Positions 1 to 64,000 are shown, numbered from the stretch's first letter. The stretch is 64,000 nt of DNA from an uncultured virus (IMG/VR IMGVR_UViG_3300006120_000016) (IMGVR_UViG_3300006120_000016); one strand, 5' to 3'. Numbers and translations are program-made. The notes: generated by a model from the sequence alone, not told the origin.

Positions 1-6
1 CCCGAT

Positions 7-164
7 TTATTCTGGGTCCCATTTAAGGTTCCATATTAGGATCTTTTTGTTTTTCTTTTTTTATTCTGGGTCCCATTTAAGGTTCCATATTAGGATCTTT
101 TTGTTTTTCTTTTTTTATTCTGGGTCCCATTTAAGGTTCCATATTAGGATCTTTTTGTTTTTCT
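7..164. repeat. 54-bp tandem direct repeat, ~3 copies
   Basis: Unit TTATTCTGGGTCCCATTTAAGGTTCCATATTAGGATCTTTTTGTTTTTCTTTTT starts at 7, 61 and 115. All three minus-strand frames contain a stop within the unit. Confidence 0.95.
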
Positions 165-226
165 ATAGGATCCCTATTTTATTATTCGGCTTTACTCTTC
201 TCTTTTCTATATGGTTCCATAGACTC

Positions 227-256
227 AGCACTGTGGTTAGCACTGTGGTTAGCACT
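227..256. repeat. 12-bp tandem repeat AGCACTGTGGTT x2.5
   Basis: Copies at 227-238 and 239-250, partial copy at 251-256. Confidence 0.9.
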
Positions 257-428
257 ATATTCTAATTAGGATCCCTATCATAATATACCACAATCCTATC
301 TGAATTTATTCTAAAGGGTTTTATATTATTTTATGGGTCCCCTACGGCTACGCGATTTTACTGTCTTTTAAGGTTCCATATTAGTAACTTTAAGGTTCCA
401 TATGGATCCCTTTGATCTATTCATGGAT

Positions 429-2822
429 CTATGTTAATAAAGCCAATCCCTGAGAATGTGTAGATCCATTCATTAAGGTTAATACCTGATGTCTATTAGA
501 TGATCCATTAAAAGAAATATGAATCCATGGTAATTTGCTTCCAGTGGACTTATACTCTAGCAATAGTTGATCAAAGCATACATTGGCTTTAATCCATTGT
601 GCTATATTATAAATTCTCTGAACATTTCCCTGAGCACTTTTAAATTGCATATCTGCTGCCTGTCCTAAGTGGTGCTGAGATTTACTCGATCCACCGGGTA
701 CATTAAGTCCATTTGGTCTAAATCCACAAGTAACTACCAAATCTGGATATTGAGTAATAATAGGTTCCAGACAATTCTGTGCTAACAATTGAAGATTGCC
801 TACTATCTGAGTAACGGATAATCCACATTGTGCCATGACAGGATGTTCTGAAGATGGACATGCACTTGATAATCTTGAAAGCATAAAATGATTTGACAGT
901 TTCATATTTTCTGGAGCACTACTTCCAAGATTTCCTATAGTTGGATTTGTGAAGGATGCTTTGGTATTACCCGGAGCACCACTATCTGTTCCACCTACTG
1001 TTGGTGTAGCATTTAATTCGTCTTTGCTTATCATACCATTCTCTAATCCATGCTTAATAGCAGCGGCAGCAGCCTGTGGATCATCATCAGCATCCTCCAA
1101 TAGTTTATCTGGATTGGTGCTATATGCAATTCCTGATCCTTTAGCTTCCGCCGCTGGATTAGCATCATATTTTGTTGCTGCAGTTGGCGTCTGTGATCCT
1201 GTTCCAGTTATTGGAGTCACATTTCCTCCCTGTGGATCTACTCCAGTTAGATTTGTCTGATTATTGAAATTAGCTGTCGATCCCATCTCAATAGATGATC
1301 CGCCAATTGCTGTATATCCGGTTGGTAACAGATTTAGATTACCACCCGCAGCTTCATTAAAATCTCCTGCCGAAGACATATTGATGTCACCAGATGCAAC
1401 CACAGAAAAATCATCCGAATTGACCACAAACGTAGATCCTGTCTTGTTAGATGTAACCGCAGATGATTCCTGATTAATATTAGTGGCCTTATTGTTAAAG
1501 TCGCCCTTGGCCATCATATCAATATTACCAGCAGAATTCATAGAGAAATCACCAGCCTCTGCATCCATACAAATAGATCTGGCCTTTACTCTAAAATCTC
1601 CCTTGGATATCATATTAATACCAGCATCAGCATCTATTACTAAATGTCCACCAACCTTTAATGTGGCATCTCCAAGTATTCTTACCGAACACTTACCCTG
1701 AATGGTAACAATATTATCATGAGCTACAATAGTATAGTTATCGCCTACTACCTTATGAACAAGAGATCCGTCCTGATGCATCTCCTGATATGTACCACTC
1801 TTATGCTGAGTAAGTAATCTTTCGCTTCCCGGAGTATCATCAACCTCTATTAGATGGCCACCCTCTGTATTGTGTGCCTTATTATATGGATATTCAGATT
1901 TTCTTTCCTTCTGTGGCTCACCAGCAATTGGATTAGAAACTCTGGTCTCTGGATTGGCCACAGTCGGTTGATTCGGATTTACTGGATTTTTAGCCAATGG
2001 AATAGGCGTAATAAAAGCATTAGCACCTCCAGTATCTAAACTTAATACAGTATTAATCTTTGGAAATGTTGTGCAAGATACAATGCTGGTATTTGGCATC
2101 TCCATTCCAAGAATTAAATCTGAATATGTCGGGGGAGAAGTATTAGAAGAACCAGAAGATCCTCCTAATAGATCACTGACTGCACTCCCAAGAATACCAG
2201 ATACTTCACTGGCCGCTCCAGATAAAAAGCTGGAAATTGCTGCTAATGGATCACTACTACTTCCAAATGCCACATCAACCACCTGATTGGTTGCATTTAA
2301 TTGGTTGAAGTAATTCTGAAAAACTAAAGTGTCAGAGATAAAATTAATGGTGACATCAGCAATCACTTCGGCCAGAGATATTAAATCGTCCGAACTAATA
2401 TCACCATTAGCAATTAATAATGCAGTGTTTGGTGAGGATATGAAATCTGAAAGACCAGTTAGTAAATTTAGCTTGGCCGCAGGAAAATCTACATTCGTTC
2501 CAGATACATCTGTTTCATATACAATAAATCCAGATGTCGGATGAGAAACTATTGCACTAAATCCACCGCTATCTGCACCATATATTAAAGTAATCGATCT
2601 AAAGGTCTTTACCACATTTTTTGGAGATTGAATAGTTGAACTAGTCAAAGGAACAATGTTGCTGTTTCCAACTAAAGGCTCTGTAGATGTGGAATATGGA
2701 AGAGTATTTGCGGGCGGTGTAGCAATACCTACACCTGTAGTTGTTGGATCATTTCCATTATAGGTCGAAGTTGCAATGGTTCCACTATATGCTTTACTAA
2801 AAATATCCTGATCATCAGACAT
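429..2822 (-). CDS. gp5: gp5 C-terminal part (beta-helix spike) fused to a C-terminal peptidase M15-type domain
   Basis: YPYNKAHNTEGGHLIEVDDTPGSERL...HKSGTYQE...GDNY is typical of the T4-like gp5 C-terminal region, followed by beta-helix repeats. The C-terminus has CGFR...SQHHLGQAAD...WIHIS (M15 Zn motif). Confidence 0.8.
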   Translation of the reverse strand: MSDDQDIFSKAYSGTIATSTYNGNDPTTTGVGIATPPANTLPYSTSTEPLVGNSNIVPLTSSTIQSPKNVVKTFRSITLIYGADSGGFSAIVSHPTSGFIVYETDVSGTNVDFPAAKLNLLTGLSDFISSPNTALLIANGDISSDDLISLAEVIADVTINFISDTLVFQNYFNQLNATNQVVDVAFGSSSDPLAAISSFLSGAASEVSGILGSAVSDLLGGSSGSSNTSPPTYSDLILGMEMPNTSIVSCTTFPKINTVLSLDTGGANAFITPIPLAKNPVNPNQPTVANPETRVSNPIAGEPQKERKSEYPYNKAHNTEGGHLIEVDDTPGSERLLTQHKSGTYQEMHQDGSLVHKVVGDNYTIVAHDNIVTIQGKCSVRILGDATLKVGGHLVIDADAGINMISKGDFRVKARSICMDAEAGDFSMNSAGNIDMMAKGDFNNKATNINQESSAVTSNKTGSTFVVNSDDFSVVASGDINMSSAGDFNEAAGGNLNLLPTGYTAIGGSSIEMGSTANFNNQTNLTGVDPQGGNVTPITGTGSQTPTAATKYDANPAAEAKGSGIAYSTNPDKLLEDADDDPQAAAAAIKHGLENGMISKDELNATPTVGGTDSGAPGNTKASFTNPTIGNLGSSAPENMKLSNHFMLSRLSSACPSSEHPVMAQCGLSVTQIVGNLQLLAQNCLEPIITQYPDLVVTCGFRPNGLNVPGGSSKSQHHLGQAADMQFKSAQGNVQRIYNIAQWIKANVCFDQLLLEYKSTGSKLPWIHISFNGSSNRHQVLTLMNGSTHSQGLALLT

Positions 2823-2832
2823 AATATATCCT

Positions 2833-3873
2833 TTATTTCGGTGGTGCTTTTGTGCCAGTTTGTGGTTTCTGTTGTGCTACAATTGGACCACCAGTACCAT
2901 TGCTACCGCTCTGGAGACCGTTTAATATCTGTTTTGCATAAGATACTCTAGCATCCAAATGATCTCTACCACCACTCTTGGCGGGTCTCTCTGCTACTGC
3001 CATCCAATATGCAGTAGCGCCCTCAACTGTAGCACAATCATATGTCCCGTTCCAGCAATATGGATTGCCATGATATTTCTGATTAACAGTAATCTTATTT
3101 CCAGAAGTTAGATTTTTCATATAAGATTGCATCTGTCTATCTTGTGCTAACCATTGAGCAAGAAATCCAGATTGCGCTTGATATGATGATGGATCTAGTT
3201 TATATTGATCACAATAATTTAGAAACAAAGTATAATTACCTTTGTTTGGTGCGGTGTCTGTCCATTGTGCCCAACCATACCCCTTACGAGAAGTTCCTCT
3301 TGGCCAAGGGGTAGTATCATTTGAACTTCCCTCTCTAATGGCTCTAAGGCCGGATTCATGAGCTAAATTGCCTGTAATAGCAGCAGCCATATGTGGTTTC
3401 ATTGAAGAACCAAATCTTGATAGAAGTATCTTAGATGCGGCAGTTCCTTTCTGCACAACAGATCCAGATACTGGAATATTTGCAGGAGGAGGTACACTTG
3501 TCATATCTGGCTGACCAGTAGCCCCATCACCACCAGCACCAAAGTGGCCAGTTCCTCCAGACATGGTTCCAAAGAACATGGGAATCTGTCTATCAATCCC
3601 ATCAGCAAAAAATCCAACCACAATAGATCCGGGAAGAACTCCAACCGGAGCATGTCCAACTCCGCTGGTCATAGCAGAGTTGATTGGCATAATAGGAAAG
3701 GCCCATGGGAGATCTTGTGTGGCAACCAAATTGGTATCATCTGGATGTAATCCAAATATTCTTACCTGAACTCTTCCTAGCTGAAGAGGATCATCTCTGC
3801 TCTCTACTTTACCAAAAAAGAAGAAAGATTTATCTAGTCCAAAGAAATGTGGATTTGACTCAGTCATTATCAT
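2833..3873 (-). CDS. gp5: gp5 N-terminal OB-fold plus tail-lysozyme-like domain
   Basis: FFGKVESRDDPLQLGRVQVRIFGLH...LPWA...VVGFFADG is the gp5 OB-fold. AAAITGNLAHESG...GYGWAQWT...ERP resembles the phage tail lysozyme (Phage_lysozyme2) family. Confidence 0.85.
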   Translation of the reverse strand: MIMTESNPHFFGLDKSFFFFGKVESRDDPLQLGRVQVRIFGLHPDDTNLVATQDLPWAFPIMPINSAMTSGVGHAPVGVLPGSIVVGFFADGIDRQIPMFFGTMSGGTGHFGAGGDGATGQPDMTSVPPPANIPVSGSVVQKGTAASKILLSRFGSSMKPHMAAAITGNLAHESGLRAIREGSSNDTTPWPRGTSRKGYGWAQWTDTAPNKGNYTLFLNYCDQYKLDPSSYQAQSGFLAQWLAQDRQMQSYMKNLTSGNKITVNQKYHGNPYCWNGTYDCATVEGATAYWMAVAERPAKSGGRDHLDARVSYAKQILNGLQSGSNGTGGPIVAQQKPQTGTKAPPK

Positions 3874-3874
3874 A

Positions 3875-5449
3875 TTATATTCCTATGATCTTCTTTAAGA
3901 ACGATGCTATACCAGATGTATTCTGACCAGATGATGGATTGCCATCATCAGTTAAGCTTCTATTCGGTGTACTTAGATCAGATTTATATTGCTGAATTAG
4001 AGAATTATTATTTACTGGCTTCTCTGGTGTGTTTTTAGCCACATCTGTTGCTTGATTTTGTGCGCCAAATGCATTTTTATATACATCCATCTTAGCAGTA
4101 TATGTTGTCTGTGTCAGTTGATGATTAATTGTACAAACCAAATAATATCCAGTTAATATTTCATCATTAGGAGAAACCTTCTGCGTATTGCCTTCACCAG
4201 CAGGAACATTTAATGATATTACATCACCAGCATTAATCATTGGATTGCCATATACACTGAGAGTATACATATTTTGAGCCAATCTAGTGAAGTATGATGC
4301 TCTAGATGGGTAAATTAAATCTAAATAATTGTCTTGTGATGTCTGAGAAAGATCCTTTGGAATAAGGAACATTCTATTATAACGTTGGTCTTTGTCATCT
4401 GTATCTGTAAGAATTTTAATAAAGTCTGGGGTGTTCTCATTAAAGGAGTGTCCAGAGAGATTTCCTAAAGTGACAGAATTTGCAGCGTTATTAGCAAATC
4501 TCCATCTGGTTGGAATCGTTTTCTGATTAATAAAGTCATATACAATTACATCAGATTCAAACATTCCTCGTTTGAGTTTCTCTACAGTATCAAAATAACT
4601 CTTATGGCTCATTGCCATTACAGTCTGAACTTCTCTCAAAGCAGTATTTTTAGATGGATCTACTGCATGAGGACTTTCAAAGTAATATTGAAAATCTGAA
4701 CCAACAGAAAATCCTGCATCAGATGAAGTCTTTCCCCCACCAAGTTTATTTAATCCAGCAGTAATTAAAAATTCAATATCACAGAAGTTAAATCCTTTGA
4801 AGTTTTCAAAGAACAAATATGTGGCAGAATTAAATGTCTGATCTGCAATGGACCTTCTGGCTAAAAATTGTGCCGCTTGTAGTGGAGAAAGTCTAGGAAT
4901 TACTACTTTTTGTAGACCTTTAGTTGTCTGTAGTTTATTTAGATTTTTAACCCTCTTGCCCTTAAATGGAGTTCCGGGTTTGTTGATGAACAAATAATCA
5001 TTTAGTAATGACGTAACATTATCGCTATGCGCCTGACTATATGCCTTCATAACAACCGTAGACGCATCAATTAGATGCTCTTCGCTGGCAAAACTCAAAG
5101 TATATTCTTTGACTGTATTATTTGGTTTGCTATCAATATTTGATATAGCATATACAGCAAATCTAAGACTAATTGGATCTCCCCTAAGATCAACTTGATA
5201 ATCAATTTCAATAAATTCTTGACCACATACCAAAAACCCGTTTTCGCCGGGACTATTAGGCATTCCACCAATCATATTGACTGCATCTTTTATTTCCACA
5301 GAACCATAAAGAGTATTTTTAAAAATATCTTCAGTTATGCTAATAGCAATAACCATACTCGAAATATCTATTTTTTTGCTTCCATCGAAATTAGTCAAAA
5401 CCACACTCATTTTTTTGAGTAGACCAACTTGTGTTTGTGATTCAGCCAT
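3875..5449 (-). CDS. baseplate hub protein (gp27-like)
   Basis: I.EDIF...LYGSVEIKD, YLFFEN..GFNF, GNPMINAGDVI and TGYYLV..INH hub motifs. Lies between gp53 and gp5. Confidence 0.65.
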   Translation of the reverse strand: MAESQTQVGLLKKMSVVLTNFDGSKKIDISSMVIAISITEDIFKNTLYGSVEIKDAVNMIGGMPNSPGENGFLVCGQEFIEIDYQVDLRGDPISLRFAVYAISNIDSKPNNTVKEYTLSFASEEHLIDASTVVMKAYSQAHSDNVTSLLNDYLFINKPGTPFKGKRVKNLNKLQTTKGLQKVVIPRLSPLQAAQFLARRSIADQTFNSATYLFFENFKGFNFCDIEFLITAGLNKLGGGKTSSDAGFSVGSDFQYYFESPHAVDPSKNTALREVQTVMAMSHKSYFDTVEKLKRGMFESDVIVYDFINQKTIPTRWRFANNAANSVTLGNLSGHSFNENTPDFIKILTDTDDKDQRYNRMFLIPKDLSQTSQDNYLDLIYPSRASYFTRLAQNMYTLSVYGNPMINAGDVISLNVPAGEGNTQKVSPNDEILTGYYLVCTINHQLTQTTYTAKMDVYKNAFGAQNQATDVAKNTPEKPVNNNSLIQQYKSDLSTPNRSLTDDGNPSSGQNTSGIASFLKKIIGI

Positions 5450-6035
5450 TCATTAAACTCTTTAGTTGAGATAATATATCATGTTTTAGGGTGCTGTCTA
5501 TAAGAACTATGTTTTTCTTTGCGTCATTTAATTCTGTTTCATAATCATATGCATATACAGGGAAATAATCAATTTCATCATCAATTGCAGCATATGATTC
5601 TGGTGTAATACGAATATCAGTATTACTCAACACCAAACTATATCCGGGACCTTGGACCTTTGATACATCTGTATTATCATATGAGACATATGAAGTTGTT
5701 GGATTTTTTCTATAAAAAACAATTTCAGATTGTGCCTGTTCAACCGAACCATACTTTAATGTTATAAAATTATCAAACTGATTTAAAGTTTTTGGCCATT
5801 GAGTATATGGATCAATAATATTATTTGAAAAATATACCAACCAATCAAATGCGGAATCACCATAATACCAATATGCGATTGCATCTGCTCTTTCACCGTC
5901 TTTGACTGTATATGGATAGAATATACTAGAATTTTGTTGCAGTTTTTGATAAAATGCAACCCTAAGAGTAATATTAGGAATATTCAATCCAAAATAATTG
6001 GTACTTGGAAAGTTAGAGAAATAACTTATAGCCAT
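5442..6035 (-). CDS. gp53: baseplate wedge subunit gp53 (LysM-like)
   Basis: YFSNFP...YTVKDGERADAIAYWYYGD...WLV..SNNIIDPYTQWP...YETELNDAKKNI. Confidence 0.9.
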   Translation of the reverse strand: MAISYFSNFPSTNYFGLNIPNITLRVAFYQKLQQNSSIFYPYTVKDGERADAIAYWYYGDSAFDWLVYFSNNIIDPYTQWPKTLNQFDNFITLKYGSVEQAQSEIVFYRKNPTTSYVSYDNTDVSKVQGPGYSLVLSNTDIRITPESYAAIDDEIDYFPVYAYDYETELNDAKKNIVLIDSTLKHDILSQLKSLMNG

Positions 6036-6868
6036 CAGAAGTTTGCTCCTGTAGATATATCTTCACTGGTAACAATGCCTCTTTCTCTAAACTTTATTTT
6101 AAGTTCAATCTCTACTGGATTATTAGTTCCTTGAAAAAACGCAGCATGGCTTCCACCCTGATAATTAACTTGGATATCTGTGATAAACATACCCTGTTTG
6201 TTGAATGTAAGGACAGAATCGTTTGTTGGTCCTTTTAGAAAGCAAAATGCAACCTTAGGATATGTTAAAGCATAATTACCACTAACTTCTCTAGATGGTA
6301 ATGCCCCGGACTTTAGTTTTCTTATAATCGACATTAATTGATTAGATTCTCCAGCATTTTCTGGAATAAACTTCCATGAAAATTCATGCTCTCTTAAAGG
6401 AACTCCTTGAAACAATAAGGCAAGGTTTGGATTATCTACTCTACCACTAGCAAGACTGGCAGCAGCCCTTGATTGTTGTGGATTAGCCCCCGCCTTATCG
6501 CCAAGCGAAGCAGCACCTGCGCTAAACATATCTCTTAGATCTTTTATTAGGGTGCCAGAAATTGCGGTGCCAACCATACCAGCCAAACCACCTGTAGCAT
6601 AACTAGACACCACAGCACCCACTGCACCGAGTTCAGTATCTTTATATTTGATAGAAAAATTATCTTCCAGTCCTTTAATGGGCATAGGAAAGTGAAAATA
6701 ATCTCCTCCACCATACATGTTGGCAGTCATGGATACTGCTGGAATATAATCCATTAAAGCAATAGAAAAGAAGTTAGGAGAATTGCCAATGTCCTTTGGA
6801 AAGGAAGTGGATTTTCCTGTTCCCCCTACTCTAAGATTGCGGATTATTTCTGGTTGACCTGTAGGCAT
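6035..6868 (-). CDS. gp48: baseplate tail-tube cap gp48-like
   Basis: NPNLALLFQGVPLREHEFSWKFIP.NAGES...P.EIELKIKFRE, plus synteny. Confidence 0.75.
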   Translation of the reverse strand: MPTGQPEIIRNLRVGGTGKSTSFPKDIGNSPNFFSIALMDYIPAVSMTANMYGGGDYFHFPMPIKGLEDNFSIKYKDTELGAVGAVVSSYATGGLAGMVGTAISGTLIKDLRDMFSAGAASLGDKAGANPQQSRAAASLASGRVDNPNLALLFQGVPLREHEFSWKFIPENAGESNQLMSIIRKLKSGALPSREVSGNYALTYPKVAFCFLKGPTNDSVLTFNKQGMFITDIQVNYQGGSHAAFFQGTNNPVEIELKIKFRERGIVTSEDISTGANF

Positions 6869-6883
6869 TTCCCACCCTATTTC

Positions 6884-6909
6884 TATAAATAGTTATTCTT
6901 CTATTTATA
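6884..6909. promoter_or_regulatory. divergent pair of T4-type late promoters (TATAAATA)
   Basis: TATAAATA on + at 6884-6891 and on - at 6902-6909, between the divergent gp48 and gp4 genes. Confidence 0.8.
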
Positions 6910-6920
6910 ACGGATTTATT

Positions 6921-7355
6921 ATGAGCAAGTATCATCAAGGAATATTCACTCCAAAAAACCCAGAGAAATACATAGGGAATGTTAATAAAATTTTTTATAG
7001 ATCTAGCTGGGAAAGATCCGTGTTTTATAGAATGGACCAAGATCCCGGAATAATTAAGTGGGCCTCAGAGGAATTCGGTGTGCCATATCTAAGTCCAGTA
7101 GATTATCGTACACATATTTACTATCCTGATCTGTATTTAGAAAATATACACGGAGAAAAATTTGTACTTGAAATAAAACCGGATATACAAACCAGACCGC
7201 CAGCTAAAAGATCTAGGAATACCAAAAGATATATCACTGAAGTAAAAACTTTTGCGATAAATACATCTAAGTGGAATGCTGCTGAAAAATTCTGTAAAGA
7301 AAGAGGGTGGCAGTTTAAAGTTGTTACCGAGAAAGAGCTTGGAATTAAATGGTAG
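6921..7355 (+). CDS. gp4: head completion protein gp4 (TnsA-like nuclease fold)
   Basis: F.PKNPEKYIG...YRSSWE...WASEE...YYPD...EIKP..QT.PP...N.SKW.AA. Confidence 0.92.
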   Translation: MSKYHQGIFTPKNPEKYIGNVNKIFYRSSWERSVFYRMDQDPGIIKWASEEFGVPYLSPVDYRTHIYYPDLYLENIHGEKFVLEIKPDIQTRPPAKRSRNTKRYITEVKTFAINTSKWNAAEKFCKERGWQFKVVTEKELGIKW

Positions 7356-8125
7356 ATACGAGAAAACTATACGACCTTACTGCTCAGGAAAAGGAACATC
7401 TTCGTAAACTTGGGTTTATTGAGCAAGGTATCGGCTATGCCAAGCCTAATGGAAGTCCTGCTAAAAAAGAAGACATCTTTAAAGCATTAAAGACTCCAAT
7501 TACTGCCGGTTCTACAACTACTCAGAATTATATATTCTCAAAGATACTAACTCGTGCTGCTGAACAGAGAATTATTCCTAACAAAACTGCAGAAGCCAGA
7601 AAATGGTTTCGAGATAAGGCACAGAACTATCGTGGCAATAGAATACAAAGGGATAACTTATTCCAAAATTCCATAACCACGAATAATGCAAGTCCAGCCA
7701 ATCCCGGAAGAATGTTTATGTTTTCTTATGATGCAAAAACAAAAGAAAAACTACCATATTGGGACGCATTTCCACTTATCTTTATGGTAGGCCCTGCAGC
7801 AGGAGGGTTTTATGGTATCAATCTCCACTATTTACCTCCTGTATTAAGAGCAAAGTTGATGGATGCATTATACACCATCACAAATAACCAAAGATATGAC
7901 GATACAACTAAAATTAAACTATCATATCAAGTATTAAAGAGCACCTCTAATTTGGGTTTATTTAAACCATGCTTTAAACACTATCTTTCAAGCCATGTTA
8001 AAAGCAAGTTTATCTTGGTTCCAGCATCTGAATGGGACATAGCACTAATGCTTCCACTGCAAAAATGGGTTGGTGCGACATCGGAAAAGGTTTGGGAAGA
8101 TTCAAAAAAGATGGTTGGGGGATAA
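7349..8125 (+). CDS. gp2: DNA end protector protein gp2
   Basis: PGRMFMFSYDAKTKEKLPYWDAFPLIF...GINLHYLPP..RAKL...KPCFKHYL. Confidence 0.9.
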   Translation: MVDTRKLYDLTAQEKEHLRKLGFIEQGIGYAKPNGSPAKKEDIFKALKTPITAGSTTTQNYIFSKILTRAAEQRIIPNKTAEARKWFRDKAQNYRGNRIQRDNLFQNSITTNNASPANPGRMFMFSYDAKTKEKLPYWDAFPLIFMVGPAAGGFYGINLHYLPPVLRAKLMDALYTITNNQRYDDTTKIKLSYQVLKSTSNLGLFKPCFKHYLSSHVKSKFILVPASEWDIALMLPLQKWVGATSEKVWEDSKKMVGG

Positions 8126-8128
8126 TTC

Positions 8129-8749
8129 ATGCCTTTTAATATACACGAGTTCCTATCTGCTATTCCTAATGAGTTGGCTCGTGAAGCACATTTCCAAATG
8201 TCTTTCACACTACCGAGCACAATTAAAGATGATGTTAAACAATTATCAATCTTATGCACTGCAGCATCTTTACCAACTAGGCAAGCAGAAGTTGCATCTG
8301 TAAGAAGATATGGTCAAGGTATCACTAATCCATATGTTATGGGAATGAATTTTAGTCCTCTAGATGTTACTTTTTATTGTGATGCCAAAGGCACAACAAT
8401 TTCTGCAATTCAAAGTTGGATGGATAGTATGCTTAATCTAAAAGATTCCGGAAATCTTATGATGGTGCAATATAAAGATTCATATAAATCAGATATTTCT
8501 TTATCACACTTTGATTCGCTCGGCAATACTATAAGTCAATATACCTTTATAGATGCATTTCCAGTATCATTTGGTCCTGTAAACTTTAGCTGGGCGTCTC
8601 ATGATAGCTTGGTTCTCATTCCGGCATCATTTATATACACCAACTACACATCCACAACAGGATCTGGACAGACTATATCCAATCTTTCTACTTCAAATCA
8701 ACCAGCAAAGGTAACAAACATACCAGTTACCGGAAATGTCCCAAAATAA
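8129..8749 (+). CDS. gp54: baseplate tail-tube initiator gp54-like (tube fold)
   Basis: LCTAASLP...VTFYCD...W.D...DAFPVSFGPVNFSW tube-family motifs, plus synteny. Confidence 0.7.
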   Translation: MPFNIHEFLSAIPNELAREAHFQMSFTLPSTIKDDVKQLSILCTAASLPTRQAEVASVRRYGQGITNPYVMGMNFSPLDVTFYCDAKGTTISAIQSWMDSMLNLKDSGNLMMVQYKDSYKSDISLSHFDSLGNTISQYTFIDAFPVSFGPVNFSWASHDSLVLIPASFIYTNYTSTTGSGQTISNLSTSNQPAKVTNIPVTGNVPK

Positions 8750-8764
8750 TGAGAGGAATATAAA

Positions 8765-9457
8765 ATGAAGTTGCCTACGATTGATCATCCTACTTTTGAG
8801 ATTAAATTGATATCTATTAATTCTCCAGTAAAATATAGACCTTTTACTGTACGAGAAGAAAAGATAATGTTGATTGCCGAAGAAAGTAAAGATTCAAAAG
8901 ATATCATGAATGCAATAAAGCAAGTTATTAACAACTGTTGTATTTCTGATATTGATGTGGATAAACTGCCATTATTCGATATCGAGCATATGATAATTCA
9001 ACTTAGATCAAAATCTGTATCTAATATTTCAACACTTCGATATCGTGATAAAGAAGATGGCCAAGTAAGATCCTTTGATATTGATTTGGATACCATTAAG
9101 CCAGTAATATCAAATAATCATAGCACTACAGTTAAAATTGATGAAAAGACAGTTCTGACTTTTAAATATCCAACTATGGAAATGCTCGGTAAAATTAAAT
9201 CCACTGAAGATGATGAAATTGAACTTGTTGCGGCATGTTTAGATTCGATTGTCTCTGGAGAAGATTTTTACGATACTTCCCTTTATACTATTGAAGAAAA
9301 AGTAGAATGGCTTGGAAACCTTGGTGGCAAATCATTCAATAAAATTAAAGAAACTTTTATTGATACTATGCCAAAAATACAACATGAACTAGAATATATC
9401 AACAATACTGGAAAAGAAGTGAAGATCGTTCTGGAGGGCTATCGCGATTTTTTTTAA
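8765..9457 (+). CDS. gp26: baseplate hub subunit gp26
   Basis: MKLPTI..P...VKYRPFTVREEKIMLIA.E...FDIEH...LRSKSV...LEGYRDFF. Confidence 0.88.
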   Translation: MKLPTIDHPTFEIKLISINSPVKYRPFTVREEKIMLIAEESKDSKDIMNAIKQVINNCCISDIDVDKLPLFDIEHMIIQLRSKSVSNISTLRYRDKEDGQVRSFDIDLDTIKPVISNNHSTTVKIDEKTVLTFKYPTMEMLGKIKSTEDDEIELVAACLDSIVSGEDFYDTSLYTIEEKVEWLGNLGGKSFNKIKETFIDTMPKIQHELEYINNTGKEVKIVLEGYRDFF

Positions 9458-9633
9458 TGGTGCTGAGTCATAATACTTTATTGAACTATTATTATTTAAT
9501 GTTTAATTTGGCCCAGCATCATAATTATTCTATAACAGAGATTGAATCTCTAATGCCCTTCGAACGTGATATTTATGTTGGTTTGTTACAAAAACATATT
9601 GCAGATAAAATTGCTAAGATGGAGAGCAGGTAG
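9457..9633 (+). CDS. gp51: baseplate hub assembly protein gp51-like (58 aa; not in the ORF track)
   Basis: Hand translation MVLSHNTLLNYYYLMFNLAQHHNYSITEIESLMPFERDIYVGLLQKHIADKIAKMESR. Its start overlaps the gp26 stop (TAATG). Confidence 0.85.
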   Translation: MVLSHNTLLNYYYLMFNLAQHHNYSITEIESLMPFERDIYVGLLQKHIADKIAKMESR

Positions 9634-11627
9634 TGGCTGGAAGAAAAATATATATTGTATCATTTCCGGGACAAAAACCAGAACGTTATGTTAAAGACAT
9701 AAATGGTGACTGGTGGACTTTATCTGAAAAAAATACACCGAAACCGGCTGATAAAAAATTATATAACTTTATAAATGCGGTAGCTAAAGCGCAAGATGCA
9801 GAAGATGCCAAAGAGGCTGAAGAATCATCTGAAAAAGTAAGTCCGCTATCATCTGCTATGCTTGATGTCGGTGATCAAGAATCCTTGCAACCTGAAGATA
9901 AATTAGAAACACCGACCAAACCAGAGTTAACTAAACAACCATTAATAGATCCTGTAAAATTATTAGAACCTCCTCCATGGCCAAGAGGCGGTAATTGGCC
10001 AAATCCTAAAGAAGAATCTGTAGAACAGAAACCAAGACCTCCGTTACCAAAGGCACCAGAGCCAAATCCTAATCCAACCTTTAATAAGATTGATGATTGG
10101 AATTTGCCATTCACAGATGAATATAATAAAAAGGCCAAAGAAAAACTAAATGCTGCTGCCAAATATACTAGAGAAGAAATTATTCCCGGTAGCAACACTA
10201 ATAAGTTTATTCTAAACCCTCTTAAGAAGCTAAAAGAAAGGTTTGGTCCTAAAGATCCATGGAGAGAATCTCTAGATAAGTTATCTGATTTAGATGAAAA
10301 AGAAATCGATATTCTAAAATCTAGAGGGGTTGCAAAGGCGTCTGAAAAGGATTTCTCTTATCGTAAAGAGGGGAAGCCACTTTCTAAAGAACAAATACTT
10401 AAAGAACTACAGACTCATTATGGTGCGGTGACATGGAGAGATTCTCTAGATAAAATGTCAGATCTTGATGAAAATGAAATAAAGGCTCTAAAAGAACGTG
10501 GAATTGCTCCTTCGTCTGAAAAGGATTTCTCTTATCGTAAAGAGGGGAAGCCACTTTCTAAAGAACAAATTGTTTCTGAGTTACAAGAACATTATACAAA
10601 TAGAGAAGAAGAATTATCTGGAAACAAAGATGTTACTAAAGAAACTTCTGATGGATTTGGTAAAAGATTGAGTGAAACTCGTGGATCTTCTTTTGGAAAT
10701 TATGGAGGCCGAAAGCCAACTTTTGCAGAAAGATTGCAAGAAGAAAGGGCTAGACCTTTTGGATATGATAAGTTTGACTATGGCAGGGGAGGAAAGTCTG
10801 ATAAAGGTGGTAGTACTACTGGAACAGATAGAGTTGGTTCGGATGAAGATCATCTAAAATCAATAGACAAAACTGCAAAAGCCATTCTATTTGTTCTTAC
10901 CAAGAAGGACAAACAAAAAGGCATAGACAAAGAAAATAAAGAAACTGAAGATCAACTAAATGAGGATTTAGAGAAAGAAGGCGATGAACCAACTTCTAAC
11001 ACACAAAGAGTTTATGAGACTTTTAAAAAAGGCAAAAAATCTTTTAATAAGATGAAAGAGAGATTCAGTAAAAATAAACCTGATGTTGAAGATGTAGAGA
11101 AAGAGGGAATAGATGGGGTCAAGCCTTTAGAAGAAGGTGCAGGGAAGGTATTGCCAGAAGCCGCAAAGGGCGCAGCGGTTGCAGAAGGTGATGGAGTTGC
11201 AGAAGGTGTTATTGGTGCAGGAGTAGGAGAAGCAGAAGGTGTTATTGGTGCAGGAGTAGGAGAATTTGCTCTGGATGCTGCTGCTATTGGTGCAGTTGGA
11301 TATGGTGCATATAAAGCAGCAAACTATCTAACCACGCCAGTGCCATCATATAAAGAGGCATATAAACAAAAATATGGACACGAACCAAATGCCACACCAG
11401 AAAAGAAACCACCATTAAATGAACAAACAAAATCCGTTGATGAACTTCAGAATAAAAAAGATGATGTTCAGGAAGAAAAGTCCAAAAAGAATAATCAAGG
11501 ATCTCCGACGATTATAAATAACAATAATACTACACATCAGGGTTCGTCTGGTGGTGGAGGTAGTTTTGGGGATATGGCTACTGCTGGACCTAGAAATAGC
11601 CTAGATTTGCAATATTATGCCGCCTGA
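9633..11627 (+). CDS. tape-measure/gp29-position protein, charged and low complexity, with internal repeats
   Basis: Follows gp26/gp51. Has a 58-aa internal duplication and a C-terminal TIINNNNTT motif. Function is inferred from position only. Confidence 0.5.
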   Translation: MAGRKIYIVSFPGQKPERYVKDINGDWWTLSEKNTPKPADKKLYNFINAVAKAQDAEDAKEAEESSEKVSPLSSAMLDVGDQESLQPEDKLETPTKPELTKQPLIDPVKLLEPPPWPRGGNWPNPKEESVEQKPRPPLPKAPEPNPNPTFNKIDDWNLPFTDEYNKKAKEKLNAAAKYTREEIIPGSNTNKFILNPLKKLKERFGPKDPWRESLDKLSDLDEKEIDILKSRGVAKASEKDFSYRKEGKPLSKEQILKELQTHYGAVTWRDSLDKMSDLDENEIKALKERGIAPSSEKDFSYRKEGKPLSKEQIVSELQEHYTNREEELSGNKDVTKETSDGFGKRLSETRGSSFGNYGGRKPTFAERLQEERARPFGYDKFDYGRGGKSDKGGSTTGTDRVGSDEDHLKSIDKTAKAILFVLTKKDKQKGIDKENKETEDQLNEDLEKEGDEPTSNTQRVYETFKKGKKSFNKMKERFSKNKPDVEDVEKEGIDGVKPLEEGAGKVLPEAAKGAAVAEGDGVAEGVIGAGVGEAEGVIGAGVGEFALDAAAIGAVGYGAYKAANYLTTPVPSYKEAYKQKYGHEPNATPEKKPPLNEQTKSVDELQNKKDDVQEEKSKKNNQGSPTIINNNNTTHQGSSGGGGSFGDMATAGPRNSLDLQYYAA

Positions 11628-11636
11628 GGAATTATC

Positions 11637-11906
11637 ATGATAAACGTCCAAATAGCAATTCAATATATTGGTAAAGTAATGCAAGATGATGATGGAACTC
11701 CTTCATCTAAAAGATGGGTTGCTCTACTGTCATTTTTGATGATTACTATTACTTGGGGAGTAAATCTATTTGGAAATTATGTTCCGACAGAATTTATTTT
11801 TGATGCGTTAGTTTATATTACTTTAGGATGTCTGGGAATAACTGGTATTGAGAAGTTTTCCAGTCATTTGAAATCCCCACAGGCAGATTCTACTGACGAT
11901 AAATAA
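11637..11906 (+). CDS. small two-TM membrane protein (holin-like candidate)
   Basis: SSKRW followed by two hydrophobic helices and GITGIEKF; GAGGA RBS. Confidence 0.55.
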   Translation: MINVQIAIQYIGKVMQDDDGTPSSKRWVALLSFLMITITWGVNLFGNYVPTEFIFDALVYITLGCLGITGIEKFSSHLKSPQADSTDDK

Positions 11907-11960
11907 AAGTATGGGAGAGTCTAGATAAGGCTGCGAAGATAGTCAGTCTAGATAAGACTT

Positions 11961-11990
11961 GAGGGGGAGTTTTTGCTCCCCCTCTTTTTT
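11961..11990 (+). terminator. intrinsic terminator between convergent operons
   Basis: GAGGGGGAG-TTTTTG-CTCCCCCTC followed by TTTTTT. Confidence 0.85.
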
Positions 11991-11991
11991 A

Positions 11992-12159
11992 TTAGTCTGT
12001 AAGAAACTGTGGCCCTTGACCACTAATCCATTGATGCTTTGCAAATTCTGCTAAAGACTCATCATGATATTCCTTAGTATATACTACCCGATTATCTTCA
12101 AGCAATGTTACAATATAAGCACCTTGCTTAACATCATATCGCCAATTAGCATTTCTCAT
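11992..12159 (-). CDS. hypothetical 55-aa protein (not in the ORF track)
   Basis: Hand translation MRNANWRYDVKQGAYIVTLLEDNRVVYTKEYHDESLAEFAKHQWISGQGPQFLTD. Starts 1 nt after the gapR stop. Confidence 0.6.
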   Translation of the reverse strand: MRNANWRYDVKQGAYIVTLLEDNRVVYTKEYHDESLAEFAKHQWISGQGPQFLTD

Positions 12160-12160
12160 A

Positions 12161-12397
12161 TTAGACTCCTACTGCTGTTCGATAAAGGTCAAGCATCGAA
12201 TCTTCATGATCACGAGTATCCTTGTCCTTCTTTCTAAGGCGAATGATCTGTCGAAGAGTCTTCACATCAAATCCTACTGCCTTGGCTTCCGAATAAACGT
12301 CCTTGCGATCATTCTTGATGCCATCGAGTTCTTCTTCAATTCGTTCAATTCGTTCAATATATTGCTTAAGCTGAGTTGCTTCAATCGTATCTGTCAT
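12161..12397 (-). CDS. gapR: GapR/DUF2312 nucleoid-associated DNA-binding protein (78 aa)
   Basis: QLKQYIERIERIEEE...KDVYSEAKAVGFDVKTLRQIIRLRK...LDLY..A.G. True start MTDTIE with an AGGAG RBS at 12406-12410. Confidence 0.9.
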   Translation of the reverse strand: MTDTIEATQLKQYIERIERIEEELDGIKNDRKDVYSEAKAVGFDVKTLRQIIRLRKKDKDTRDHEDSMLDLYRTAVGV

Positions 12398-12415
12398 AAT
12401 ATAAACTCCTAATAA

Positions 12416-12505
12416 TGGAGGATGGGGTGGGATTCGAACCCACGGAACCCTTTCAAGTTCACTGGTTTTCAAGACCAGATCATTAAACCGCTCTGACACC
12501 CATCC
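12416..12505 (-). tRNA. tRNA-Ser (anticodon TGA), CCA encoded
   Basis: Acceptor GGATGGG/CCCATCC, anticodon arm CTGGT-CTTGAAA-ACCAG, long variable arm, T-arm GTGGG-TTCGAAT-CCCAC, 3' TCCA. Confidence 0.95.
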
Positions 12506-13265
12506 AATTTGTGGAACCCTTATATCACATCTTCGAAAAAAGTAAAAGAATTAATTGCCGATTTTGGCAATCCTGATATAATTCAAGTACGCAGAATATT
12601 CACCTCAGTTACAGATTCTAGAATTTGGAAAAACAAAGTTCAGAGAAGATTGAAAGTTATATCATCACCCAAATGGATTAATGATAGTTATGGTTTCGGT
12701 CCCAAAAATTTGAATAATTTGATATCAGCTAAAAGTGTTTCTACTGGAAACTCTGGCTTAGTCACTAAAGAAGAATTTGTTTCCAATCCAGATTTAGTTG
12801 GCGTAATGAAGGGAAGAAAGAATCCAAAATTATCTGAACATAGAAAAGGCAATTCTATAACTAAAGGTTATACTAACGAATATCGCTTAGAGAATAATAT
12901 GAAACCAATTACAGGTAGACCCAAAGGAGTCAAATCATCAGATCAAGGAAGACTTAATAGAAGTCTTGCGACTAAGGGTAAAGCTAGAGTTAAAAATATA
13001 GAAACAGATAAAATCTTCTATACTGAAAAAAATAATCCAGAAATTGGTTTATCACTAATTCTTTATCCCACAAATAAAAAAAGGATCTAGGGGTCACCCA
13101 CAATCTGATACCACAAAAGAAAAACTAAAAATATCTACTCAGAATAGACCAATCCATTATTGTGAAATTTGTGATGTAAACATAAAGGGAAATTCAAGTT
13201 GGGTTCGACATATAAAATCATTAAAACACTTCAATAATATCGAACCCAACAAGAAAGAAGATTAA
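12497..13265 (+). pseudogene. decayed free-standing homing endonuclease (GIY-YIG-like C-half, NUMOD3-like and C2H2 zinc-finger modules)
   Basis: HPSNLWNPYITSSKKVKELI...RIW..KV.RRL lacks an N-terminus and RBS. A frameshift at the A7 run (13076-13082) continues as GHPQSDTTKEKL...YCEICD...WVRHIKSLKH. Orientation is opposite to its neighbours. Confidence 0.65.
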
Positions 13266-14215
13266 TCTTCTTCAGCTAGGCGACGAAAAAAGCTAAGATC
13301 TGAATCGTCTTCTTCATCATTCTTTACCGATGATGCCTTAGTACCAAACTGATCCCAAGGAATATCGTCCTCATCAAGATCAGTCTTAATAGAGCGCGGC
13401 TCTGGAGCACGAGCAATCGGGTCAGGCTCATAAGTATTACGAGTGGGGCCATCAAGTTCTAGAACCATATTGAGACGCTTCTGAAGCTGCTCATAGGTCT
13501 TAAAGTTTGATGGATCGATTACTGCCTTAAGAGAATGAGTGCTCTTCAAAAGGGTCTCTAGATAATCATCATCATCACTGATTGCCTTAGGAGCACCAAA
13601 GCTAGACTTATCATAGTTTGGATATCCTTCAACCTTACGCTGGCGAAGATAAAAATCTGCACCGTTCCACATGTTGAATGGATCGATTGGAATGGTTTCA
13701 CCAATACCATCATCAACTGGATTTGTAAGCTCACTCAACATATTAAAGATCTTCTTGCCATAACGATATAGTAAAACCTTACCGTTATTCTCTGGATTAC
13801 CAGTATCCTTAATAACTAGAATATTAGAAACAAAATGTTCCTTGCGCTTCTGCTTACGAGCCTGCTTACGCTGTGGAGAATCATCATTATCAGATTCTCT
13901 CCAAAGACGGCTATTATATTCTCCGCAAGGATCCTTTTGACCTAGAGTTGATAGAGAATTTTCAATGTACCACTTTCCAGAGGGACCCTGAAAACCATGG
14001 TTCCAATATCGAACAAAGGGTATATCTTCGTCTTCGGGTGCGGGGAGGAAACGAATGATTGCAGAGCCATTTCCCTGTGCATCCACAGTTAGCTTCCAAT
14101 AATTACCATCGTCCTTATTATTCGAATCTCCTGCAGAATTAATCTTCTTAACCTGTTCGATTAGCTTATTGATTGAATCCTGACTTGATGCTTTTAGTTT
14201 AGAAAAATCTACCAT
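13262..14215 (-). CDS. gp32: single-stranded DNA-binding protein gp32
   Basis: GNGSAIIRFLPAP...HGFQGPSGKWYIENSLSTLG..DP...YGKKIF...NYDKSSF, with an acidic tail. Confidence 0.96.
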   Translation of the reverse strand: MVDFSKLKASSQDSINKLIEQVKKINSAGDSNNKDDGNYWKLTVDAQGNGSAIIRFLPAPEDEDIPFVRYWNHGFQGPSGKWYIENSLSTLGQKDPCGEYNSRLWRESDNDDSPQRKQARKQKRKEHFVSNILVIKDTGNPENNGKVLLYRYGKKIFNMLSELTNPVDDGIGETIPIDPFNMWNGADFYLRQRKVEGYPNYDKSSFGAPKAISDDDDYLETLLKSTHSLKAVIDPSNFKTYEQLQKRLNMVLELDGPTRNTYEPDPIARAPEPRSIKTDLDEDDIPWDQFGTKASSVKNDEEDDSDLSFFRRLAEED

Positions 14216-14292
14216 ATTATATTTCCTTTTTATGTTTAATAGTGTGTCTTAGTGTGTTTCAAATTGTTTCACTTAATCATAATAACTTCTTA

Positions 14293-14321
14293 CTTATATC
14301 ACATATTGTCGGTGATGTCAA
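14293..14321 (-). promoter_or_regulatory. sigma70-type promoter for gp32
   Basis: TTGACA-17 nt-TATAAG on the minus strand. Confidence 0.7.
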
Positions 14322-14902
14322 GTCTCCTTATAATTTCTATTGATTAGGAAGAGTGACTGTTCTCTCATGTATCGTTCTAACATTGTAGATACCTTTCTAA
14401 TTTCATTAGTGGCGTCAACATCGAATGTATAACCAAAGGCATTTAATGTATGAACCCAATATTCAATTGGCTGGCAATTCACATGATTATGGCCGGGTTG
14501 GTTAGGTAATGCATGAGTCATAAGAACATACTTACAATTGTCCCATGTTGAAATAAAGTTCCTCATGTATTGTTCATCAACATGCTCAACAAATTCACAT
14601 GTATATGCCAGATCATAATTCTTATCTAGAATATATGGCCCTGTTGTATAATCATGGATAATAATGTCGTTAAATTCTCTATCAACAACAAAGTCTCCAT
14701 CAATTCCAATCGCATCTAGTCCCTTAGACCTTGCCATTTGAACCATGCCACCTAGACCACAACCGACATCTACCATGGACTTAATATTATATTTTTGAAT
14801 CAGAAAGTCTAGTCCACCTTCTTCATAATGCTGCATAGACTCATGTCCGCCAAGATGTAAGGGAAGTCCACCTTCACCAGTAATATTCAGTTTAAATGTC
14901 AT
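14318..14902 (-). CDS. class I SAM-dependent methyltransferase
   Basis: SMVDVGCGLG motif I, GIDG, YDLAYTCEFVEHVDE, QPGHNHVNCQ. Confidence 0.85.
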   Translation of the reverse strand: MTFKLNITGEGGLPLHLGGHESMQHYEEGGLDFLIQKYNIKSMVDVGCGLGGMVQMARSKGLDAIGIDGDFVVDREFNDIIIHDYTTGPYILDKNYDLAYTCEFVEHVDEQYMRNFISTWDNCKYVLMTHALPNQPGHNHVNCQPIEYWVHTLNAFGYTFDVDATNEIRKVSTMLERYMREQSLFLINRNYKET

Positions 14903-15473
14903 AAACCCATTTCTCCTTCATAATATTTCTCATAACATCTTTGTCAAATCTGACAAAGGGTTTGTATTTTTTAATTTTTCTTGCATATTCTGGATATACT
15001 ATAGTATCCTTTATATTATTATCCCAATATGGAAAAAAGTCTAGAATAGAATCTAATATAACTATAGTCTCTGCAGATACAATATTGCACATGTACAAAT
15101 CAAGTAATTTAGGATATCCTCCCTTAACTTTAATACATGTGTCTAAATCATATTCTATATTATCTAATTCATTACGGAAATTATACGCCAATGCATTTTT
15201 TCTGCCATACCATTCCAAATAAATCTTATTATAGGAATCTTCATCAACCAAATTACCTATCCACGTTTCAGTATCTCTGATAAAATTTGCAATTAAAAAT
15301 CCTTTTGGATCTTTCTTGTTTGCTAATTTTGAAAAGCTATATTTGTCGTTTCTAGTTTCAAATGATTCTTTAGAGACTTTAAGTTTACCATTATATTGGA
15401 TAAAATCATATTTGTCTGTGGTAAAGTGTCTTTTCAAAGCAAGGTATAACACATATGCTTGATATGGTGTCAT
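14892..15473 (-). CDS. gp59: helicase loader gp59
   Basis: YLALKRHFT..KYDF..YNGK......F..RNDKY.F.KLA...ET..ILD...KKYKPF. Confidence 0.9.
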   Translation of the reverse strand: MTPYQAYVLYLALKRHFTTDKYDFIQYNGKLKVSKESFETRNDKYSFSKLANKKDPKGFLIANFIRDTETWIGNLVDEDSYNKIYLEWYGRKNALAYNFRNELDNIEYDLDTCIKVKGGYPKLLDLYMCNIVSAETIVILDSILDFFPYWDNNIKDTIVYPEYARKIKKYKPFVRFDKDVMRNIMKEKWVYDI

Positions 15474-15688
15474 ACAGGAAGATGGCTGGTCTTTGGAAGA
15501 TAATTAAGGCTCTCCGCTTCAAGTTGAATAGACCCCTTGAGATTTTGATTACTCTTGATTGCTTTGCCGAGAGCCTCAATATCGACATTATTATCTTCGC
15601 AATATAAAACAATAGCATCAATCATTGATATATCATGTTTCCATACTAGATCTTCAATCGCGTCCAAAACTTCAAATGAAACTTCCAT
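15470..15688 (-). CDS. gp33: late-promoter co-activator gp33
   Basis: IEDLV....SMIDAIV.YCE.N.VDIE.......LK..IQLEA..LNYLPKT. Confidence 0.85.
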   Translation of the reverse strand: MEVSFEVLDAIEDLVWKHDISMIDAIVLYCEDNNVDIEALGKAIKSNQNLKGSIQLEAESLNYLPKTSHLPV

Positions 15689-15690
15689 GA

Positions 15691-16134
15691 TTATCCCTTA
15701 TAAAATATATGACCCGCAATTTGGGCAACTTTCTTGTAATGCCATGGGTTCTTTATGTATGTGGCATGATAAAATAAAGCCCCATTAGACACATCAACAT
15801 CCTTACCATAATACACATTACGAGCAATGTCAATAGATTCTGCATATACTTCAGGGTATTTAATTTTACCTCTAGTTCTCATCCATGAGAACTGGTAACT
15901 TTTGCCGATTTTCTGTCCAACTACTGCACATGGAGTAGATCCAAATCGATTGGGTTGTTTTGTTCTATTCATTACTACTTGAGCTACCGCAATCTTACCT
16001 TTTGTTGGCTGGTTGGCTGCTTCATAATAAATGTTATCTGCCAGACATTTAACTTGTTTATCTAGTGTTTCTGCTCTGGCAACTGAAACAAACACTAAAC
16101 TTAAAATAAAACCAATTACTGCTTTCCTAAGCAT
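15691..16134 (-). CDS. cell-wall hydrolase (Hydrolase_2/SleB-like) with N-terminal signal/anchor
   Basis: CLADNIYYEA.NQ...GKIAVAQVVMNR...QFSW...GALFYHA.Y..P.W.....I.GHIFY. Likely start is MLRKAV at 16134 rather than 16164. Confidence 0.9.
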   Translation of the reverse strand: MLRKAVIGFILSLVFVSVARAETLDKQVKCLADNIYYEAANQPTKGKIAVAQVVMNRTKQPNRFGSTPCAVVGQKIGKSYQFSWMRTRGKIKYPEVYAESIDIARNVYYGKDVDVSNGALFYHATYIKNPWHYKKVAQIAGHIFYKG

Positions 16135-16224
16135 AACTCTTCTCTTGATGTAACGAAAGCCCAATTCAGAAGACTATAATAGCATATCTCAATGCATATC
16201 ATCTGAATCAATATGAGAAGATAA

Positions 16225-16366
16225 ACGAGGTATCTTCAACATCCATTCTCCTCCTACTGAGAATGCCTTAATCGTTATTGTTTCGTCGGTGATACCTAAG
16301 TATCGCTCTCTAGCCATAACAGACCTGAAGCTTTTGTAGAAGTCAAAAGGGTTAACTAGCCCTCGC
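16225..16366 (-). ncRNA. structured 5' leader with a glycine-riboswitch-like core
   Basis: Closing stem GCGAGG/CCTCGT. Hairpins CTTTTG/CAAAAG, GATAC/GTATC and CATTCTC/GAGAATG. Core AGAGAG-stem-ACCGACGAAACAA...TTCTCAG. CATAAATA lies just upstream (16373-16380). Confidence 0.55.
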
Positions 16367-16381
16367 ATATTTTATTTATGT

Positions 16382-17221
16382 TTATAAAAACCTAAGAATA
16401 GAATTTTCTGAGATAGAAACCGTTCCATCTTTTCTTGGTCTACCACGTTTTTGTTTGATTGTCAATGGTTCTTTTTGTTGAATTGGTTTGATTCCTGAAG
16501 TTCCTGCTAGTAGCAGAACAATAGCCAAAGGATCAAATACAATCACAATAAAAATAATAACAAACCGAACTGCTTCATCAAAATGATCTGATGCAGACTT
16601 GCCATAGACCATCTCTGCAATATACTTCAGAGGACCCACTTCAGCTTGCCCTTTTTGACTAGCTGCTTTATATGGTAAGAGTTTAACATTGAGCGATTCG
16701 ATTTGTCCAGCCGACTGATAAATCTCATCATTGAGAACTTTACGTTCTCGTTCCTGTTTGTGGCGAATGAAATTAGAATCTTTCGGATCCGCCGCCACAA
16801 CCAAGTTATCGAGAGCATCCAGAGAAGTTTGAGCATTCTTAAGTTTCCTTTGTTCTAGATCGATCTGGTCTTGTAGTGGCTGAATCTGTAGTTGGGATAA
16901 CTGAATGTTATCACTAGTTGCTAGATGCGCTCTGGAGAGATACCCAAAAGTTCCCATTGATGTCAATAAGATCAGAAAAACTGTAGCGACCACTAGATAT
17001 GCTCTAATAAGCTTGGAACATTTGTTCCAGTTGTGTTGAAGCCATGCTGCTGAGACCACCTTACTAAATTCCAGAGCAGATGCCATGATCATCACAGCAA
17101 CGCTGGCCCCAGAGAACAACATTGCCATGCCCGTAATAGAGAAATAAGCAGACACGCAAGATAGGGACAAAGCGGCGACTATAGCCAAATGGCTGCTGGT
17201 AATATTGGATGGTTTAATCAT
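16382..17221 (-). CDS. multi-TM membrane protein with coiled coil and C-terminal AT-hook-like motif
   Basis: AYFSITG...LE.SKVV.A.WL...TSMGTFGYLS...EVGPLKYIA...VFDPLAI; KRGRPRK near the C-terminus. Confidence 0.7.
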   Translation of the reverse strand: MIKPSNITSSHLAIVAALSLSCVSAYFSITGMAMLFSGASVAVMIMASALEFSKVVSAAWLQHNWNKCSKLIRAYLVVATVFLILLTSMGTFGYLSRAHLATSDNIQLSQLQIQPLQDQIDLEQRKLKNAQTSLDALDNLVVAADPKDSNFIRHKQERERKVLNDEIYQSAGQIESLNVKLLPYKAASQKGQAEVGPLKYIAEMVYGKSASDHFDEAVRFVIIFIVIVFDPLAIVLLLAGTSGIKPIQQKEPLTIKQKRGRPRKDGTVSISENSILRFL

Positions 17222-17307
17222 TCTCTACCTATATCAGGCCGACACAGTTTCGTCAATGATAAAATAATCTTCATAATATAAAATCCAAAATCATACTAAA
17301 CTTAGAA

Positions 17308-17386
17308 TAACACTGGTTGGACTCGAACCAACGCTAGGGCAACCATAAAGGATTCGATACCAACTTCTCATTAGGCCAACAGTGTT
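17308..17386 (-). ncRNA. tRNA-like RNA or pseudo-tRNA, anticodon undetermined
   Basis: Perfect 7-bp acceptor AACACTG/CAGTGTT and T-arm GTTGG-TTCGAGT-CCAAC. D and anticodon arms are irregular; no encoded CCA. Confidence 0.6.
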
Positions 17387-17472
17387 AATCAAAGTGGTGG
17401 AATACACTTGCGTCCAGATTTCCCAGAACTATTTCTGGCTGATCAACGCCAGTCCACCCTCGGTTGAATATC

Positions 17473-17643
17473 ATTTACTGGGTACTACCATATCCGTTTA
17501 AGGTCAATCTGTATATCGTAGACCTCCTAGAGTAAACCTTTCATCGGTTGCGCCGAACATCCCATATAATGGCGGTTCTCATCTAGGATGATGACTCCCT
17601 CGGTAGTTAGGGTCTTGCGATCTTCTGCACGGACCCAGTAAAT
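17473..17643 (-). ncRNA. ~170-nt multi-stem structured RNA with predicted pseudoknot
   Basis: 11-bp closing stem ATTTACTGGGT/ACCCAGTAAAT. Nested stems CCGT/ACGG, CCTAGA/TCTAGG, GAACC/GGTTT, AGGTC/GACCT. Loop ACTACC is complementary to GGTAGT. Has its own promoter. Confidence 0.7.
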
Positions 17644-17645
17644 TA

Positions 17646-17674
17646 CTTATACAAGAATTGTTTTATGTTGACAA
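17646..17674 (-). promoter_or_regulatory. sigma70-type promoter directly upstream of the structured RNA
   Basis: TTGTCA-17 nt-TATAAG. The predicted start (~17640) falls at the 5' strand of the closing stem. Confidence 0.6.
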
Positions 17675-17686
17675 CATAATATCAAA

Positions 17687-18055
17687 TTATTTTGGTATAT
17701 ATCTTTCTAATACCTGAATATTAGATTTCTCTGGGTTAAAATATTTACAGAATATGTCTAAGACAACTTGAGGATCATATGGTTTACACGAAAAAATATC
17801 CACAAATGCTGCATTTTGATCTTTGGGACAAAAATGAAAAGTTACATTAGAATCCTGAAGTAATTGGAACCCACTCCAACCAATCTTTTTAGGGTCATTA
17901 GTTGTACACCATATCACATGAAGATCGCCAATTTTGATCATCTCAATAGTATCAAGAAGTTCATCTATAAACTTTTGAAACGTTTTTGTGCAATTGATCG
18001 ATATTGGATCACAACCAACTGCGTCAATTGCAGACAAAATTCCCCATGGTTCCAT
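17687..18055 (-). CDS. speD: S-adenosylmethionine decarboxylase proenzyme (SpeD/SpeH-like)
   Basis: WG....ID..GCD...F..EL...IEM...GWSGFQLLQDSNVTFHF......FVDIFSCKPYD. Confidence 0.8.
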   Translation of the reverse strand: MEPWGILSAIDAVGCDPISINCTKTFQKFIDELLDTIEMIKIGDLHVIWCTTNDPKKIGWSGFQLLQDSNVTFHFCPKDQNAAFVDIFSCKPYDPQVVLDIFCKYFNPEKSNIQVLERYIPK

Positions 18056-18093
18056 TTTAGTTCCTTAAAATCTAGATAAAGATATTATTTATA

Positions 18094-18261
18094 TTAATCT
18101 TCGTCTAGATCATACAGGGCATCAATATCCTTAGATCGGATAGCATTAGTCATTCTCTTATTTCGACGATGTTGTCGTCGTTCTTGAATGTCTTCACGAT
18201 AGTTATAATCTTCAACTCGATCAAACTTATTACGATTGTAATCATTTTCCGACTTAGCCAT
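18094..18261 (-). CDS. hypothetical 55-aa protein (not in the ORF track)
   Basis: Hand translation MAKSENDYNRNKFDRVEDYNYREDIQERRQHRRNKRMTNAIRSKDIDALYDLDED. Confidence 0.55.
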   Translation of the reverse strand: MAKSENDYNRNKFDRVEDYNYREDIQERRQHRRNKRMTNAIRSKDIDALYDLDED

Positions 18262-18298
18262 TATTAGCCACCGACGCCTTCGTTGTTCATATATACTC

Positions 18299-18327
18299 CT
18301 TATATATTAGTTTTATTGGTGTGTCAA
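18299..18327 (-). promoter_or_regulatory. sigma70-type promoter
   Basis: TTGACA-17 nt-TATAAG. Confidence 0.6.
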
Positions 18328-18333
18328 GTAAAT

Positions 18334-18963
18334 TTAAACTTGTGTTCCGCCATCTGACATAACATCTTCTCCTTCTTCACCATTCTCTGATGAGCCAGTT
18401 GTCTCCGCATGGGCGTTCCGAATGTGCATTGCCAGAGGGCCGGGTGAGTATAGACCATCCTCTCTTGAGGACTTGCACCCAAACGGACATGGAACCAACT
18501 TCCCCTTTGGGGGCACGTTTCCCTCTTCTGCTGGCCTATCTGGCAGCAAACCGGGAAAAGTATTCTTGACGAGATCATAGGTAATGCCCTTATATGGCAT
18601 CTGCTTATCCTTGATAGCAATCATAAGCTCTGCATCATCTGGATCTAGAACTTCAAGAAACTGAACAAACATAGTTTCTCGCTTTAGTTGATTGATATTT
18701 GGTGAAAGTCCTTCAATGAAAAAGTGTAGCTTTCTAGCTTCTCGGTAAAAAGATCCCTGAAGATCAAGGCGCTTTTCCATCTTATTGAATGGAGGACGAC
18801 CCTCTGGTAGTTGAAACTTTACTTCTGGATGAAAGCATGAATGAAGGACTTGAATAATTGCTGGAGTTCCTGCACAAGTAGATAGTGCATTCTGCCTCTC
18901 ATTGATATCCTTAATCTTTGAAATTTGTTCTAGGATCTCTGCGACCCCTAAAGTAGTAGACAT
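18334..18963 (-). CDS. conserved T4-like hypothetical protein with C-terminal C2H2-like zinc finger
   Basis: LPEG.PPF...E.RKL..F......KRETMFVQFLE.L...DAEL.I.IKDK, then CPFGC...HIRNAH. Confidence 0.7.
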   Translation of the reverse strand: MSTTLGVAEILEQISKIKDINERQNALSTCAGTPAIIQVLHSCFHPEVKFQLPEGRPPFNKMEKRLDLQGSFYREARKLHFFIEGLSPNINQLKRETMFVQFLEVLDPDDAELMIAIKDKQMPYKGITYDLVKNTFPGLLPDRPAEEGNVPPKGKLVPCPFGCKSSREDGLYSPGPLAMHIRNAHAETTGSSENGEEGEDVMSDGGTQV

Positions 18964-19148
18964 TAAATAGATTCCTTATATTGCATCAATTCACGAACGA
19001 TTAAAGCATACTTAGTAAGTGGATCTTGTTCCCACCTAATCGAACCAAAGTTATTAGTTTTAGGTTGTACACTATATATATTTTTGTGAGGATATAAAAG
19101 ACTATAGAGTTTAGATGCTAAAAACTTTTCTTCCATAGAAATCATCAA
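18963..19148 (-). CDS. hypothetical protein
   Basis: 61-aa ORF translationally coupled to both neighbours. Confidence 0.5.
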   Translation of the reverse strand: MMISMEEKFLASKLYSLLYPHKNIYSVQPKTNNFGSIRWEQDPLTKYALIVRELMQYKESI

Positions 19149-19975
19149 AAGTCTCCTATATCTGCCATAAGATGCTTCATTTTATGTTTCACAAAAAACC
19201 CAAATAGTTTTGATCTATCTCCAAATTCCTGAGATTCATATGCCTCAAGAATCTGAGCCTGAATATAATCAGGAATCTCGTTAAAGTCGATCAAAGTTTT
19301 ATTCCGAAGATAATTTCGATATACATCTTCAGGCATAGCTTTTGGATCATAACTAATTTCTTGTAGTCTTTTTGCTGTGATCGGCTTCTGACGAATGCCC
19401 ATTACAAAAGAATTGTCAGGAGAAAGACAGTTAGGGATCCCATCTCCGGAATCCCCCTTGATGATGTGTTCCATCAGATATTGCTCTGGATAAGAACAAT
19501 TAATCTCTTTCTTCATAATCGGACTGTATTGAGTAACCCGATGATATGACTGAAGCTGCATATAATCCTTATCTGAAGATGCAATAAGAATGCCTTCAGC
19601 ATGATAATGCTTAGTTAGAACTGCAATAATATCATCAGCTTCAGCATGAGGAACCTGAATTACCTTATACGGAAAGTTTTCCCGAAGCTCTTCTTTAAAC
19701 TTGTCTAGACAGACAAATACTGCATTCCAATCAACTTCAGAATCTTCACGAGACTTCTTTCGATGTGCCTTATAATAAGGAAAGGATTCCTTACGCCAGT
19801 AATTCTTATCATCACAGGCAATTACAACTTTACCATACTCCTTATACTTAACTTTAAGTGCTCTAATTGAATTAAGAAGAGTATGGCGTAGCAGATCTTC
19901 TTCAATCACAACATTCTTAGATCCGTTGGCAAATAATGAAGAAATTAGAAATTGGCTTAGATCAATAAGAATCAT
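19145..19975 (-). CDS. rnh: RNase H / 5'-3' exonuclease (T4 rnh)
   Basis: MILIDLSQ...YWRK..FPYYKAHRK...AEADDIIA...SSDKDY.QL...GDSGDGIPN.LS. Confidence 0.95.
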   Translation of the reverse strand: MILIDLSQFLISSLFANGSKNVVIEEDLLRHTLLNSIRALKVKYKEYGKVVIACDDKNYWRKESFPYYKAHRKKSREDSEVDWNAVFVCLDKFKEELRENFPYKVIQVPHAEADDIIAVLTKHYHAEGILIASSDKDYMQLQSYHRVTQYSPIMKKEINCSYPEQYLMEHIIKGDSGDGIPNCLSPDNSFVMGIRQKPITAKRLQEISYDPKAMPEDVYRNYLRNKTLIDFNEIPDYIQAQILEAYESQEFGDRSKLFGFFVKHKMKHLMADIGDF

Positions 19976-20373
19976 TTATTATCTCCAATAATGTCAACAT
20001 CGTTTGCCGGTAAAATTTCTTCCTTATTACCTAGAGCGAAATGATATCCACCATCTTCAGTTTCATGAACTTCAATGCCCTGAGAATCAAAAAAATCCTG
20101 AGCAGCATCTTGAAAAGGATGCCAATGTCCAGCACACTTCATAATAAGACCCTTGAATGACTCAAAGAAGAAAATCATCTCTGGACTAAACTCAATTTTA
20201 TCAATCTCTAGATCATATTCTTCATATAATGCATTTAGAGCATCATTGGCTACTAGAGTGCAAATATCATGAAGTTCATCAAGTTCATTGATTTCCTCAA
20301 TATTTTGAATCTTTTCTTTATGCTCTTCTTTCTTAATCCAACGATCTGTGAAATCAACTACATTATCTGTCAC
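19972..20373 (-). CDS. hypothetical acidic protein
   Basis: 133-aa ORF overlapping both neighbours; NVVDF N-terminus. Confidence 0.6.
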   Translation of the reverse strand: MTDNVVDFTDRWIKKEEHKEKIQNIEEINELDELHDICTLVANDALNALYEEYDLEIDKIEFSPEMIFFFESFKGLIMKCAGHWHPFQDAAQDFFDSQGIEVHETEDGGYHFALGNKEEILPANDVDIIGDNK

Positions 20374-21437
20374 TTAATAATCCTTAATATTACGGTAAAC
20401 TCGTTCATTCTCGGGCTTGCACATGTTGATGAGGTCTTGATATTTGACATAAAATTCCTCAGTGCCACTTTTCCAGATGACAATAGATTCTGGATCAATT
20501 GTGCTTGGAGGTTGGGGCGAATCGACTTCGACACGCTCAATTCGATATCCAATCCCGTAATACTTGTCCCCTTCACTCCTAGACCAGTCGGACTCATTGA
20601 TACGATCTGGCTGAGTTTCCTCGTCTTCGTGTTGAATGTCCATATCTGACTTGCTCCAATAATGTCTGCAGGATTAACTGAAACTATCTTTAGTTCCGGA
20701 TATTCCTTCTGATACTGCAAAGTCTTCACCAAGTCAATAGCAGATTTAACTTTCTTTGCACGAGGCTTGCGAACCTTAGCAACTTTCTTATTGCCAATAT
20801 ATCTATTTAGATCATCAATCACACCCTGCATGAAAGTGCGTTCGAACTTCAACTTCTTACCAAAAGATTCTTTCACCTGTTCATCATCAGAATGAATCTC
20901 ATCATAGATAGGCTGATAATATTCCAGAATTTTCTTAGCCGAAACTGGGGTTACCTGTTTACTCTGAAGAAACTCATACATTGATGAACGTTCATCAATA
21001 ACCAATGATTCAGCATCAGATAGAAAGTTATTAGTATTGTGCCTAATACGATCCTGAACAGAGATTGTTGAAGAAACTGCCTTTGGTTCATCTTTGACTC
21101 CATATAGTGCATTCAGTCGAAGACGATCTTCAAACCTTTCCATATATGTATCATTGAATATTGTTCCATTCATCATCATACGAGCCGTCCAGCCAGCAGT
21201 TGTGCTAGTCCGCCAATCTGGAGCAGAACGAATTTCATCGATTAGTTTTGGAGATCGCTTATTCTTTTTCAAATACTCAATAATCCATTTCTTTGCCTGA
21301 GCATGATCGTGCATATAATTATAGAAATTATATGCTTCTGTTAATTGTTCTTCAGTAGCAATACCTACAATAACAGGTTCATCACCATAATGCTTCTGAT
21401 CAAAAGACTTCGTAATTCTCTTCTTAGTAATAGCCAT
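20370..21437 (-). CDS. conserved T4-like hypothetical protein
   Basis: EAYNFYNY...KVRKPRAKK...SVNPADIIGA...FNTKTRKL...GVKGTSI. Confidence 0.7.
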   Translation of the reverse strand: MAITKKRITKSFDQKHYGDEPVIVGIATEEQLTEAYNFYNYMHDHAQAKKWIIEYLKKNKRSPKLIDEIRSAPDWRTSTTAGWTARMMMNGTIFNDTYMERFEDRLRLNALYGVKDEPKAVSSTISVQDRIRHNTNNFLSDAESLVIDERSSMYEFLQSKQVTPVSAKKILEYYQPIYDEIHSDDEQVKESFGKKLKFERTFMQGVIDDLNRYIGNKKVAKVRKPRAKKVKSAIDLVKTLQYQKEYPELKIVSVNPADIIGASQIWTFNTKTRKLSQIVSMSPTGLGVKGTSITGLDIELSVSKSIRPNLQAQLIQNLLSSGKVALRNFMSNIKTSSTCASPRMNEFTVILRIIK

Positions 21438-21439
21438 AA

Positions 21440-21910
21440 TTAAACTTTCATGTTCCTATGTTTCCATTTCCAATACAATCCAACTTCTTTTCCAAATGCC
21501 TCAACTTCCCATGGAGCATCAAAATATGGATGATCATTTTCTTTTGGAAACCATTTTTCGCCTTTCCAAACTCGATCAAATGATAAAATCTCTTCTGGAG
21601 ATAAAGCCATTACATTATATAATTCACCTAGAGCATACTGCTTTACATGAACCATCTCGTGTGCAAGTGTGGAATAAATACCAATATCACACAGATTAGG
21701 ATTTATGTCAATAGTAAACTCTCTTGGAAATTCTAATTCGTCGTCTGTCAAACAATGCCCAGCAACATCTAATTCATAATCAAGTTCAATATCGATTTTC
21801 ATATCACGATAAACATCTTCATCCATTAGTATAGAAGCATAAAACTCAACTGCTTCACATATAAAGTTTGTTTGTCTATCTGATTGGGAACCAAATACTC
21901 CAATATCCAT
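21440..21910 (-). CDS. HEXXH zinc metallopeptidase-like protein
   Basis: TLAHEMVHVKQY..GEL...Y...PWEVEA. Likely start is MDIGVF (21910), because a promoter overlaps the longer start. Confidence 0.75.
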   Translation of the reverse strand: MDIGVFGSQSDRQTNFICEAVEFYASILMDEDVYRDMKIDIELDYELDVAGHCLTDDELEFPREFTIDINPNLCDIGIYSTLAHEMVHVKQYALGELYNVMALSPEEILSFDRVWKGEKWFPKENDHPYFDAPWEVEAFGKEVGLYWKWKHRNMKV

Positions 21911-21966
21911 TCCTTGATTCCTTTTTGATCTAGTTGGATTAGAAAGATTTTCAACCCTATAATAGG

Positions 21967-21995
21967 AGTATATAGGTGATTCAAACATATGTCAA
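21967..21995 (-). promoter_or_regulatory. sigma70-type early promoter heading the minus-strand block
   Basis: TTGACA-17 nt-TATACT. Confidence 0.75.
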
Positions 21996-22005
21996 TAGAG
22001 TTTTA

Positions 22006-22013
22006 TATAAATA
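22006..22013 (+). promoter_or_regulatory. T4-type late promoter
   Basis: TATAAATA upstream of gp25. Confidence 0.8.
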
Positions 22014-22038
22014 GAAAATAAAGATTTAGGAGCATAAA

Positions 22039-22446
22039 GTGGCATCTCCAACTCCAGTGCAGCAACAGGTATATTATTCTGATTTTCTTAGAGATTTCAA
22101 AAAGAATCCTATGACGAATGATCTTGCCCGTGTTACTAATGAGCAGTCTATTATAAACTCTGTGATGAAAATTCTCAAGACAAATAATTATGAAGTCCCA
22201 TATGCTCCTAATTTTGGTGCTAATCTAAATCGTTTTCTCTTTGAAAATTTTATGCCTACCACTCAAGTTGAGATGACTAATGAGATAACGAATGCTATTA
22301 AAAACTACGAGCCAAGAGTTGAGATATTAGACATTGTGGTTAATGGGGATCCAGATCATAACTCAATCGATATTACGCTTACATTTTCTATCATAAATAA
22401 TCCAGCACCAATAACAATCACAACTTCGCTGGTAAGGGTTCGCTAA
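22039..22446 (+). CDS. gp25: baseplate wedge subunit gp25
   Basis: YSDF...F..NP.TNDL....NE.SI..SV..IL.T...E.PY.P.FG......LFE...I..YEPRV. Confidence 0.92.
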   Translation: MASPTPVQQQVYYSDFLRDFKKNPMTNDLARVTNEQSIINSVMKILKTNNYEVPYAPNFGANLNRFLFENFMPTTQVEMTNEITNAIKNYEPRVEILDIVVNGDPDHNSIDITLTFSIINNPAPITITTSLVRVR

Positions 22447-24209
22447 TGGCTAATAACACACTTGCTGTCAACAATTTAGATTTTGCTGGCCTTAGAGCAA
22501 ATTTTGTTCAGTTCATGCAAAATCAATCGAAATTTCAAGATTATAATTTTGAGGGATCTAATATCTCGACTATAATTGACTTGTTAACTTACAACACATA
22601 TATTAATAGCTTCTATACCAATATGGTTATGAACGAGATGTTTATGGATACCGCTACACTTAGAGATAGTGTGGTCAGTCATGCTAAAGATATCAACTAT
22701 ATTCCAAGATCTGCCAGATCTGCAGAAGCATATGTTGATATCACAATTTTTCCAACAGATTCTCCTACAACTATCACAATTCCCGGAGGAACGGTATTTC
22801 AATCAACAGATGGTAATGGCGGAAGCTATACTTTCTTGACATCTAATGATAATCACATTGTCCCACTTAATAATACATACACTATTACAAATGTACTTTT
22901 AGTTGAAGGCGTAAACGTCACAGAAACTTTTACAGTCAACACCGCAGTTTCAGACCAAAGATTTATTCTTTCGAATCCAAATATTGATACAACATCATTA
23001 CAAGTATATTTGACCAATTCTAGTGGATTAAATCAACAATGGGAATATCATACAAATCTTCTAGGAGTTACAACCACAACTCCAGCATATTTCCTACAGG
23101 CAACCGCAAACAATTATGAGATTGTCTTTGGGGATGGGGTTAGTGGATTATCTCCTGTAAATGGTTCTACAATTAGTGCAAATTATCGCGTATGTAATAT
23201 GGATGCTCCCAATGGAGTGACTCAATTTAAGTGCTCAAGCGCAATTGCAGGATATACAAATTATTTTGTATCGACTAGTAATGATTCTAATACCAATATT
23301 ATCGCAGCGGCAGGAGGAATGCAACCAGAATCAATATCTTCAATTAGATTTAATGCACCAAAATCATATCAAACTTTAGATCGTGCAGTGACTTCTGATG
23401 ATTATAGAACAATTCTTTTTGCTCAGTTTCCAGAGATTAGGGATGTGTATGTTTATGGAGGCGATGAAGCTTCTCCACCACAATATGGGACGGTTTATAT
23501 ATCTGTCGATATTTCAAATGAAATAGGACTTTCTCAAGTCGAACAAAACAAAATTCAATCATTCCTAATAAACAAAGTTCCAATTGGTATTACTCCAGAA
23601 GTAATTTCTGGTGATTACACATATGTATCGATTACGACAAACGTTTCATATAACCAGAATATTTCTTCTGCTGGAGAATCTGATATCCACACATTAGTGT
23701 TGAATGCCATCAATACGTATGCAACAAATAACCTAAATAAATTCAAAACAAGATTTAGATACAGTCAGCTTTTATCAGCAATCGACAACGCAGATTCATC
23801 TATCACAGATCAACAAACAACAACTCAGTTAATGAAAGTGTTGACTCCAACACTCAACACAACATTCTCACAGGCACTAAGTTATCAGAATGAATTTGTT
23901 CCGGGAACGATATCATCTAGCATTTTTACATATAACAATTTAAATTGTTCTATTATTGATGACTCTAAAGGATCCCTTAAAGTTGTATCAACTATTAGTG
24001 GAGTTCAGACTGTGGTAGGAACTGCCGGAACAGTTGATTATACTAATGGTATTATAAATTTGGTGAATTTTAATGTATCGGCATATCCTTCCCCACATAT
24101 GAAAATATATGCCACAACGGTAGTTGATGATTGTTCTACTGTCAGAAATATGATTTTGAGTACAGAAGCATCTGATATAGTTGTTACTGTGACAGGAATT
24201 AGAAACTAA
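22446..24209 (+). CDS. gp6: baseplate wedge subunit gp6
   Basis: LDF......F.DYNFEGS.IS.IIDLL.YNT...NEMFMDTATLRDSVVSHAK...FGDGV...RAVT.DDY. Confidence 0.93.
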   Translation: MANNTLAVNNLDFAGLRANFVQFMQNQSKFQDYNFEGSNISTIIDLLTYNTYINSFYTNMVMNEMFMDTATLRDSVVSHAKDINYIPRSARSAEAYVDITIFPTDSPTTITIPGGTVFQSTDGNGGSYTFLTSNDNHIVPLNNTYTITNVLLVEGVNVTETFTVNTAVSDQRFILSNPNIDTTSLQVYLTNSSGLNQQWEYHTNLLGVTTTTPAYFLQATANNYEIVFGDGVSGLSPVNGSTISANYRVCNMDAPNGVTQFKCSSAIAGYTNYFVSTSNDSNTNIIAAAGGMQPESISSIRFNAPKSYQTLDRAVTSDDYRTILFAQFPEIRDVYVYGGDEASPPQYGTVYISVDISNEIGLSQVEQNKIQSFLINKVPIGITPEVISGDYTYVSITTNVSYNQNISSAGESDIHTLVLNAINTYATNNLNKFKTRFRYSQLLSAIDNADSSITDQQTTTQLMKVLTPTLNTTFSQALSYQNEFVPGTISSSIFTYNNLNCSIIDDSKGSLKVVSTISGVQTVVGTAGTVDYTNGIINLVNFNVSAYPSPHMKIYATTVVDDCSTVRNMILSTEASDIVVTVTGIRN

Positions 24210-26995
24210 TGAATATCGATCAATTTATATCTGATATTGTTGCTCAACAATTTCCATCTTTTTATGAGACTGATGGGCCAAACCTTGTCGCATTTATTTT
24301 AGCATATTATGAATGGATGGAGCAACAAGGATATACAATAAATGCCTCCAGAAATTTAATGAATTATAAAGATATTGATACTACTATAGATCAGTTCATG
24401 AGTAGTTTCACTTACGAGTTTCTTCAACAATTTCCTGCAATTACCTTTGCAAATAAAAAGTTTCTGATTAAACACATTAAGGATTTTTATAAATCTAAAG
24501 GTAGCACTCAGGGGCTACAACTTTTATTCAGGTTATTATTTGATGATGATATCAATGTATATCTTCCCGGAAAGGATATTCTAAAAGCGTCTGATGGCGT
24601 TTGGAATGTTCCGGAATATATTGAAGTAGAACATAATCCTAGAACAATCGCTATGATTGGACAGCAAATTGTTGGATCTAAGTCTGGCTCTACTGCATTT
24701 GTTGAGAATGTTCATACTATAATTATTAAAAGTAGAATTATCGATGTTTTAACTTTAAGTTCTATTGAAGGAAGCTTTTTATTTGGCGAACTCGTAACCG
24801 AAAACGGAAGTTTTGCGGATGCTCCAATAATCACCGGGTCTTTAACTGAAATATCAATCGTCAACGGTGGTGCCAATAATAATGTTGGTGATATATTTAA
24901 TATTACATATTCAGATAGTGGTCAATATGGGTCCGCACGAGTTGCATCTGTTGCCAATAATACAGGAAGAGTTACTTTCAATCTAATTGATGGTGGATCT
25001 GGATATACCACAAACTCTTCTCAAGTTCATGTTTCCAATAACGTTTTAACTGTTAATAATGTTTCTGGTTCATATATAACATTTGATACAATCACTCAGC
25101 CCTTGGCTAATGTATTCATTTTGGTATCGTATCCCACCAACCCAAATACTGTTCAATTAGTTGGATCAAATTTATATGGATATGCCACAAACAACTCTCT
25201 GATTGCCAGTGGATTTGTTGTCGCAACATCAGGAAATAATCTGGCAATTAGTGTAACCAATGGTAACTTTGGGTTATCTGCTAATATTGCTACATATGCA
25301 AACAGTTTAGTTCTGGATGGATTTAATTTTACAAATACTACTTCACAAGCAGTTATAACAGGAACTAATTCTACTGCAATTGGCATTCATAATGTAATTA
25401 ATACATTTTATGGAAACGGCGCATATACTGTAAGCAATTCCGGAACCACCGCAAATTCTTTAGTTGTTGGTAAGGGGTCTGGTGCAACATTTGGAATTGG
25501 AACTCTGTATAATACAGAGCAGGAATTCCTTTATACTGATATGATTTCTGGGGTTGATTCTGCACAAATTCCATACTTGAATATGGTTATTAGTGGAGGA
25601 AATTCTAATGTTGGGCTGCTTACTATTGCGGGCAGTATCACTACAAATTCTGCCACAAATGTCGTAACTGGATTTGGAACAACGTTTATAGGAAATATTA
25701 TAGTTGGATCTGGTATATACGCATCAAACTCATCTGGAAACAATTACCTTGGAACGGTTTCATCAATTTCAAATAATACAATCCTAAACCTATCAGCAAA
25801 TTCTTTAGCTAATTGTGTTACCACAAATTTTGTTTATAATATAGGTCAATATGGATTTCCAAAAAATAACAGTTTTGGATATAATAATATCATTAATGAT
25901 GTTTTGGCATCAAATCTATATACCATCGGAACTATAGGTTCTTTGACTGGAATCGCTCCCGGAAACAATTATACTGCAACTCCATTTGTTGCAGTTAGGG
26001 ATGATCCTATTGCCGCCGCTGGAAGAAAAAATATTATTCTTGGTATAACAGGGCTGACAGGGATTATTGCGGTAAACGATGTGGTGTCTTCAACATTTTA
26101 TATCCCTACTCAAACCTTGGCCATAACCGGAAATACAACTTCATTTAAGGCAGCAAATTCGACCTATATTGGAGAAGGAGTTACACAAAGTAACGGAACC
26201 GCAAATTCATATGGTACAATATATACTGCAAACTCAACATATTTGGTGCTACAAAATATCAAAGGAAGTTTTGTTTCGGGATATAATGTTGTTGGATTGA
26301 CTTCTAATGCTACTGCCAGTGTCTCTACTGCAACATCTTTGACATCACAAACTCTGGCTGCTGGTGTTGTTGTATCTTCAAATAATGCAGCAATTCAAGT
26401 TAAACGGCAAACGTTTAATCAATCATTTGTAACTGGAACAACCATTACCTCTTCATCTGGAGGAACTGCAACGATCACTTCAATATCTCAAAATCAAAAT
26501 TCTTTAGATATGGGCAATAATGCCATTGTAGTCTCAAATGTATTTACAGCCACTGGTATTGCAACTTCTCTTCAAATCATTGATTCCGGATACGGACACC
26601 AACCAAATAATACTATAATTCTTCAGAACAATAATAATCCTTATGAAATTCAAGGTATAGCAAATGTAAACTATCAAGGAATTGGTCTGGGATATTGGAA
26701 AGATACTCGTGGCTTCTTAGATTCCGATAAATATATCATAGATGACACATATTATCAAGATTTTTCATATGAAATAAGATCGAAAATTTCTATGGATAAA
26801 TATGCTGATATTGTTAAACAGCTTGCACATGTTGTTGGCACTAAGATGTTTGGTTCTGTGAGCATTAGTTCTGAAACAACTAAACCGCTTATTGGATATT
26901 CATCATCAATTGGATTTATATATGAACAAGTTGTGGATAGAAATTCAAATCAAATTATCGATAGAATCGGTAATATTGTATTGCTAAGAGGATAA
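24209..26995 (+). CDS. gp7: baseplate wedge initiator gp7-like
   Basis: QFP.FY..DGP..VAF..AYYEW...KDFYKSKGS...LKASDG.W; C-terminal YYQDFSYEI...H.VG.KMFG. Confidence 0.75.
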   Translation: MNIDQFISDIVAQQFPSFYETDGPNLVAFILAYYEWMEQQGYTINASRNLMNYKDIDTTIDQFMSSFTYEFLQQFPAITFANKKFLIKHIKDFYKSKGSTQGLQLLFRLLFDDDINVYLPGKDILKASDGVWNVPEYIEVEHNPRTIAMIGQQIVGSKSGSTAFVENVHTIIIKSRIIDVLTLSSIEGSFLFGELVTENGSFADAPIITGSLTEISIVNGGANNNVGDIFNITYSDSGQYGSARVASVANNTGRVTFNLIDGGSGYTTNSSQVHVSNNVLTVNNVSGSYITFDTITQPLANVFILVSYPTNPNTVQLVGSNLYGYATNNSLIASGFVVATSGNNLAISVTNGNFGLSANIATYANSLVLDGFNFTNTTSQAVITGTNSTAIGIHNVINTFYGNGAYTVSNSGTTANSLVVGKGSGATFGIGTLYNTEQEFLYTDMISGVDSAQIPYLNMVISGGNSNVGLLTIAGSITTNSATNVVTGFGTTFIGNIIVGSGIYASNSSGNNYLGTVSSISNNTILNLSANSLANCVTTNFVYNIGQYGFPKNNSFGYNNIINDVLASNLYTIGTIGSLTGIAPGNNYTATPFVAVRDDPIAAAGRKNIILGITGLTGIIAVNDVVSSTFYIPTQTLAITGNTTSFKAANSTYIGEGVTQSNGTANSYGTIYTANSTYLVLQNIKGSFVSGYNVVGLTSNATASVSTATSLTSQTLAAGVVVSSNNAAIQVKRQTFNQSFVTGTTITSSSGGTATITSISQNQNSLDMGNNAIVVSNVFTATGIATSLQIIDSGYGHQPNNTIILQNNNNPYEIQGIANVNYQGIGLGYWKDTRGFLDSDKYIIDDTYYQDFSYEIRSKISMDKYADIVKQLAHVVGTKMFGSVSISSETTKPLIGYSSSIGFIYEQVVDRNSNQIIDRIGNIVLLRG

Positions 26996-26998
26996 CAG

Positions 26999-28495
26999 AT
27001 GGCTAATACGTATATCTATCAGATGACAGATAACTGGAATAATAATTCCATCGATTCTGTTGGTATCGGCATGAGCGTTACTGATACCGCCTCAACATCA
27101 AATTCGGCACTTTTAAATTTGACATACAATGGATCAAACCAGTTTACTGTGTATAAATCTGGGGATACGGTTTTGTCTGGAGGAATTTCGGCCAATTCTG
27201 CATATACTAATCCAGTTTCTGATGGCATTACAATAGATTATGTTGTTGGGTCTGGTCGTATCATGGTCGGCCAAAATGATGGTCTCGTCGTTTATGCAGG
27301 AAATTCAACAACAGTTAGTAATACCACGGTCCTGATGTCTATCAGCAATTCTGGAATTATGTCTCTTGGTAACATGACTGCTAATGTACAAATTGGATCC
27401 AACACAATTCTGGGGACTCCATCAGTTGTTGCTGGATATGGAAATTCAAACTCTTCAGTAGACATTGTTATCACAAATGCCAATACAGGTGGAAACACTT
27501 CTTCAGATTTTGCTGCTTATGATAATGGCGGTTTATCTGGAAGTAATTTTGTTGATATGGGAATTAATGGCAGCACATGGTCAAATTCCGCATGGACCAT
27601 TAATGGTCCATCTGATGGATATTTGTACACGGGTAGTACCAATTTATCTATTGGTACTGCTAGTGCTGCATATATTAATTTTTTTACGGGGGGAACCTTA
27701 GCCGCCAATGAAAGAGTTCGTATTACCGCAACTGGTAATGTTGGTATAGGTAATACTGCACCCAATGCAACTTTAGCAGTTACTGGGGCAGCAAATATAT
27801 CTGGTAATGTTGTAGTTGGAACCACATTATCAATATATGGAAGCTCTGTTATTGGTCAATTTTTAGCCAATTCTATACAATATAGTGTTGGAAACTCAAC
27901 CGTAAATACTTTCTCTAATTCAACACATTTTTTTGCAGGAAATTCGACTAGTTATGGACTGGGCAATTCTACGGTTGAGGCGCTAGTTACCGCAAACTCA
28001 ACCGCAAATATTTCTGTAGCAACTCTCACCTCATCGACATATCAAGTAGGTAATGCCACAGTTTATGGATTTGGAAACTCTACGGTTGAGGGTATATATA
28101 ATACCACAACAAACACCAGTGTAGTCATGACTGGATCTAGTATTGTAGTTGGAAATACTACTGCGGGCATCGTAAACACATATACCGCAAATATAACATC
28201 AAATACATTTACGCTTGGGTCTGGAGGAACTGCTTCTGCTCAGGCTGCTAATGGATGGACCTATCTTCCTAATGGAATGAAGGCAAATTATGGGTGGGTT
28301 TCTGCAAATTCTTCTGTTGCAAATGTAAGTTTTTCCAGTCCATTTGCAACTGCGTGTTTTCATGTTTGGTTGACTCCAGTAAGCTCGGCAGCTACAGGTC
28401 CATATTTAATGCAACCTGCTAATACGACAGTTGCTCCAATTAGAACAACTTCTGCAACTGCTGCTAACGTAGCATATTGGGCTATAGGATTTTAA
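26999..28495 (+). CDS. baseplate-associated fibre/structural protein with small C-terminal domain
   Basis: ERVRI.A.GNVGIGN.APN fibre motif; C-terminal NGWTYLPNG...WAIG. Confidence 0.65.
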   Translation: MANTYIYQMTDNWNNNSIDSVGIGMSVTDTASTSNSALLNLTYNGSNQFTVYKSGDTVLSGGISANSAYTNPVSDGITIDYVVGSGRIMVGQNDGLVVYAGNSTTVSNTTVLMSISNSGIMSLGNMTANVQIGSNTILGTPSVVAGYGNSNSSVDIVITNANTGGNTSSDFAAYDNGGLSGSNFVDMGINGSTWSNSAWTINGPSDGYLYTGSTNLSIGTASAAYINFFTGGTLAANERVRITATGNVGIGNTAPNATLAVTGAANISGNVVVGTTLSIYGSSVIGQFLANSIQYSVGNSTVNTFSNSTHFFAGNSTSYGLGNSTVEALVTANSTANISVATLTSSTYQVGNATVYGFGNSTVEGIYNTTTNTSVVMTGSSIVVGNTTAGIVNTYTANITSNTFTLGSGGTASAQAANGWTYLPNGMKANYGWVSANSSVANVSFSSPFATACFHVWLTPVSSAATGPYLMQPANTTVAPIRTTSATAANVAYWAIGF

Positions 28496-28498
28496 TAA

Positions 28499-30565
28499 AT
28501 GAGCATTAGCAATACTGTCAATTTTAGTCTCCGCAGAAATATTTGGATGTTATCGTCTCCTGCATCCTCTGGGCAGTTTTATATCTTTGCTGCAAAAGCG
28601 ACACCGTGGCCAAATGATGTATCGCCCCCCAATTTAGACAATTCGGTTTATCTAAATGAATATCAGATCAATAATGAGATTTTATTTGGAAACTATGTTG
28701 GTCCCGCTGGAATTTCTTTAATGGCAAATAGATATGATTGGACTAGCGGAACTGTCTATAATATGTATGACGATCAAGATATCAATTTGTTTGATGAGCC
28801 TTTTTATGTTATTACACAAGAAGCTGGTCAATATAACGTATTTAAGTGTTTAAATAATGCTGGAGGAATCCCATCGACAGTTCAGCCATTACTTTCTCAG
28901 ACTTCACCAGATTCTGTATATTATGTCACATCAGATGGATACCAATGGAAATACTTATATAGTATCAATAGTACACAATATGACGCCTTTGCCACATCGC
29001 AATTTATTCCTGTGATATCTAATGGCGCGGTTGAAGGAAATGCTATATCTGGTGCCATTGAAACATATTCGATTATATCTGGCGGAAGTAACTATAACTC
29101 ATACACCAACGGATATTTCACAGACATTGCAGTTGGTGGCAATTCACAATATTTTGGTCTTCAGGGATCAGACACAACAATTCTATCTATAAGCTCTAAT
29201 ACATACAACGTTGGAGAAACCGTAACTCAAATTTATGGGGGAATGACTGTCACAGGAACAGTGGTTTCACAATCGACAGTAAATAACTCCGTTTCACATT
29301 TAACTTTGAGAAATGTTAATAATATTTTTGAACCTACCGTAAATACTATTACGGGATATACTTCTGGTTCAAAGTCTTCTGTATATGATGCAACATCTCC
29401 TAATATTTCTTCTAATGCTAATTTTTATAATGGGTGTTCTTTATACATTTCATCAGGAACTGGTGCTGGGCAGGTTGGTGTTGTTAGCGAATATGTAGTT
29501 ACAGGAAATTCAAGAAGAGTTCTTTTGGCTAATGCATTTCCAACATTGCCCGATTATACATCAAAATATATAATCTCTCCCAGAGTCACTATTAGTGGTG
29601 ATGGGACTGGTGCGACAGGATTGTCTGTAATCGACCCAAATACTAAAGTTTTATCCTCAATTCAAGTTCTTAGTAAAGGATCTGGATATAGTTATGCCAA
29701 TGTTGGTATTGTAGGAAATACCGGAACAACATCGATTGCTGCAAATAATGCATCTGTTCGGGCAATACTTTCTCCTCGTGGTGGACATGGATATGATGTT
29801 TTTTCAGAACTTGATGCAACATATCTAGCATATTCTACAAAATTTGCTAATAATGAAGGTGGAAAAATACCCGGAACTGGATCTCAATATCGTAGAATTG
29901 GCATTATTGCCAATCCACTTTATGCTAATGTTGGATTAACTTATACCTATTCTTCTGCCCCGCCTGCATTAGGGCTTTTAAGCGGTGGAACAATTCATGG
30001 GTCAAACAGTGGTGCTGAAGGAATTATTACTGGAGGAACTTCTGGTTCGATATATTCTTTATCCAACGTGTCTGGCATATTCAACACTTCAGATATTCTA
30101 ACTGGATTTTATGCAAACGGCATTCAAGCATTTGGGGCAAGTTATAACGTATTGGTCACTGCTATTTCAGGACAATCGTCTGTATTTAATAATAGAGTAC
30201 AACTTATTTGTCAAACATCTTCTTTGAGTGGGGGAACATTTTCAGTTGGTGAAAAAATTGTTACCACTTTTGGTGGAATTGATCAGGGCTATGGATATAT
30301 CCAAGAAATAGACACTGGCGGTAGCAACACTTACATATATCTTACTGAAGTTAAGGGAAATTTTACAACTTCAGATGTTCCATCCGGACATTATAAATAC
30401 ATCTATGATGATGCTAGTAGATCAGTAAGTATTCAGTTAAATTCTGTTATATCCAGCGATTTAGTTCCATATACTGGCGATATACTTTATGTCGAAAATA
30501 TACAACCTGTAACAAGAAATAGCCTGCAATCAGAAACTGTAAAATTAATTGTTGGTTTTTCATGA
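28499..30565 (+). CDS. gp8: baseplate wedge subunit gp8
   Basis: RYDWTSGTVY.MYD...NVFKCL.N......S.V.P...DGYQWKYLYSI...P.GGHG...GDILYVEN. Confidence 0.85.
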   Translation: MSISNTVNFSLRRNIWMLSSPASSGQFYIFAAKATPWPNDVSPPNLDNSVYLNEYQINNEILFGNYVGPAGISLMANRYDWTSGTVYNMYDDQDINLFDEPFYVITQEAGQYNVFKCLNNAGGIPSTVQPLLSQTSPDSVYYVTSDGYQWKYLYSINSTQYDAFATSQFIPVISNGAVEGNAISGAIETYSIISGGSNYNSYTNGYFTDIAVGGNSQYFGLQGSDTTILSISSNTYNVGETVTQIYGGMTVTGTVVSQSTVNNSVSHLTLRNVNNIFEPTVNTITGYTSGSKSSVYDATSPNISSNANFYNGCSLYISSGTGAGQVGVVSEYVVTGNSRRVLLANAFPTLPDYTSKYIISPRVTISGDGTGATGLSVIDPNTKVLSSIQVLSKGSGYSYANVGIVGNTGTTSIAANNASVRAILSPRGGHGYDVFSELDATYLAYSTKFANNEGGKIPGTGSQYRRIGIIANPLYANVGLTYTYSSAPPALGLLSGGTIHGSNSGAEGIITGGTSGSIYSLSNVSGIFNTSDILTGFYANGIQAFGASYNVLVTAISGQSSVFNNRVQLICQTSSLSGGTFSVGEKIVTTFGGIDQGYGYIQEIDTGGSNTYIYLTEVKGNFTTSDVPSGHYKYIYDDASRSVSIQLNSVISSDLVPYTGDILYVENIQPVTRNSLQSETVKLIVGFS

Positions 30566-30588
30566 ACCACTCAATAGGATAAGAAAAA

Positions 30589-33500
30589 ATGGGTTTAGAA
30601 ACTGATCTTTCCGTCTCTCCTTATTATGATGATGCTAATAACGCATTAGCAGATAACTATCATCGTATCCTTTTTAAGCCCTCCGTTTCGGTTCAGGCTA
30701 GAGAATTAACTCAGCTTCAGGACATTCTCCAAAATCAGGTCGAGCGTTTTGGTGACAACATTTATGCTACAGGCACAATCATCAAAGGATGTAATTTTAA
30801 CTTTGATGTAAATTATTATTACACCAAAATTAACGACATTAGGCCAATCGATAATGCTGAAGTTGATGTAACTCAATATCCCGGACTATTAGCATACGAA
30901 TCCACATCAAACCTATATGCAATTTGCGTAAATTCTATTGATGGTTATCAATCAAATGATCCCAATTTAAAAACTTTATATTTTAAATATATTAATTCTG
31001 GTATCAATAATGTTCAACAATTTCCATCAGGAAAACAGCTTCAATTCTATACAAATTCAAATCCAACATATGCAAACTCGACCAATTATTTTTCTAATGG
31101 TGATGTAACTATTGCATCCGTATCAAATTCAGTTGGTGCTGGATATTTAATGACTGTATCATCTGGTGTTGTTTACCAAAAAGGTCATTTCATTCAAGTT
31201 GAAAATAATACTTCTGTGATTGTTGACAAATATTCAAATCAACCAGATCAGGTGACTGTTGGTTTTAATATTGCAGAAAATATTGTTACAACATATCAAG
31301 ATTCTAATCTGTATGATCAGGCTACTGGATCAACAAACTATAATGCACCCGGAGCAGATCGTCTACAACTTATTCCTACATTAGTAGAATATTCTACAAA
31401 TGCTACCCCCAATTCAAACTTCTTTTCTCTCGTTGAATGGGAAAATGGTAATATAACTAAGTCGTTTCAGCAAACTGAATATAGTTCTCTGGGGAATGAA
31501 TTTGCTCGTCGTACCTATGAAGAAGCTGGAAACTTTACAATTAATCCTTTCCGCATTCATATGGAATCTTCCAACAGCACTTACAATTCTATTGTTGCTT
31601 CTGCTGGGCTTGCTTATATCGAAGGACATAGAATTGAGCAACTGAATAATATCAGAACTCCTGTCCGTAAAGGTCTTGACACAAAGGTTTCTGCAAATCA
31701 AACCATTAGCGTAAACTATGACAACTCAATATTAGTCCAACAAATGGTTGGTGCATTTCCAACAACTACAGGTGCTATTGTAACTCTATATGATACTGCA
31801 CAAAATGCAGTATCTGGTGATACATTTAGTCCCACGTTCTCGCCAAATGGTAATGCGATTGGTACTGCAAAAATTATTTCCTTGGTATATTATGGAGGAC
31901 AGTCTGGAACTCCAACTGCACAATATAAAGCATATCTTGCAGACATCAGAATGAATACTGGCAAAACATTTGCCAGCGTTAAAGCCATATACTCGACTAA
32001 TAGTGGTCTTGCTGATATTGTATTAACCCGCAACACAACATCAAACACCAATATTGCAGTTCTTGAACTTCCCTCCAAATCATCTTTGGTGTTTGATACT
32101 GGAAAGGTTGGATCTGCAAGTTTAAGTAACACAAACGTTCTTCCTAATTATACATATAGAAGCAATGCAAATTCTTTGATCAATTATACAACCGGTAATT
32201 CAAATATTATTGGATTAACTGGATCGTATAAATTCCCATATACACAAGGAATAATTCCTGCATCTCAAGCAACTTCTGATTTGATAATCGTTCCTACATC
32301 ATTCTCGTCTGGTGCTAATTTTGCTAATGTGTCTCTGACTAAGACCGGAAACGTTACCGTATATTCTACAAATACGCTCGTAAAAAATGCAACCGGAAAC
32401 ACAACTTCTTTTAATACAGAGTATAATACCGGCGACTATATCAACGTAGCAAATACTGTTAGAAGAGTTGTAACTGTTATCAATAGTTCATCAATGTCGG
32501 TTGATAGCGCATTTAATTCGAATGCTTCTTCTACTCATAATAAGTGTTATCCTGTAAATGTCCCTATCAATTTATCAGGACAATCATATGCATCAATTCT
32601 AGATACAAATAGCCAACAACTACAACTTTCTCTGATTGCGGCCAACGGATCTCCAGAGACTTTAGTTGCCAATATGAACCTATCTGTTAGTTATAATGCA
32701 ATAATTCCAAGCGATCCGGATAGAGCATTACAGGCTAATACAAGTATTGCTGTTAGAATTAATGTGTCTAACAACTCGGCAGGATCCACTGGTCCATGGT
32801 GCCTTGGTATCCCATATGTGTACAATCTTCGTAATGTATATAAATCTTCAAATGTGGGAACATTCACTGCAAACTCATCAACTGGAAACACATATATAAT
32901 AACGAATACCACAGGATTTGCTAATGGAGTGTCTGTTTTTGGTCCCGGCATTGTTGCTGGTTCGACTGCTAATGTAGTTAATAGCACAGCTTTACAATTA
33001 TCGTCAGCAGCTACTGCAACTACTACAAGTCAGATCTTTAGCTATGGGTATTATTCAACAAATTCCGTAGACGATATAACCTTTGCGTTTAATGTAAAAG
33101 ATGGACAAAAAGACGCATTTTTCGACCAGTCTTTCCTTGTTCATAATTCAAATTATCAGAATGTTGGTATCGGACCAAATGATCTACTAACAGTTGTGTT
33201 TGATGCATTTTATCCTCAAAATACTGGTAAAGGATATATTTCGGTAGATTCATACACCACTATTATTAATAATGGAAATATTGGATATGAAAACATTCCT
33301 TCATTTACCGATACCTCAGGTAATTATTATAATCTAAGGGATTGTATTGATTTCAGACCGTTTGCTCAAAATACTGCTGCATATCAGTCTGCTGTATCTA
33401 ACTCTATAATCAATCCAACATATACATCAAATTTTGCTGCCACAGAAAATTATCTGGCTGCTCCAAATCAGCAATTCAACTATAGCATTAAATATTATGT

Positions 33501-35037
33501 TGGAAGAATTGATAAATTGATGCTTAACTCTTATGGGTCATATTCAGTAGTAGAAGGGATTGCAAAAGAAACCCCATCTGCTCCTGCCGATAAACAAGAC
33601 GCAATGACTTTGGCGACAATTTCTGTGCCGGTTTATCCATCTCTAGCAACAACAAATCTAAATTCCAATGCCGCTCAAAGTTATCTGGTAAACAGCACAC
33701 AACTAAATCAAACCAGAGTTTATAAAATGAGTGATATTGCTACTCTAGATCATCGTATTCAAAATCTTGAATATTACACTTCTTTGAACTTATTAGAATC
33801 AAATGCAAGCGCATTGAGCATTCAATCGTCTGTTACAGGCGCAAATCGGTTTAAGAATGGTATTTTTGTAGATAATTTCTCAACTACAGATTCTCTGGAC
33901 ATATCAAACCCTGAATTTAGAGCAGGATTAAGTCCAAGTGAAAATGCACTTATTCCAAGAACCGCACAAACACCAATTGGTCTGACTTATGCTTCTGGCA
34001 CAAATGTAACTCAAACGGGTAATATTATTACGCTTCTGAATACAAATGCTGGTAACACATCATTAAATGCGTTCATGACTCAGAAATTTAAATCGAAAAG
34101 CAGAGAATGTTCTGACAGACATTATGATTTTGATGGATGCCTAGAATTACATTCGCGCTATTATGGATATCCAGAATTAAATTTCTGTCCAATCGTTCCG
34201 ACGCCACCTCCATACACATTAGGGCAGCTTGGCGTTTCAATCTTTATACCATCAACATATGGCGGTTGGTATTCACCATATACTTTATATTCTGGATATA
34301 CTGGACTGTTGACTGGGGCCGCATTCAACTCATTTATTGAGTTTGATTATATGACAGAAATGGCTGCGGCAGGAATTCTTAATAGGAATTTTGGTGTGTC
34401 TCTTATGGCAACCCTTGTTGGTGGCATGATCGCAGTTACACCAACAATTAGACCATATTCAATGATTCATTCTGGATATTTTATTGCTCCAGAAACTGGA
34501 ACATATACATTCACTTGCGGACATAAAGATGGTGTAGTCTTACAAGTTGGTAATCAAGTAATTATTAATTCTACATCAGCAACCACACCTGTAGTAACAA
34601 ACTCCAGTACAATTAATCTGATAGCCGGTCAATATTATTCATTCTCACATACAATGGGGGTGACTTGCAGTTTGGGTGGCGGATTATCAGAGACAAGGCT
34701 AAGTAGAATTTGGTTCTCTGTGAATGGCAATGTTTATGCTTCACCCGGTTTAGCAACAACAGTTGCAGGAACACCAATTGGAGCAAACAAACAGATTACA
34801 TCTTCTATGTTTGGACGCGATAATAAGGGTGTTACAACTGGAACACCAAACACATCTGTAACGTGGAATACTTCGGTTCCTACAAATCTTATTGGGTCTT
34901 CTGGTGGAAATCCAATGCCCGGATTAAATATAGATAGTCATATTCTGAAAGTGCCAACGACATCTCCTCGTCCTGAGGCTCCGTCGATTACACTTCCAAC
35001 TCACATAATCAGTGTTCTGAGTGACACCAAAAAATAA
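30589..35037 (+). CDS. large virion structural protein (VrlC/DUF4815-like N-part) with PA14-like module
   Basis: SPYYDD...ILFKP...VQARELTQLQ.ILQNQ...APGADRL...ARRTYEE.G...RI.NLEYYTSL.LLE...RFKNG.FVDNF; GYFIAPETGTYTF. Confidence 0.75.
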   Translation: MGLETDLSVSPYYDDANNALADNYHRILFKPSVSVQARELTQLQDILQNQVERFGDNIYATGTIIKGCNFNFDVNYYYTKINDIRPIDNAEVDVTQYPGLLAYESTSNLYAICVNSIDGYQSNDPNLKTLYFKYINSGINNVQQFPSGKQLQFYTNSNPTYANSTNYFSNGDVTIASVSNSVGAGYLMTVSSGVVYQKGHFIQVENNTSVIVDKYSNQPDQVTVGFNIAENIVTTYQDSNLYDQATGSTNYNAPGADRLQLIPTLVEYSTNATPNSNFFSLVEWENGNITKSFQQTEYSSLGNEFARRTYEEAGNFTINPFRIHMESSNSTYNSIVASAGLAYIEGHRIEQLNNIRTPVRKGLDTKVSANQTISVNYDNSILVQQMVGAFPTTTGAIVTLYDTAQNAVSGDTFSPTFSPNGNAIGTAKIISLVYYGGQSGTPTAQYKAYLADIRMNTGKTFASVKAIYSTNSGLADIVLTRNTTSNTNIAVLELPSKSSLVFDTGKVGSASLSNTNVLPNYTYRSNANSLINYTTGNSNIIGLTGSYKFPYTQGIIPASQATSDLIIVPTSFSSGANFANVSLTKTGNVTVYSTNTLVKNATGNTTSFNTEYNTGDYINVANTVRRVVTVINSSSMSVDSAFNSNASSTHNKCYPVNVPINLSGQSYASILDTNSQQLQLSLIAANGSPETLVANMNLSVSYNAIIPSDPDRALQANTSIAVRINVSNNSAGSTGPWCLGIPYVYNLRNVYKSSNVGTFTANSSTGNTYIITNTTGFANGVSVFGPGIVAGSTANVVNSTALQLSSAATATTTSQIFSYGYYSTNSVDDITFAFNVKDGQKDAFFDQSFLVHNSNYQNVGIGPNDLLTVVFDAFYPQNTGKGYISVDSYTTIINNGNIGYENIPSFTDTSGNYYNLRDCIDFRPFAQNTAAYQSAVSNSIINPTYTSNFAATENYLAAPNQQFNYSIKYYVGRIDKLMLNSYGSYSVVEGIAKETPSAPADKQDAMTLATISVPVYPSLATTNLNSNAAQSYLVNSTQLNQTRVYKMSDIATLDHRIQNLEYYTSLNLLESNASALSIQSSVTGANRFKNGIFVDNFSTTDSLDISNPEFRAGLSPSENALIPRTAQTPIGLTYASGTNVTQTGNIITLLNTNAGNTSLNAFMTQKFKSKSRECSDRHYDFDGCLELHSRYYGYPELNFCPIVPTPPPYTLGQLGVSIFIPSTYGGWYSPYTLYSGYTGLLTGAAFNSFIEFDYMTEMAAAGILNRNFGVSLMATLVGGMIAVTPTIRPYSMIHSGYFIAPETGTYTFTCGHKDGVVLQVGNQVIINSTSATTPVVTNSSTINLIAGQYYSFSHTMGVTCSLGGGLSETRLSRIWFSVNGNVYASPGLATTVAGTPIGANKQITSSMFGRDNKGVTTGTPNTSVTWNTSVPTNLIGSSGGNPMPGLNIDSHILKVPTTSPRPEAPSITLPTHIISVLSDTKK

Positions 35038-35048
35038 AGAGGCAATAA

Positions 35049-37964
35049 ATGGGTATTACGACTGGTATTGTTCCACAGAACATCAACAATAATGCAAACA
35101 ATAGCGTTGGGCAATTTATCAGCACAACGACCACCCCTTTGTATATCGCTTCCCGTCCCATCGGATTTACCGTGCATGGATTAAAACCAAACACAAAACT
35201 ATCTTTGTTTTTTGATGGAATTAACATATCTTCGTATTGCTCACCGGCTGCTTATGATTTATCTTTGTTAAATCCAACATCAGATGATTATCATATAACA
35301 AATCTTGGTGGTTGGATTTACAGTGACTCTACAGGTAAGGCAATTGGGTTGTTTAATGTTCCAGCCGGAATGTTCCAAATTGGAACAAGAGAATTTCATG
35401 TGTTTGATCATTATATTGATGCAGATGATTACAACGAAAGAATATTAAACCATTCTTGTCGAGCATTTGGTTATTTTAATGCGTTTAATTATTCTGGAAT
35501 TGTTTCTCCCGTACCAGCTATTATTGCGACAATTCCTCCCGGATCACGATCCTCAGTAACTTTATCTACAAGAGGATCTGGAACGGCAACGGCTATTGAT
35601 GCGAATGCATCTCGCAACAATCCCTTATCTCAGACCTTTTATATTGGGTCCGATTTAACAGATGGTCAAGATGGATTATATCTTTCTGCGGTCGATTTAT
35701 TTGTTCAGTCTAAACACCAAACACAACCTTTGACCATTGATATCAGAACTGTTGATACTGGCGGAATTCCCACCACAACAATTTTACCATATTCTCAAGT
35801 TACTGTAGAAGCTGCAAACGTAAATGATGATATTGCTGGTCAGACTGCGACAACTTTCACATTTTCAAGTCCAATATATCTCCGTTCGGGTTATAGTTAT
35901 TCTATAACAGTGACTCCGGGTGGTGGGGTTCCCGATTACATCATTTATACTGCTATTGTTGGCGATTTAGACGATGTACATGGAAGGGTTGACGGAAGAT
36001 GGGGTCAGGGGTTTCTATATACTGCCGTAACTGGATCTAATTGGACACCCATACATACAGAATTTTTAAAATTTGTTTTATATAGACATAATTACGCAAA
36101 CTATGCCTCTACAGGAACTGCGAAATTCGTTAATAAAGATTATGAATTTATTTCATATTCTAATACATCAAATATTCCATTTAGTTCGGGAGAATATGTT
36201 TATCAAATGCCACAGCCATTGGGTGCATTTGTTACAACGACATCATCATCAAATTTAATTGGGGTCAATACTAGTGCATCATATATTAGTGGATATACTC
36301 TATCAACAGATTTTAGTGCGGGAGATTATGTTCTTGTATTGGGATCAACCCCAAGCCCAAATACCGCTAATAATGTATTAAATTGGGGGTTATTTTCAAA
36401 TGCTTTTAGCACAAAAGTAACAGCAGTCAACGGCAATAATACGCTATCGTTAGCAAATTCAATTCCTTGGACAAATAGTGCGGCTGTTATTTTCAAACCC
36501 GCAAAAGGAACTGTATCTATTACTGCTGGCTCTAATACAGTTATTGGAACTGGAACGAGGTTTGATCTACAATATACTACCTCATATCAAGATCAGACTA
36601 ACAAAATTCCACTTGTTGCACAATGGAGTAATGGATCAGTTGATGCTCATGAAGTACTTTGGCCATCCGCAATAATTAACGCAACTGCCATGACTTTGAG
36701 AAATGCTCCATTGACATCAAATGCTACAGCAATTCCTCTAACAACACCAGTTGGTCGAGTAGTTTCTGTTGATACAAATCGTCAACTATTGATTCTTGAT
36801 ACTTCAAGTTCAAATGGATCATCATCGAATACTGCATGGCAAAATGTGTTTTCATCACCCTCATATTTTTCTACTAGCCGAGTTATTGTTGGAACACAAT
36901 CTGGCGCAACCGCTTTGATTTCTAGAGTTGTTGATATTAGTGCATCGACAATGCAGCCAATTGTATATAACTCTTCTGTTCAAGGGACCACAGTATCATA
37001 TTCTGCTAATGCAACGACATCAACATATGCTGATATTGATTATCCTTCAATTTCAACTTCTGCAACAACTTATCTGACAAATAATCAGGTAATTATAGCA
37101 TCAAAAACAAATGAGATCAACTCTTATAATGGAAATAAATCATTTACTCTCAATGCATCTCTGACATCAAATTCTGCATTAACATCACCATCAATCGATG
37201 TGAGTCAGCTATCTATTCTGACTGGAACTACAGTAATTGGGCCAGATGCTTCCAATGAATATACAAATCAGGGAACTGCCCTTGCAAAATCTATCTCTAA
37301 AGTGGTAACTCTAGGCGATGGAAATGATGCAGAAGACCTCCAAGTATATTTAACTGCATATAGACCTGCTGGTACAGATATTCAGGTATATGTTAAAGTA
37401 TTAAACTCCGCAGATACCGATACGTTTGATAATAAGTATTGGTCTCAATTATCGCTGTATAGTAATAATAATTTATATTCAGATTCATCAAATTCTGAAG
37501 ATTGGAAAGAATATCAATTTGGACTTCCCACAGATCCAATTTCATTCAAGACAGCAGATACTGTTACCACAAACAATTCTATTACAATTGTGGCCACGAA
37601 TTCTAATACAAATTGGCAATCTATTTATAGCAATAATCAAACAATTGTTGTATATACAGATAATAGCAATAACCCATCTTCATATGAAGTTCATAATATT
37701 GCTAACGTCGTAAGTAATACTCAAATCACACTGAACACACCGATTTCATTTAGTAATACAAGTTCTGCCGTGATTGGGTCAATGGCGACTCCTTATTCTG
37801 CTTATAAGAATTCATTGAATAGCAGTATTGTTCGATATTATACTCCTGATGGTGCTGCTCATGATACATTCATTCAATATGCAATTAAGATTGTGTTATT
37901 GTCAAGTAATTCTGCTCTTCCACCAAAAGTTCAAAGTATGCAAGCAATTGCACTATCGGTATGA
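35049..37964 (+). CDS. large virion structural protein (VrlC/DUF4815-like C-part)
   Basis: YI.SR.I.F.V.GLKPNT...PLSQTF...VDLF...ATTFTF.SPIYL...YAIKIVL.S.N...PP.V. Confidence 0.7.
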   Translation: MGITTGIVPQNINNNANNSVGQFISTTTTPLYIASRPIGFTVHGLKPNTKLSLFFDGINISSYCSPAAYDLSLLNPTSDDYHITNLGGWIYSDSTGKAIGLFNVPAGMFQIGTREFHVFDHYIDADDYNERILNHSCRAFGYFNAFNYSGIVSPVPAIIATIPPGSRSSVTLSTRGSGTATAIDANASRNNPLSQTFYIGSDLTDGQDGLYLSAVDLFVQSKHQTQPLTIDIRTVDTGGIPTTTILPYSQVTVEAANVNDDIAGQTATTFTFSSPIYLRSGYSYSITVTPGGGVPDYIIYTAIVGDLDDVHGRVDGRWGQGFLYTAVTGSNWTPIHTEFLKFVLYRHNYANYASTGTAKFVNKDYEFISYSNTSNIPFSSGEYVYQMPQPLGAFVTTTSSSNLIGVNTSASYISGYTLSTDFSAGDYVLVLGSTPSPNTANNVLNWGLFSNAFSTKVTAVNGNNTLSLANSIPWTNSAAVIFKPAKGTVSITAGSNTVIGTGTRFDLQYTTSYQDQTNKIPLVAQWSNGSVDAHEVLWPSAIINATAMTLRNAPLTSNATAIPLTTPVGRVVSVDTNRQLLILDTSSSNGSSSNTAWQNVFSSPSYFSTSRVIVGTQSGATALISRVVDISASTMQPIVYNSSVQGTTVSYSANATTSTYADIDYPSISTSATTYLTNNQVIIASKTNEINSYNGNKSFTLNASLTSNSALTSPSIDVSQLSILTGTTVIGPDASNEYTNQGTALAKSISKVVTLGDGNDAEDLQVYLTAYRPAGTDIQVYVKVLNSADTDTFDNKYWSQLSLYSNNNLYSDSSNSEDWKEYQFGLPTDPISFKTADTVTTNNSITIVATNSNTNWQSIYSNNQTIVVYTDNSNNPSSYEVHNIANVVSNTQITLNTPISFSNTSSAVIGSMATPYSAYKNSLNSSIVRYYTPDGAAHDTFIQYAIKIVLLSSNSALPPKVQSMQAIALSV

Positions 37965-38155
37965 AAGTTCAAACTAATGATCCCAATTTTGTTAGGGACA
38001 CAAACAATTTATCTTTGATAAATAAGAATATAAGTGAGTTACAGATGCTTAGGGCACAAAGAAAATTGCAAACTGAGCATAAACAAGAATTGAATGATCT
38101 TAGATCGCAGATAAAAGAATTAAAATCACTGATACTGTCCGGGAGCGGTAAATAA
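37961..38155 (+). CDS. small coiled-coil protein
   Basis: FVRD.....INKN...ELNDLRSQIKELKSLI; coupled to the upstream gene. Confidence 0.7.
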   Translation: MKVQTNDPNFVRDTNNLSLINKNISELQMLRAQRKLQTEHKQELNDLRSQIKELKSLILSGSGK

Positions 38156-41100
38156 ATGTCTAAGTCATATTACATAAGTGCAAATGTCGTTCCCACATAT
38201 GACACCTTTGCGGGTTGGCTTACTAAGACCAATCAGATCATTTATGATATGGGAACGACAGTTCTCACTGTCAACACATCATCTACTCCAGACGTAACAT
38301 CCGGCAATGCTTATGTCAATGGTTATTTTGGCGCTAACACATTATATGTCAGCACAGGACTTCAGGGTGGCACTGCCAATACCGCAGCAAATCTTGCTAT
38401 TGTTTCGGGGTTGACTATAACTGGTCAGACATGGACTTCGGCAAATCTTAATGTAACAGGCTCTGTCAATACTTCTGTTAATGTCAACACTGTAGGACTT
38501 CTTGCTAACAATGGTGTGTTTAATAACAACATTAATGTTAGTAATACTGCAACTCTAAATGTTGCTACTGCTGTTCTTGCTAATGTGACCACAGCAAATA
38601 TTACAACTCTTGGTGTAACTTCTTTAGCATCAGTAGCAAATGCTACAATCACAACTGCCAACATCACAAATATGTCTCTTACTGGTCTGGCAAATATTGC
38701 TGCTGCGAACATTGCAACTCTATATGTGACGAGTTTAGAAGGTGTAGCAAATATCGCTGTTTCTGTTGCTAATATCACAAATGAAACTATTACCGGCACT
38801 TCGAATATTGCTACAGCCAATATTGCTACTCTTGGTGTAACTGGTGTTGCTACGATTGCCACCGGTAAGATTACGACAGCAAATATTACAAATTCGACAA
38901 CATCTGGCACAGCCAATATTGCTACAGCCAATATTGCAACTCTTGGTGTAGCTGGAACTGCAACAGTTGCAACTTCTGTTATAACAACTGCCAATATCAC
39001 AAATGAAACTATTACCGGCACTTCGAATATTTCTATAGCAAATATTACAAATCTCGGTGTAACTGGATCAAGTACGCTTTCAAATTTGAATATTGGTACA
39101 ACAGTTTCTGCAAATCTTCAAGCAAATTCTTCTACTTTATTATTTAATACAAATACTGTATCTAATGGTTCTATTAATTCCACATCTTATACAGGAACTT
39201 CAGCCAATACAGTTCTCTTTTCTGGCCAGTCTCTATCAACTATACAATCTCAGATTACAGGAAATGCTGCCACATCATATTCTAATGCTGTGGCTAATGC
39301 TTCATATCAAGCAGGTGTTGCATATTCTAATGCTGTGGCTAATGCTTCATATCAAGCAGGTGTTGCATATTCAAATGCTGTGGCTAATGCGGCTTATATT
39401 GCAGGTGTCGCATATTCAAATGCTGTGGCTAATGCCGCATCGAGTGCCGCATCACTATATCAGACAACAGCGGGACTGTCGGCAAATGTTCTTACTCTAA
39501 CTGCAAATGGTGCCACATATCTAGGTAATACATTCGGCACATTAGCCAATATTGTGTCATGGATCACAGGAAACTCTGCTACAACATATTCAAATGCTGT
39601 AGCCAATGCGGCTTATATTGCTGGGGTTGCTTATTCCAATGCTGTCAATTATGTTGCTAATAGTGTTACTAACGGTTCTATTATTGCGGCTAACGCCACA
39701 TATTCAGCTAATACTGGGTCTGTTGGTGGGGTGGCAGTTAATACAACTTCTCCTTCAGATGGGTATGTTCTAGCATATGATGCCGGAACATCAAAAATTA
39801 TTTTTAAAAATCCATCAAACATTTCTGTATCATTAAATTCAAATACAATTGTAGCAAATGCACAATTACAAGCGGGTTCTAATGGAACTGGATATGTTAT
39901 AAATGCATATTCCAATAGCACATCATCTAATTTGGTTATCCGCGCAAATAATGTTTCAATCGCTGTAGATTCTGGATCTATCAGTCTTGCAAGTAATGTT
40001 GCGGTCTCTGGCAACTTGACATTTGGAACAATCAATGCAACATCAGTAGGATTAATTGCTAATTCAACATCAATTGCCATTGGAAACAGTTCAGTAAATT
40101 CTGTAATCAATTCAACATCATTTAGTCGGCAAGCAAATGGTGCCACTTACTTGGGTGCAGAAGGTTCGGGTGCCACTTTAGCAACAATTCAAAGTCAGAT
40201 TACCGGAAATGCTGCGACTGCATATGCTAATGCTGTAGCTAATGCTGCTGCAGTTTATCAAACTGCTGCTGGTCTTGTGTCCAATGTTGCCACTCTATCT
40301 GCTAACTCTGCCACATATCTAGGTAATACATCCGGCACTATTGCTAATGTTTCTTCATGGATTACAGGAAATTCGGCAACTGCATATTCAAATTCCGTAG
40401 CGAATACCACATATCAATCCGGTGTTGCATACACAAATGCTATATCCACCGCAGCAACAGATGCATCAAATAAAGCCGCGACTGCATATGCTAATGCTGT
40501 CGCTAATGCTGCTGCACTTTATCAAACTTCTGCTGGATTATCTGCTAATGTTCTTACTCTAACTGCAAATGCGTCTGGTTATCTAAGTAATTCTTCGGGA
40601 ACATTATCAAATATTACATCTTGGATCTCTGGCAACTCTGCCACAGCATTCTCTAATGCTATTGCCAATGCCGCCGCTTCTGCTGCTGGACTTTATCTAC
40701 CCCTAACTGGAGGGACCGTTTCTGGATCATTGATTGTATCTGGTAATCTGACAATTGCTGGTGCCACAACTTATGTAAATACTTCGGTCATCATGACTTC
40801 AGATAAAGCAATTTACCTATCAGCAAACTCAATTAGTGCTGCTGCATCAGATGGGTCTGGAATTTATGCAACAAATGCTGCATCTTTCATATTCAACAAT
40901 GCTACAACATCATGGCAGTCAAATGTCGGTTTCGTTCCATCGGCAAATACATCTTTAAATCTAGGCACAAGCAATCTGTTTTGGTATAATGTTTATGCCA
41001 ATACTGTGGTCTTGACTAATGGGGCAAGTATCAATGCAACTAACTATTCAGGAACTGCTGCGGCGGCTTTGCTTCTAGGGACAGCATCTCTTTCAACTAT

Positions 41101-41947
41101 TACTGGATATATTACAGGAAATTCTGCTGCCGCTAATGCTGCTGCAATTGCTTATGTTTCTGCCAGTCTCTCTAATGGATCTTATGTAGCAGCTAACGCT
41201 ACATATTCAACTAATTCTGGAACTGTTGGTGGTAATACTGCAGCCACACTTTTATCTGCAGCAGGAACTGCATATTCTAATGCAGTCAATTATGTTTCTG
41301 CCAGTCTCTCTAATGGATCTTATGTAGCAGCTAACGCTACATATGCAGCTAATACTGGCTCTCTGAATAGTCAACCCGCATCATATTATACAAATGCAAC
41401 CAACATTGCAACTGGAACAATTAATCCCGCCAGACTCGGATCTGGCACAGCAAACTCTACAACCATTCTTTATGGTAATAATGTATGGGGTGCAGCACCA
41501 TCAGCGGTAAATACTTCGGCTCAATATACATGGTCAAATACTCAGACATTTAGTTCTGGTGTCATTGCTACCGGCAATGTTGGAATTCAAAACACAGCGC
41601 CTGCCACCAGTTTACAGATTGGCGGAAATTATGGAATTGTTGCAACCACCATCGCTTCTACTAATAATATTAACATAAATTGTGCTTCAGGAAACTATTT
41701 CTTGGCAACTGCGAATGGATCATCAGCAAATATTTATTTCACGAGCACTCCAGCAAATACCGCATATGGGCTTACATTGATTTTGTCTAATGGAGGATCT
41801 AATACCTTGGTTTGGGCCAATACTCCAAAATGGGGCAGCGGACTTGCTCCTATACTGACTGCTTCTGGAGTAGATATTTTGACATTTTTCACTAATGATG
41901 GTGGTATAACATGGAGGGGTACATTGATGAGTAAGGATTCTAGATAA
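38156..41947 (+). CDS. long tail-fibre-like protein with Ala/Asn/Thr repeats
   Basis: DTF.GW..KTN N-terminus, repeated ANI(T/A) and YSNAVANA modules, C-terminal W....P.LT.SG.DILTF.T.DGG.TW.G. Confidence 0.75.
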   Translation: MSKSYYISANVVPTYDTFAGWLTKTNQIIYDMGTTVLTVNTSSTPDVTSGNAYVNGYFGANTLYVSTGLQGGTANTAANLAIVSGLTITGQTWTSANLNVTGSVNTSVNVNTVGLLANNGVFNNNINVSNTATLNVATAVLANVTTANITTLGVTSLASVANATITTANITNMSLTGLANIAAANIATLYVTSLEGVANIAVSVANITNETITGTSNIATANIATLGVTGVATIATGKITTANITNSTTSGTANIATANIATLGVAGTATVATSVITTANITNETITGTSNISIANITNLGVTGSSTLSNLNIGTTVSANLQANSSTLLFNTNTVSNGSINSTSYTGTSANTVLFSGQSLSTIQSQITGNAATSYSNAVANASYQAGVAYSNAVANASYQAGVAYSNAVANAAYIAGVAYSNAVANAASSAASLYQTTAGLSANVLTLTANGATYLGNTFGTLANIVSWITGNSATTYSNAVANAAYIAGVAYSNAVNYVANSVTNGSIIAANATYSANTGSVGGVAVNTTSPSDGYVLAYDAGTSKIIFKNPSNISVSLNSNTIVANAQLQAGSNGTGYVINAYSNSTSSNLVIRANNVSIAVDSGSISLASNVAVSGNLTFGTINATSVGLIANSTSIAIGNSSVNSVINSTSFSRQANGATYLGAEGSGATLATIQSQITGNAATAYANAVANAAAVYQTAAGLVSNVATLSANSATYLGNTSGTIANVSSWITGNSATAYSNSVANTTYQSGVAYTNAISTAATDASNKAATAYANAVANAAALYQTSAGLSANVLTLTANASGYLSNSSGTLSNITSWISGNSATAFSNAIANAAASAAGLYLPLTGGTVSGSLIVSGNLTIAGATTYVNTSVIMTSDKAIYLSANSISAAASDGSGIYATNAASFIFNNATTSWQSNVGFVPSANTSLNLGTSNLFWYNVYANTVVLTNGASINATNYSGTAAAALLLGTASLSTITGYITGNSAAANAAAIAYVSASLSNGSYVAANATYSTNSGTVGGNTAATLLSAAGTAYSNAVNYVSASLSNGSYVAANATYAANTGSLNSQPASYYTNATNIATGTINPARLGSGTANSTTILYGNNVWGAAPSAVNTSAQYTWSNTQTFSSGVIATGNVGIQNTAPATSLQIGGNYGIVATTIASTNNININCASGNYFLATANGSSANIYFTSTPANTAYGLTLILSNGGSNTLVWANTPKWGSGLAPILTASGVDILTFFTNDGGITWRGTLMSKDSR
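39276..39434 (+). repeat. 45-bp (15-aa) coding tandem repeat x3.5
   Basis: CATATTC(T/A)AATGCTGTGGCTAATGC starts at 39276, 39321, 39366 and 39411. Confidence 0.9.
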
Positions 41948-43662
41948 TGTCGTTGCTTGGTCCACAATATACTCTATTTGACGAAACCCCTCAATGGAGA
42001 TTTGTAAACTCTGCAACATTTTTCCTTTCGGCCAATGGAACAGTTTCTCTTCCTACAGGCACTCAAGTTGGTGATGCCGTATTTGTTTTTTGTGGAAGCG
42101 TTTCAAACAAAAATCCATCATTTGTGTCTGGATATACATTATCTGATTATAGTAATACTGGATCTACCGGAAGTCAACCAATTCCTTCATATTCATTATC
42201 CACCGCTTACCCAATTGCTAATACAAATGTATTGACTATCAATACAACATCAAATACATCTGGTGTGATATATTCATTTAGGGGAATATCTATTCCCACT
42301 TTTATTGATGCTTTTGTAAATAATACAATAGGGTGCAACTCTTCTTCTACCGGGTCGGCTACTATTCAGACTTTTACAGATAAAACTCCTATACTAAGTT
42401 GTCTGTTGAACTCCAATAATACAATAGTTACATCCAATGGATTTCAATATTTTACTTCAAATAGGGCTTCTAATACCAACTATAGTTCTTTGTTTGTTGG
42501 TGTTGGTTATCAAGATTCTCGTGGCACCTATACACCGGCATCTTTTGGTAATACAGTGAGCGTGGTAAATGCCACTTTTGCAACTGTGGCACTAAGAACA
42601 GGACTCTTTACAGATTCTGTATTTGCATTTAGCACTCAAGGCCAACCCACCAAAACTACCAATGTATTAGTAGGTGGGTCAAATGTAAATACTAGTTCTT
42701 CATTTATGGTGTACCCTCTAGAATTAACTTCTGCTAATATATCAATATCTGGTGGATCTAACTCAACATATTCAACAAATGGATCTGTATATACTTCTGC
42801 TAACAGTACTGTGGGCGGAAACACTATTATTAATATTCAACAAACAGCCGTATTAGGGACTTTAGGGACGAATACAACAAGTCAAGCAACCATCACCGTT
42901 GCAACGCCAAATATGGCGCAAACCGCCAATTTTAGGCTTATCACACAAAGAGCTGTGACAGCATCTGGCGCGACCCCAATTAACAATACAAGCATTACAG
43001 TCGTCACAGGAATGACAACAATATATGCAGTTGCTACTGGATCCGGTGGAACAGGAGTTTTAAGTGGGGGTGGGGGTGGTGGAGGAGCTTTTGCACAAAC
43101 AAATTTCTCTGTAGCATCTGCTCAGACTGTGGTTGTCACTGGCGGATATTACTTTTCAGCATCCAATAGTTCAGTTACATTAAATGGAAATACCGTATTA
43201 TTGGCGGTAGCAGGCGCAAATGGTTCTGGTAATACAGGTGGTGCTGGTGGATCTTCTGCATCATCTATAGGAACAATCAAGTTCTCGGGTGGGGCTGGTG
43301 GGGCTGGTAATGGTTCTGGCGGTGGTGGCGGCGGTGGCGCTGGTGGATATAGTGGAGTTGGTGGAGTTGGTGGCGGACCATCTAGCGCAAATGGATCGAA
43401 TGGTTCTGGCGGCGGTGGCGGCGGCGGTGCATTCTTTGCTGTTTCTGGTTCTGGCGGCGGCGGAGTTGGTTTGAGTGGTGCTGGGGCCAATGGTGCTGGA
43501 GGAACAGCCAATGCTACACTGGCAATAGGTGGTTCAGCCGGTTCTCCTGATACTAATTCAAGCAACGGTTCCAATTGCAACCTTTATGGACAGGGTGGCA
43601 GCAGTGGAGGTGGCGGCAGCGTGGCATCTGGCGGCGAAGGTATAGTAGTAATAAGATGGTAA
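41947..43662 (+). CDS. glycine-rich fibre tip / receptor-binding candidate
   Basis: Long poly-Gly tracts ending GGEGIVVIRW. Confidence 0.7.
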   Translation: MSLLGPQYTLFDETPQWRFVNSATFFLSANGTVSLPTGTQVGDAVFVFCGSVSNKNPSFVSGYTLSDYSNTGSTGSQPIPSYSLSTAYPIANTNVLTINTTSNTSGVIYSFRGISIPTFIDAFVNNTIGCNSSSTGSATIQTFTDKTPILSCLLNSNNTIVTSNGFQYFTSNRASNTNYSSLFVGVGYQDSRGTYTPASFGNTVSVVNATFATVALRTGLFTDSVFAFSTQGQPTKTTNVLVGGSNVNTSSSFMVYPLELTSANISISGGSNSTYSTNGSVYTSANSTVGGNTIINIQQTAVLGTLGTNTTSQATITVATPNMAQTANFRLITQRAVTASGATPINNTSITVVTGMTTIYAVATGSGGTGVLSGGGGGGGAFAQTNFSVASAQTVVVTGGYYFSASNSSVTLNGNTVLLAVAGANGSGNTGGAGGSSASSIGTIKFSGGAGGAGNGSGGGGGGGAGGYSGVGGVGGGPSSANGSNGSGGGGGGGAFFAVSGSGGGGVGLSGAGANGAGGTANATLAIGGSAGSPDTNSSNGSNCNLYGQGGSSGGGGSVASGGEGIVVIRW

Positions 43663-43673
43663 AGGATAAATAA

Positions 43674-44270
43674 ATGTTTGCTTTAGTAGAAAATGGTTCA
43701 ATAACGCAATATCCAGTTGATGAGTTGACAATTCGTCAACAGAATCCACACATATCGTTTCCTGTACAATTTGTTCCGGTAGACCCATATGTAGTAATTT
43801 TTCCAACAGACAAACCAGTCGTATCAGATTCTCATCAGATTGTGTCAGAAGATACTCCAAGTCTAATTGATGATCAATGGGCACAGACTTGGAAGATTAC
43901 AACGTTAACAAAAGATCAATATTCACAGATCTTGGCTCAATCCAAAACTAATGCACTTCAGACTCTGGCAAATATAAGATGGGAATTCCAACAAAAAGGA
44001 ATTTTTTATAATGGGAATATATTCGCCACCGATGATAAGAGCAGAAACGAGTATTATCTAAACTCCAATAATACATTTTCAATTAACTGGAAGATGCCAA
44101 ATGGTACATTTATTGTGCTTACTCCAGAAGATATTCAACAAATTAATACTAGTGTGAAATCATATATACAAAATGCATTCTCTACTGAGTGTAGAGTTGC
44201 AGACCTTATTAACTCATGTAATACAATAGAGGATGTTGAAGCGGTTGCCATTTCCGACTATTTTAACTGA
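43674..44270 (+). CDS. tail-fibre assembly chaperone-like protein (DUF4376-like)
   Basis: YP....IR..NP..SFP...W.QTW; RW..QQ.GI...TD..S...WK...G.F..L.... Confidence 0.65.
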   Translation: MFALVENGSITQYPVDELTIRQQNPHISFPVQFVPVDPYVVIFPTDKPVVSDSHQIVSEDTPSLIDDQWAQTWKITTLTKDQYSQILAQSKTNALQTLANIRWEFQQKGIFYNGNIFATDDKSRNEYYLNSNNTFSINWKMPNGTFIVLTPEDIQQINTSVKSYIQNAFSTECRVADLINSCNTIEDVEAVAISDYFN

Positions 44271-44286
44271 TTACAAGGATCTATAA

Positions 44287-44649
44287 ATGCAAACATTCAG
44301 AGAATTTGTTGAGCAGATTAATCATAAACAAGTGGATGAAGTCCTTAATAGATTTCTACCATTTGCTCAGGAATATCTAAAACTCAAACAACTTCCACCA
44401 GTTCATACTATTTCTGGTAAAGAATCTAAAGAACTTAAATCATTTGGCTGTTATGATGGACATTCAATCAAACTAAATACTGATGGCAGACATCCTATGG
44501 ATGTAATGAGAACTTTAGCTCATGAATTAGTTCATCATGCTAAAGGACATACTGATGGATCAGATGGATCAGATCATGAGAATGAGGCTAATGCAGTTGC
44601 TGGTGTTATTATGAGAAAGTTTGCTAAATCTAATCCAGATTTATTCTAG
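44287..44649 (+). CDS. HEXXH metallopeptidase-like protein
   Basis: RHPMDVMRTLAHELVH......GS..ENEANA.AG.IMR.F. Confidence 0.75.
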   Translation: MQTFREFVEQINHKQVDEVLNRFLPFAQEYLKLKQLPPVHTISGKESKELKSFGCYDGHSIKLNTDGRHPMDVMRTLAHELVHHAKGHTDGSDGSDHENEANAVAGVIMRKFAKSNPDLF

Positions 44650-44685
44650 ATTCGAATCATTATAGATTCATGCAGAGCATAATAC

Positions 44686-44713
44686 AGTATAACATACTTG
44701 ATAGTTATGTCAA
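44686..44713 (-). promoter_or_regulatory. antisense sigma70-type promoter inside the late region
   Basis: TTGACA-16 nt-TATACT with an extended -10 (TGnTATACT). Confidence 0.5.
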
Positions 44714-44789
44714 GCCATAAAATGCAATTATGAACAGAAAACATAAATAATCATAATCACAGGAGGCTACCATTTCTACCAGAGTAAAC

Positions 44790-45098
44790 ATGAGCATCGA
44801 TCAGGGGACAACCTTCAACACTCAGATCAATCTAAATGATTCGTCTGGTAATCCTGTCAATCTGGATTCTTACACCGTAGAATCTCAGATGAGAAAATCC
44901 TACACCTCATCCAATGCATACAACTTTACTGTATCTGCCAACTCCTCTGGTATCATTTCTCTTTCTTTGTCCGCTAATGCTTCCGATGCTATGGACTCTG
45001 GAAGATATCTCTATGATGTTCTTGTCAAGGATCCTCTGGGTAATGTCACCAGAATCATTGAAGGTCAGGTCACAATCAATGCTGGTGTGTCAAGATGA
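44790..45098 (+). CDS. small Ig-like virion protein (fibre adaptor)
   Basis: IDQG.TF......SQMRKSY.S......G.I.LSL.A.....GRY.YDV......TRI.EG.V. Confidence 0.7.
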   Translation: MSIDQGTTFNTQINLNDSSGNPVNLDSYTVESQMRKSYTSSNAYNFTVSANSSGIISLSLSANASDAMDSGRYLYDVLVKDPLGNVTRIIEGQVTINAGVSR

Positions 45099-48000
45099 GT
45101 TCTTGGACTACACCAACACTGACCAACTCTGGAACTTTGTTCAATAATGCCAATGGCACGATCACTGTGGCTTTACCCAATACATCATCTCTATCTGTCA
45201 ATACAGCCGCTCTTACAGCAAACACTCCAGAGATTGGTGAGAGCCAATATTTCTATGTCAAGGCATCTTCTGCTATCACTCTAGGGCAGTTGGTGATGTT
45301 TACTGGTACTGTTGGCGCATCTGGCGTCATTACTGCAGCACCTTCTACTGGCATCACCGATGGGTCATTAATTATTGGTGTTGCTGCTGAATCAATTCCC
45401 ACTAACGGCTTTGGTATGATTCAGAACTTTGGTATTCTGAAGGGATTTGATACAACTGGATCTTCGGCGGGTGAAACTTGGACTGACGGGACCTTCTTAT
45501 ACTATAATCCTAATGTCACTGGTGGGTTTACAAAGAACGAACCTTCATCACCAACTCCCAAGACCTTGATAGCTGCGGTAATCAATGCAGGATCTGGCGG
45601 ATCTGGTTCAATTGTAATTCGGATTACAGACTATCCATCAATTTCGGATATTCAAGAAGTTCAATTAGCTAATACGGCTAATGGACAAGTTCTGGTATAT
45701 AGTGCTTATAGTAATACATGGCAAAATCAGAACTCAAATATTCTAAGTGCTAATTCCGCAACATACCTTGGCAATACAGCGGGAACGCTAGCTAATGTGT
45801 CTTCCTGGGTGACTGGCAACTCTGCTACAGCCTATACCAATGCTGTCAACTATGTAGCCAACGGTGTAGCAAATGGTTCTATTGTTGTCGCCAACGCGAC
45901 TTACGCAGCCAATGCCGGATTGCTGGGTGGAGTGTCACTGACTACACTTCAAAACCAAATCACAGGCAATGCTGCTACGTCCTATTCTAATGCGGTTGTT
46001 AATGCGGCTTATGTTGCTGGTGTTGCTTATGCAAACGCTGTTGCATTTGCTGCTAATGCCTCTAATATTACTACAGGAACTCTTCCTTATGCACAACTTC
46101 CAGCAAATGTTGTAATCTGGTCAAATAATAATATATTCTCCGGCATTGAAACATTCAATGCTAACGTATCGCTGGCATCCGGTAACGGAACAAACCAACT
46201 GTTGATTAATACAATCAATGCCACATCAAGTGGGTTGTTAGCTAATAGCACTGTGTTAACCTTAGGAAACTCTTCGGTTAATGTGGTTGTCAATGCGACT
46301 TCTTTCTCGGGCACCTCTAACAATTCTTTGAATTTAGGTGGGGCGACACTTTCAACAATTCAAACGCAAATCACTGGCAACTCTGCAACTGCATATTCAA
46401 ACGCAACGTCATATACCGACGGAAGAATATCCACCGCAAACTCTGCCATTACAGGTAACTCAAGCACAGCCTATACCAACGCAGTCAACTATGTTGCTAA
46501 TAGTGTCACAAATGGTACTATCGTCGCTGCCAATGCTGTATATGCACAAAATGCAGGAACTCTTAGCAGCGTAACTCTAGCAACACTTCAGAGCCAGATT
46601 ACCGGCAACTCTGCTACTGCCTATACCAATGCGGTTTCTAATGCGGCAGCTTTGTATCAGACAACTGCTGGTCTGTCAGCAAATGTCGCCACTCTGGCAT
46701 CAAACAATTCAACATACTTTGGTGGTTATACTTGGGGATCTCCTCCATCAATTGGAAGCACTGCTGCTAATAGTGCTAATTTTACTACAGCCAATGCAAC
46801 GACGCATTCTGTTGGATCATCATTTATAGCAAATTCCTCAGTACTAAAATCTACAGGACTTGCTAATATTTCTGGTAATGCAGTATTTGGTTCTACTATG
46901 ACTATTGGTGGCGCGGCGGTGTCCGCTGCGGCTTGGACGACCAACGGCATTGGCCTGATCCAGAACGCCACGACCTACACCGACACCAGCACCGCAGCCT
47001 CTGGCACCGTAACAACCGCCTACATGAACTTGCTGGGTGCACAGACTTATGCCGCAACAAACGCAAGCGTTACGGTCAGCGCCCTTTATGGAACTTATTT
47101 CCAAAATCCCGTTCGCGGCACAAACGTCTCTGGAACGAGTACCTATGCACTTGGTGTGGATAGTTTTGTTTCCGCTGGTTCAGCTACATTCAATGGCGCT
47201 TTGCAGGCATATAGCCAGCTAACATTGACAGGGACAACCGGCAACCTCACCGCCGGTTTTGCGACCGCAGCAACTAACTCCGGCTCAACCAAAACCGTCA
47301 ACATCGGCACGGCTGGTCTGTCTGGTTCGACCACGACTATCAGCATTGGCTCGGCGGTCAGTGGCGCGACCAGCACCACGACGCTCAATGGCAGCATTAC
47401 TTTCGCACCCATCGGCGCTACGCTTGCGGCTTGGTCCACCAATGGCGTCGGTCTGATCCAGTCTGCGGCAACATTCACCGACAACACTACTGCAGCATCG
47501 GGCACGGTGGCGACAGCATACATGAACTTGTTCGATGCGCAGACCTATGCGGCCAGCAATACCGGCGTTACGGTCACGAACCTCTACGGGACGTATTTTG
47601 CTGCGCCTACTGCGGGCACGAACGTCACGGCGACTAATGCTTACGCAATTGGTGCACAGAGCCTACTAGTAAATAGCACCGCAGTATTCAACGGGCAATT
47701 ACTGCTGTATGGCTCGACCACGCTCGCCCAAAACCTTTGCACAAATCAGACAGCCGGCGTTATTACGCTCGGCGGCAGCAGCGGGACCGGGACCATATAT
47801 ATAGGACGGTCTTTTGTTTCGCAGACCACTAATATTCAAGCCGCCGCAACCACCTCCGGCTCCACCAAAACCGTCAACATCGGCACGGCTGGTCTGTCTG
47901 GTTCGACCACGACTATCAGCATTGGCTCGGCGGTCAGTGGCGCGACCAGCACCACGACGCTCAATGGCAGCACTATTGCCACCGGCACCATCCAGCTTGC

Positions 48001-48157
48001 CGCCTACACCGTTGCTACACTCCCCACAGCGGGCACGGCAGGGCGCAGGGCTTATGTGACCGATGCAACTGTTCCGACGTTCCTCGGCACGCTCACGGGC
48101 GGCGGGTCAGTTAAAACACCCGTATTCGACAACGGCACCGCTTGGGTGGCAGGATAA
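45095..48157 (+). CDS. mosaic tail-fibre-like protein with GC-rich distal third
   Basis: Shares repeat modules with 38156-41947. C-terminal YTVATLP.AG..G.RAYVTDA...PVF.NGT.W. Confidence 0.75.
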   Translation: MSSWTTPTLTNSGTLFNNANGTITVALPNTSSLSVNTAALTANTPEIGESQYFYVKASSAITLGQLVMFTGTVGASGVITAAPSTGITDGSLIIGVAAESIPTNGFGMIQNFGILKGFDTTGSSAGETWTDGTFLYYNPNVTGGFTKNEPSSPTPKTLIAAVINAGSGGSGSIVIRITDYPSISDIQEVQLANTANGQVLVYSAYSNTWQNQNSNILSANSATYLGNTAGTLANVSSWVTGNSATAYTNAVNYVANGVANGSIVVANATYAANAGLLGGVSLTTLQNQITGNAATSYSNAVVNAAYVAGVAYANAVAFAANASNITTGTLPYAQLPANVVIWSNNNIFSGIETFNANVSLASGNGTNQLLINTINATSSGLLANSTVLTLGNSSVNVVVNATSFSGTSNNSLNLGGATLSTIQTQITGNSATAYSNATSYTDGRISTANSAITGNSSTAYTNAVNYVANSVTNGTIVAANAVYAQNAGTLSSVTLATLQSQITGNSATAYTNAVSNAAALYQTTAGLSANVATLASNNSTYFGGYTWGSPPSIGSTAANSANFTTANATTHSVGSSFIANSSVLKSTGLANISGNAVFGSTMTIGGAAVSAAAWTTNGIGLIQNATTYTDTSTAASGTVTTAYMNLLGAQTYAATNASVTVSALYGTYFQNPVRGTNVSGTSTYALGVDSFVSAGSATFNGALQAYSQLTLTGTTGNLTAGFATAATNSGSTKTVNIGTAGLSGSTTTISIGSAVSGATSTTTLNGSITFAPIGATLAAWSTNGVGLIQSAATFTDNTTAASGTVATAYMNLFDAQTYAASNTGVTVTNLYGTYFAAPTAGTNVTATNAYAIGAQSLLVNSTAVFNGQLLLYGSTTLAQNLCTNQTAGVITLGGSSGTGTIYIGRSFVSQTTNIQAAATTSGSTKTVNIGTAGLSGSTTTISIGSAVSGATSTTTLNGSTIATGTIQLAAYTVATLPTAGTAGRRAYVTDATVPTFLGTLTGGGSVKTPVFDNGTAWVAG
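47288..47972 (+). repeat. 109-bp perfect direct repeat (47288-47396 and 47864-47972)
   Basis: Encodes TKTVNIGTAGLSGSTTTISIGSAVSGATSTTTLNGS twice, 576 bp apart. Confidence 0.9.
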
Positions 48158-48169
48158 ATAGGAATAGTT

Positions 48170-48484
48170 ATGACAATTACGTACGCTTGGTCTATTGATA
48201 AAATGGTTTGTCTTCCAGAGAATAATCTGGTGGTTACAGTATTCTATACTGTAACGGCAACTAACGGAGAACAATCTGCCTCATTAAGCAATGTTGTTGG
48301 TGTATCCTATCAACCGGATGGGAATTTCACTCCATATTCAGAACTTGACCAAAATACAGTGATTGGCTGGGTTCAAGATAATCTTGGGCCTGATTCTATA
48401 GCTAATATCGAAACCAATTTGCAACAAAACATTGAAGCTTTAATAACCCCGCCAGTTATATCATTACCGCCGCCGTGGGCATAA
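48170..48484 (+). CDS. small fibre-associated protein
   Basis: YAWSI...VV.V.Y......FTPY.EL....VIGWV...LG...LPPPW. Confidence 0.65.
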   Translation: MTITYAWSIDKMVCLPENNLVVTVFYTVTATNGEQSASLSNVVGVSYQPDGNFTPYSELDQNTVIGWVQDNLGPDSIANIETNLQQNIEALITPPVISLPPPWA

Positions 48485-48505
48485 ATAATATTGAAGGAGA
48501 ATATA

Positions 48506-48667
48506 ATGACAAATCTTAATATCGTTCTTACCCTTGATGAAGTAAATGGTGTTCTGACCGCACTTGGTCAGCTTCCCACATCATCTGGTGCATACCCTCT
48601 TCTGGTAAAGATTAAGGAACAGGCTGATAGACAGCTTGCCGCAGCACCTGCACCAGTTACTGAATAA
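48506..48667 (+). CDS. hypothetical 53-aa protein (not in the ORF track)
   Basis: MTNLNIVLTLDEVNGVLTALGQLPTSSGAYPLLVKIKEQADRQLAAAPAPVTE; GAAGGAG RBS and CATAAATA upstream. Confidence 0.7.
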   Translation: MTNLNIVLTLDEVNGVLTALGQLPTSSGAYPLLVKIKEQADRQLAAAPAPVTE

Positions 48668-48715
48668 GATTCTTGCCATGGTTATTTTCATAAATATAGC
48701 AACAAGGAGATAATC

Positions 48716-49456
48716 ATGGCACTTCCTACAGACAGAGAATCATTCAAGCAATATTGCCTACGCCGTCTTGGCGCGCCTGTAACCCAGATCAATATGGACA
48801 ACGACCAGATTGAGGATCGTATCGATGATGCTCTGCAATATTATGCAGATTTCCATTTTGATGGTACTGAGAAACAATATTATAAATATTTAGTTCAACA
48901 AACTGATATATCCAATAAATATTTGACTATGCCATCTAATATTATTGGTGCGGTAAATGTATTTCCTGTTGGTTCTTCTTTATCAACCAATAATCTATTC
49001 AATATTCGTTATCAGATTGCGCTGAATGATCTTTACGATCTCACTGCAACCACTATGGTCCCTTATTATATGGCCATGCAACACATTCAGTTACTGGAGC
49101 AGTTGCTCGTCGGACAACAACCACTTCGTTATAACAGAAGATCTAATAGACTCTATGTTGATATGAATTGGGATATGGTTGGCCCCGGTCAATATATGGT
49201 AATTGAGGCATATCAGGTTCTTGATCCCGACACTTATACAAATGTATGGTCTGATCGTTGGTTACAAAAATATGCTACACAATTAATCAAGCAAAATTGG
49301 GGACAGAATCTTACAATTTATCAAGATATTGCTCTTCCCGGCGGTGCTAAGTTTAATGCCGAAAAGATATATAATGATGCCACTACAGAGATTGCTAAGA
49401 TGGAAGCGGAGATGATTTCGTCTTACAGTATTCCGGTCAGTTTTATGCTTGGATGA
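48716..49456 (+). CDS. gp13: neck protein gp13
   Basis: YCLRRLGAPV..IN....QIEDRIDDALQY..DFHFDG...W..RWL.KYAT.LIK..WG.NL. Confidence 0.93.
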   Translation: MALPTDRESFKQYCLRRLGAPVTQINMDNDQIEDRIDDALQYYADFHFDGTEKQYYKYLVQQTDISNKYLTMPSNIIGAVNVFPVGSSLSTNNLFNIRYQIALNDLYDLTATTMVPYYMAMQHIQLLEQLLVGQQPLRYNRRSNRLYVDMNWDMVGPGQYMVIEAYQVLDPDTYTNVWSDRWLQKYATQLIKQNWGQNLTIYQDIALPGGAKFNAEKIYNDATTEIAKMEAEMISSYSIPVSFMLG

Positions 49457-49493
49457 AACGAACAATTTTCATATATAGAAAGATTTTTGTATA

Positions 49494-50216
49494 ATGGCCG
49501 TATCAACGTTTTTCGACAACTTTACACATGATGGATATCAGCAGCTTTTGCAGGACCTAGGAACTCAAATGATTCAGAGGTATGGTATTGATGCATACTA
49601 TATGCCTCGTTCACATGTGAATATCGACCGCCTTTGGCTAGAAGACACACTGAGTCAATTTGATCAAGCCACTCTCATTGAATTATACATCAAAACTTTC
49701 CAAGGTTGGCAAGGCGAAGGCGACCTAATGTCCAAATTTGGTATTTCTATGGCCGATCAGATTACTTTCTCTATGATGAGAAATCGTTGGCAAGAAGAGT
49801 TTACTAATTTTCAGCCTAATCTTATTCGTCCATTAGAGGGAGATTTTATATACCTTCCGCTAACACATGCTTTGTTTGAAGTCAAGTTTGTTGAGCATGA
49901 ATCAAACTTCTATCAGACCGGTCTTCTGACTTATTATGATATCAAGGCAGAACGTGTTAATTATAGCAGCGAAGATCTTAAAACTGGTGTGGCTGAAATC
50001 GATAATATTCAATCTAAATTCTCTAATGCTGCAGATGATTATTTCCTTGGAGATCGGCAAGGAGACCATTTTGTTGATCAAGATGGAGATGGATTGGTAG
50101 AAGGTCAGTACACACCAGATAATATTGATGGAACAACTCAGAATAGTCTATTTAGCACAGAAGGTAAAGCATTTATAGATTTTAGTAAACAAAGCCCATT
50201 CGGGAGTATTCTGTAA
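49494..50216 (+). CDS. gp14: neck protein gp14
   Basis: I..YG.D.YY.PR...GEGDLMSKFG...RP.EGD.IY.P.....FEVKFVEHE..FYQ.G...PFG. Confidence 0.92.
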   Translation: MAVSTFFDNFTHDGYQQLLQDLGTQMIQRYGIDAYYMPRSHVNIDRLWLEDTLSQFDQATLIELYIKTFQGWQGEGDLMSKFGISMADQITFSMMRNRWQEEFTNFQPNLIRPLEGDFIYLPLTHALFEVKFVEHESNFYQTGLLTYYDIKAERVNYSSEDLKTGVAEIDNIQSKFSNAADDYFLGDRQGDHFVDQDGDGLVEGQYTPDNIDGTTQNSLFSTEGKAFIDFSKQSPFGSIL

Positions 50217-51041
50217 ATGTTAGGACAAAATTTCTACTGGGGTCTGACAAGAAAATATGTGATACTCTTCGGATCGATCTTTGATGATATATGGATTGAT
50301 AGAGTCGATGCCAATGGGGTTTCTCAAAAAACCATAAAAGTTCCTTTGCAGTATGGACCCAAGGAGAGGTACTTAACTCGGTATATTCAGAATCCAGATC
50401 TTCTTCGTGAAGTATCGATGGTATTTCCAAGAATGTCATTTGAGATTACCGGCATTCGTTATGATGCTGATAGAAAGAAAAATACTATTGGACAATATAC
50501 TGCAGTCAACAGTTCAACAAATACAATGTATACTCAATTTAATCCTGTTCCATATAATTTTGATATCACATTATCAATTATTAGCAGAAACACAGAAGAT
50601 GCTTTGCGTATTGTTGAACAGATTATGCCATTCTTTACTCCTCAGTGGAACACAACTCTTAATTTAATTCCAGAAATGAATTATTCGATAAACGTTCCTA
50701 TTATTTTGAATACTGTTAATGCTGTTGATACATATGCCAGCAATTTTGAAGATAAAGAGTGGGTAATCTGGGAAATGACATTTACACTCAAAGGGGAACT
50801 TTGGGGACCAGTTCAGAATTCCAGTCAAATTAAAGAAGTTATTGTCAATTCTTATGCGTCACCAAGTGGGAATATTTCTTCTTATGTTGGCACAACTTCA
50901 CCGCAAGAAACAATTGATGTGCAACCCGGATTGACCGCTAATGGACAACCCACAAGCAATGCAGCACAATCTATTCCTGCATCACAAATTGCTGCAAATA
51001 CCAATTATGGATTTATCGTAGATTTTAATGAGAACTTATAA
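50217..51041 (+). CDS. gp15: tail sheath stabiliser / tail terminator gp15
   Basis: FY....RKYV..FG..F..I...IKVPL.YGPKE...PRMSFE...VPYN...EQI.PFF.P. Confidence 0.93.
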   Translation: MLGQNFYWGLTRKYVILFGSIFDDIWIDRVDANGVSQKTIKVPLQYGPKERYLTRYIQNPDLLREVSMVFPRMSFEITGIRYDADRKKNTIGQYTAVNSSTNTMYTQFNPVPYNFDITLSIISRNTEDALRIVEQIMPFFTPQWNTTLNLIPEMNYSINVPIILNTVNAVDTYASNFEDKEWVIWEMTFTLKGELWGPVQNSSQIKEVIVNSYASPSGNISSYVGTTSPQETIDVQPGLTANGQPTSNAAQSIPASQIAANTNYGFIVDFNENL

Positions 51042-51451
51042 TGGATGAAAAAAAACCAGATCCTATAGCATCATTATTGAATTTGCCTCCAATGCCAATT
51101 GAAGAAAAGGAAACTCTTCCTGCAATTCAAGAAGGTAATCCAGAAACTGAATATGAAAAGGTTGAAGGAGATTTTGATACTGCCAGAGATGCAATGCTAA
51201 GTGCCTTAGAAACCAGTCAAAACGCATTACAAGAATTGGCCACTATTGCTAAAGGAAGTCAGCACCCTAGAGCATTCGAAGTGTTGGCTAAACTTGTTGA
51301 TACTATTACATCAACTAGTAAAGACCTTCTAGATATTCATCAGAAAAGACAAGGTATAATCACTAGACCGGAGCCACATCAAACAATCAATAATAATTTA
51401 GTAATATCGACCAATGAACTTTTGAAAATGCTTAAGGGCACTTCTGAATAA
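51041..51451 (+). CDS. gp16: terminase small subunit gp16
   Basis: DF..AR......A..SQHPRAFEV...L...N.NL.IST.ELLK.L. Confidence 0.88.
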   Translation: MDEKKPDPIASLLNLPPMPIEEKETLPAIQEGNPETEYEKVEGDFDTARDAMLSALETSQNALQELATIAKGSQHPRAFEVLAKLVDTITSTSKDLLDIHQKRQGIITRPEPHQTINNNLVISTNELLKMLKGTSE

Positions 51452-51466
51452 TAGAATGGATATATA

Positions 51467-51835
51467 ATGGCACAACATGTAGCTGGCACGTATAGAGGTA
51501 ATAAGAAACTAAAGTCTACAGATACTAGACTTCCTTGGACTGAAGATCAGATTCAAGAGTACGTTAAATGCTCTCAAGATCCAATATATTTCATTAAGAA
51601 TTATGTTCAGATTGTAAACGTTGATAGAGGTTTGATTCCATTTGAGTTATGGCCATTTCAGGAAGAAATGATCGAAACAATGGTAGAAAACCGGTTCGTT
51701 ATCGCAAAGATGCCGAGACAAGTTGGAAAGTGTTTGACAAAAGACACATATATAGATATAAGGAACAAGAAAACCGGTATTGTTGAACGGATCTCTATAG
51801 GAGAATTTCATGATCGATGTGGGAACAAAGTATAA
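51467..51835 (+). CDS. gp17: terminase large subunit fragment A (88-aa N-extein) plus split intein 1 N-part (34 aa)
   Basis: Y.GN..LK...EY.KC..DP.YF..NY..I...D.G..PF.LW.FQ...PRQVGK, then CLTKDTYIDIR (intein block A; Cys at 51731). Confidence 0.93.
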   Translation: MAQHVAGTYRGNKKLKSTDTRLPWTEDQIQEYVKCSQDPIYFIKNYVQIVNVDRGLIPFELWPFQEEMIETMVENRFVIAKMPRQVGKCLTKDTYIDIRNKKTGIVERISIGEFHDRCGNKV

Positions 51836-52247
51836 TTACACTAAAGAAGACCGTGAGCAACTAATAAATTATATTATTAATTTGGCAAATGCCGATTATT
51901 CTCTAACAGAAATCTCAGAAAAATCTGGCGTCAGTAAAATTACTATCCAAAAATGGCTTAAAAATAATAATGTTAATTATAATAAAGCTGCTCGTAGAAT
52001 GTATTGCAATCAATGTGGAATATTGATGAAAAAGAAATATCAAGTCCAGATTGGTGAAGAAACTGTAAATATTAATATATGTTCATTAAAGTGCAAAAAT
52101 GATTGTATGGCCAATCCTGCCAGAGAAAATCTGAGAGATGAACAAATCATAAAAAGTGATTATGAAGTTCTTCATATCAAAGAAAAAGATTATAAAAATA
52201 ATAAAAAAGAAGTGGTTGAACAATGCATAAACTTTCTAACTCAATAG
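51810..52247 (+). CDS. free-standing endonuclease-derived ORF inside split intein 1 (HTH + CxxC; catalytic core apparently missing)
   Basis: HTH SLTEISEKSGVSKITIQKWL, CNQC, CSLKC. C-terminus RD....DYEVLHIKE.DY......V.QC.NFL matches the end of 53193-54347. Confidence 0.7.
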   Translation: MIDVGTKYNYTKEDREQLINYIINLANADYSLTEISEKSGVSKITIQKWLKNNNVNYNKAARRMYCNQCGILMKKKYQVQIGEETVNINICSLKCKNDCMANPARENLRDEQIIKSDYEVLHIKEKDYKNNKKEVVEQCINFLTQ

Positions 52248-53230
52248 AAAGAAAATTCATAGAATCTTTTGATATTGATGATTATGAAATTCTAACTGAC
52301 AGTGGATGGGAGAATATTTCTTCCATCCATAAAACTGTGGAATATGTCCGGTGGCACATCAAAACCGAATCTGGATTATTTCTAGAATGCGCGGATAATC
52401 ATATTGTATTCAATGATAATATGCAAGAAATATTTGTTAAAAATTGCGTTCCAAATAAAACAAAAATCATTACCGAAAATGGTCCAGAATTAGTAACAGA
52501 ATGTTATGAAACTAATATTTCAGAGAATATGTTCGATATTACTGTAGATTCAAATGATCACAGATATTATACTAATGGAATTCTAAGTCATAATACACAG
52601 ACTGTTGCTTCTCTAATTTTGTGGTATGTGCTATTTAATGAAGATTTCTCAATTGCTATTATGGCAAATAAAGACAAACAAGCAAGAGAAATCTTAGGGC
52701 GAATACAAAATGCATATGAGCATTTACCTAAATGGCTGCAGCAAGGAATTATCACATGGAACAAAGGTGATATTGAATTAGAAAATGGGTCCAAAATTTT
52801 AGCATCTGCTACATCTAGTAGTGCTATTCGTGGAACCTCACAAAATCTTGTATATCTTGACGAATTTGCATTTATTCCATCAAATATTCAGGAAGAGTTT
52901 TTTGCGTCAGTTTATCCTACAATTGCATCTGGTAATACGACAAAAGTATTAATCACTTCTACTCCTAATGGCATGAATATGTTCTATAAGATATGGACAG
53001 ATTCTGAAGAGGGTAGAAATTCATATGAAAGATGTTCAGTTCATTGGTCTATGGTTCCGGGTAGGGATGAAGACTGGAAAGACATGACTGTGCAAAATTC
53101 AAGTTTGCGCCAATTCGAGCAGGAATTTGAATCGATTTCCGCTCAAACTCTTATAAATATAAATAATACACAAGTATTTATAGGAGATTTATATGAGCAA
53201 CTTAAAAAAGAAAACCAAAAAGATAACTGA
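52223..53230 (+). CDS. gp17: terminase fragment B: intein 1 C-part (124 aa) + 179-aa extein with Walker B + intein 2 N-part (32 aa)
   Basis: LECADNH (block B), MFDITV...YYTNGILSHN|T, then LVYLDEFAF, ITSTPNG and QFEQEFE|SISAQTLI. Confidence 0.93.
   Translation: MHKLSNSIERKFIESFDIDDYEILTDSGWENISSIHKTVEYVRWHIKTESGLFLECADNHIVFNDNMQEIFVKNCVPNKTKIITENGPELVTECYETNISENMFDITVDSNDHRYYTNGILSHNTQTVASLILWYVLFNEDFSIAIMANKDKQAREILGRIQNAYEHLPKWLQQGIITWNKGDIELENGSKILASATSSSAIRGTSQNLVYLDEFAFIPSNIQEEFFASVYPTIASGNTTKVLITSTPNGMNMFYKIWTDSEEGRNSYERCSVHWSMVPGRDEDWKDMTVQNSSLRQFEQEFESISAQTLININNTQVFIGDLYEQLKKENQKDN
53152..53165 (+). promoter_or_regulatory. two overlapping T4-type late promoter motifs inside the intein 2 N-part coding sequence
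   Basis: TATAAATA at 53152-53159 and 53158-53165, about 30 nt upstream of the endonuclease ATG. Confidence 0.55.
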
Positions 53231-54347
53231 AGAGGAATTGAGAAAATTATATTTTGATAATAATATGTCTCTTGATGAAATAGGTAAATGTTTTGGTTAT
53301 GTCGATAGGCAACCTATATTAAGATTGTTTAAAAAATTTAACATACAAAGCAGAAGTAAATCTGAATCCGCAAATCTAAGATACAATAATAAATATAAAC
53401 ATATAACTAAAGAATATCTTGAAGAAAAATTGATTAATAATTCTGTGTTAAGTCTATCGAAAGAATTAAATATCCATAGAGGCGCTCTAAGTAAATTGAT
53501 GGCACATTATGGTATAAAAAATGAATACTTTGTTAATTCTAAAAATAAAGAATTAATTCTATCTGATGAATTTAAATTTTTATCGGCCAAAGAAATTTCT
53601 GATAAATTAAACATCACTATAAAAGAAGTTAAATATTATAAAAAGGATTTTGATCCTATTTTATATTCGCAAGAAGAAGTAAAATGTAAAATATCTCAAG
53701 GGGAATATGACTTGGATAGCAGAGGATTTCCAAAGACCTTACTTAATGGAGATATTAACTTATATAATTCAATAATACATTTAACTGAAGATCATATTTT
53801 AACAAGTAAGAAAATAACCGAAAGAATTTATAGAATTATTAATGATTATGATAAAGATTATATTAATGTATGTATTCACTGCAAAGAACCGCTAAAATTT
53901 TATACATATAGAATGGGATATGGAAACAGCGAGGCAAATATCTGTAAAAACTGCATTATGACGCATTCTAAATTTGGGGTGTCTATGATATCTCAAAAAT
54001 TATTTGGTTCTATATATTCCAATTTGGTAATTGGTCCTAAAGATTTTTGTAAATATTCAGACTTAAATGGCGAACATATAATAACAATTGATAGATCAAT
54101 AGTAAATAAAATTCCAAAAAAATTTCATGAGCATTTAAACAAGCATAAATATTTAATTGATTTTGTATTAAACAATAAAATTATAGAATTTGATGGAATA
54201 TATTGGCATAAAAACGATATAAAAGATGTTGCTAGAGATGAATATCTTATGGAAAGCGGATTTGAAATTTTTAGGGTTAAAGAAGAAGATTATTATAATT
54301 TTCCGGATAGGGTATTAAAAGAATGTATGGACTTCCTGAAACAGTAG
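53193..54347 (+). CDS. free-standing Vsr/DUF559-like homing endonuclease inside split intein 2
   Basis: Several HTH repeats, CIHC...CKNC, C-terminal S..SQ.LF...E......IDF...NKIIEFDG.YWH...D..RD..L...GFEIFRV.E. Confidence 0.8.
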   Translation: MSNLKKKTKKITEEELRKLYFDNNMSLDEIGKCFGYVDRQPILRLFKKFNIQSRSKSESANLRYNNKYKHITKEYLEEKLINNSVLSLSKELNIHRGALSKLMAHYGIKNEYFVNSKNKELILSDEFKFLSAKEISDKLNITIKEVKYYKKDFDPILYSQEEVKCKISQGEYDLDSRGFPKTLLNGDINLYNSIIHLTEDHILTSKKITERIYRIINDYDKDYINVCIHCKEPLKFYTYRMGYGNSEANICKNCIMTHSKFGVSMISQKLFGSIYSNLVIGPKDFCKYSDLNGEHIITIDRSIVNKIPKKFHEHLNKHKYLIDFVLNNKIIEFDGIYWHKNDIKDVARDEYLMESGFEIFRVKEEDYYNFPDRVLKECMDFLKQ

Positions 54348-55558
54348 TTCTTAATAACTTCAATTATAAGATAAAATCTCCTGAAGGGTATGTGCCTTTT
54401 CTTGGCGTAAACAAGATTAAAAAAGATCGATATATTCATTTAAAATTTTCCAATGGAGTTGAAATTAAATGTTCGGAAGATCATCCATTTGATACCATAG
54501 ATGGAATTATTGCGGCAAAGATACTAGACAAAAAAACAGAAGTCAAGACAGAAACTTCTGGGTGTTTTGTTATTTCTAAAAGAAACATCAAACGAAAAAT
54601 TGATCTATATGATATTGTAAATTCCGGAACTCAGCATCTATATTATTCTAATGGAATAGTAAGTCACAATTGTCATTTCCTTGGATCATCTAATACCCTT
54701 ATAGACGCCAAGAAACTTCAACAATTAACATGGAAAGAACCTCTTCATAAATTTGAAGATCTTGACATTTATGAAGAACCTATTCCCGGTCATAGATATT
54801 TTATGACAGTAGACGTTTCTAGAGGGGTTTCAATCGATTATTCTGCATTTGTTGTATTTGATGTTACTAATATTCCATATAGAGTTGTAGCAAAATATAG
54901 AAATAATGAAATTGCTCCTCTATTATATCCAAATATTATTTGGAGAGCCGGTAAACATTATAATGAAGCATTAGTTTTGATCGAAATTAATGATAACGGT
55001 CAACAAATTTCAGATATTTTATTCTATGATCTAGAATATGAAGGAGTTGTTTTAACTCAAGTCAAAGGTCGTGCAGGAGTTAGTATGGGTGGAACTCATA
55101 AGGTTCGTCCAATTCGAGGAATTAGGCAGACTAAACAAACCAAAAGAATAGGATGTGCTAACCTTAAAAATATTATCGAATCCGACAAATTAGTCTTTCA
55201 TGATTATGATATCATTTATGAACTTTTTAGATTTATCGAAAATAGATCATCATACGAAGCTGAACAAGGAGAACATGATGATCTTGTGATGTGCCTTGTT
55301 ATGTTTGGGTGGGCAGTTGCTCAGAAATATTTCATTGGTCAAACCGAAACAGACGTTAGATCCGATCTGTGGGAAGAAAATAAAGATTTGATTGAGCAAT
55401 CCGTAACGCCTTTTGGTATTTTAACCGATAATTGGAATATGCCAAACGAATCTGTAGGATCTATCGATTCATTCTATAATATGGATTTTCATCCTGATGG
55501 ATATTATCAAGACGAGTATGAAAATCCTGCTATAGGATTGACTGGTCATAGATTTTAA
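54323..55558 (+). CDS. gp17: terminase fragment C: intein 2 C-part (116 aa) + 295-aa nuclease extein
   Basis: KCSEDHPF (block B), LYDIVN...YYSNGIVSHN|CHFLGS, then VDVSRG...DYSAF, E.ND.G and HDDLVM. Confidence 0.93.
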   Translation: MYGLPETVVLNNFNYKIKSPEGYVPFLGVNKIKKDRYIHLKFSNGVEIKCSEDHPFDTIDGIIAAKILDKKTEVKTETSGCFVISKRNIKRKIDLYDIVNSGTQHLYYSNGIVSHNCHFLGSSNTLIDAKKLQQLTWKEPLHKFEDLDIYEEPIPGHRYFMTVDVSRGVSIDYSAFVVFDVTNIPYRVVAKYRNNEIAPLLYPNIIWRAGKHYNEALVLIEINDNGQQISDILFYDLEYEGVVLTQVKGRAGVSMGGTHKVRPIRGIRQTKQTKRIGCANLKNIIESDKLVFHDYDIIYELFRFIENRSSYEAEQGEHDDLVMCLVMFGWAVAQKYFIGQTETDVRSDLWEENKDLIEQSVTPFGILTDNWNMPNESVGSIDSFYNMDFHPDGYYQDEYENPAIGLTGHRF

Positions 55559-55570
55559 AAAGTCAGAAAT

Positions 55571-55578
55571 TATAAATA
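55571..55578 (+). promoter_or_regulatory. T4-type late promoter
   Basis: TATAAATA upstream of gp18. Confidence 0.8.
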
Positions 55579-55617
55579 TAAACATAAATCCGATTTATTA
55601 AGCAATAGGAGTTTTAT

Positions 55618-57666
55618 ATGATTCAAGTAAGTCCCGGCGTAAATGTAAGCGAATTTGATGCTACCACGGTAATTCCGGCAGTATCAACCTCTGTTGGTGC
55701 CGTTGCTGGTGTTTTTCAGTGGGGGCCTGCTTATCAGCGCACTCTGATCAATTCAGAAACTCAGTTAGTTCAAAAGTTTGGTAAACCAAATGCCAACAAC
55801 TACGAGACATTCTTTACTGCAGCCAACTTCTTGGCTTATGGCAATGCTCTATATGTTGTTCGTGCATATGATTCATCTGCGTTAAATGCCGTTGCAAATA
55901 CAACTGGCGCAGCAACTGCACCTCAGCTTGATAACTATCAAGATTTCTCAAATACTACGCTTGATGCCAACATTTCATATGTTGCTAGATATGCTGGTAG
56001 TCTTGGTAATTCAATTAAGATTTCAGTTTGTGATAGTGCTGCTGTATATTCATCAAATCTTGTTGCAAATTCTGCTGTAATCAACTTCACAGTTGGCTCA
56101 AATGTTGCTGTGGTAAATGCATCTTCTGTCACTCAGGGGTCTGGTAACACTGCAGCAAATTCCGTTGTTAATTCATTAACTGTTGGCGATTGGATTAAAG
56201 TTGGTAATTCTCAGATAGGATATCAGTTGCTTCAGGTTACTGGGTTCACAAATCCTGTTGGAGCAGAATCTTCAAGTAACGGCAATTATTATTCAAATGG
56301 TTCTACAGTTTCTTTTGCAACAAATTATAATCTTTCAACAAACATTTCAGCATCAAGCAATACAACTCAGCGTTACTGGGAATATTATAATGCTGTAACC
56401 AGAGCACCTTCTACAACAACTTCGACTTCTGCTTTGGGACTCACAACTCAAGACGAAATCCATGTAGTTGTTGCTGATAAGTATGGCGCTTTCACCGGAA
56501 CACCAAATCAGATTCTGGAAACTTGGCCATCAATGTCTCGTGCAACTGATGCCAAAACTACACAGGGCGCAACCAATTTCTACAAGAATGTAATAAATCT
56601 TGGTTCAAATTTCATCTATGCTAGTGGTACATTTGTAAGAACTGGTACAACCGTTGGTCTGGCTAATGCTATTGCCAACTCTACAACTACAACACCACTT
56701 ACTGCAGTTATGGTAAGCGGCGCAGATGGTTCAAATGAATCTAGCATTGCTTTAGGTCCAATTGCTCAGGCATATGATCTTTATAAAACTAAAGCTGATG
56801 TTGACATTTCTCTTCTGCTTCAGGGTAAAGCAATTGGTTCTACTACATTTGGTAACGCCGGTCTAGCTAACTACATTATCGGCAACATTTCATCTGCTCG
56901 TAAAGATTGCGTAGCATTTATTTCACCTGACAGTGGAATTATTCAATCTACGCTTACTTCTGGCGATTATGCTCAGTATGCAGTTAATTTTGCAACTCAG
57001 GGTATCACCTATGCAAGTTCATATGCTGTAATGGACGGCAACTACAAGTATCAATACGACAAGTATAATGATACATATCATTGGGTTCCATTGAATGGCG
57101 ATATCGCAGGTCTTTGTGCTGGTACAGATTATACCAACGATCCTTGGTGGTCTCCTGCTGGATTTAATCGTGGTCAGATTAAGAACGTTACTAAACTTGC
57201 TTATAATCCAAATCAAGCACAGCGTGATCTTCTATACATTAACTATATTAATCCTGTAGCAACTTTCCAGAGTCAGGGGACTGTTCTATATGGTGATAAA
57301 ACTATGATTGGTCATCCATCAGCATTCGATCACATCAATGTCCGTAGACTGTTTATTGTTCTAGAAAAGGCAATTTCCATTGCTGCACAGCAAAGTCTTT
57401 TTGAATTCAATGATACCTTTACTCGTTCACAATTTGTTAATATGGTAACTCCATATCTCAGACAGATTCAAGGGCGTCGTGGTATCTATGATTTCAGAGT
57501 TGTTTGCGATAAAACAAATAATACCCAAGCTGTTATTGACGGAAATCAGTTTGTTGGTGACATCTATATTCAGCCAGCCAGATCAATCAATTACATAACT
57601 CTAAATTTTGTGGCGGTTCGTACCGGAGTAGATTTCAACACAATCGTTGGTACATTTGGCGGTTAA
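55618..57666 (+). CDS. gp18: tail sheath protein gp18
   Basis: SPGV.VSE.D...G.FQWGP...FLAYGN...PWWSPAGFNRG...INVRRLF...FEFND..TR...PARSINYI.LNF. Confidence 0.96.
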   Translation: MIQVSPGVNVSEFDATTVIPAVSTSVGAVAGVFQWGPAYQRTLINSETQLVQKFGKPNANNYETFFTAANFLAYGNALYVVRAYDSSALNAVANTTGAATAPQLDNYQDFSNTTLDANISYVARYAGSLGNSIKISVCDSAAVYSSNLVANSAVINFTVGSNVAVVNASSVTQGSGNTAANSVVNSLTVGDWIKVGNSQIGYQLLQVTGFTNPVGAESSSNGNYYSNGSTVSFATNYNLSTNISASSNTTQRYWEYYNAVTRAPSTTTSTSALGLTTQDEIHVVVADKYGAFTGTPNQILETWPSMSRATDAKTTQGATNFYKNVINLGSNFIYASGTFVRTGTTVGLANAIANSTTTTPLTAVMVSGADGSNESSIALGPIAQAYDLYKTKADVDISLLLQGKAIGSTTFGNAGLANYIIGNISSARKDCVAFISPDSGIIQSTLTSGDYAQYAVNFATQGITYASSYAVMDGNYKYQYDKYNDTYHWVPLNGDIAGLCAGTDYTNDPWWSPAGFNRGQIKNVTKLAYNPNQAQRDLLYINYINPVATFQSQGTVLYGDKTMIGHPSAFDHINVRRLFIVLEKAISIAAQQSLFEFNDTFTRSQFVNMVTPYLRQIQGRRGIYDFRVVCDKTNNTQAVIDGNQFVGDIYIQPARSINYITLNFVAVRTGVDFNTIVGTFGG

Positions 57667-57690
57667 TAAGAAAATATAAGGAGCAATACA

Positions 57691-58254
57691 ATGGCTTTCA
57701 GTATCACCGATATTCTATCAAACTTTCAATTCGAGGGTGCGCGTCCTACATTATTCAATGTATCGATTACCATTCCTCAAGACAATACCACAAGCCAGCT
57801 AACTCAGTTTCTGGTAAGTTCAACATCTATTCCTGCATCAGATCTTGGAAACATTGCAGTTCCATATTTTGGTCGTATTGTAAATTTTGCTGGTGATAGA
57901 ACATATCAACCATGGAATGTTACAATTATGAACGATGAGAACTTTGCAGTTCGTAACGCTCTTGAAACATGGTCCAATCTTATTAATAAGAGAGAGCTAA
58001 ACACTCGCGATCCATCTGTTGCTTCTCAGGGCTATAAATCAACTGCTATTGTGACTCAACTTGCAAAAACTGGCGAAGCCCTTAGAGCATATAAGTTCAA
58101 TGGACTTTATCCAACATCAATTCAGCCAATTCGGTTGGATTGGAATGCAGTTAATGTGTTTGAATCGTTCGATGTTCAGTTCACATATGATTGGTGGGAA
58201 ATTTCAACTAGTGGTGATGCGGGAACTACTGGTGATGGGGGCGGATTGAATTAA
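57691..58254 (+). CDS. gp19: tail tube protein gp19
   Basis: GARP.LF.V...IP.S..G.I.VPYFGR....AGDRT...W.VT..NDE.F..R...E.W...F.V.F.YD.W. Confidence 0.95.
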   Translation: MAFSITDILSNFQFEGARPTLFNVSITIPQDNTTSQLTQFLVSSTSIPASDLGNIAVPYFGRIVNFAGDRTYQPWNVTIMNDENFAVRNALETWSNLINKRELNTRDPSVASQGYKSTAIVTQLAKTGEALRAYKFNGLYPTSIQPIRLDWNAVNVFESFDVQFTYDWWEISTSGDAGTTGDGGGLN

Positions 58255-58258
58255 GTGA

Positions 58259-58266
58259 TATAAATA
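58259..58266 (+). promoter_or_regulatory. T4-type late promoter
   Basis: TATAAATA upstream of gp20. Confidence 0.8.
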
Positions 58267-58296
58267 CATTATATTATGGATTAAAGGAGTGCCGCT

Positions 58297-61227
58297 TTGG
58301 AATTATTTGGATGGGAAATTGCTAAGAAGAAAGATGATTTAGATCTTTCTTCTTTTGCGCCTAAGGAAACAGATGATGGTGCTATGGTTGTCACTGCTGG
58401 TGGCACCTATGGCACTTATTTGGACATGGAAGGTTCTGCTAAGACTGAAGCAGAATTGGTTGTCAAATATAGAGAAATGGCACTCCAGCCAGAGTGTGAA
58501 AAGGCAGTTGATGAAGTAACAAATGAAGCCATCGTTAAAGAAGGCAATGATAAAATTGTTACTTTAAATCTAGATGATATTAAGTCTTTAAACGATAAAA
58601 TCAAGAAAATCGTTCAAGACGAATTTGATGGGGTCACTCAGCTTCTTAATTTCAATAACTATGGATATGAAATTTTCCGTAGATGGTATGTAGATGGAAG
58701 ACTCTACTATCATGTTATGATTGATGAGAATAATCCAGAACAAGGCATTCAGGAACTTCGTTATATAGATCCCCGCAAAATTCGTAAGGTAAGATTACTT
58801 ACTCGTGAACGTAAGGGTCAAATCTATATCAACAGGAACACTGCCGAGTTTTATGTTTATAACGAAAAAGGATTCAAGGCAACCGGTTCTACTGGTATGG
58901 ACAATCAGGGTCTGAGGATTTCCACAGATTCAATTCTCCATTGCACATCAGGACTTATGGATAAAGACGGAAAACTTGTATTATCATATATCCATAAGGC
59001 AATCAAGCCATTAAATCAACTTCGTATTCTTGAAGACGCCACAGTAATTTATCGTATTTCTCGCGCTCCTGAGCGTCGTGTGTTCTATATTGATGTTGGT
59101 CAGATGCCTAAGATGAAGGCAGAACAACATATGCGTGATATGATGGTAAAGCATAAGAATCGACTAATCTATGATGCCTCCACTGGTGCAGTAAGAGATG
59201 ATCGTAAGTTCGCATGTTATGCTCTAGACACAAAAATTCCACTTCTTGATGGAAGAACTTTAACTATAGAAGAAATTATCTCTGAATATAATCAGGGAAG
59301 AACAAACTGGGTTTATTCTTGTGATCCTATTACAGGCAAGTTTTATCCCGGACCTATTTCTTGGGCAGGTATTACCAAGAAAGAAAGTGATGTGGTTAGA
59401 GTCACTTTTGACAACGGAAAGAGTGTAGTCTGTACTCCAGATCATAAGTTTCCTGTTTGGAATAAAGGATTCATTGAAGCCAAGGATCTTCAAGTTGGTG
59501 AATCTTTGATTCCCGGATACCGTAGAACCAATAAGGTTGCTAATAACAGCAAAGAATACGAACAGATTTATCTTAATGACACCAAGACTTGGGAATTTAC
59601 ACACAGGGAAGTTGCCAAGTGGAAAGACGATCTAGGACTAACAGAAACCAAGGTTTACAAAGATCATACTGAGGATTTTTCTGTTGTTCATCACCTAGAC
59701 TTCAACAGAATGAATAATAATCCAGAAAATCTCGTTTATATGGGATATCTAGATCATTGGCTATATCACACAGAAAATCAAACAATACGATATACCGATA
59801 CGATTATTGGTCAAGTCGTCAATATGCTATCTATGAGAAAAACTTCAGATGAGATTTTGTATGAACTAAACTCAAATGAAGAAATTATTTCTGAGTGGAT
59901 GTCGCTGAATTCAGAAAATCATGTCAAGAACAAGAATTTTGATCATCTAATCAAAAAAGATTTGGTCAAAATCTCTAAGATTTGTGGATTTGAAACTTGG
60001 AATAAAATGAGATCTTCCCTTTGTCCACCAAAAGATCAGATTAGAAGAAATCTAACTTCTCAAAGAGGATCTGATGAATGGAAGCAAAAATTGAGTCAAG
60101 CCAGAATAGGAATTGTAAGTAAATCAAAGACTTGGAAAATATTCAATCCAAATGGCGATATTGAAATTGTTGAAAATCTAAATGAATATTGTAGTGTCAA
60201 TAATCTGAATAGAACCAATATCAAGGGTCAATTTGGATCTAGAGGATATAAGGCAGAAATCCTGAACAATCATAAAGTTATTTCTGTAGAATTTCTAGAT
60301 GAAAAAACTACTGTGGCCGCATTGACAATCGACCAAGAAGAAACCTATCACAGCCATCACACATATCTTCTGGATGCAGGGGTATATACCAAAAATACCA
60401 TGCTTGAAGACTACTGGCTGCCTCGTCGTGAAGGTCAGAACGGAACAGAAATTACTACACTTCCATCAGGACAAAATCTTGGTAAGCTAGAAGACGTAGA
60501 ATATTTTGAAAAGAAACTTTATAGAGCTTTAAATGTTCCTGTATCAAGATTGAATCCTGATGAATCCGGATTTAGTCTTGGCCAATCAGATGAAATCAGC
60601 CGAGATGAACTTTCGTTCCAAAAATTCATTGATAGACTTAGACTTAGATTCTCTGCTCTGTTACTTGGTGCTTTAGAGAAGCAATTAATTCTTAAAAAGG
60701 TTTTTGCACAATCGGATTGGGATGAGATTAAGGATCTAATTCACTTTGATTATGCAAGAGATAACTATTTTGCTGAATTAAAAGACACAGAAATTCTTCT
60801 GAATCGTGTTGGAGCACTTGCACAGATTCAACCATTTCTTGGTATGTTCTATTCACAAGAGTGGGTTAAGAAAAATGTCCTATTCCAGACAGATAATGAC
60901 ATTAAAGAAATGTCTCAGCAGATGGAAAAAGAATCCAAAGAAATGGCTGAGAGGGGCCTTAATCCAGATGGAACTCCAATGATGATGGGTCCAGAAGATG
61001 ATGATCAAGGTGGTTTTGGTAGCGATTCTTCAAGTAAAGGATCTGCGCCAAGTCCTGAACCTAAAAAGGATTCTGGTGTATCATCTGGAAATGTTGGTGG
61101 AAAAGATGCAGAACCTGCTCCTCACAATAGAAGAGTGCCAAAAGAAAGAAAAACTGAAATTGTTCAAGGTCCATCTGGACCATTCACTAGACAAATGCCT
61201 GTTAGAAGAAACCCTTCAGGTAATTAA
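58297..61227 (+). CDS. gp20: portal protein gp20 containing a cis intein (TTG start)
   Basis: FRRWYVDGR, ELRYIDPRKIR, KAIKPLNQLR..EDA.VIYR..RAPERR.FYIDVG, MLEDYWLPRREG, EI.RDEL.F. Confidence 0.96.
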   Translation: MELFGWEIAKKKDDLDLSSFAPKETDDGAMVVTAGGTYGTYLDMEGSAKTEAELVVKYREMALQPECEKAVDEVTNEAIVKEGNDKIVTLNLDDIKSLNDKIKKIVQDEFDGVTQLLNFNNYGYEIFRRWYVDGRLYYHVMIDENNPEQGIQELRYIDPRKIRKVRLLTRERKGQIYINRNTAEFYVYNEKGFKATGSTGMDNQGLRISTDSILHCTSGLMDKDGKLVLSYIHKAIKPLNQLRILEDATVIYRISRAPERRVFYIDVGQMPKMKAEQHMRDMMVKHKNRLIYDASTGAVRDDRKFACYALDTKIPLLDGRTLTIEEIISEYNQGRTNWVYSCDPITGKFYPGPISWAGITKKESDVVRVTFDNGKSVVCTPDHKFPVWNKGFIEAKDLQVGESLIPGYRRTNKVANNSKEYEQIYLNDTKTWEFTHREVAKWKDDLGLTETKVYKDHTEDFSVVHHLDFNRMNNNPENLVYMGYLDHWLYHTENQTIRYTDTIIGQVVNMLSMRKTSDEILYELNSNEEIISEWMSLNSENHVKNKNFDHLIKKDLVKISKICGFETWNKMRSSLCPPKDQIRRNLTSQRGSDEWKQKLSQARIGIVSKSKTWKIFNPNGDIEIVENLNEYCSVNNLNRTNIKGQFGSRGYKAEILNNHKVISVEFLDEKTTVAALTIDQEETYHSHHTYLLDAGVYTKNTMLEDYWLPRREGQNGTEITTLPSGQNLGKLEDVEYFEKKLYRALNVPVSRLNPDESGFSLGQSDEISRDELSFQKFIDRLRLRFSALLLGALEKQLILKKVFAQSDWDEIKDLIHFDYARDNYFAELKDTEILLNRVGALAQIQPFLGMFYSQEWVKKNVLFQTDNDIKEMSQQMEKESKEMAERGLNPDGTPMMMGPEDDDQGGFGSDSSSKGSAPSPEPKKDSGVSSGNVGGKDAEPAPHNRRVPKERKTEIVQGPSGPFTRQMPVRRNPSGN
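59215..60396 (+). mobile_element. 394-aa intein with HNH endonuclease in the portal gene
   Basis: CYALDTKIPLLDG, CTPDHKF, VHHLDFNRMNN.PENL (HNH), YLLDAGVYTKN|T. Excision restores DDRKFA-TMLEDYWLPRREG. Confidence 0.93.
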
Positions 61228-61231
61228 AATT

Positions 61232-61239
61232 TATAAATA
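61232..61239 (+). promoter_or_regulatory. T4-type late promoter
   Basis: TATAAATA followed by a GGAG RBS. Confidence 0.75.
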
Positions 61240-61249
61240 GGAGATGCAA

Positions 61250-61423
61250 ATGAGTGATAACGAATATACAACCCACGATGTAGTTGATGCCGCCATTAAT
61301 GGAGAAGTCGCTAGTCTTGAACAAACATTCGATTATGTCATGAGGCAAAAGATTAATCAGGCACTAGAGGGCAGGAAACAAGAAATTGGCCTGAGTCTAG
61401 GAGAAGTCGAAGAGGACGAATAA
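61250..61423 (+). CDS. small prohead core protein (gp67-like; not in the ORF track)
   Basis: MSDNEYTTHDVVDAAINGEVASLEQTFDYVMRQKINQALEGRKQEIGLSLGEVEEDE, directly after the portal gene. Confidence 0.65.
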   Translation: MSDNEYTTHDVVDAAINGEVASLEQTFDYVMRQKINQALEGRKQEIGLSLGEVEEDE

Positions 61424-62751
61424 TGACAAAAGCAAGAGTCGATAAGGACAACAGCGATTATCTATCTAAGACAGCTAGACCAGAAGGAGAGTCTAAGACT
61501 GCTTATTGGTCAAAAGATTCTATTGAAGGGGCTGGAAGTCAAGCTGACGCCAATGGAACGTCTGGAGAAGCAGATAGGTCTGGCAATAAGCAAGATGTCT
61601 ATAGTGGCGGAACTAAGAAAGACAAGACTCGTATTGCAGATCGTCCTATGAAACTTGTTTCTGGTGAAACTGGTATTGGTGATACTGGAACCGGTCTTGG
61701 TGAATCTGATAATCCTTTTGCTAAAGTTATTGCCAGAAGATTTGGTCTACAAGAAGACGAAAATCCCGGAGTGGCATCATCGTCATCAACTTCTGATAAT
61801 CCTTCATTAGGAATGATGTCGGTTAACAATACAGACTTTCGTCAAGATGCACCTAATATCAAAAATATTCTAGAGGCAATTGCGCTTCAGGCTGCAGATT
61901 CTTTTGAATTGATGGATGAAAATAGGAAAGTTCCTCCTGCAATATCAACTCAACTTGAAAATTGTCAGAATATTATTACAAAATTTTATCAGTATATGAC
62001 AAGTAATGCAGACAAATCTCCTTCATCAGATCCAGCCGATACCCCTCCTGTTCAAAAAGATACTGCTGAACGCAAAACTGCAGTTAATGAAAGCGATGAA
62101 TATCCCAGTTTCGTTCGTCGTAAGGACGCAAAAGGTAATCCAAGACTTACTAACATAAGAATAACAGACACAACTCCAAAACCTCCAGAAGATGTAAGAA
62201 CTCCTTTTGAAAAAGCAACCAATGTTTCGATTCATCGTTCTGTAAATTATAGAAAAGAATCTTTAGAGAATTTCTATCTCTATGCAGAAACTGCTGAGGG
62301 AGATTCATTCGAATCTGAGCCTTTGACTGAAATGGAAGCAGATACAAATATGCAAGAGATGATCGAATCTGGTGCATATACCATTATCGAAAAGAAACTA
62401 ATTGGTAATCAAAATAAATTAGATGCTAATCATAATGGACATTTAGATTCTGATGATTTCAAGAAACTTCGTGGTAAGAAGACCATGAAGGAAGCGGTTA
62501 ATGTTGTATTCCGTAATCTATTAAAGGATAATCTCGAACATATTGATGAAGTTCTTGATACAAAAGAACGAATTAAATCATATCTGAAACCTGCCGGAAA
62601 AGATAGAGGAAAGCAAATCGCTCAATATCAAATAAACCGAGATGTTGATCTTGATGCAGCAGATGAAAATCGCAGAAAATTTGCTAATAGAACATCTGGT
62701 ATTATTCGAGCAAAGAAAAAAAGATCTTCTTATAATACAGGAGAAGAATAA
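61423..62751 (+). CDS. prohead core / internal head protein with EF-hand-like motif
   Basis: Between portal and protease. Has GNQ.KLDANHNG.LD.DDFKKLR and many (L/I/V)xE motifs typical of gp21 substrates. Confidence 0.55.
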   Translation: MTKARVDKDNSDYLSKTARPEGESKTAYWSKDSIEGAGSQADANGTSGEADRSGNKQDVYSGGTKKDKTRIADRPMKLVSGETGIGDTGTGLGESDNPFAKVIARRFGLQEDENPGVASSSSTSDNPSLGMMSVNNTDFRQDAPNIKNILEAIALQAADSFELMDENRKVPPAISTQLENCQNIITKFYQYMTSNADKSPSSDPADTPPVQKDTAERKTAVNESDEYPSFVRRKDAKGNPRLTNIRITDTTPKPPEDVRTPFEKATNVSIHRSVNYRKESLENFYLYAETAEGDSFESEPLTEMEADTNMQEMIESGAYTIIEKKLIGNQNKLDANHNGHLDSDDFKKLRGKKTMKEAVNVVFRNLLKDNLEHIDEVLDTKERIKSYLKPAGKDRGKQIAQYQINRDVDLDAADENRRKFANRTSGIIRAKKKRSSYNTGEE

Positions 62752-63095
62752 TGCCGATCATTAAAAATCAAATCGGTGGTCATGTCGGAACATTCGACAC
62801 CGCCAATGTAACATATACCACAGCAAATATCGCTTCTCCAAATAGTTCAGTTGAAACTGTAACTGGTATGGCACTTGCTCGTATTCTTTGGACAGGCGAT
62901 TGGGTTGTAAAGCAAGGATCTAATGTAATTTTCCAAGCACCAGCAGGAACTAGTGGAACATGGGATGTTTCTGCCGAGGGTCTTCTTTTGATGGGATCAA
63001 ACAATGCTGCTAATATCACTGCGAATACAGCCAATACTCAATCTTCTATCGCTCTTGTTCTAACCAAGTATGCTTATAATACGGCTGGAGTCTAA
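62751..63095 (+). CDS. hypothetical virion protein
   Basis: 114-aa coupled ORF with structural-protein composition. Confidence 0.6.
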   Translation: MPIIKNQIGGHVGTFDTANVTYTTANIASPNSSVETVTGMALARILWTGDWVVKQGSNVIFQAPAGTSGTWDVSAEGLLLMGSNNAANITANTANTQSSIALVLTKYAYNTAGV

Positions 63096-63098
63096 GAA

Positions 63099-63767
63099 AT
63101 GAAACTGATCACCGAAAACATTGAAGAAATTCGTGTTATTTCAGAAGCCAGAGAAGATGGCAAGAAGAATCTGTATCTAGAAGGCATCTTCATGATGGCA
63201 GAGGAACCAAATAGAAATGGTCGCCGTTATGGTAGATCAATTCTAGAAAATGCTGTGAACAAATATACTGGAAAGTATATTAAAGAAAACCGTGCATATG
63301 CTGAACTTGGACATCCTCAGGGACCAAATATCAATCTAGAAAGAGTTTGTGGACTTCATGAATCTCTTAAATGGGATGGCAACAATGTTATTGGTCGTAT
63401 GAAAGTAACCAGTACACCTTATGGTCAGATTGTTGCCGGTCTAATTGAAGATGGTGCCAGACTTGGTATGTCATCAAGAGGTATGGGTTCAGTGGTTGAG
63501 GGTAAAGATGGCATCATGGAAGTCAAGGACGATTTTGTTCTGGCTACTGCTGCAGATGTTGTTGCAGACCCTTCGGCACCTCAAGCATTCGTTCGCGGAA
63601 TCATGGAAAATGTAAACTGGGTTTATGATTCATCTAATGATTCTTGGCAAGCACAACAGTTTATTGAACAGACAAAGCAGGAAATGAAAAAGATGACTGT
63701 ATCTGCCATCAATGAAAATAGCATCGCATATTTTGAGCATTATCTTCGTAGATTATCTTCAAAATAA
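63099..63767 (+). CDS. gp21: prohead protease gp21
   Basis: EGIF..AE..NRNGR.Y...ELGHP...LG.SSRG.GS...D.VADPSAP.AFV.GI.E. Confidence 0.96.
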   Translation: MKLITENIEEIRVISEAREDGKKNLYLEGIFMMAEEPNRNGRRYGRSILENAVNKYTGKYIKENRAYAELGHPQGPNINLERVCGLHESLKWDGNNVIGRMKVTSTPYGQIVAGLIEDGARLGMSSRGMGSVVEGKDGIMEVKDDFVLATAADVVADPSAPQAFVRGIMENVNWVYDSSNDSWQAQQFIEQTKQEMKKMTVSAINENSIAYFEHYLRRLSSK

Positions 63768-63773
63768 AGATTT

Positions 63774-63781
63774 TATAAATA
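63774..63781 (+). promoter_or_regulatory. T4-type late promoter
   Basis: TATAAATA upstream of the gp22-position ORF. Confidence 0.75.
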
Positions 63782-63803
63782 GATAAAACAAAGGAGTAAA
63801 CCA

Positions 63804-64000
63804 ATGGCAACTAGAAAGCAAAGCCATGAACTTGATGAGAATTTCAAGTCAGTTGATGGTCAAAGTGAACTTCCAGAGCCTGCAATTCAAGGTAGCGCAA
63901 AGCGTGGTGCCGACAAGTCAGCAGGCGAAACAGAATATTCACAGACAACTAAATCAGAAGTTCTGGCTAAGTTGATGAATGATCTTCAATCACGCAGTCA
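63804..64000 (+). CDS. gp22: 5' end of probable prohead scaffold gp22 (truncated by the window)
   Basis: AAGGAG RBS, then MATRKQSHELDENFKS... open to the window end. Assignment rests on synteny. Confidence 0.6.
   Translation, partial: MATRKQSHELDENFKSVDGQSELPEPAIQGSAKRGADKSAGETEYSQTTKSEVLAKLMNDLQSRS

What the first reader, a model, noticed from the sequence alone, without database searches (positions are those of the whole stretch)
17473..17674. Promoter-driven ~170-nt pseudoknotted non-coding RNA
Seen on the minus strand: TTGTCA-17-TATAAG leads directly into an 11-bp closing stem. Inside are CCGT/ACGG, a TC-GCAA-GA loop, CCCT-AACTACCG-AGGG, CCTAGA/TCTAGG, GAACC/GGTTT, CCAT/ATGG, TCGG/CCGA and AGGTC/GACCT. 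The loop ACTACC (17602-17607) pairs with GGTAGT (17484-17489) next to the closing stem. The segment is more GC-rich than its flanks and has no ORF in the track. Inference: a compact tertiary-structured phage RNA co-transcribed with tRNA-like elements. It may belong to a known phage motif (manA should be tested) or be new.
Basis: partly seen in the sequence, partly recalled or inferred. Interest (0 to 1): 0.72.

Follow-up and report, generated by a model that had tools for sequence, protein, structure and literature searches.

The report
New structured RNA in phage tRNA island
A roughly 170-base folded RNA of unknown function sits among the tRNA and tmRNA genes of a small group of uncultured T4-like phages, and matching base changes in related phages show that its fold is under selection.

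Summary
The described stems are all present at the stated coordinates (minus strand, 17643-17473, called E1 here). Alone the sequence is unremarkable: MFE z = -1.67.

Homologues settle it. Pattern scans plus a covariance model found five sequence variants, all in uncultured T4-like phage contigs. On 4 full-length variants, 90.6% of pair cells are standard pairs, against 28-48% when partners are slid. Ten of 43 pairs change on both sides, against 0-1 when slid. Junctions and the pseudoknot partners are invariant.

- **Supported:** the closing stem, the pseudoknot hairpin, the three-way-junction domain and the last hairpin.
- **Not supported:** the UC/GA mini-hairpin and the fourth pair of CCGU/ACGG.
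- **Untestable:** the pseudoknot, because both strands never vary.
- **Weak:** the promoter. In relatives E1 starts 3 nt after an upstream stop codon.

In 3 of 4 full-length variant types E1 ends 1-2 nt before tRNA-Ser(UGA). One lineage adds a permuted tmRNA; the region is syntenic with the window.

No Rfam family matches, manA, YrlA and T4 rnaC/rnaD included. The function is unknown. My best guess is a stable trans-acting RNA released by tRNA processing. A Ro60-binding-like motif is an untested lead.

The parts
17646..17674 (-). Promoter-like site TTGTCA-17-TATAAG
   Evidence: Read. The scan tool does not list it because the last base of the -10 hexamer is not T. Relatives have no equivalent site directly upstream of the RNA.
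17473..17643 (-). E1: conserved structured RNA of about 171 nt (the finding)
   Evidence: Homologues score 71-87 bits with a single-sequence model. 90.6% of pair cells are standard pairs, and 10 of 43 pairs change on both sides.
17633..17643 (-). P1 5' strand. It pairs with 17473-17483.
   Evidence: A core of 7-9 bp is kept in all 4 full-length variants. Two pairs change on both sides, for example A-U to G-C.
17473..17483 (-). P1 3' strand
17613..17632 (-). CCG of the short helix P2, then a purine-rich junction (GNNGAAGA-N-CGCAAGA)
   Evidence: This is the longest conserved single-stranded block. Only the middle CG/CG pairs of P2 are kept in all 4 variants. It contains the GGUCCG and G-N-N-GAAG strings compared with the Ro60 site.
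17597..17612 (-). Hairpin CCCU-AACUACCG-AGGG. Its loop is the 5' half of the proposed pseudoknot.
   Evidence: Invariant in all 5 variants.
17484..17489 (-). GGUAGU, the 3' half of the proposed pseudoknot, next to P1
   Evidence: It is complementary to 17602-17607. It is invariant in all 4 full-length variants and up to the contig end in L059, where GGUAG is read; L061 ends before it.
17526..17587 (-). Three-way-junction domain: P3 CCUAGA/UCUAGG, P4 GAACC/GGUUU, hairpin CCAU/AUGG and hairpin UCGG-CGCAA-CCGA
   Evidence: Folding this domain alone in each of 5 variants gives the same architecture. P4 and both hairpins each have 2 pairs changed on both sides.
17501..17525 (-). P5 hairpin AGGUC...GACCU
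   Evidence: It becomes GGGAU/AUCCU and GGGAC/GUCCU in relatives. Two pairs change on both sides, and G-U pairs fix the strand.
17396..17458 (-). E2: second stem-closed element (GGUGGA...UCCACC)
   Evidence: Seen. It occurs only in identical copies of this phage, so conservation cannot be tested.
17307..17387 (-). E3: degenerate tRNA-like element with acceptor stem and T arm intact and a poor anticodon arm
   Evidence: Rfam tRNA scores 17.3 bits, below the 29-bit cut-off. ARAGORN calls it only at an 85% threshold, as tRNA-Arg(CCU), and not at default settings.
17687..18055 (-). Upstream gene: S-adenosylmethionine decarboxylase
   Evidence: Pfam AdoMet_dc, E = 9.6e-16.
16382..17221 (-). Downstream gene: 279-aa hypothetical protein
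   Evidence: No family passes its cut-off in Pfam or PHROGs. Homologues exist in many phage contigs.

Best explanation
E1 is a real gene for an independently folding RNA of about 170 nt. It represents a family absent from Rfam and is carried by a narrow group of uncultured T4-like myophages, inside the genome segment where these phages keep tRNA and tmRNA genes.

Shown:
- The fold is conserved. It has a terminal stem, a hairpin whose loop can pair next to that stem, a three-way-junction domain and a last hairpin.
- The stems vary with compensation, while the junctions and the two pseudoknot strands never vary.
- G-U pairs place the RNA on the window's minus strand.

Inferred:
- E1 is transcribed together with the upstream gene. 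A weak promoter of its own may add to this in the window.
- Its 3' end is made when RNase P cuts at the 5' end of the tRNA that starts 1-2 nt downstream in relatives.
- It then persists as a stable RNA that acts in trans. Its invariant single-stranded core would be the binding surface for a specific partner, most likely a protein of RNA processing or RNA quality control.

The partner and the effect are unknown.
For: **Homologues.** A model built from the window sequence alone finds the other 4 variants at 71-87 bits, E = 1e-18 to 1e-23.

**Covariation on 4 distinct full-length sequences.**
- 90.6% of 170 pair cells are standard pairs, against 28.4-47.9% when partners are slid by 1-3 columns.
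- 10 of 43 pairs change on both sides, against 0-1 when slid.
- 0 of 500 shuffles reach the observed covariation score.

**Independent folds.** Folding the junction domain and the last hairpin alone gives one architecture in all 5 variants.

**Strand.** G-U pairs occur at 3 positions. They would be C-A mismatches on the other strand.

**Conserved unpaired blocks.** One runs from GAAGA through CGCAAGA and the whole pseudoknot hairpin. The other is the 3' block ending in GGUAGU-ACCCAG.

**Context.**
- tRNA-Ser(UGA) starts 1-2 nt after E1 in 3 of 4 full-length variant types. The fifth type is cut by its contig end.
- A second tRNA-like gene follows, and in one lineage a permuted tmRNA.
- The island lies upstream of the same block in relatives and in the window: hydrolase, late-transcription coactivator, gp59, methyltransferase, gp32.
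- E1 is kept in the window even though tRNA-Ser is 5 kb away. This favours a role of its own over a pure tRNA leader.
Against: - No expression data exist, so neither a discrete transcript nor its ends are shown.
- The alignment is shallow: 4 full-length distinct sequences from about 3 lineages. It was fitted to a structure taken from one of them, which inflates the share of paired cells (caveat).
- No partner protein is conserved next to E1. The upstream gene differs between variants: AdoMet decarboxylase, a 68-aa SWIM zinc-finger protein, or a small ORF. The window has no SWIM homologue.
- RNase P cleavage is inferred from adjacency alone.
- A complex fold with invariant junctions fits a ligand sensor or a ribozyme equally well.
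Confidence: 0.5

Rival explanations
1. E1 is a cis-acting end-protection or processing module. It stays attached to the upstream mRNA as its 3' end after RNase P cuts at the adjacent tRNA. Its stem plus pseudoknot buries the new 3' end and blocks 3' exonucleases. Alternatively it shields the 5' end of the tRNA/tmRNA precursor.
For: E1 starts 3 nt after the upstream stop codon and ends 1-2 nt before a tRNA in relatives. The 3' end lies inside the terminal stem, directly next to the proposed pseudoknot strand. In the window a tRNA-like element that keeps its acceptor and T arms follows downstream.
Against: A simple hairpin would be enough for protection, whereas E1 has long invariant unpaired blocks. 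The protected upstream gene differs between variants. In the window E1 is separated from the tRNA-like element by another structured element.
Confidence: 0.2
2. E1 is a Y-RNA-like RNA. Its terminal stem and the 5' strand just above it bind a Ro60/Rsr ring protein, from host or phage. The rest of the fold recruits or blocks an effector such as an exonuclease, which redirects RNA quality control during infection.
For: In 3 of 5 variants the 5' strand at the top of the terminal stem reads GGUCCGA and is followed directly by G-N-CGAAG. Chen et al. 2014 (PMC4201824; section 6 and search passages read) report GGUCCGA as the strand contacted by Xenopus Ro60. They report GNCGAAN0-1G near the 5' end of bacterial Y RNAs. 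They describe Y RNAs as having a long stem that holds the Ro60 site, and report likely Y RNAs encoded near Ro60 in some phages. That this stem is formed by the 5' and 3' ends is my recollection.
Against: - The window copy reads GGUCCGU/GCAGAAG and the L058 copy GGCCCGA/GCUGAAG, so neither motif is invariant.
- There is no Rfam Y_RNA or YrlA match on E1 at E <= 10. YrlA does not match E1 in 4 E1-bearing records.
- No TROVE domain was found in 51 window ORFs or in 10 related records (0 of 5, 0 of 5).
- E1 has no T-arm/D-arm module.
- The resemblance was noticed after the fact.
Confidence: 0.12
3. E1 is a ligand-sensing aptamer of riboswitch type. It couples a metabolite signal to production or processing of the downstream RNA genes.
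For: The architecture is typical of aptamers: a closing stem, a multi-helix junction, a loop-to-tail pseudoknot and an invariant junction core. A glutamine riboswitch has been proposed within a phage tmRNA gene in a related group of T4-like phages (PMC9004378; abstract and passages read).
Against: There is no expression platform. Only 1-2 nt separate E1 from the tRNA in relatives. No terminator follows E1 in the window; the only minus-strand terminator-like site is the T arm of E3. No riboswitch family matches.
Confidence: 0.08
4. E1 is a self-cleaving or processing ribozyme. It frees itself from the upstream mRNA or helps release the neighbouring tRNA.
For: E1 is a compact pseudoknotted fold with invariant unpaired nucleotides, lying exactly between an mRNA and a tRNA.
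Against: No known ribozyme family matches at E <= 10. Nothing in the data points to a cleavage site.
Confidence: 0.07
5. E1 is a decaying remnant or a chance fold with no function.
For: The single-sequence fold is not unusual (z = -1.67). The family is very small.
Against: Ten pairs carry compensatory changes, against 0-1 in the slid controls. Long blocks stay invariant while the stems diverge.
Confidence: 0.03

Closest known systems
Phage T4 stable RNAs rnaC and rnaD (species 1 and species 2 RNA)
   Same: They are stable structured RNAs of 119-139 nt encoded inside the tRNA gene cluster of a T4-type phage (annotation). That their function remains unknown, and that they are processed from the same transcripts as the tRNAs, is my recollection. 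E1 shares the same genomic logic.
   Different: There is no sequence or structure similarity. The E1 model scores at most 4.2 bits on rnaC, and the 4-sequence model finds nothing in the whole T4 genome. rnaC carries a T arm; E1 does not.
Y RNAs (metazoan Y RNA; bacterial and phage YrlA, YrlB, Yrn1)
   Same: E1 has a terminal stem formed by its two ends. Directly above it, on the 5' strand, lies a string like the Ro60-contacted GGUCCGA and the bacterial GNCGAAN0-1G. Some phages encode Y RNAs (PMC4201824).
   Different: The motifs are exact in only 3 of 5 variants. No TROVE gene was found nearby or in related records. E1 has no tRNA-like T/D module and no Rfam match.
MALAT1-type 3' ends (a structured protective element followed by a tRNA-like RNase P site)
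   Same: A structured element lies immediately upstream of a tRNA or tRNA-like RNase P substrate, so tRNA processing would create the element's 3' end. The comparison is recalled, not taken from a call.
   Different: That system is eukaryotic and uses a triple helix with an A-rich tail. E1 has neither, and nothing here tests exonuclease resistance.
GOLLD and ROOL, large ornate RNAs of phages and bacteria
   Same: They are orphan structured RNAs of unknown function. Their association with phages and their position near tRNA genes is recalled; I saw only the abstract of bioRxiv 10.1101/2024.12.08.627333, in the listing.
   Different: They are several times longer than E1. Both are in Rfam, and neither matches E1.
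manA RNA motif
   Different: There is no match at E <= 10 in the window region or on a relative's copy.

Membership tests
manA RNA motif (Rfam) | Match to the family covariance model | tested here: not met
   A cmscan of all 4227 Rfam families over 16800-18200 at E <= 10 gave no manA hit. The same holds for the L060 copy.
Any Rfam 15 family | Match at or near the gathering score | tested here: not met
   In the window only tRNA-Ser passes the gathering score. Nothing overlaps E1 on its own strand at E <= 10. The best hit on the L060 copy is 6.4 bits, E = 9.2, to an unrelated sRNA.
Y RNA / YrlA | Long stem that holds the Ro60 site (formed by the 5' and 3' ends, as I recall) | tested here: met
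   A terminal stem formed by the 5' and 3' ends is present: 7-11 bp, conserved, with 2 compensatory pairs.
Y RNA / YrlA | Ro60/Rsr site motif on the 5' strand (GGUCCGA; GNCGAAN0-1G; PMC4201824) | tested here: inconclusive
   Both motifs are exact in L060, L059 and L066. Each deviates by one base in the window and in L058.
Y RNA / YrlA | Encoded next to a Ro60/Rsr (TROVE) gene | tested here: not met
   No TROVE domain in 51 window ORFs, 0 of 5 records or 0 of 5 records. All records are incomplete, and the hosts are unknown.
Y RNA / YrlA | tRNA-like T and D stem-loops; match to Rfam YrlA | tested here: not met
   YrlA (RF02553) gives only 11.5-bit hits elsewhere in 2 of 4 records and none on E1. 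No T-loop sequence occurs in E1.
T4 rnaC / rnaD | Sequence or structure homology to the T4 genes | tested here: not met
   Model R1 with filters off over the T4 tRNA region scores at most 4.2 bits on rnaC. Model R2 over the whole T4 genome gives no match.
Riboswitch | Aptamer followed by an expression platform (terminator or sequestered ribosome-binding site) upstream of a regulated gene | tested here: not met
   E1 ends 1-2 nt before a tRNA in relatives. No terminator-like site follows E1 in the window.
tRNA (element E3, not E1) | Cloverleaf scoring above the family cut-off | tested here: not met
   Rfam tRNA scores 17.3 bits against a 29-bit cut-off. ARAGORN's default finds none; at an 85% threshold it calls tRNA-Arg(CCU).
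Self-cleaving ribozymes (hammerhead, twister, pistol, hatchet, HDV-like and others) | Match to a family model; cleavage activity | tested here: not met
   No model matches. Cleavage activity cannot be tested with these tools.

The most novel reading that the evidence does not exclude
E1 is a phage-made counterpart of Y RNAs. Its terminal stem and the GGUCCGA / GNCGAAG-like 5' strand would dock a Ro60/Rsr-type ring protein. The pseudoknotted body would replace the tRNA-like module of YrlA. The phage could then disarm or redirect the host's machinery for degrading structured RNAs while it floods the cell with its own tRNAs and tmRNA.
Probability: 0.12. Interest if true: 0.8.

Novelty: new member of a known kind. 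Interest (0 to 1): 0.55.

Why it matters
T4-type phages have carried unexplained stable RNAs in their tRNA clusters since the 1970s (recalled). E1 is a second, unrelated example. Its architecture is clean and supported by covariation, and its unpaired core is invariant, which marks a specific binding surface.

E1 sits with tRNA-Ser, an odd tRNA with an 8-nt anticodon loop and a two-piece tmRNA. This points to a phage toolkit that acts on host translation or RNA turnover. If the Ro60-like motif is functional, E1 would link phage RNA islands to RNA quality control.

Its small size makes it a practical target for probing, pull-downs and structure determination.

Tried and rejected
- **Known families.** Rfam gave nothing at gathering thresholds or at E <= 10. 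This excludes manA, the riboswitches, the ribozymes, 6S, SRP RNA, RNase P RNA, tmRNA and Y RNA.
- **Cultured phages.** blastn of the gap against GenBank phages found no match. blastn of a relative's E1-tRNA-tmRNA cluster matched only tRNA-Ser genes.
- **Synteny through neighbours.**
  - AdoMet decarboxylase gave 6 loci: 4 identical and 2 distant ones without E1.
  - The 279-aa protein gave 32 loci. None carries E1, apart from the 4 identical copies.
- **T4 rnaC/rnaD.** No similarity.
- **Wider model search.** Model R2 over 35 records, about 1.7 Mb, found only a 9.2-bit hit at E = 0.52.
- **Chance pattern matches.** Five of the 9 loci matched by a window-specific 18-mer contain no E1.
- **Prokaryote genomes.** The conserved-core pattern has 0 matches.
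- **Alignment methods.** RNAalifold on MAFFT alignments misaligned the variable hairpins and gave inconsistent structures. I used per-variant domain folds and a model-guided alignment instead.
- **Full-length folds.** Full-length MFE folds differ between variants. Only one of 5 reproduces the whole consensus.
- **Pairing to neighbouring RNAs.** RNAduplex between E1 and the neighbouring tRNAs was no better than shuffles (after a time-out).
- **Neighbouring proteins.** The 279-aa protein and the SWIM protein show no RNA-related domain. tblastn of the SWIM protein against the window found nothing.
- **Earlier scan notes.** None exist for this sequence or place.
- **Prior listing.** Fremin et al. 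2023 (PMC10690425) list 8,495 candidate structured RNAs from IMG/VR, 29-151 nt long. Their main tables could not be read. I cannot exclude that part of E1 is already listed there.

Full report
**1. The observation**

- TTGTCA (17674-17669), 17 nt, then TATAAG (17651-17646).
- An 11-bp terminal stem: 17643-17633 with 17483-17473.
- CCGU/ACGG.
- The hairpin CCCU-AACUACCG-AGGG.
- CCUAGA/UCUAGG enclosing GAACC/GGUUU and two small hairpins.
- AGGUC/GACCU.
- The loop ACUACC (17607-17602), complementary to GGUAGU (17489-17484) next to the terminal stem.

The segment is richer in G+C than its flanks and has no minus-strand ORF of 30 aa or more. On its own it is not distinguishable from chance. The MFE z-score is -1.67, and 10 of 200 shuffles fold as well.

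**2. Setting**

The window is a T4-like phage. It encodes gp32, gp59, RNase H, baseplate, sheath, portal, terminase and prohead protease homologues.

The finding lies in a 465-nt ORF-free gap (17222-17686). The gap sits between an S-adenosylmethionine decarboxylase gene and a 279-aa hypothetical gene, both on the minus strand. It holds three consecutive structured elements.
- **E1** (17643-17473): the finding.
- **E2** (17458-17396): a second stem-closed element.
- **E3** (17387-17307): a degenerate tRNA-like element. Rfam tRNA scores 17.3 bits against a 29-bit cut-off. ARAGORN calls it only at an 85% threshold.

**3. Finding relatives**

- Four IMG/VR contigs carry the gap at 100% identity.
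- Relatives of the two flanking proteins do not carry E1.
- GenBank phages have nothing similar.
- An 18-mer from the pseudoknot hairpin picked up one new contig. A model built from the window sequence alone aligned it end to end at 87 bits.
- The blocks conserved between those two copies gave a 20-specified-base pattern. It matched 4 metagenome contigs, 10 viral contigs and no prokaryote genome.
- A scan with a neighbouring tRNA-like sequence and one with the upstream small protein added further copies.

In all there are five sequence variants: the window type, L043/L058, L060, L066/L069 and L059/L061. The last type is cut by its contig ends. A 4-sequence model found nothing more in 35 further records, about 1.7 Mb, the whole T4 genome included.

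**4. Structure and covariation**

Folding the junction domain and the last hairpin separately in each variant gives the same architecture five times, despite different sequences.

On the model-guided alignment of the 4 distinct full-length variants:
- 90.6% of 170 pair cells are standard pairs, against 28.4-47.9% when the 3' partners are slid by 1-3 columns.
- 10 of 43 pairs have changes on both sides, against 0-1 when slid.
- 0 of 500 shuffles reach the observed covariation score.

The compensatory pairs lie in P1 (2), P4 (2), both small hairpins (2 each) and P5 (2). Examples:
- CCAU/AUGG becomes CCUG/CAGG and CCGC/GCGG.
- UCGG/CCGA becomes GUGG/CCAC.
- AGGUC/GACCU becomes GGGAU/AUCCU and GGGAC/GUCCU.

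G-U pairs at three positions fix the transcribed strand.

There are caveats. The alignment holds only about three independent lineages. It was fitted to a structure taken from one of its members. MAFFT/RNAalifold alignments misplace the variable hairpins. Only 1 of 5 full-length MFE folds reproduces the whole consensus.

**5. What did not hold up**

- **UC-GCAA-GA mini-hairpin.** Its outer pair becomes A-A in L058 and C-A in L066.
- **CCGU/ACGG.** Only the middle two pairs are kept in all 4 variants; the fourth pair is kept in 1 of 4.
- **Pseudoknot.** Both strands are invariant. The pairing is sterically an ordinary H-type knot that would stack on P1, which is my inference, but covariation cannot test it.
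- **Promoter.** It lacks the conserved last T of the -10 hexamer, and the scan tool does not report it. That tool finds promoter-like sites at about the chance rate here.
- **Room for a promoter in relatives.** E1 begins 3 nt after the stop codon of the upstream ORF. E1 is therefore most likely co-transcribed with that gene.

**6. Context in relatives**

- tRNA-Ser(UGA) starts 1-2 nt after E1 in 3 of 4 full-length variant types.
- A conserved tRNA-like gene with an 8-nt anticodon loop (UCCA) follows; ARAGORN calls it at an 85% threshold.
- The L060 lineage then carries a permuted two-piece tmRNA. ARAGORN gives the tag ANDNGVMEYALAA, and Rfam tmRNA_permuted scores 120 bits.
- The island lies upstream of a conserved block: cell-wall hydrolase, late-transcription coactivator, gp59, methyltransferase, gp32. 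This holds both in that lineage and in the window.

[quoted passage not shown] In the window the tRNA-Ser(UGA) gene lies 5 kb away, yet E1 is retained.

**7. Comparison with known RNAs**

- **Rfam.** No family matches E1 at E <= 10, in the window or in a relative. This includes manA.
- **T4 rnaC and rnaD.** They share the setting but not the sequence or the fold.
- **Y RNA lead, for.** In 3 of 5 variants the 5' strand just above the terminal stem reads GGUCCGA followed by G-N-CGAAG. Chen et al. 2014 give GGUCCGA as the strand contacted by Ro60. [quoted passage not shown]
- **Y RNA lead, against.** The window and L058 copies each deviate by one base in both motifs. YrlA and Y_RNA models do not match. 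E1 has no T/D module. No TROVE protein is encoded in the window (51 ORFs) or in 10 related but incomplete records.

**8. How it most likely works**

Shown: E1 is a conserved fold with invariant unpaired blocks, on this strand, in an RNA-gene island, and it abuts a tRNA in relatives.

Inferred: E1 is co-transcribed with the upstream gene, its 3' end is released by RNase P, and it acts as a stable RNA in trans through its invariant core. I put this at about 0.5.

The rivals are:
- a cis-acting end-protection or processing module (0.2);
- a Ro60-binding Y-RNA analogue (0.12);
- a ligand sensor (0.08);
- a ribozyme (0.07);
- no function (0.03).

**9. Novelty and limits**

E1 is a new RNA family of a known general kind, the orphan structured RNAs of phage tRNA clusters. 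It is known from five variants in 14 contig records that are not the window's: 10 viral and 4 metagenome, two of which probably duplicate viral records.

A published catalogue of IMG/VR structured-RNA candidates could not be checked because its tables were unreadable. No expression data were available.

Noticed in passing
L060:1430-1837 (also L062-L065): A permuted two-piece tmRNA gene lies about 290 nt downstream of E1 in a relative phage. ARAGORN gives the tag ANDNGVMEYALAA; Rfam tmRNA_permuted scores 120 bits and alpha_tmRNA 85.7 bits. This is a known feature of aquatic T4-like myophages (PMC9004378).
   Followed up: partly
L060:1249-1328 and L043:386-307 (minus strand): A conserved tRNA-like gene with an 8-nt anticodon loop lies right after tRNA-Ser; ARAGORN at an 85% threshold gives anticodon UCCA. 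By eye the acceptor stem carries a compensatory change (G-C to A-U) between the two phages. It could be a quadruplet-reading or frameshift-related tRNA.
   Followed up: partly
L012:2130-2350 (same in L013): Upstream of the 279-aa protein homologue lies a circularly permuted tRNA-like arrangement. It runs: anticodon-stem 3' strand, T arm and acceptor 3' strand with CCA; then an insert of about 125 nt closed by a 10-bp stem; then the acceptor 5' strand, D arm and anticodon-stem 5' strand. Neither ARAGORN nor Rfam recognises it. It may be a divergent two-piece tmRNA or a permuted tRNA.
   Followed up: partly
window 17396-17458 (minus strand): E2, a second stem-closed element between E1 and the tRNA-like E3, contains another CGCAAG string. 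It is found only in identical copies, so its conservation cannot be judged.
   Followed up: no
window 58297-61227: The portal protein gene (gp20-like) carries an intein with an HNH endonuclease signature (Portal_T4 plus Intein_splicing plus HNH_3).
   Followed up: no
window 52223-55558: The large terminase is split. The N-terminal ATPase ORF (52223-53230) and the C-terminal nuclease ORF (54323-55558) are separated by an ORF with a DUF559/restriction-endonuclease-like domain (53193-54347). This suggests an inserted homing element.
   Followed up: no
window 6921-7355: A small ORF with a TnsA-like endonuclease N-terminal domain (E = 2.5e-18) lies among the baseplate genes.
   Followed up: no
window 17228-17256 (minus strand): A second promoter-like site, TTGACG-17-TATAGG, read by eye and not listed by the scan tool, lies just upstream of the 279-aa gene. 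It would make E1-E2-E3 a unit separate from that gene.
   Followed up: no
L043:654-860 (minus strand), L079:468-674: A 68-aa SWIM zinc-finger protein (Pfam SWIM, E = 4.6e-4, just above the cut-off) is encoded immediately upstream of E1 in 3 of 5 variant types. The window has no homologue of it.
   Followed up: partly
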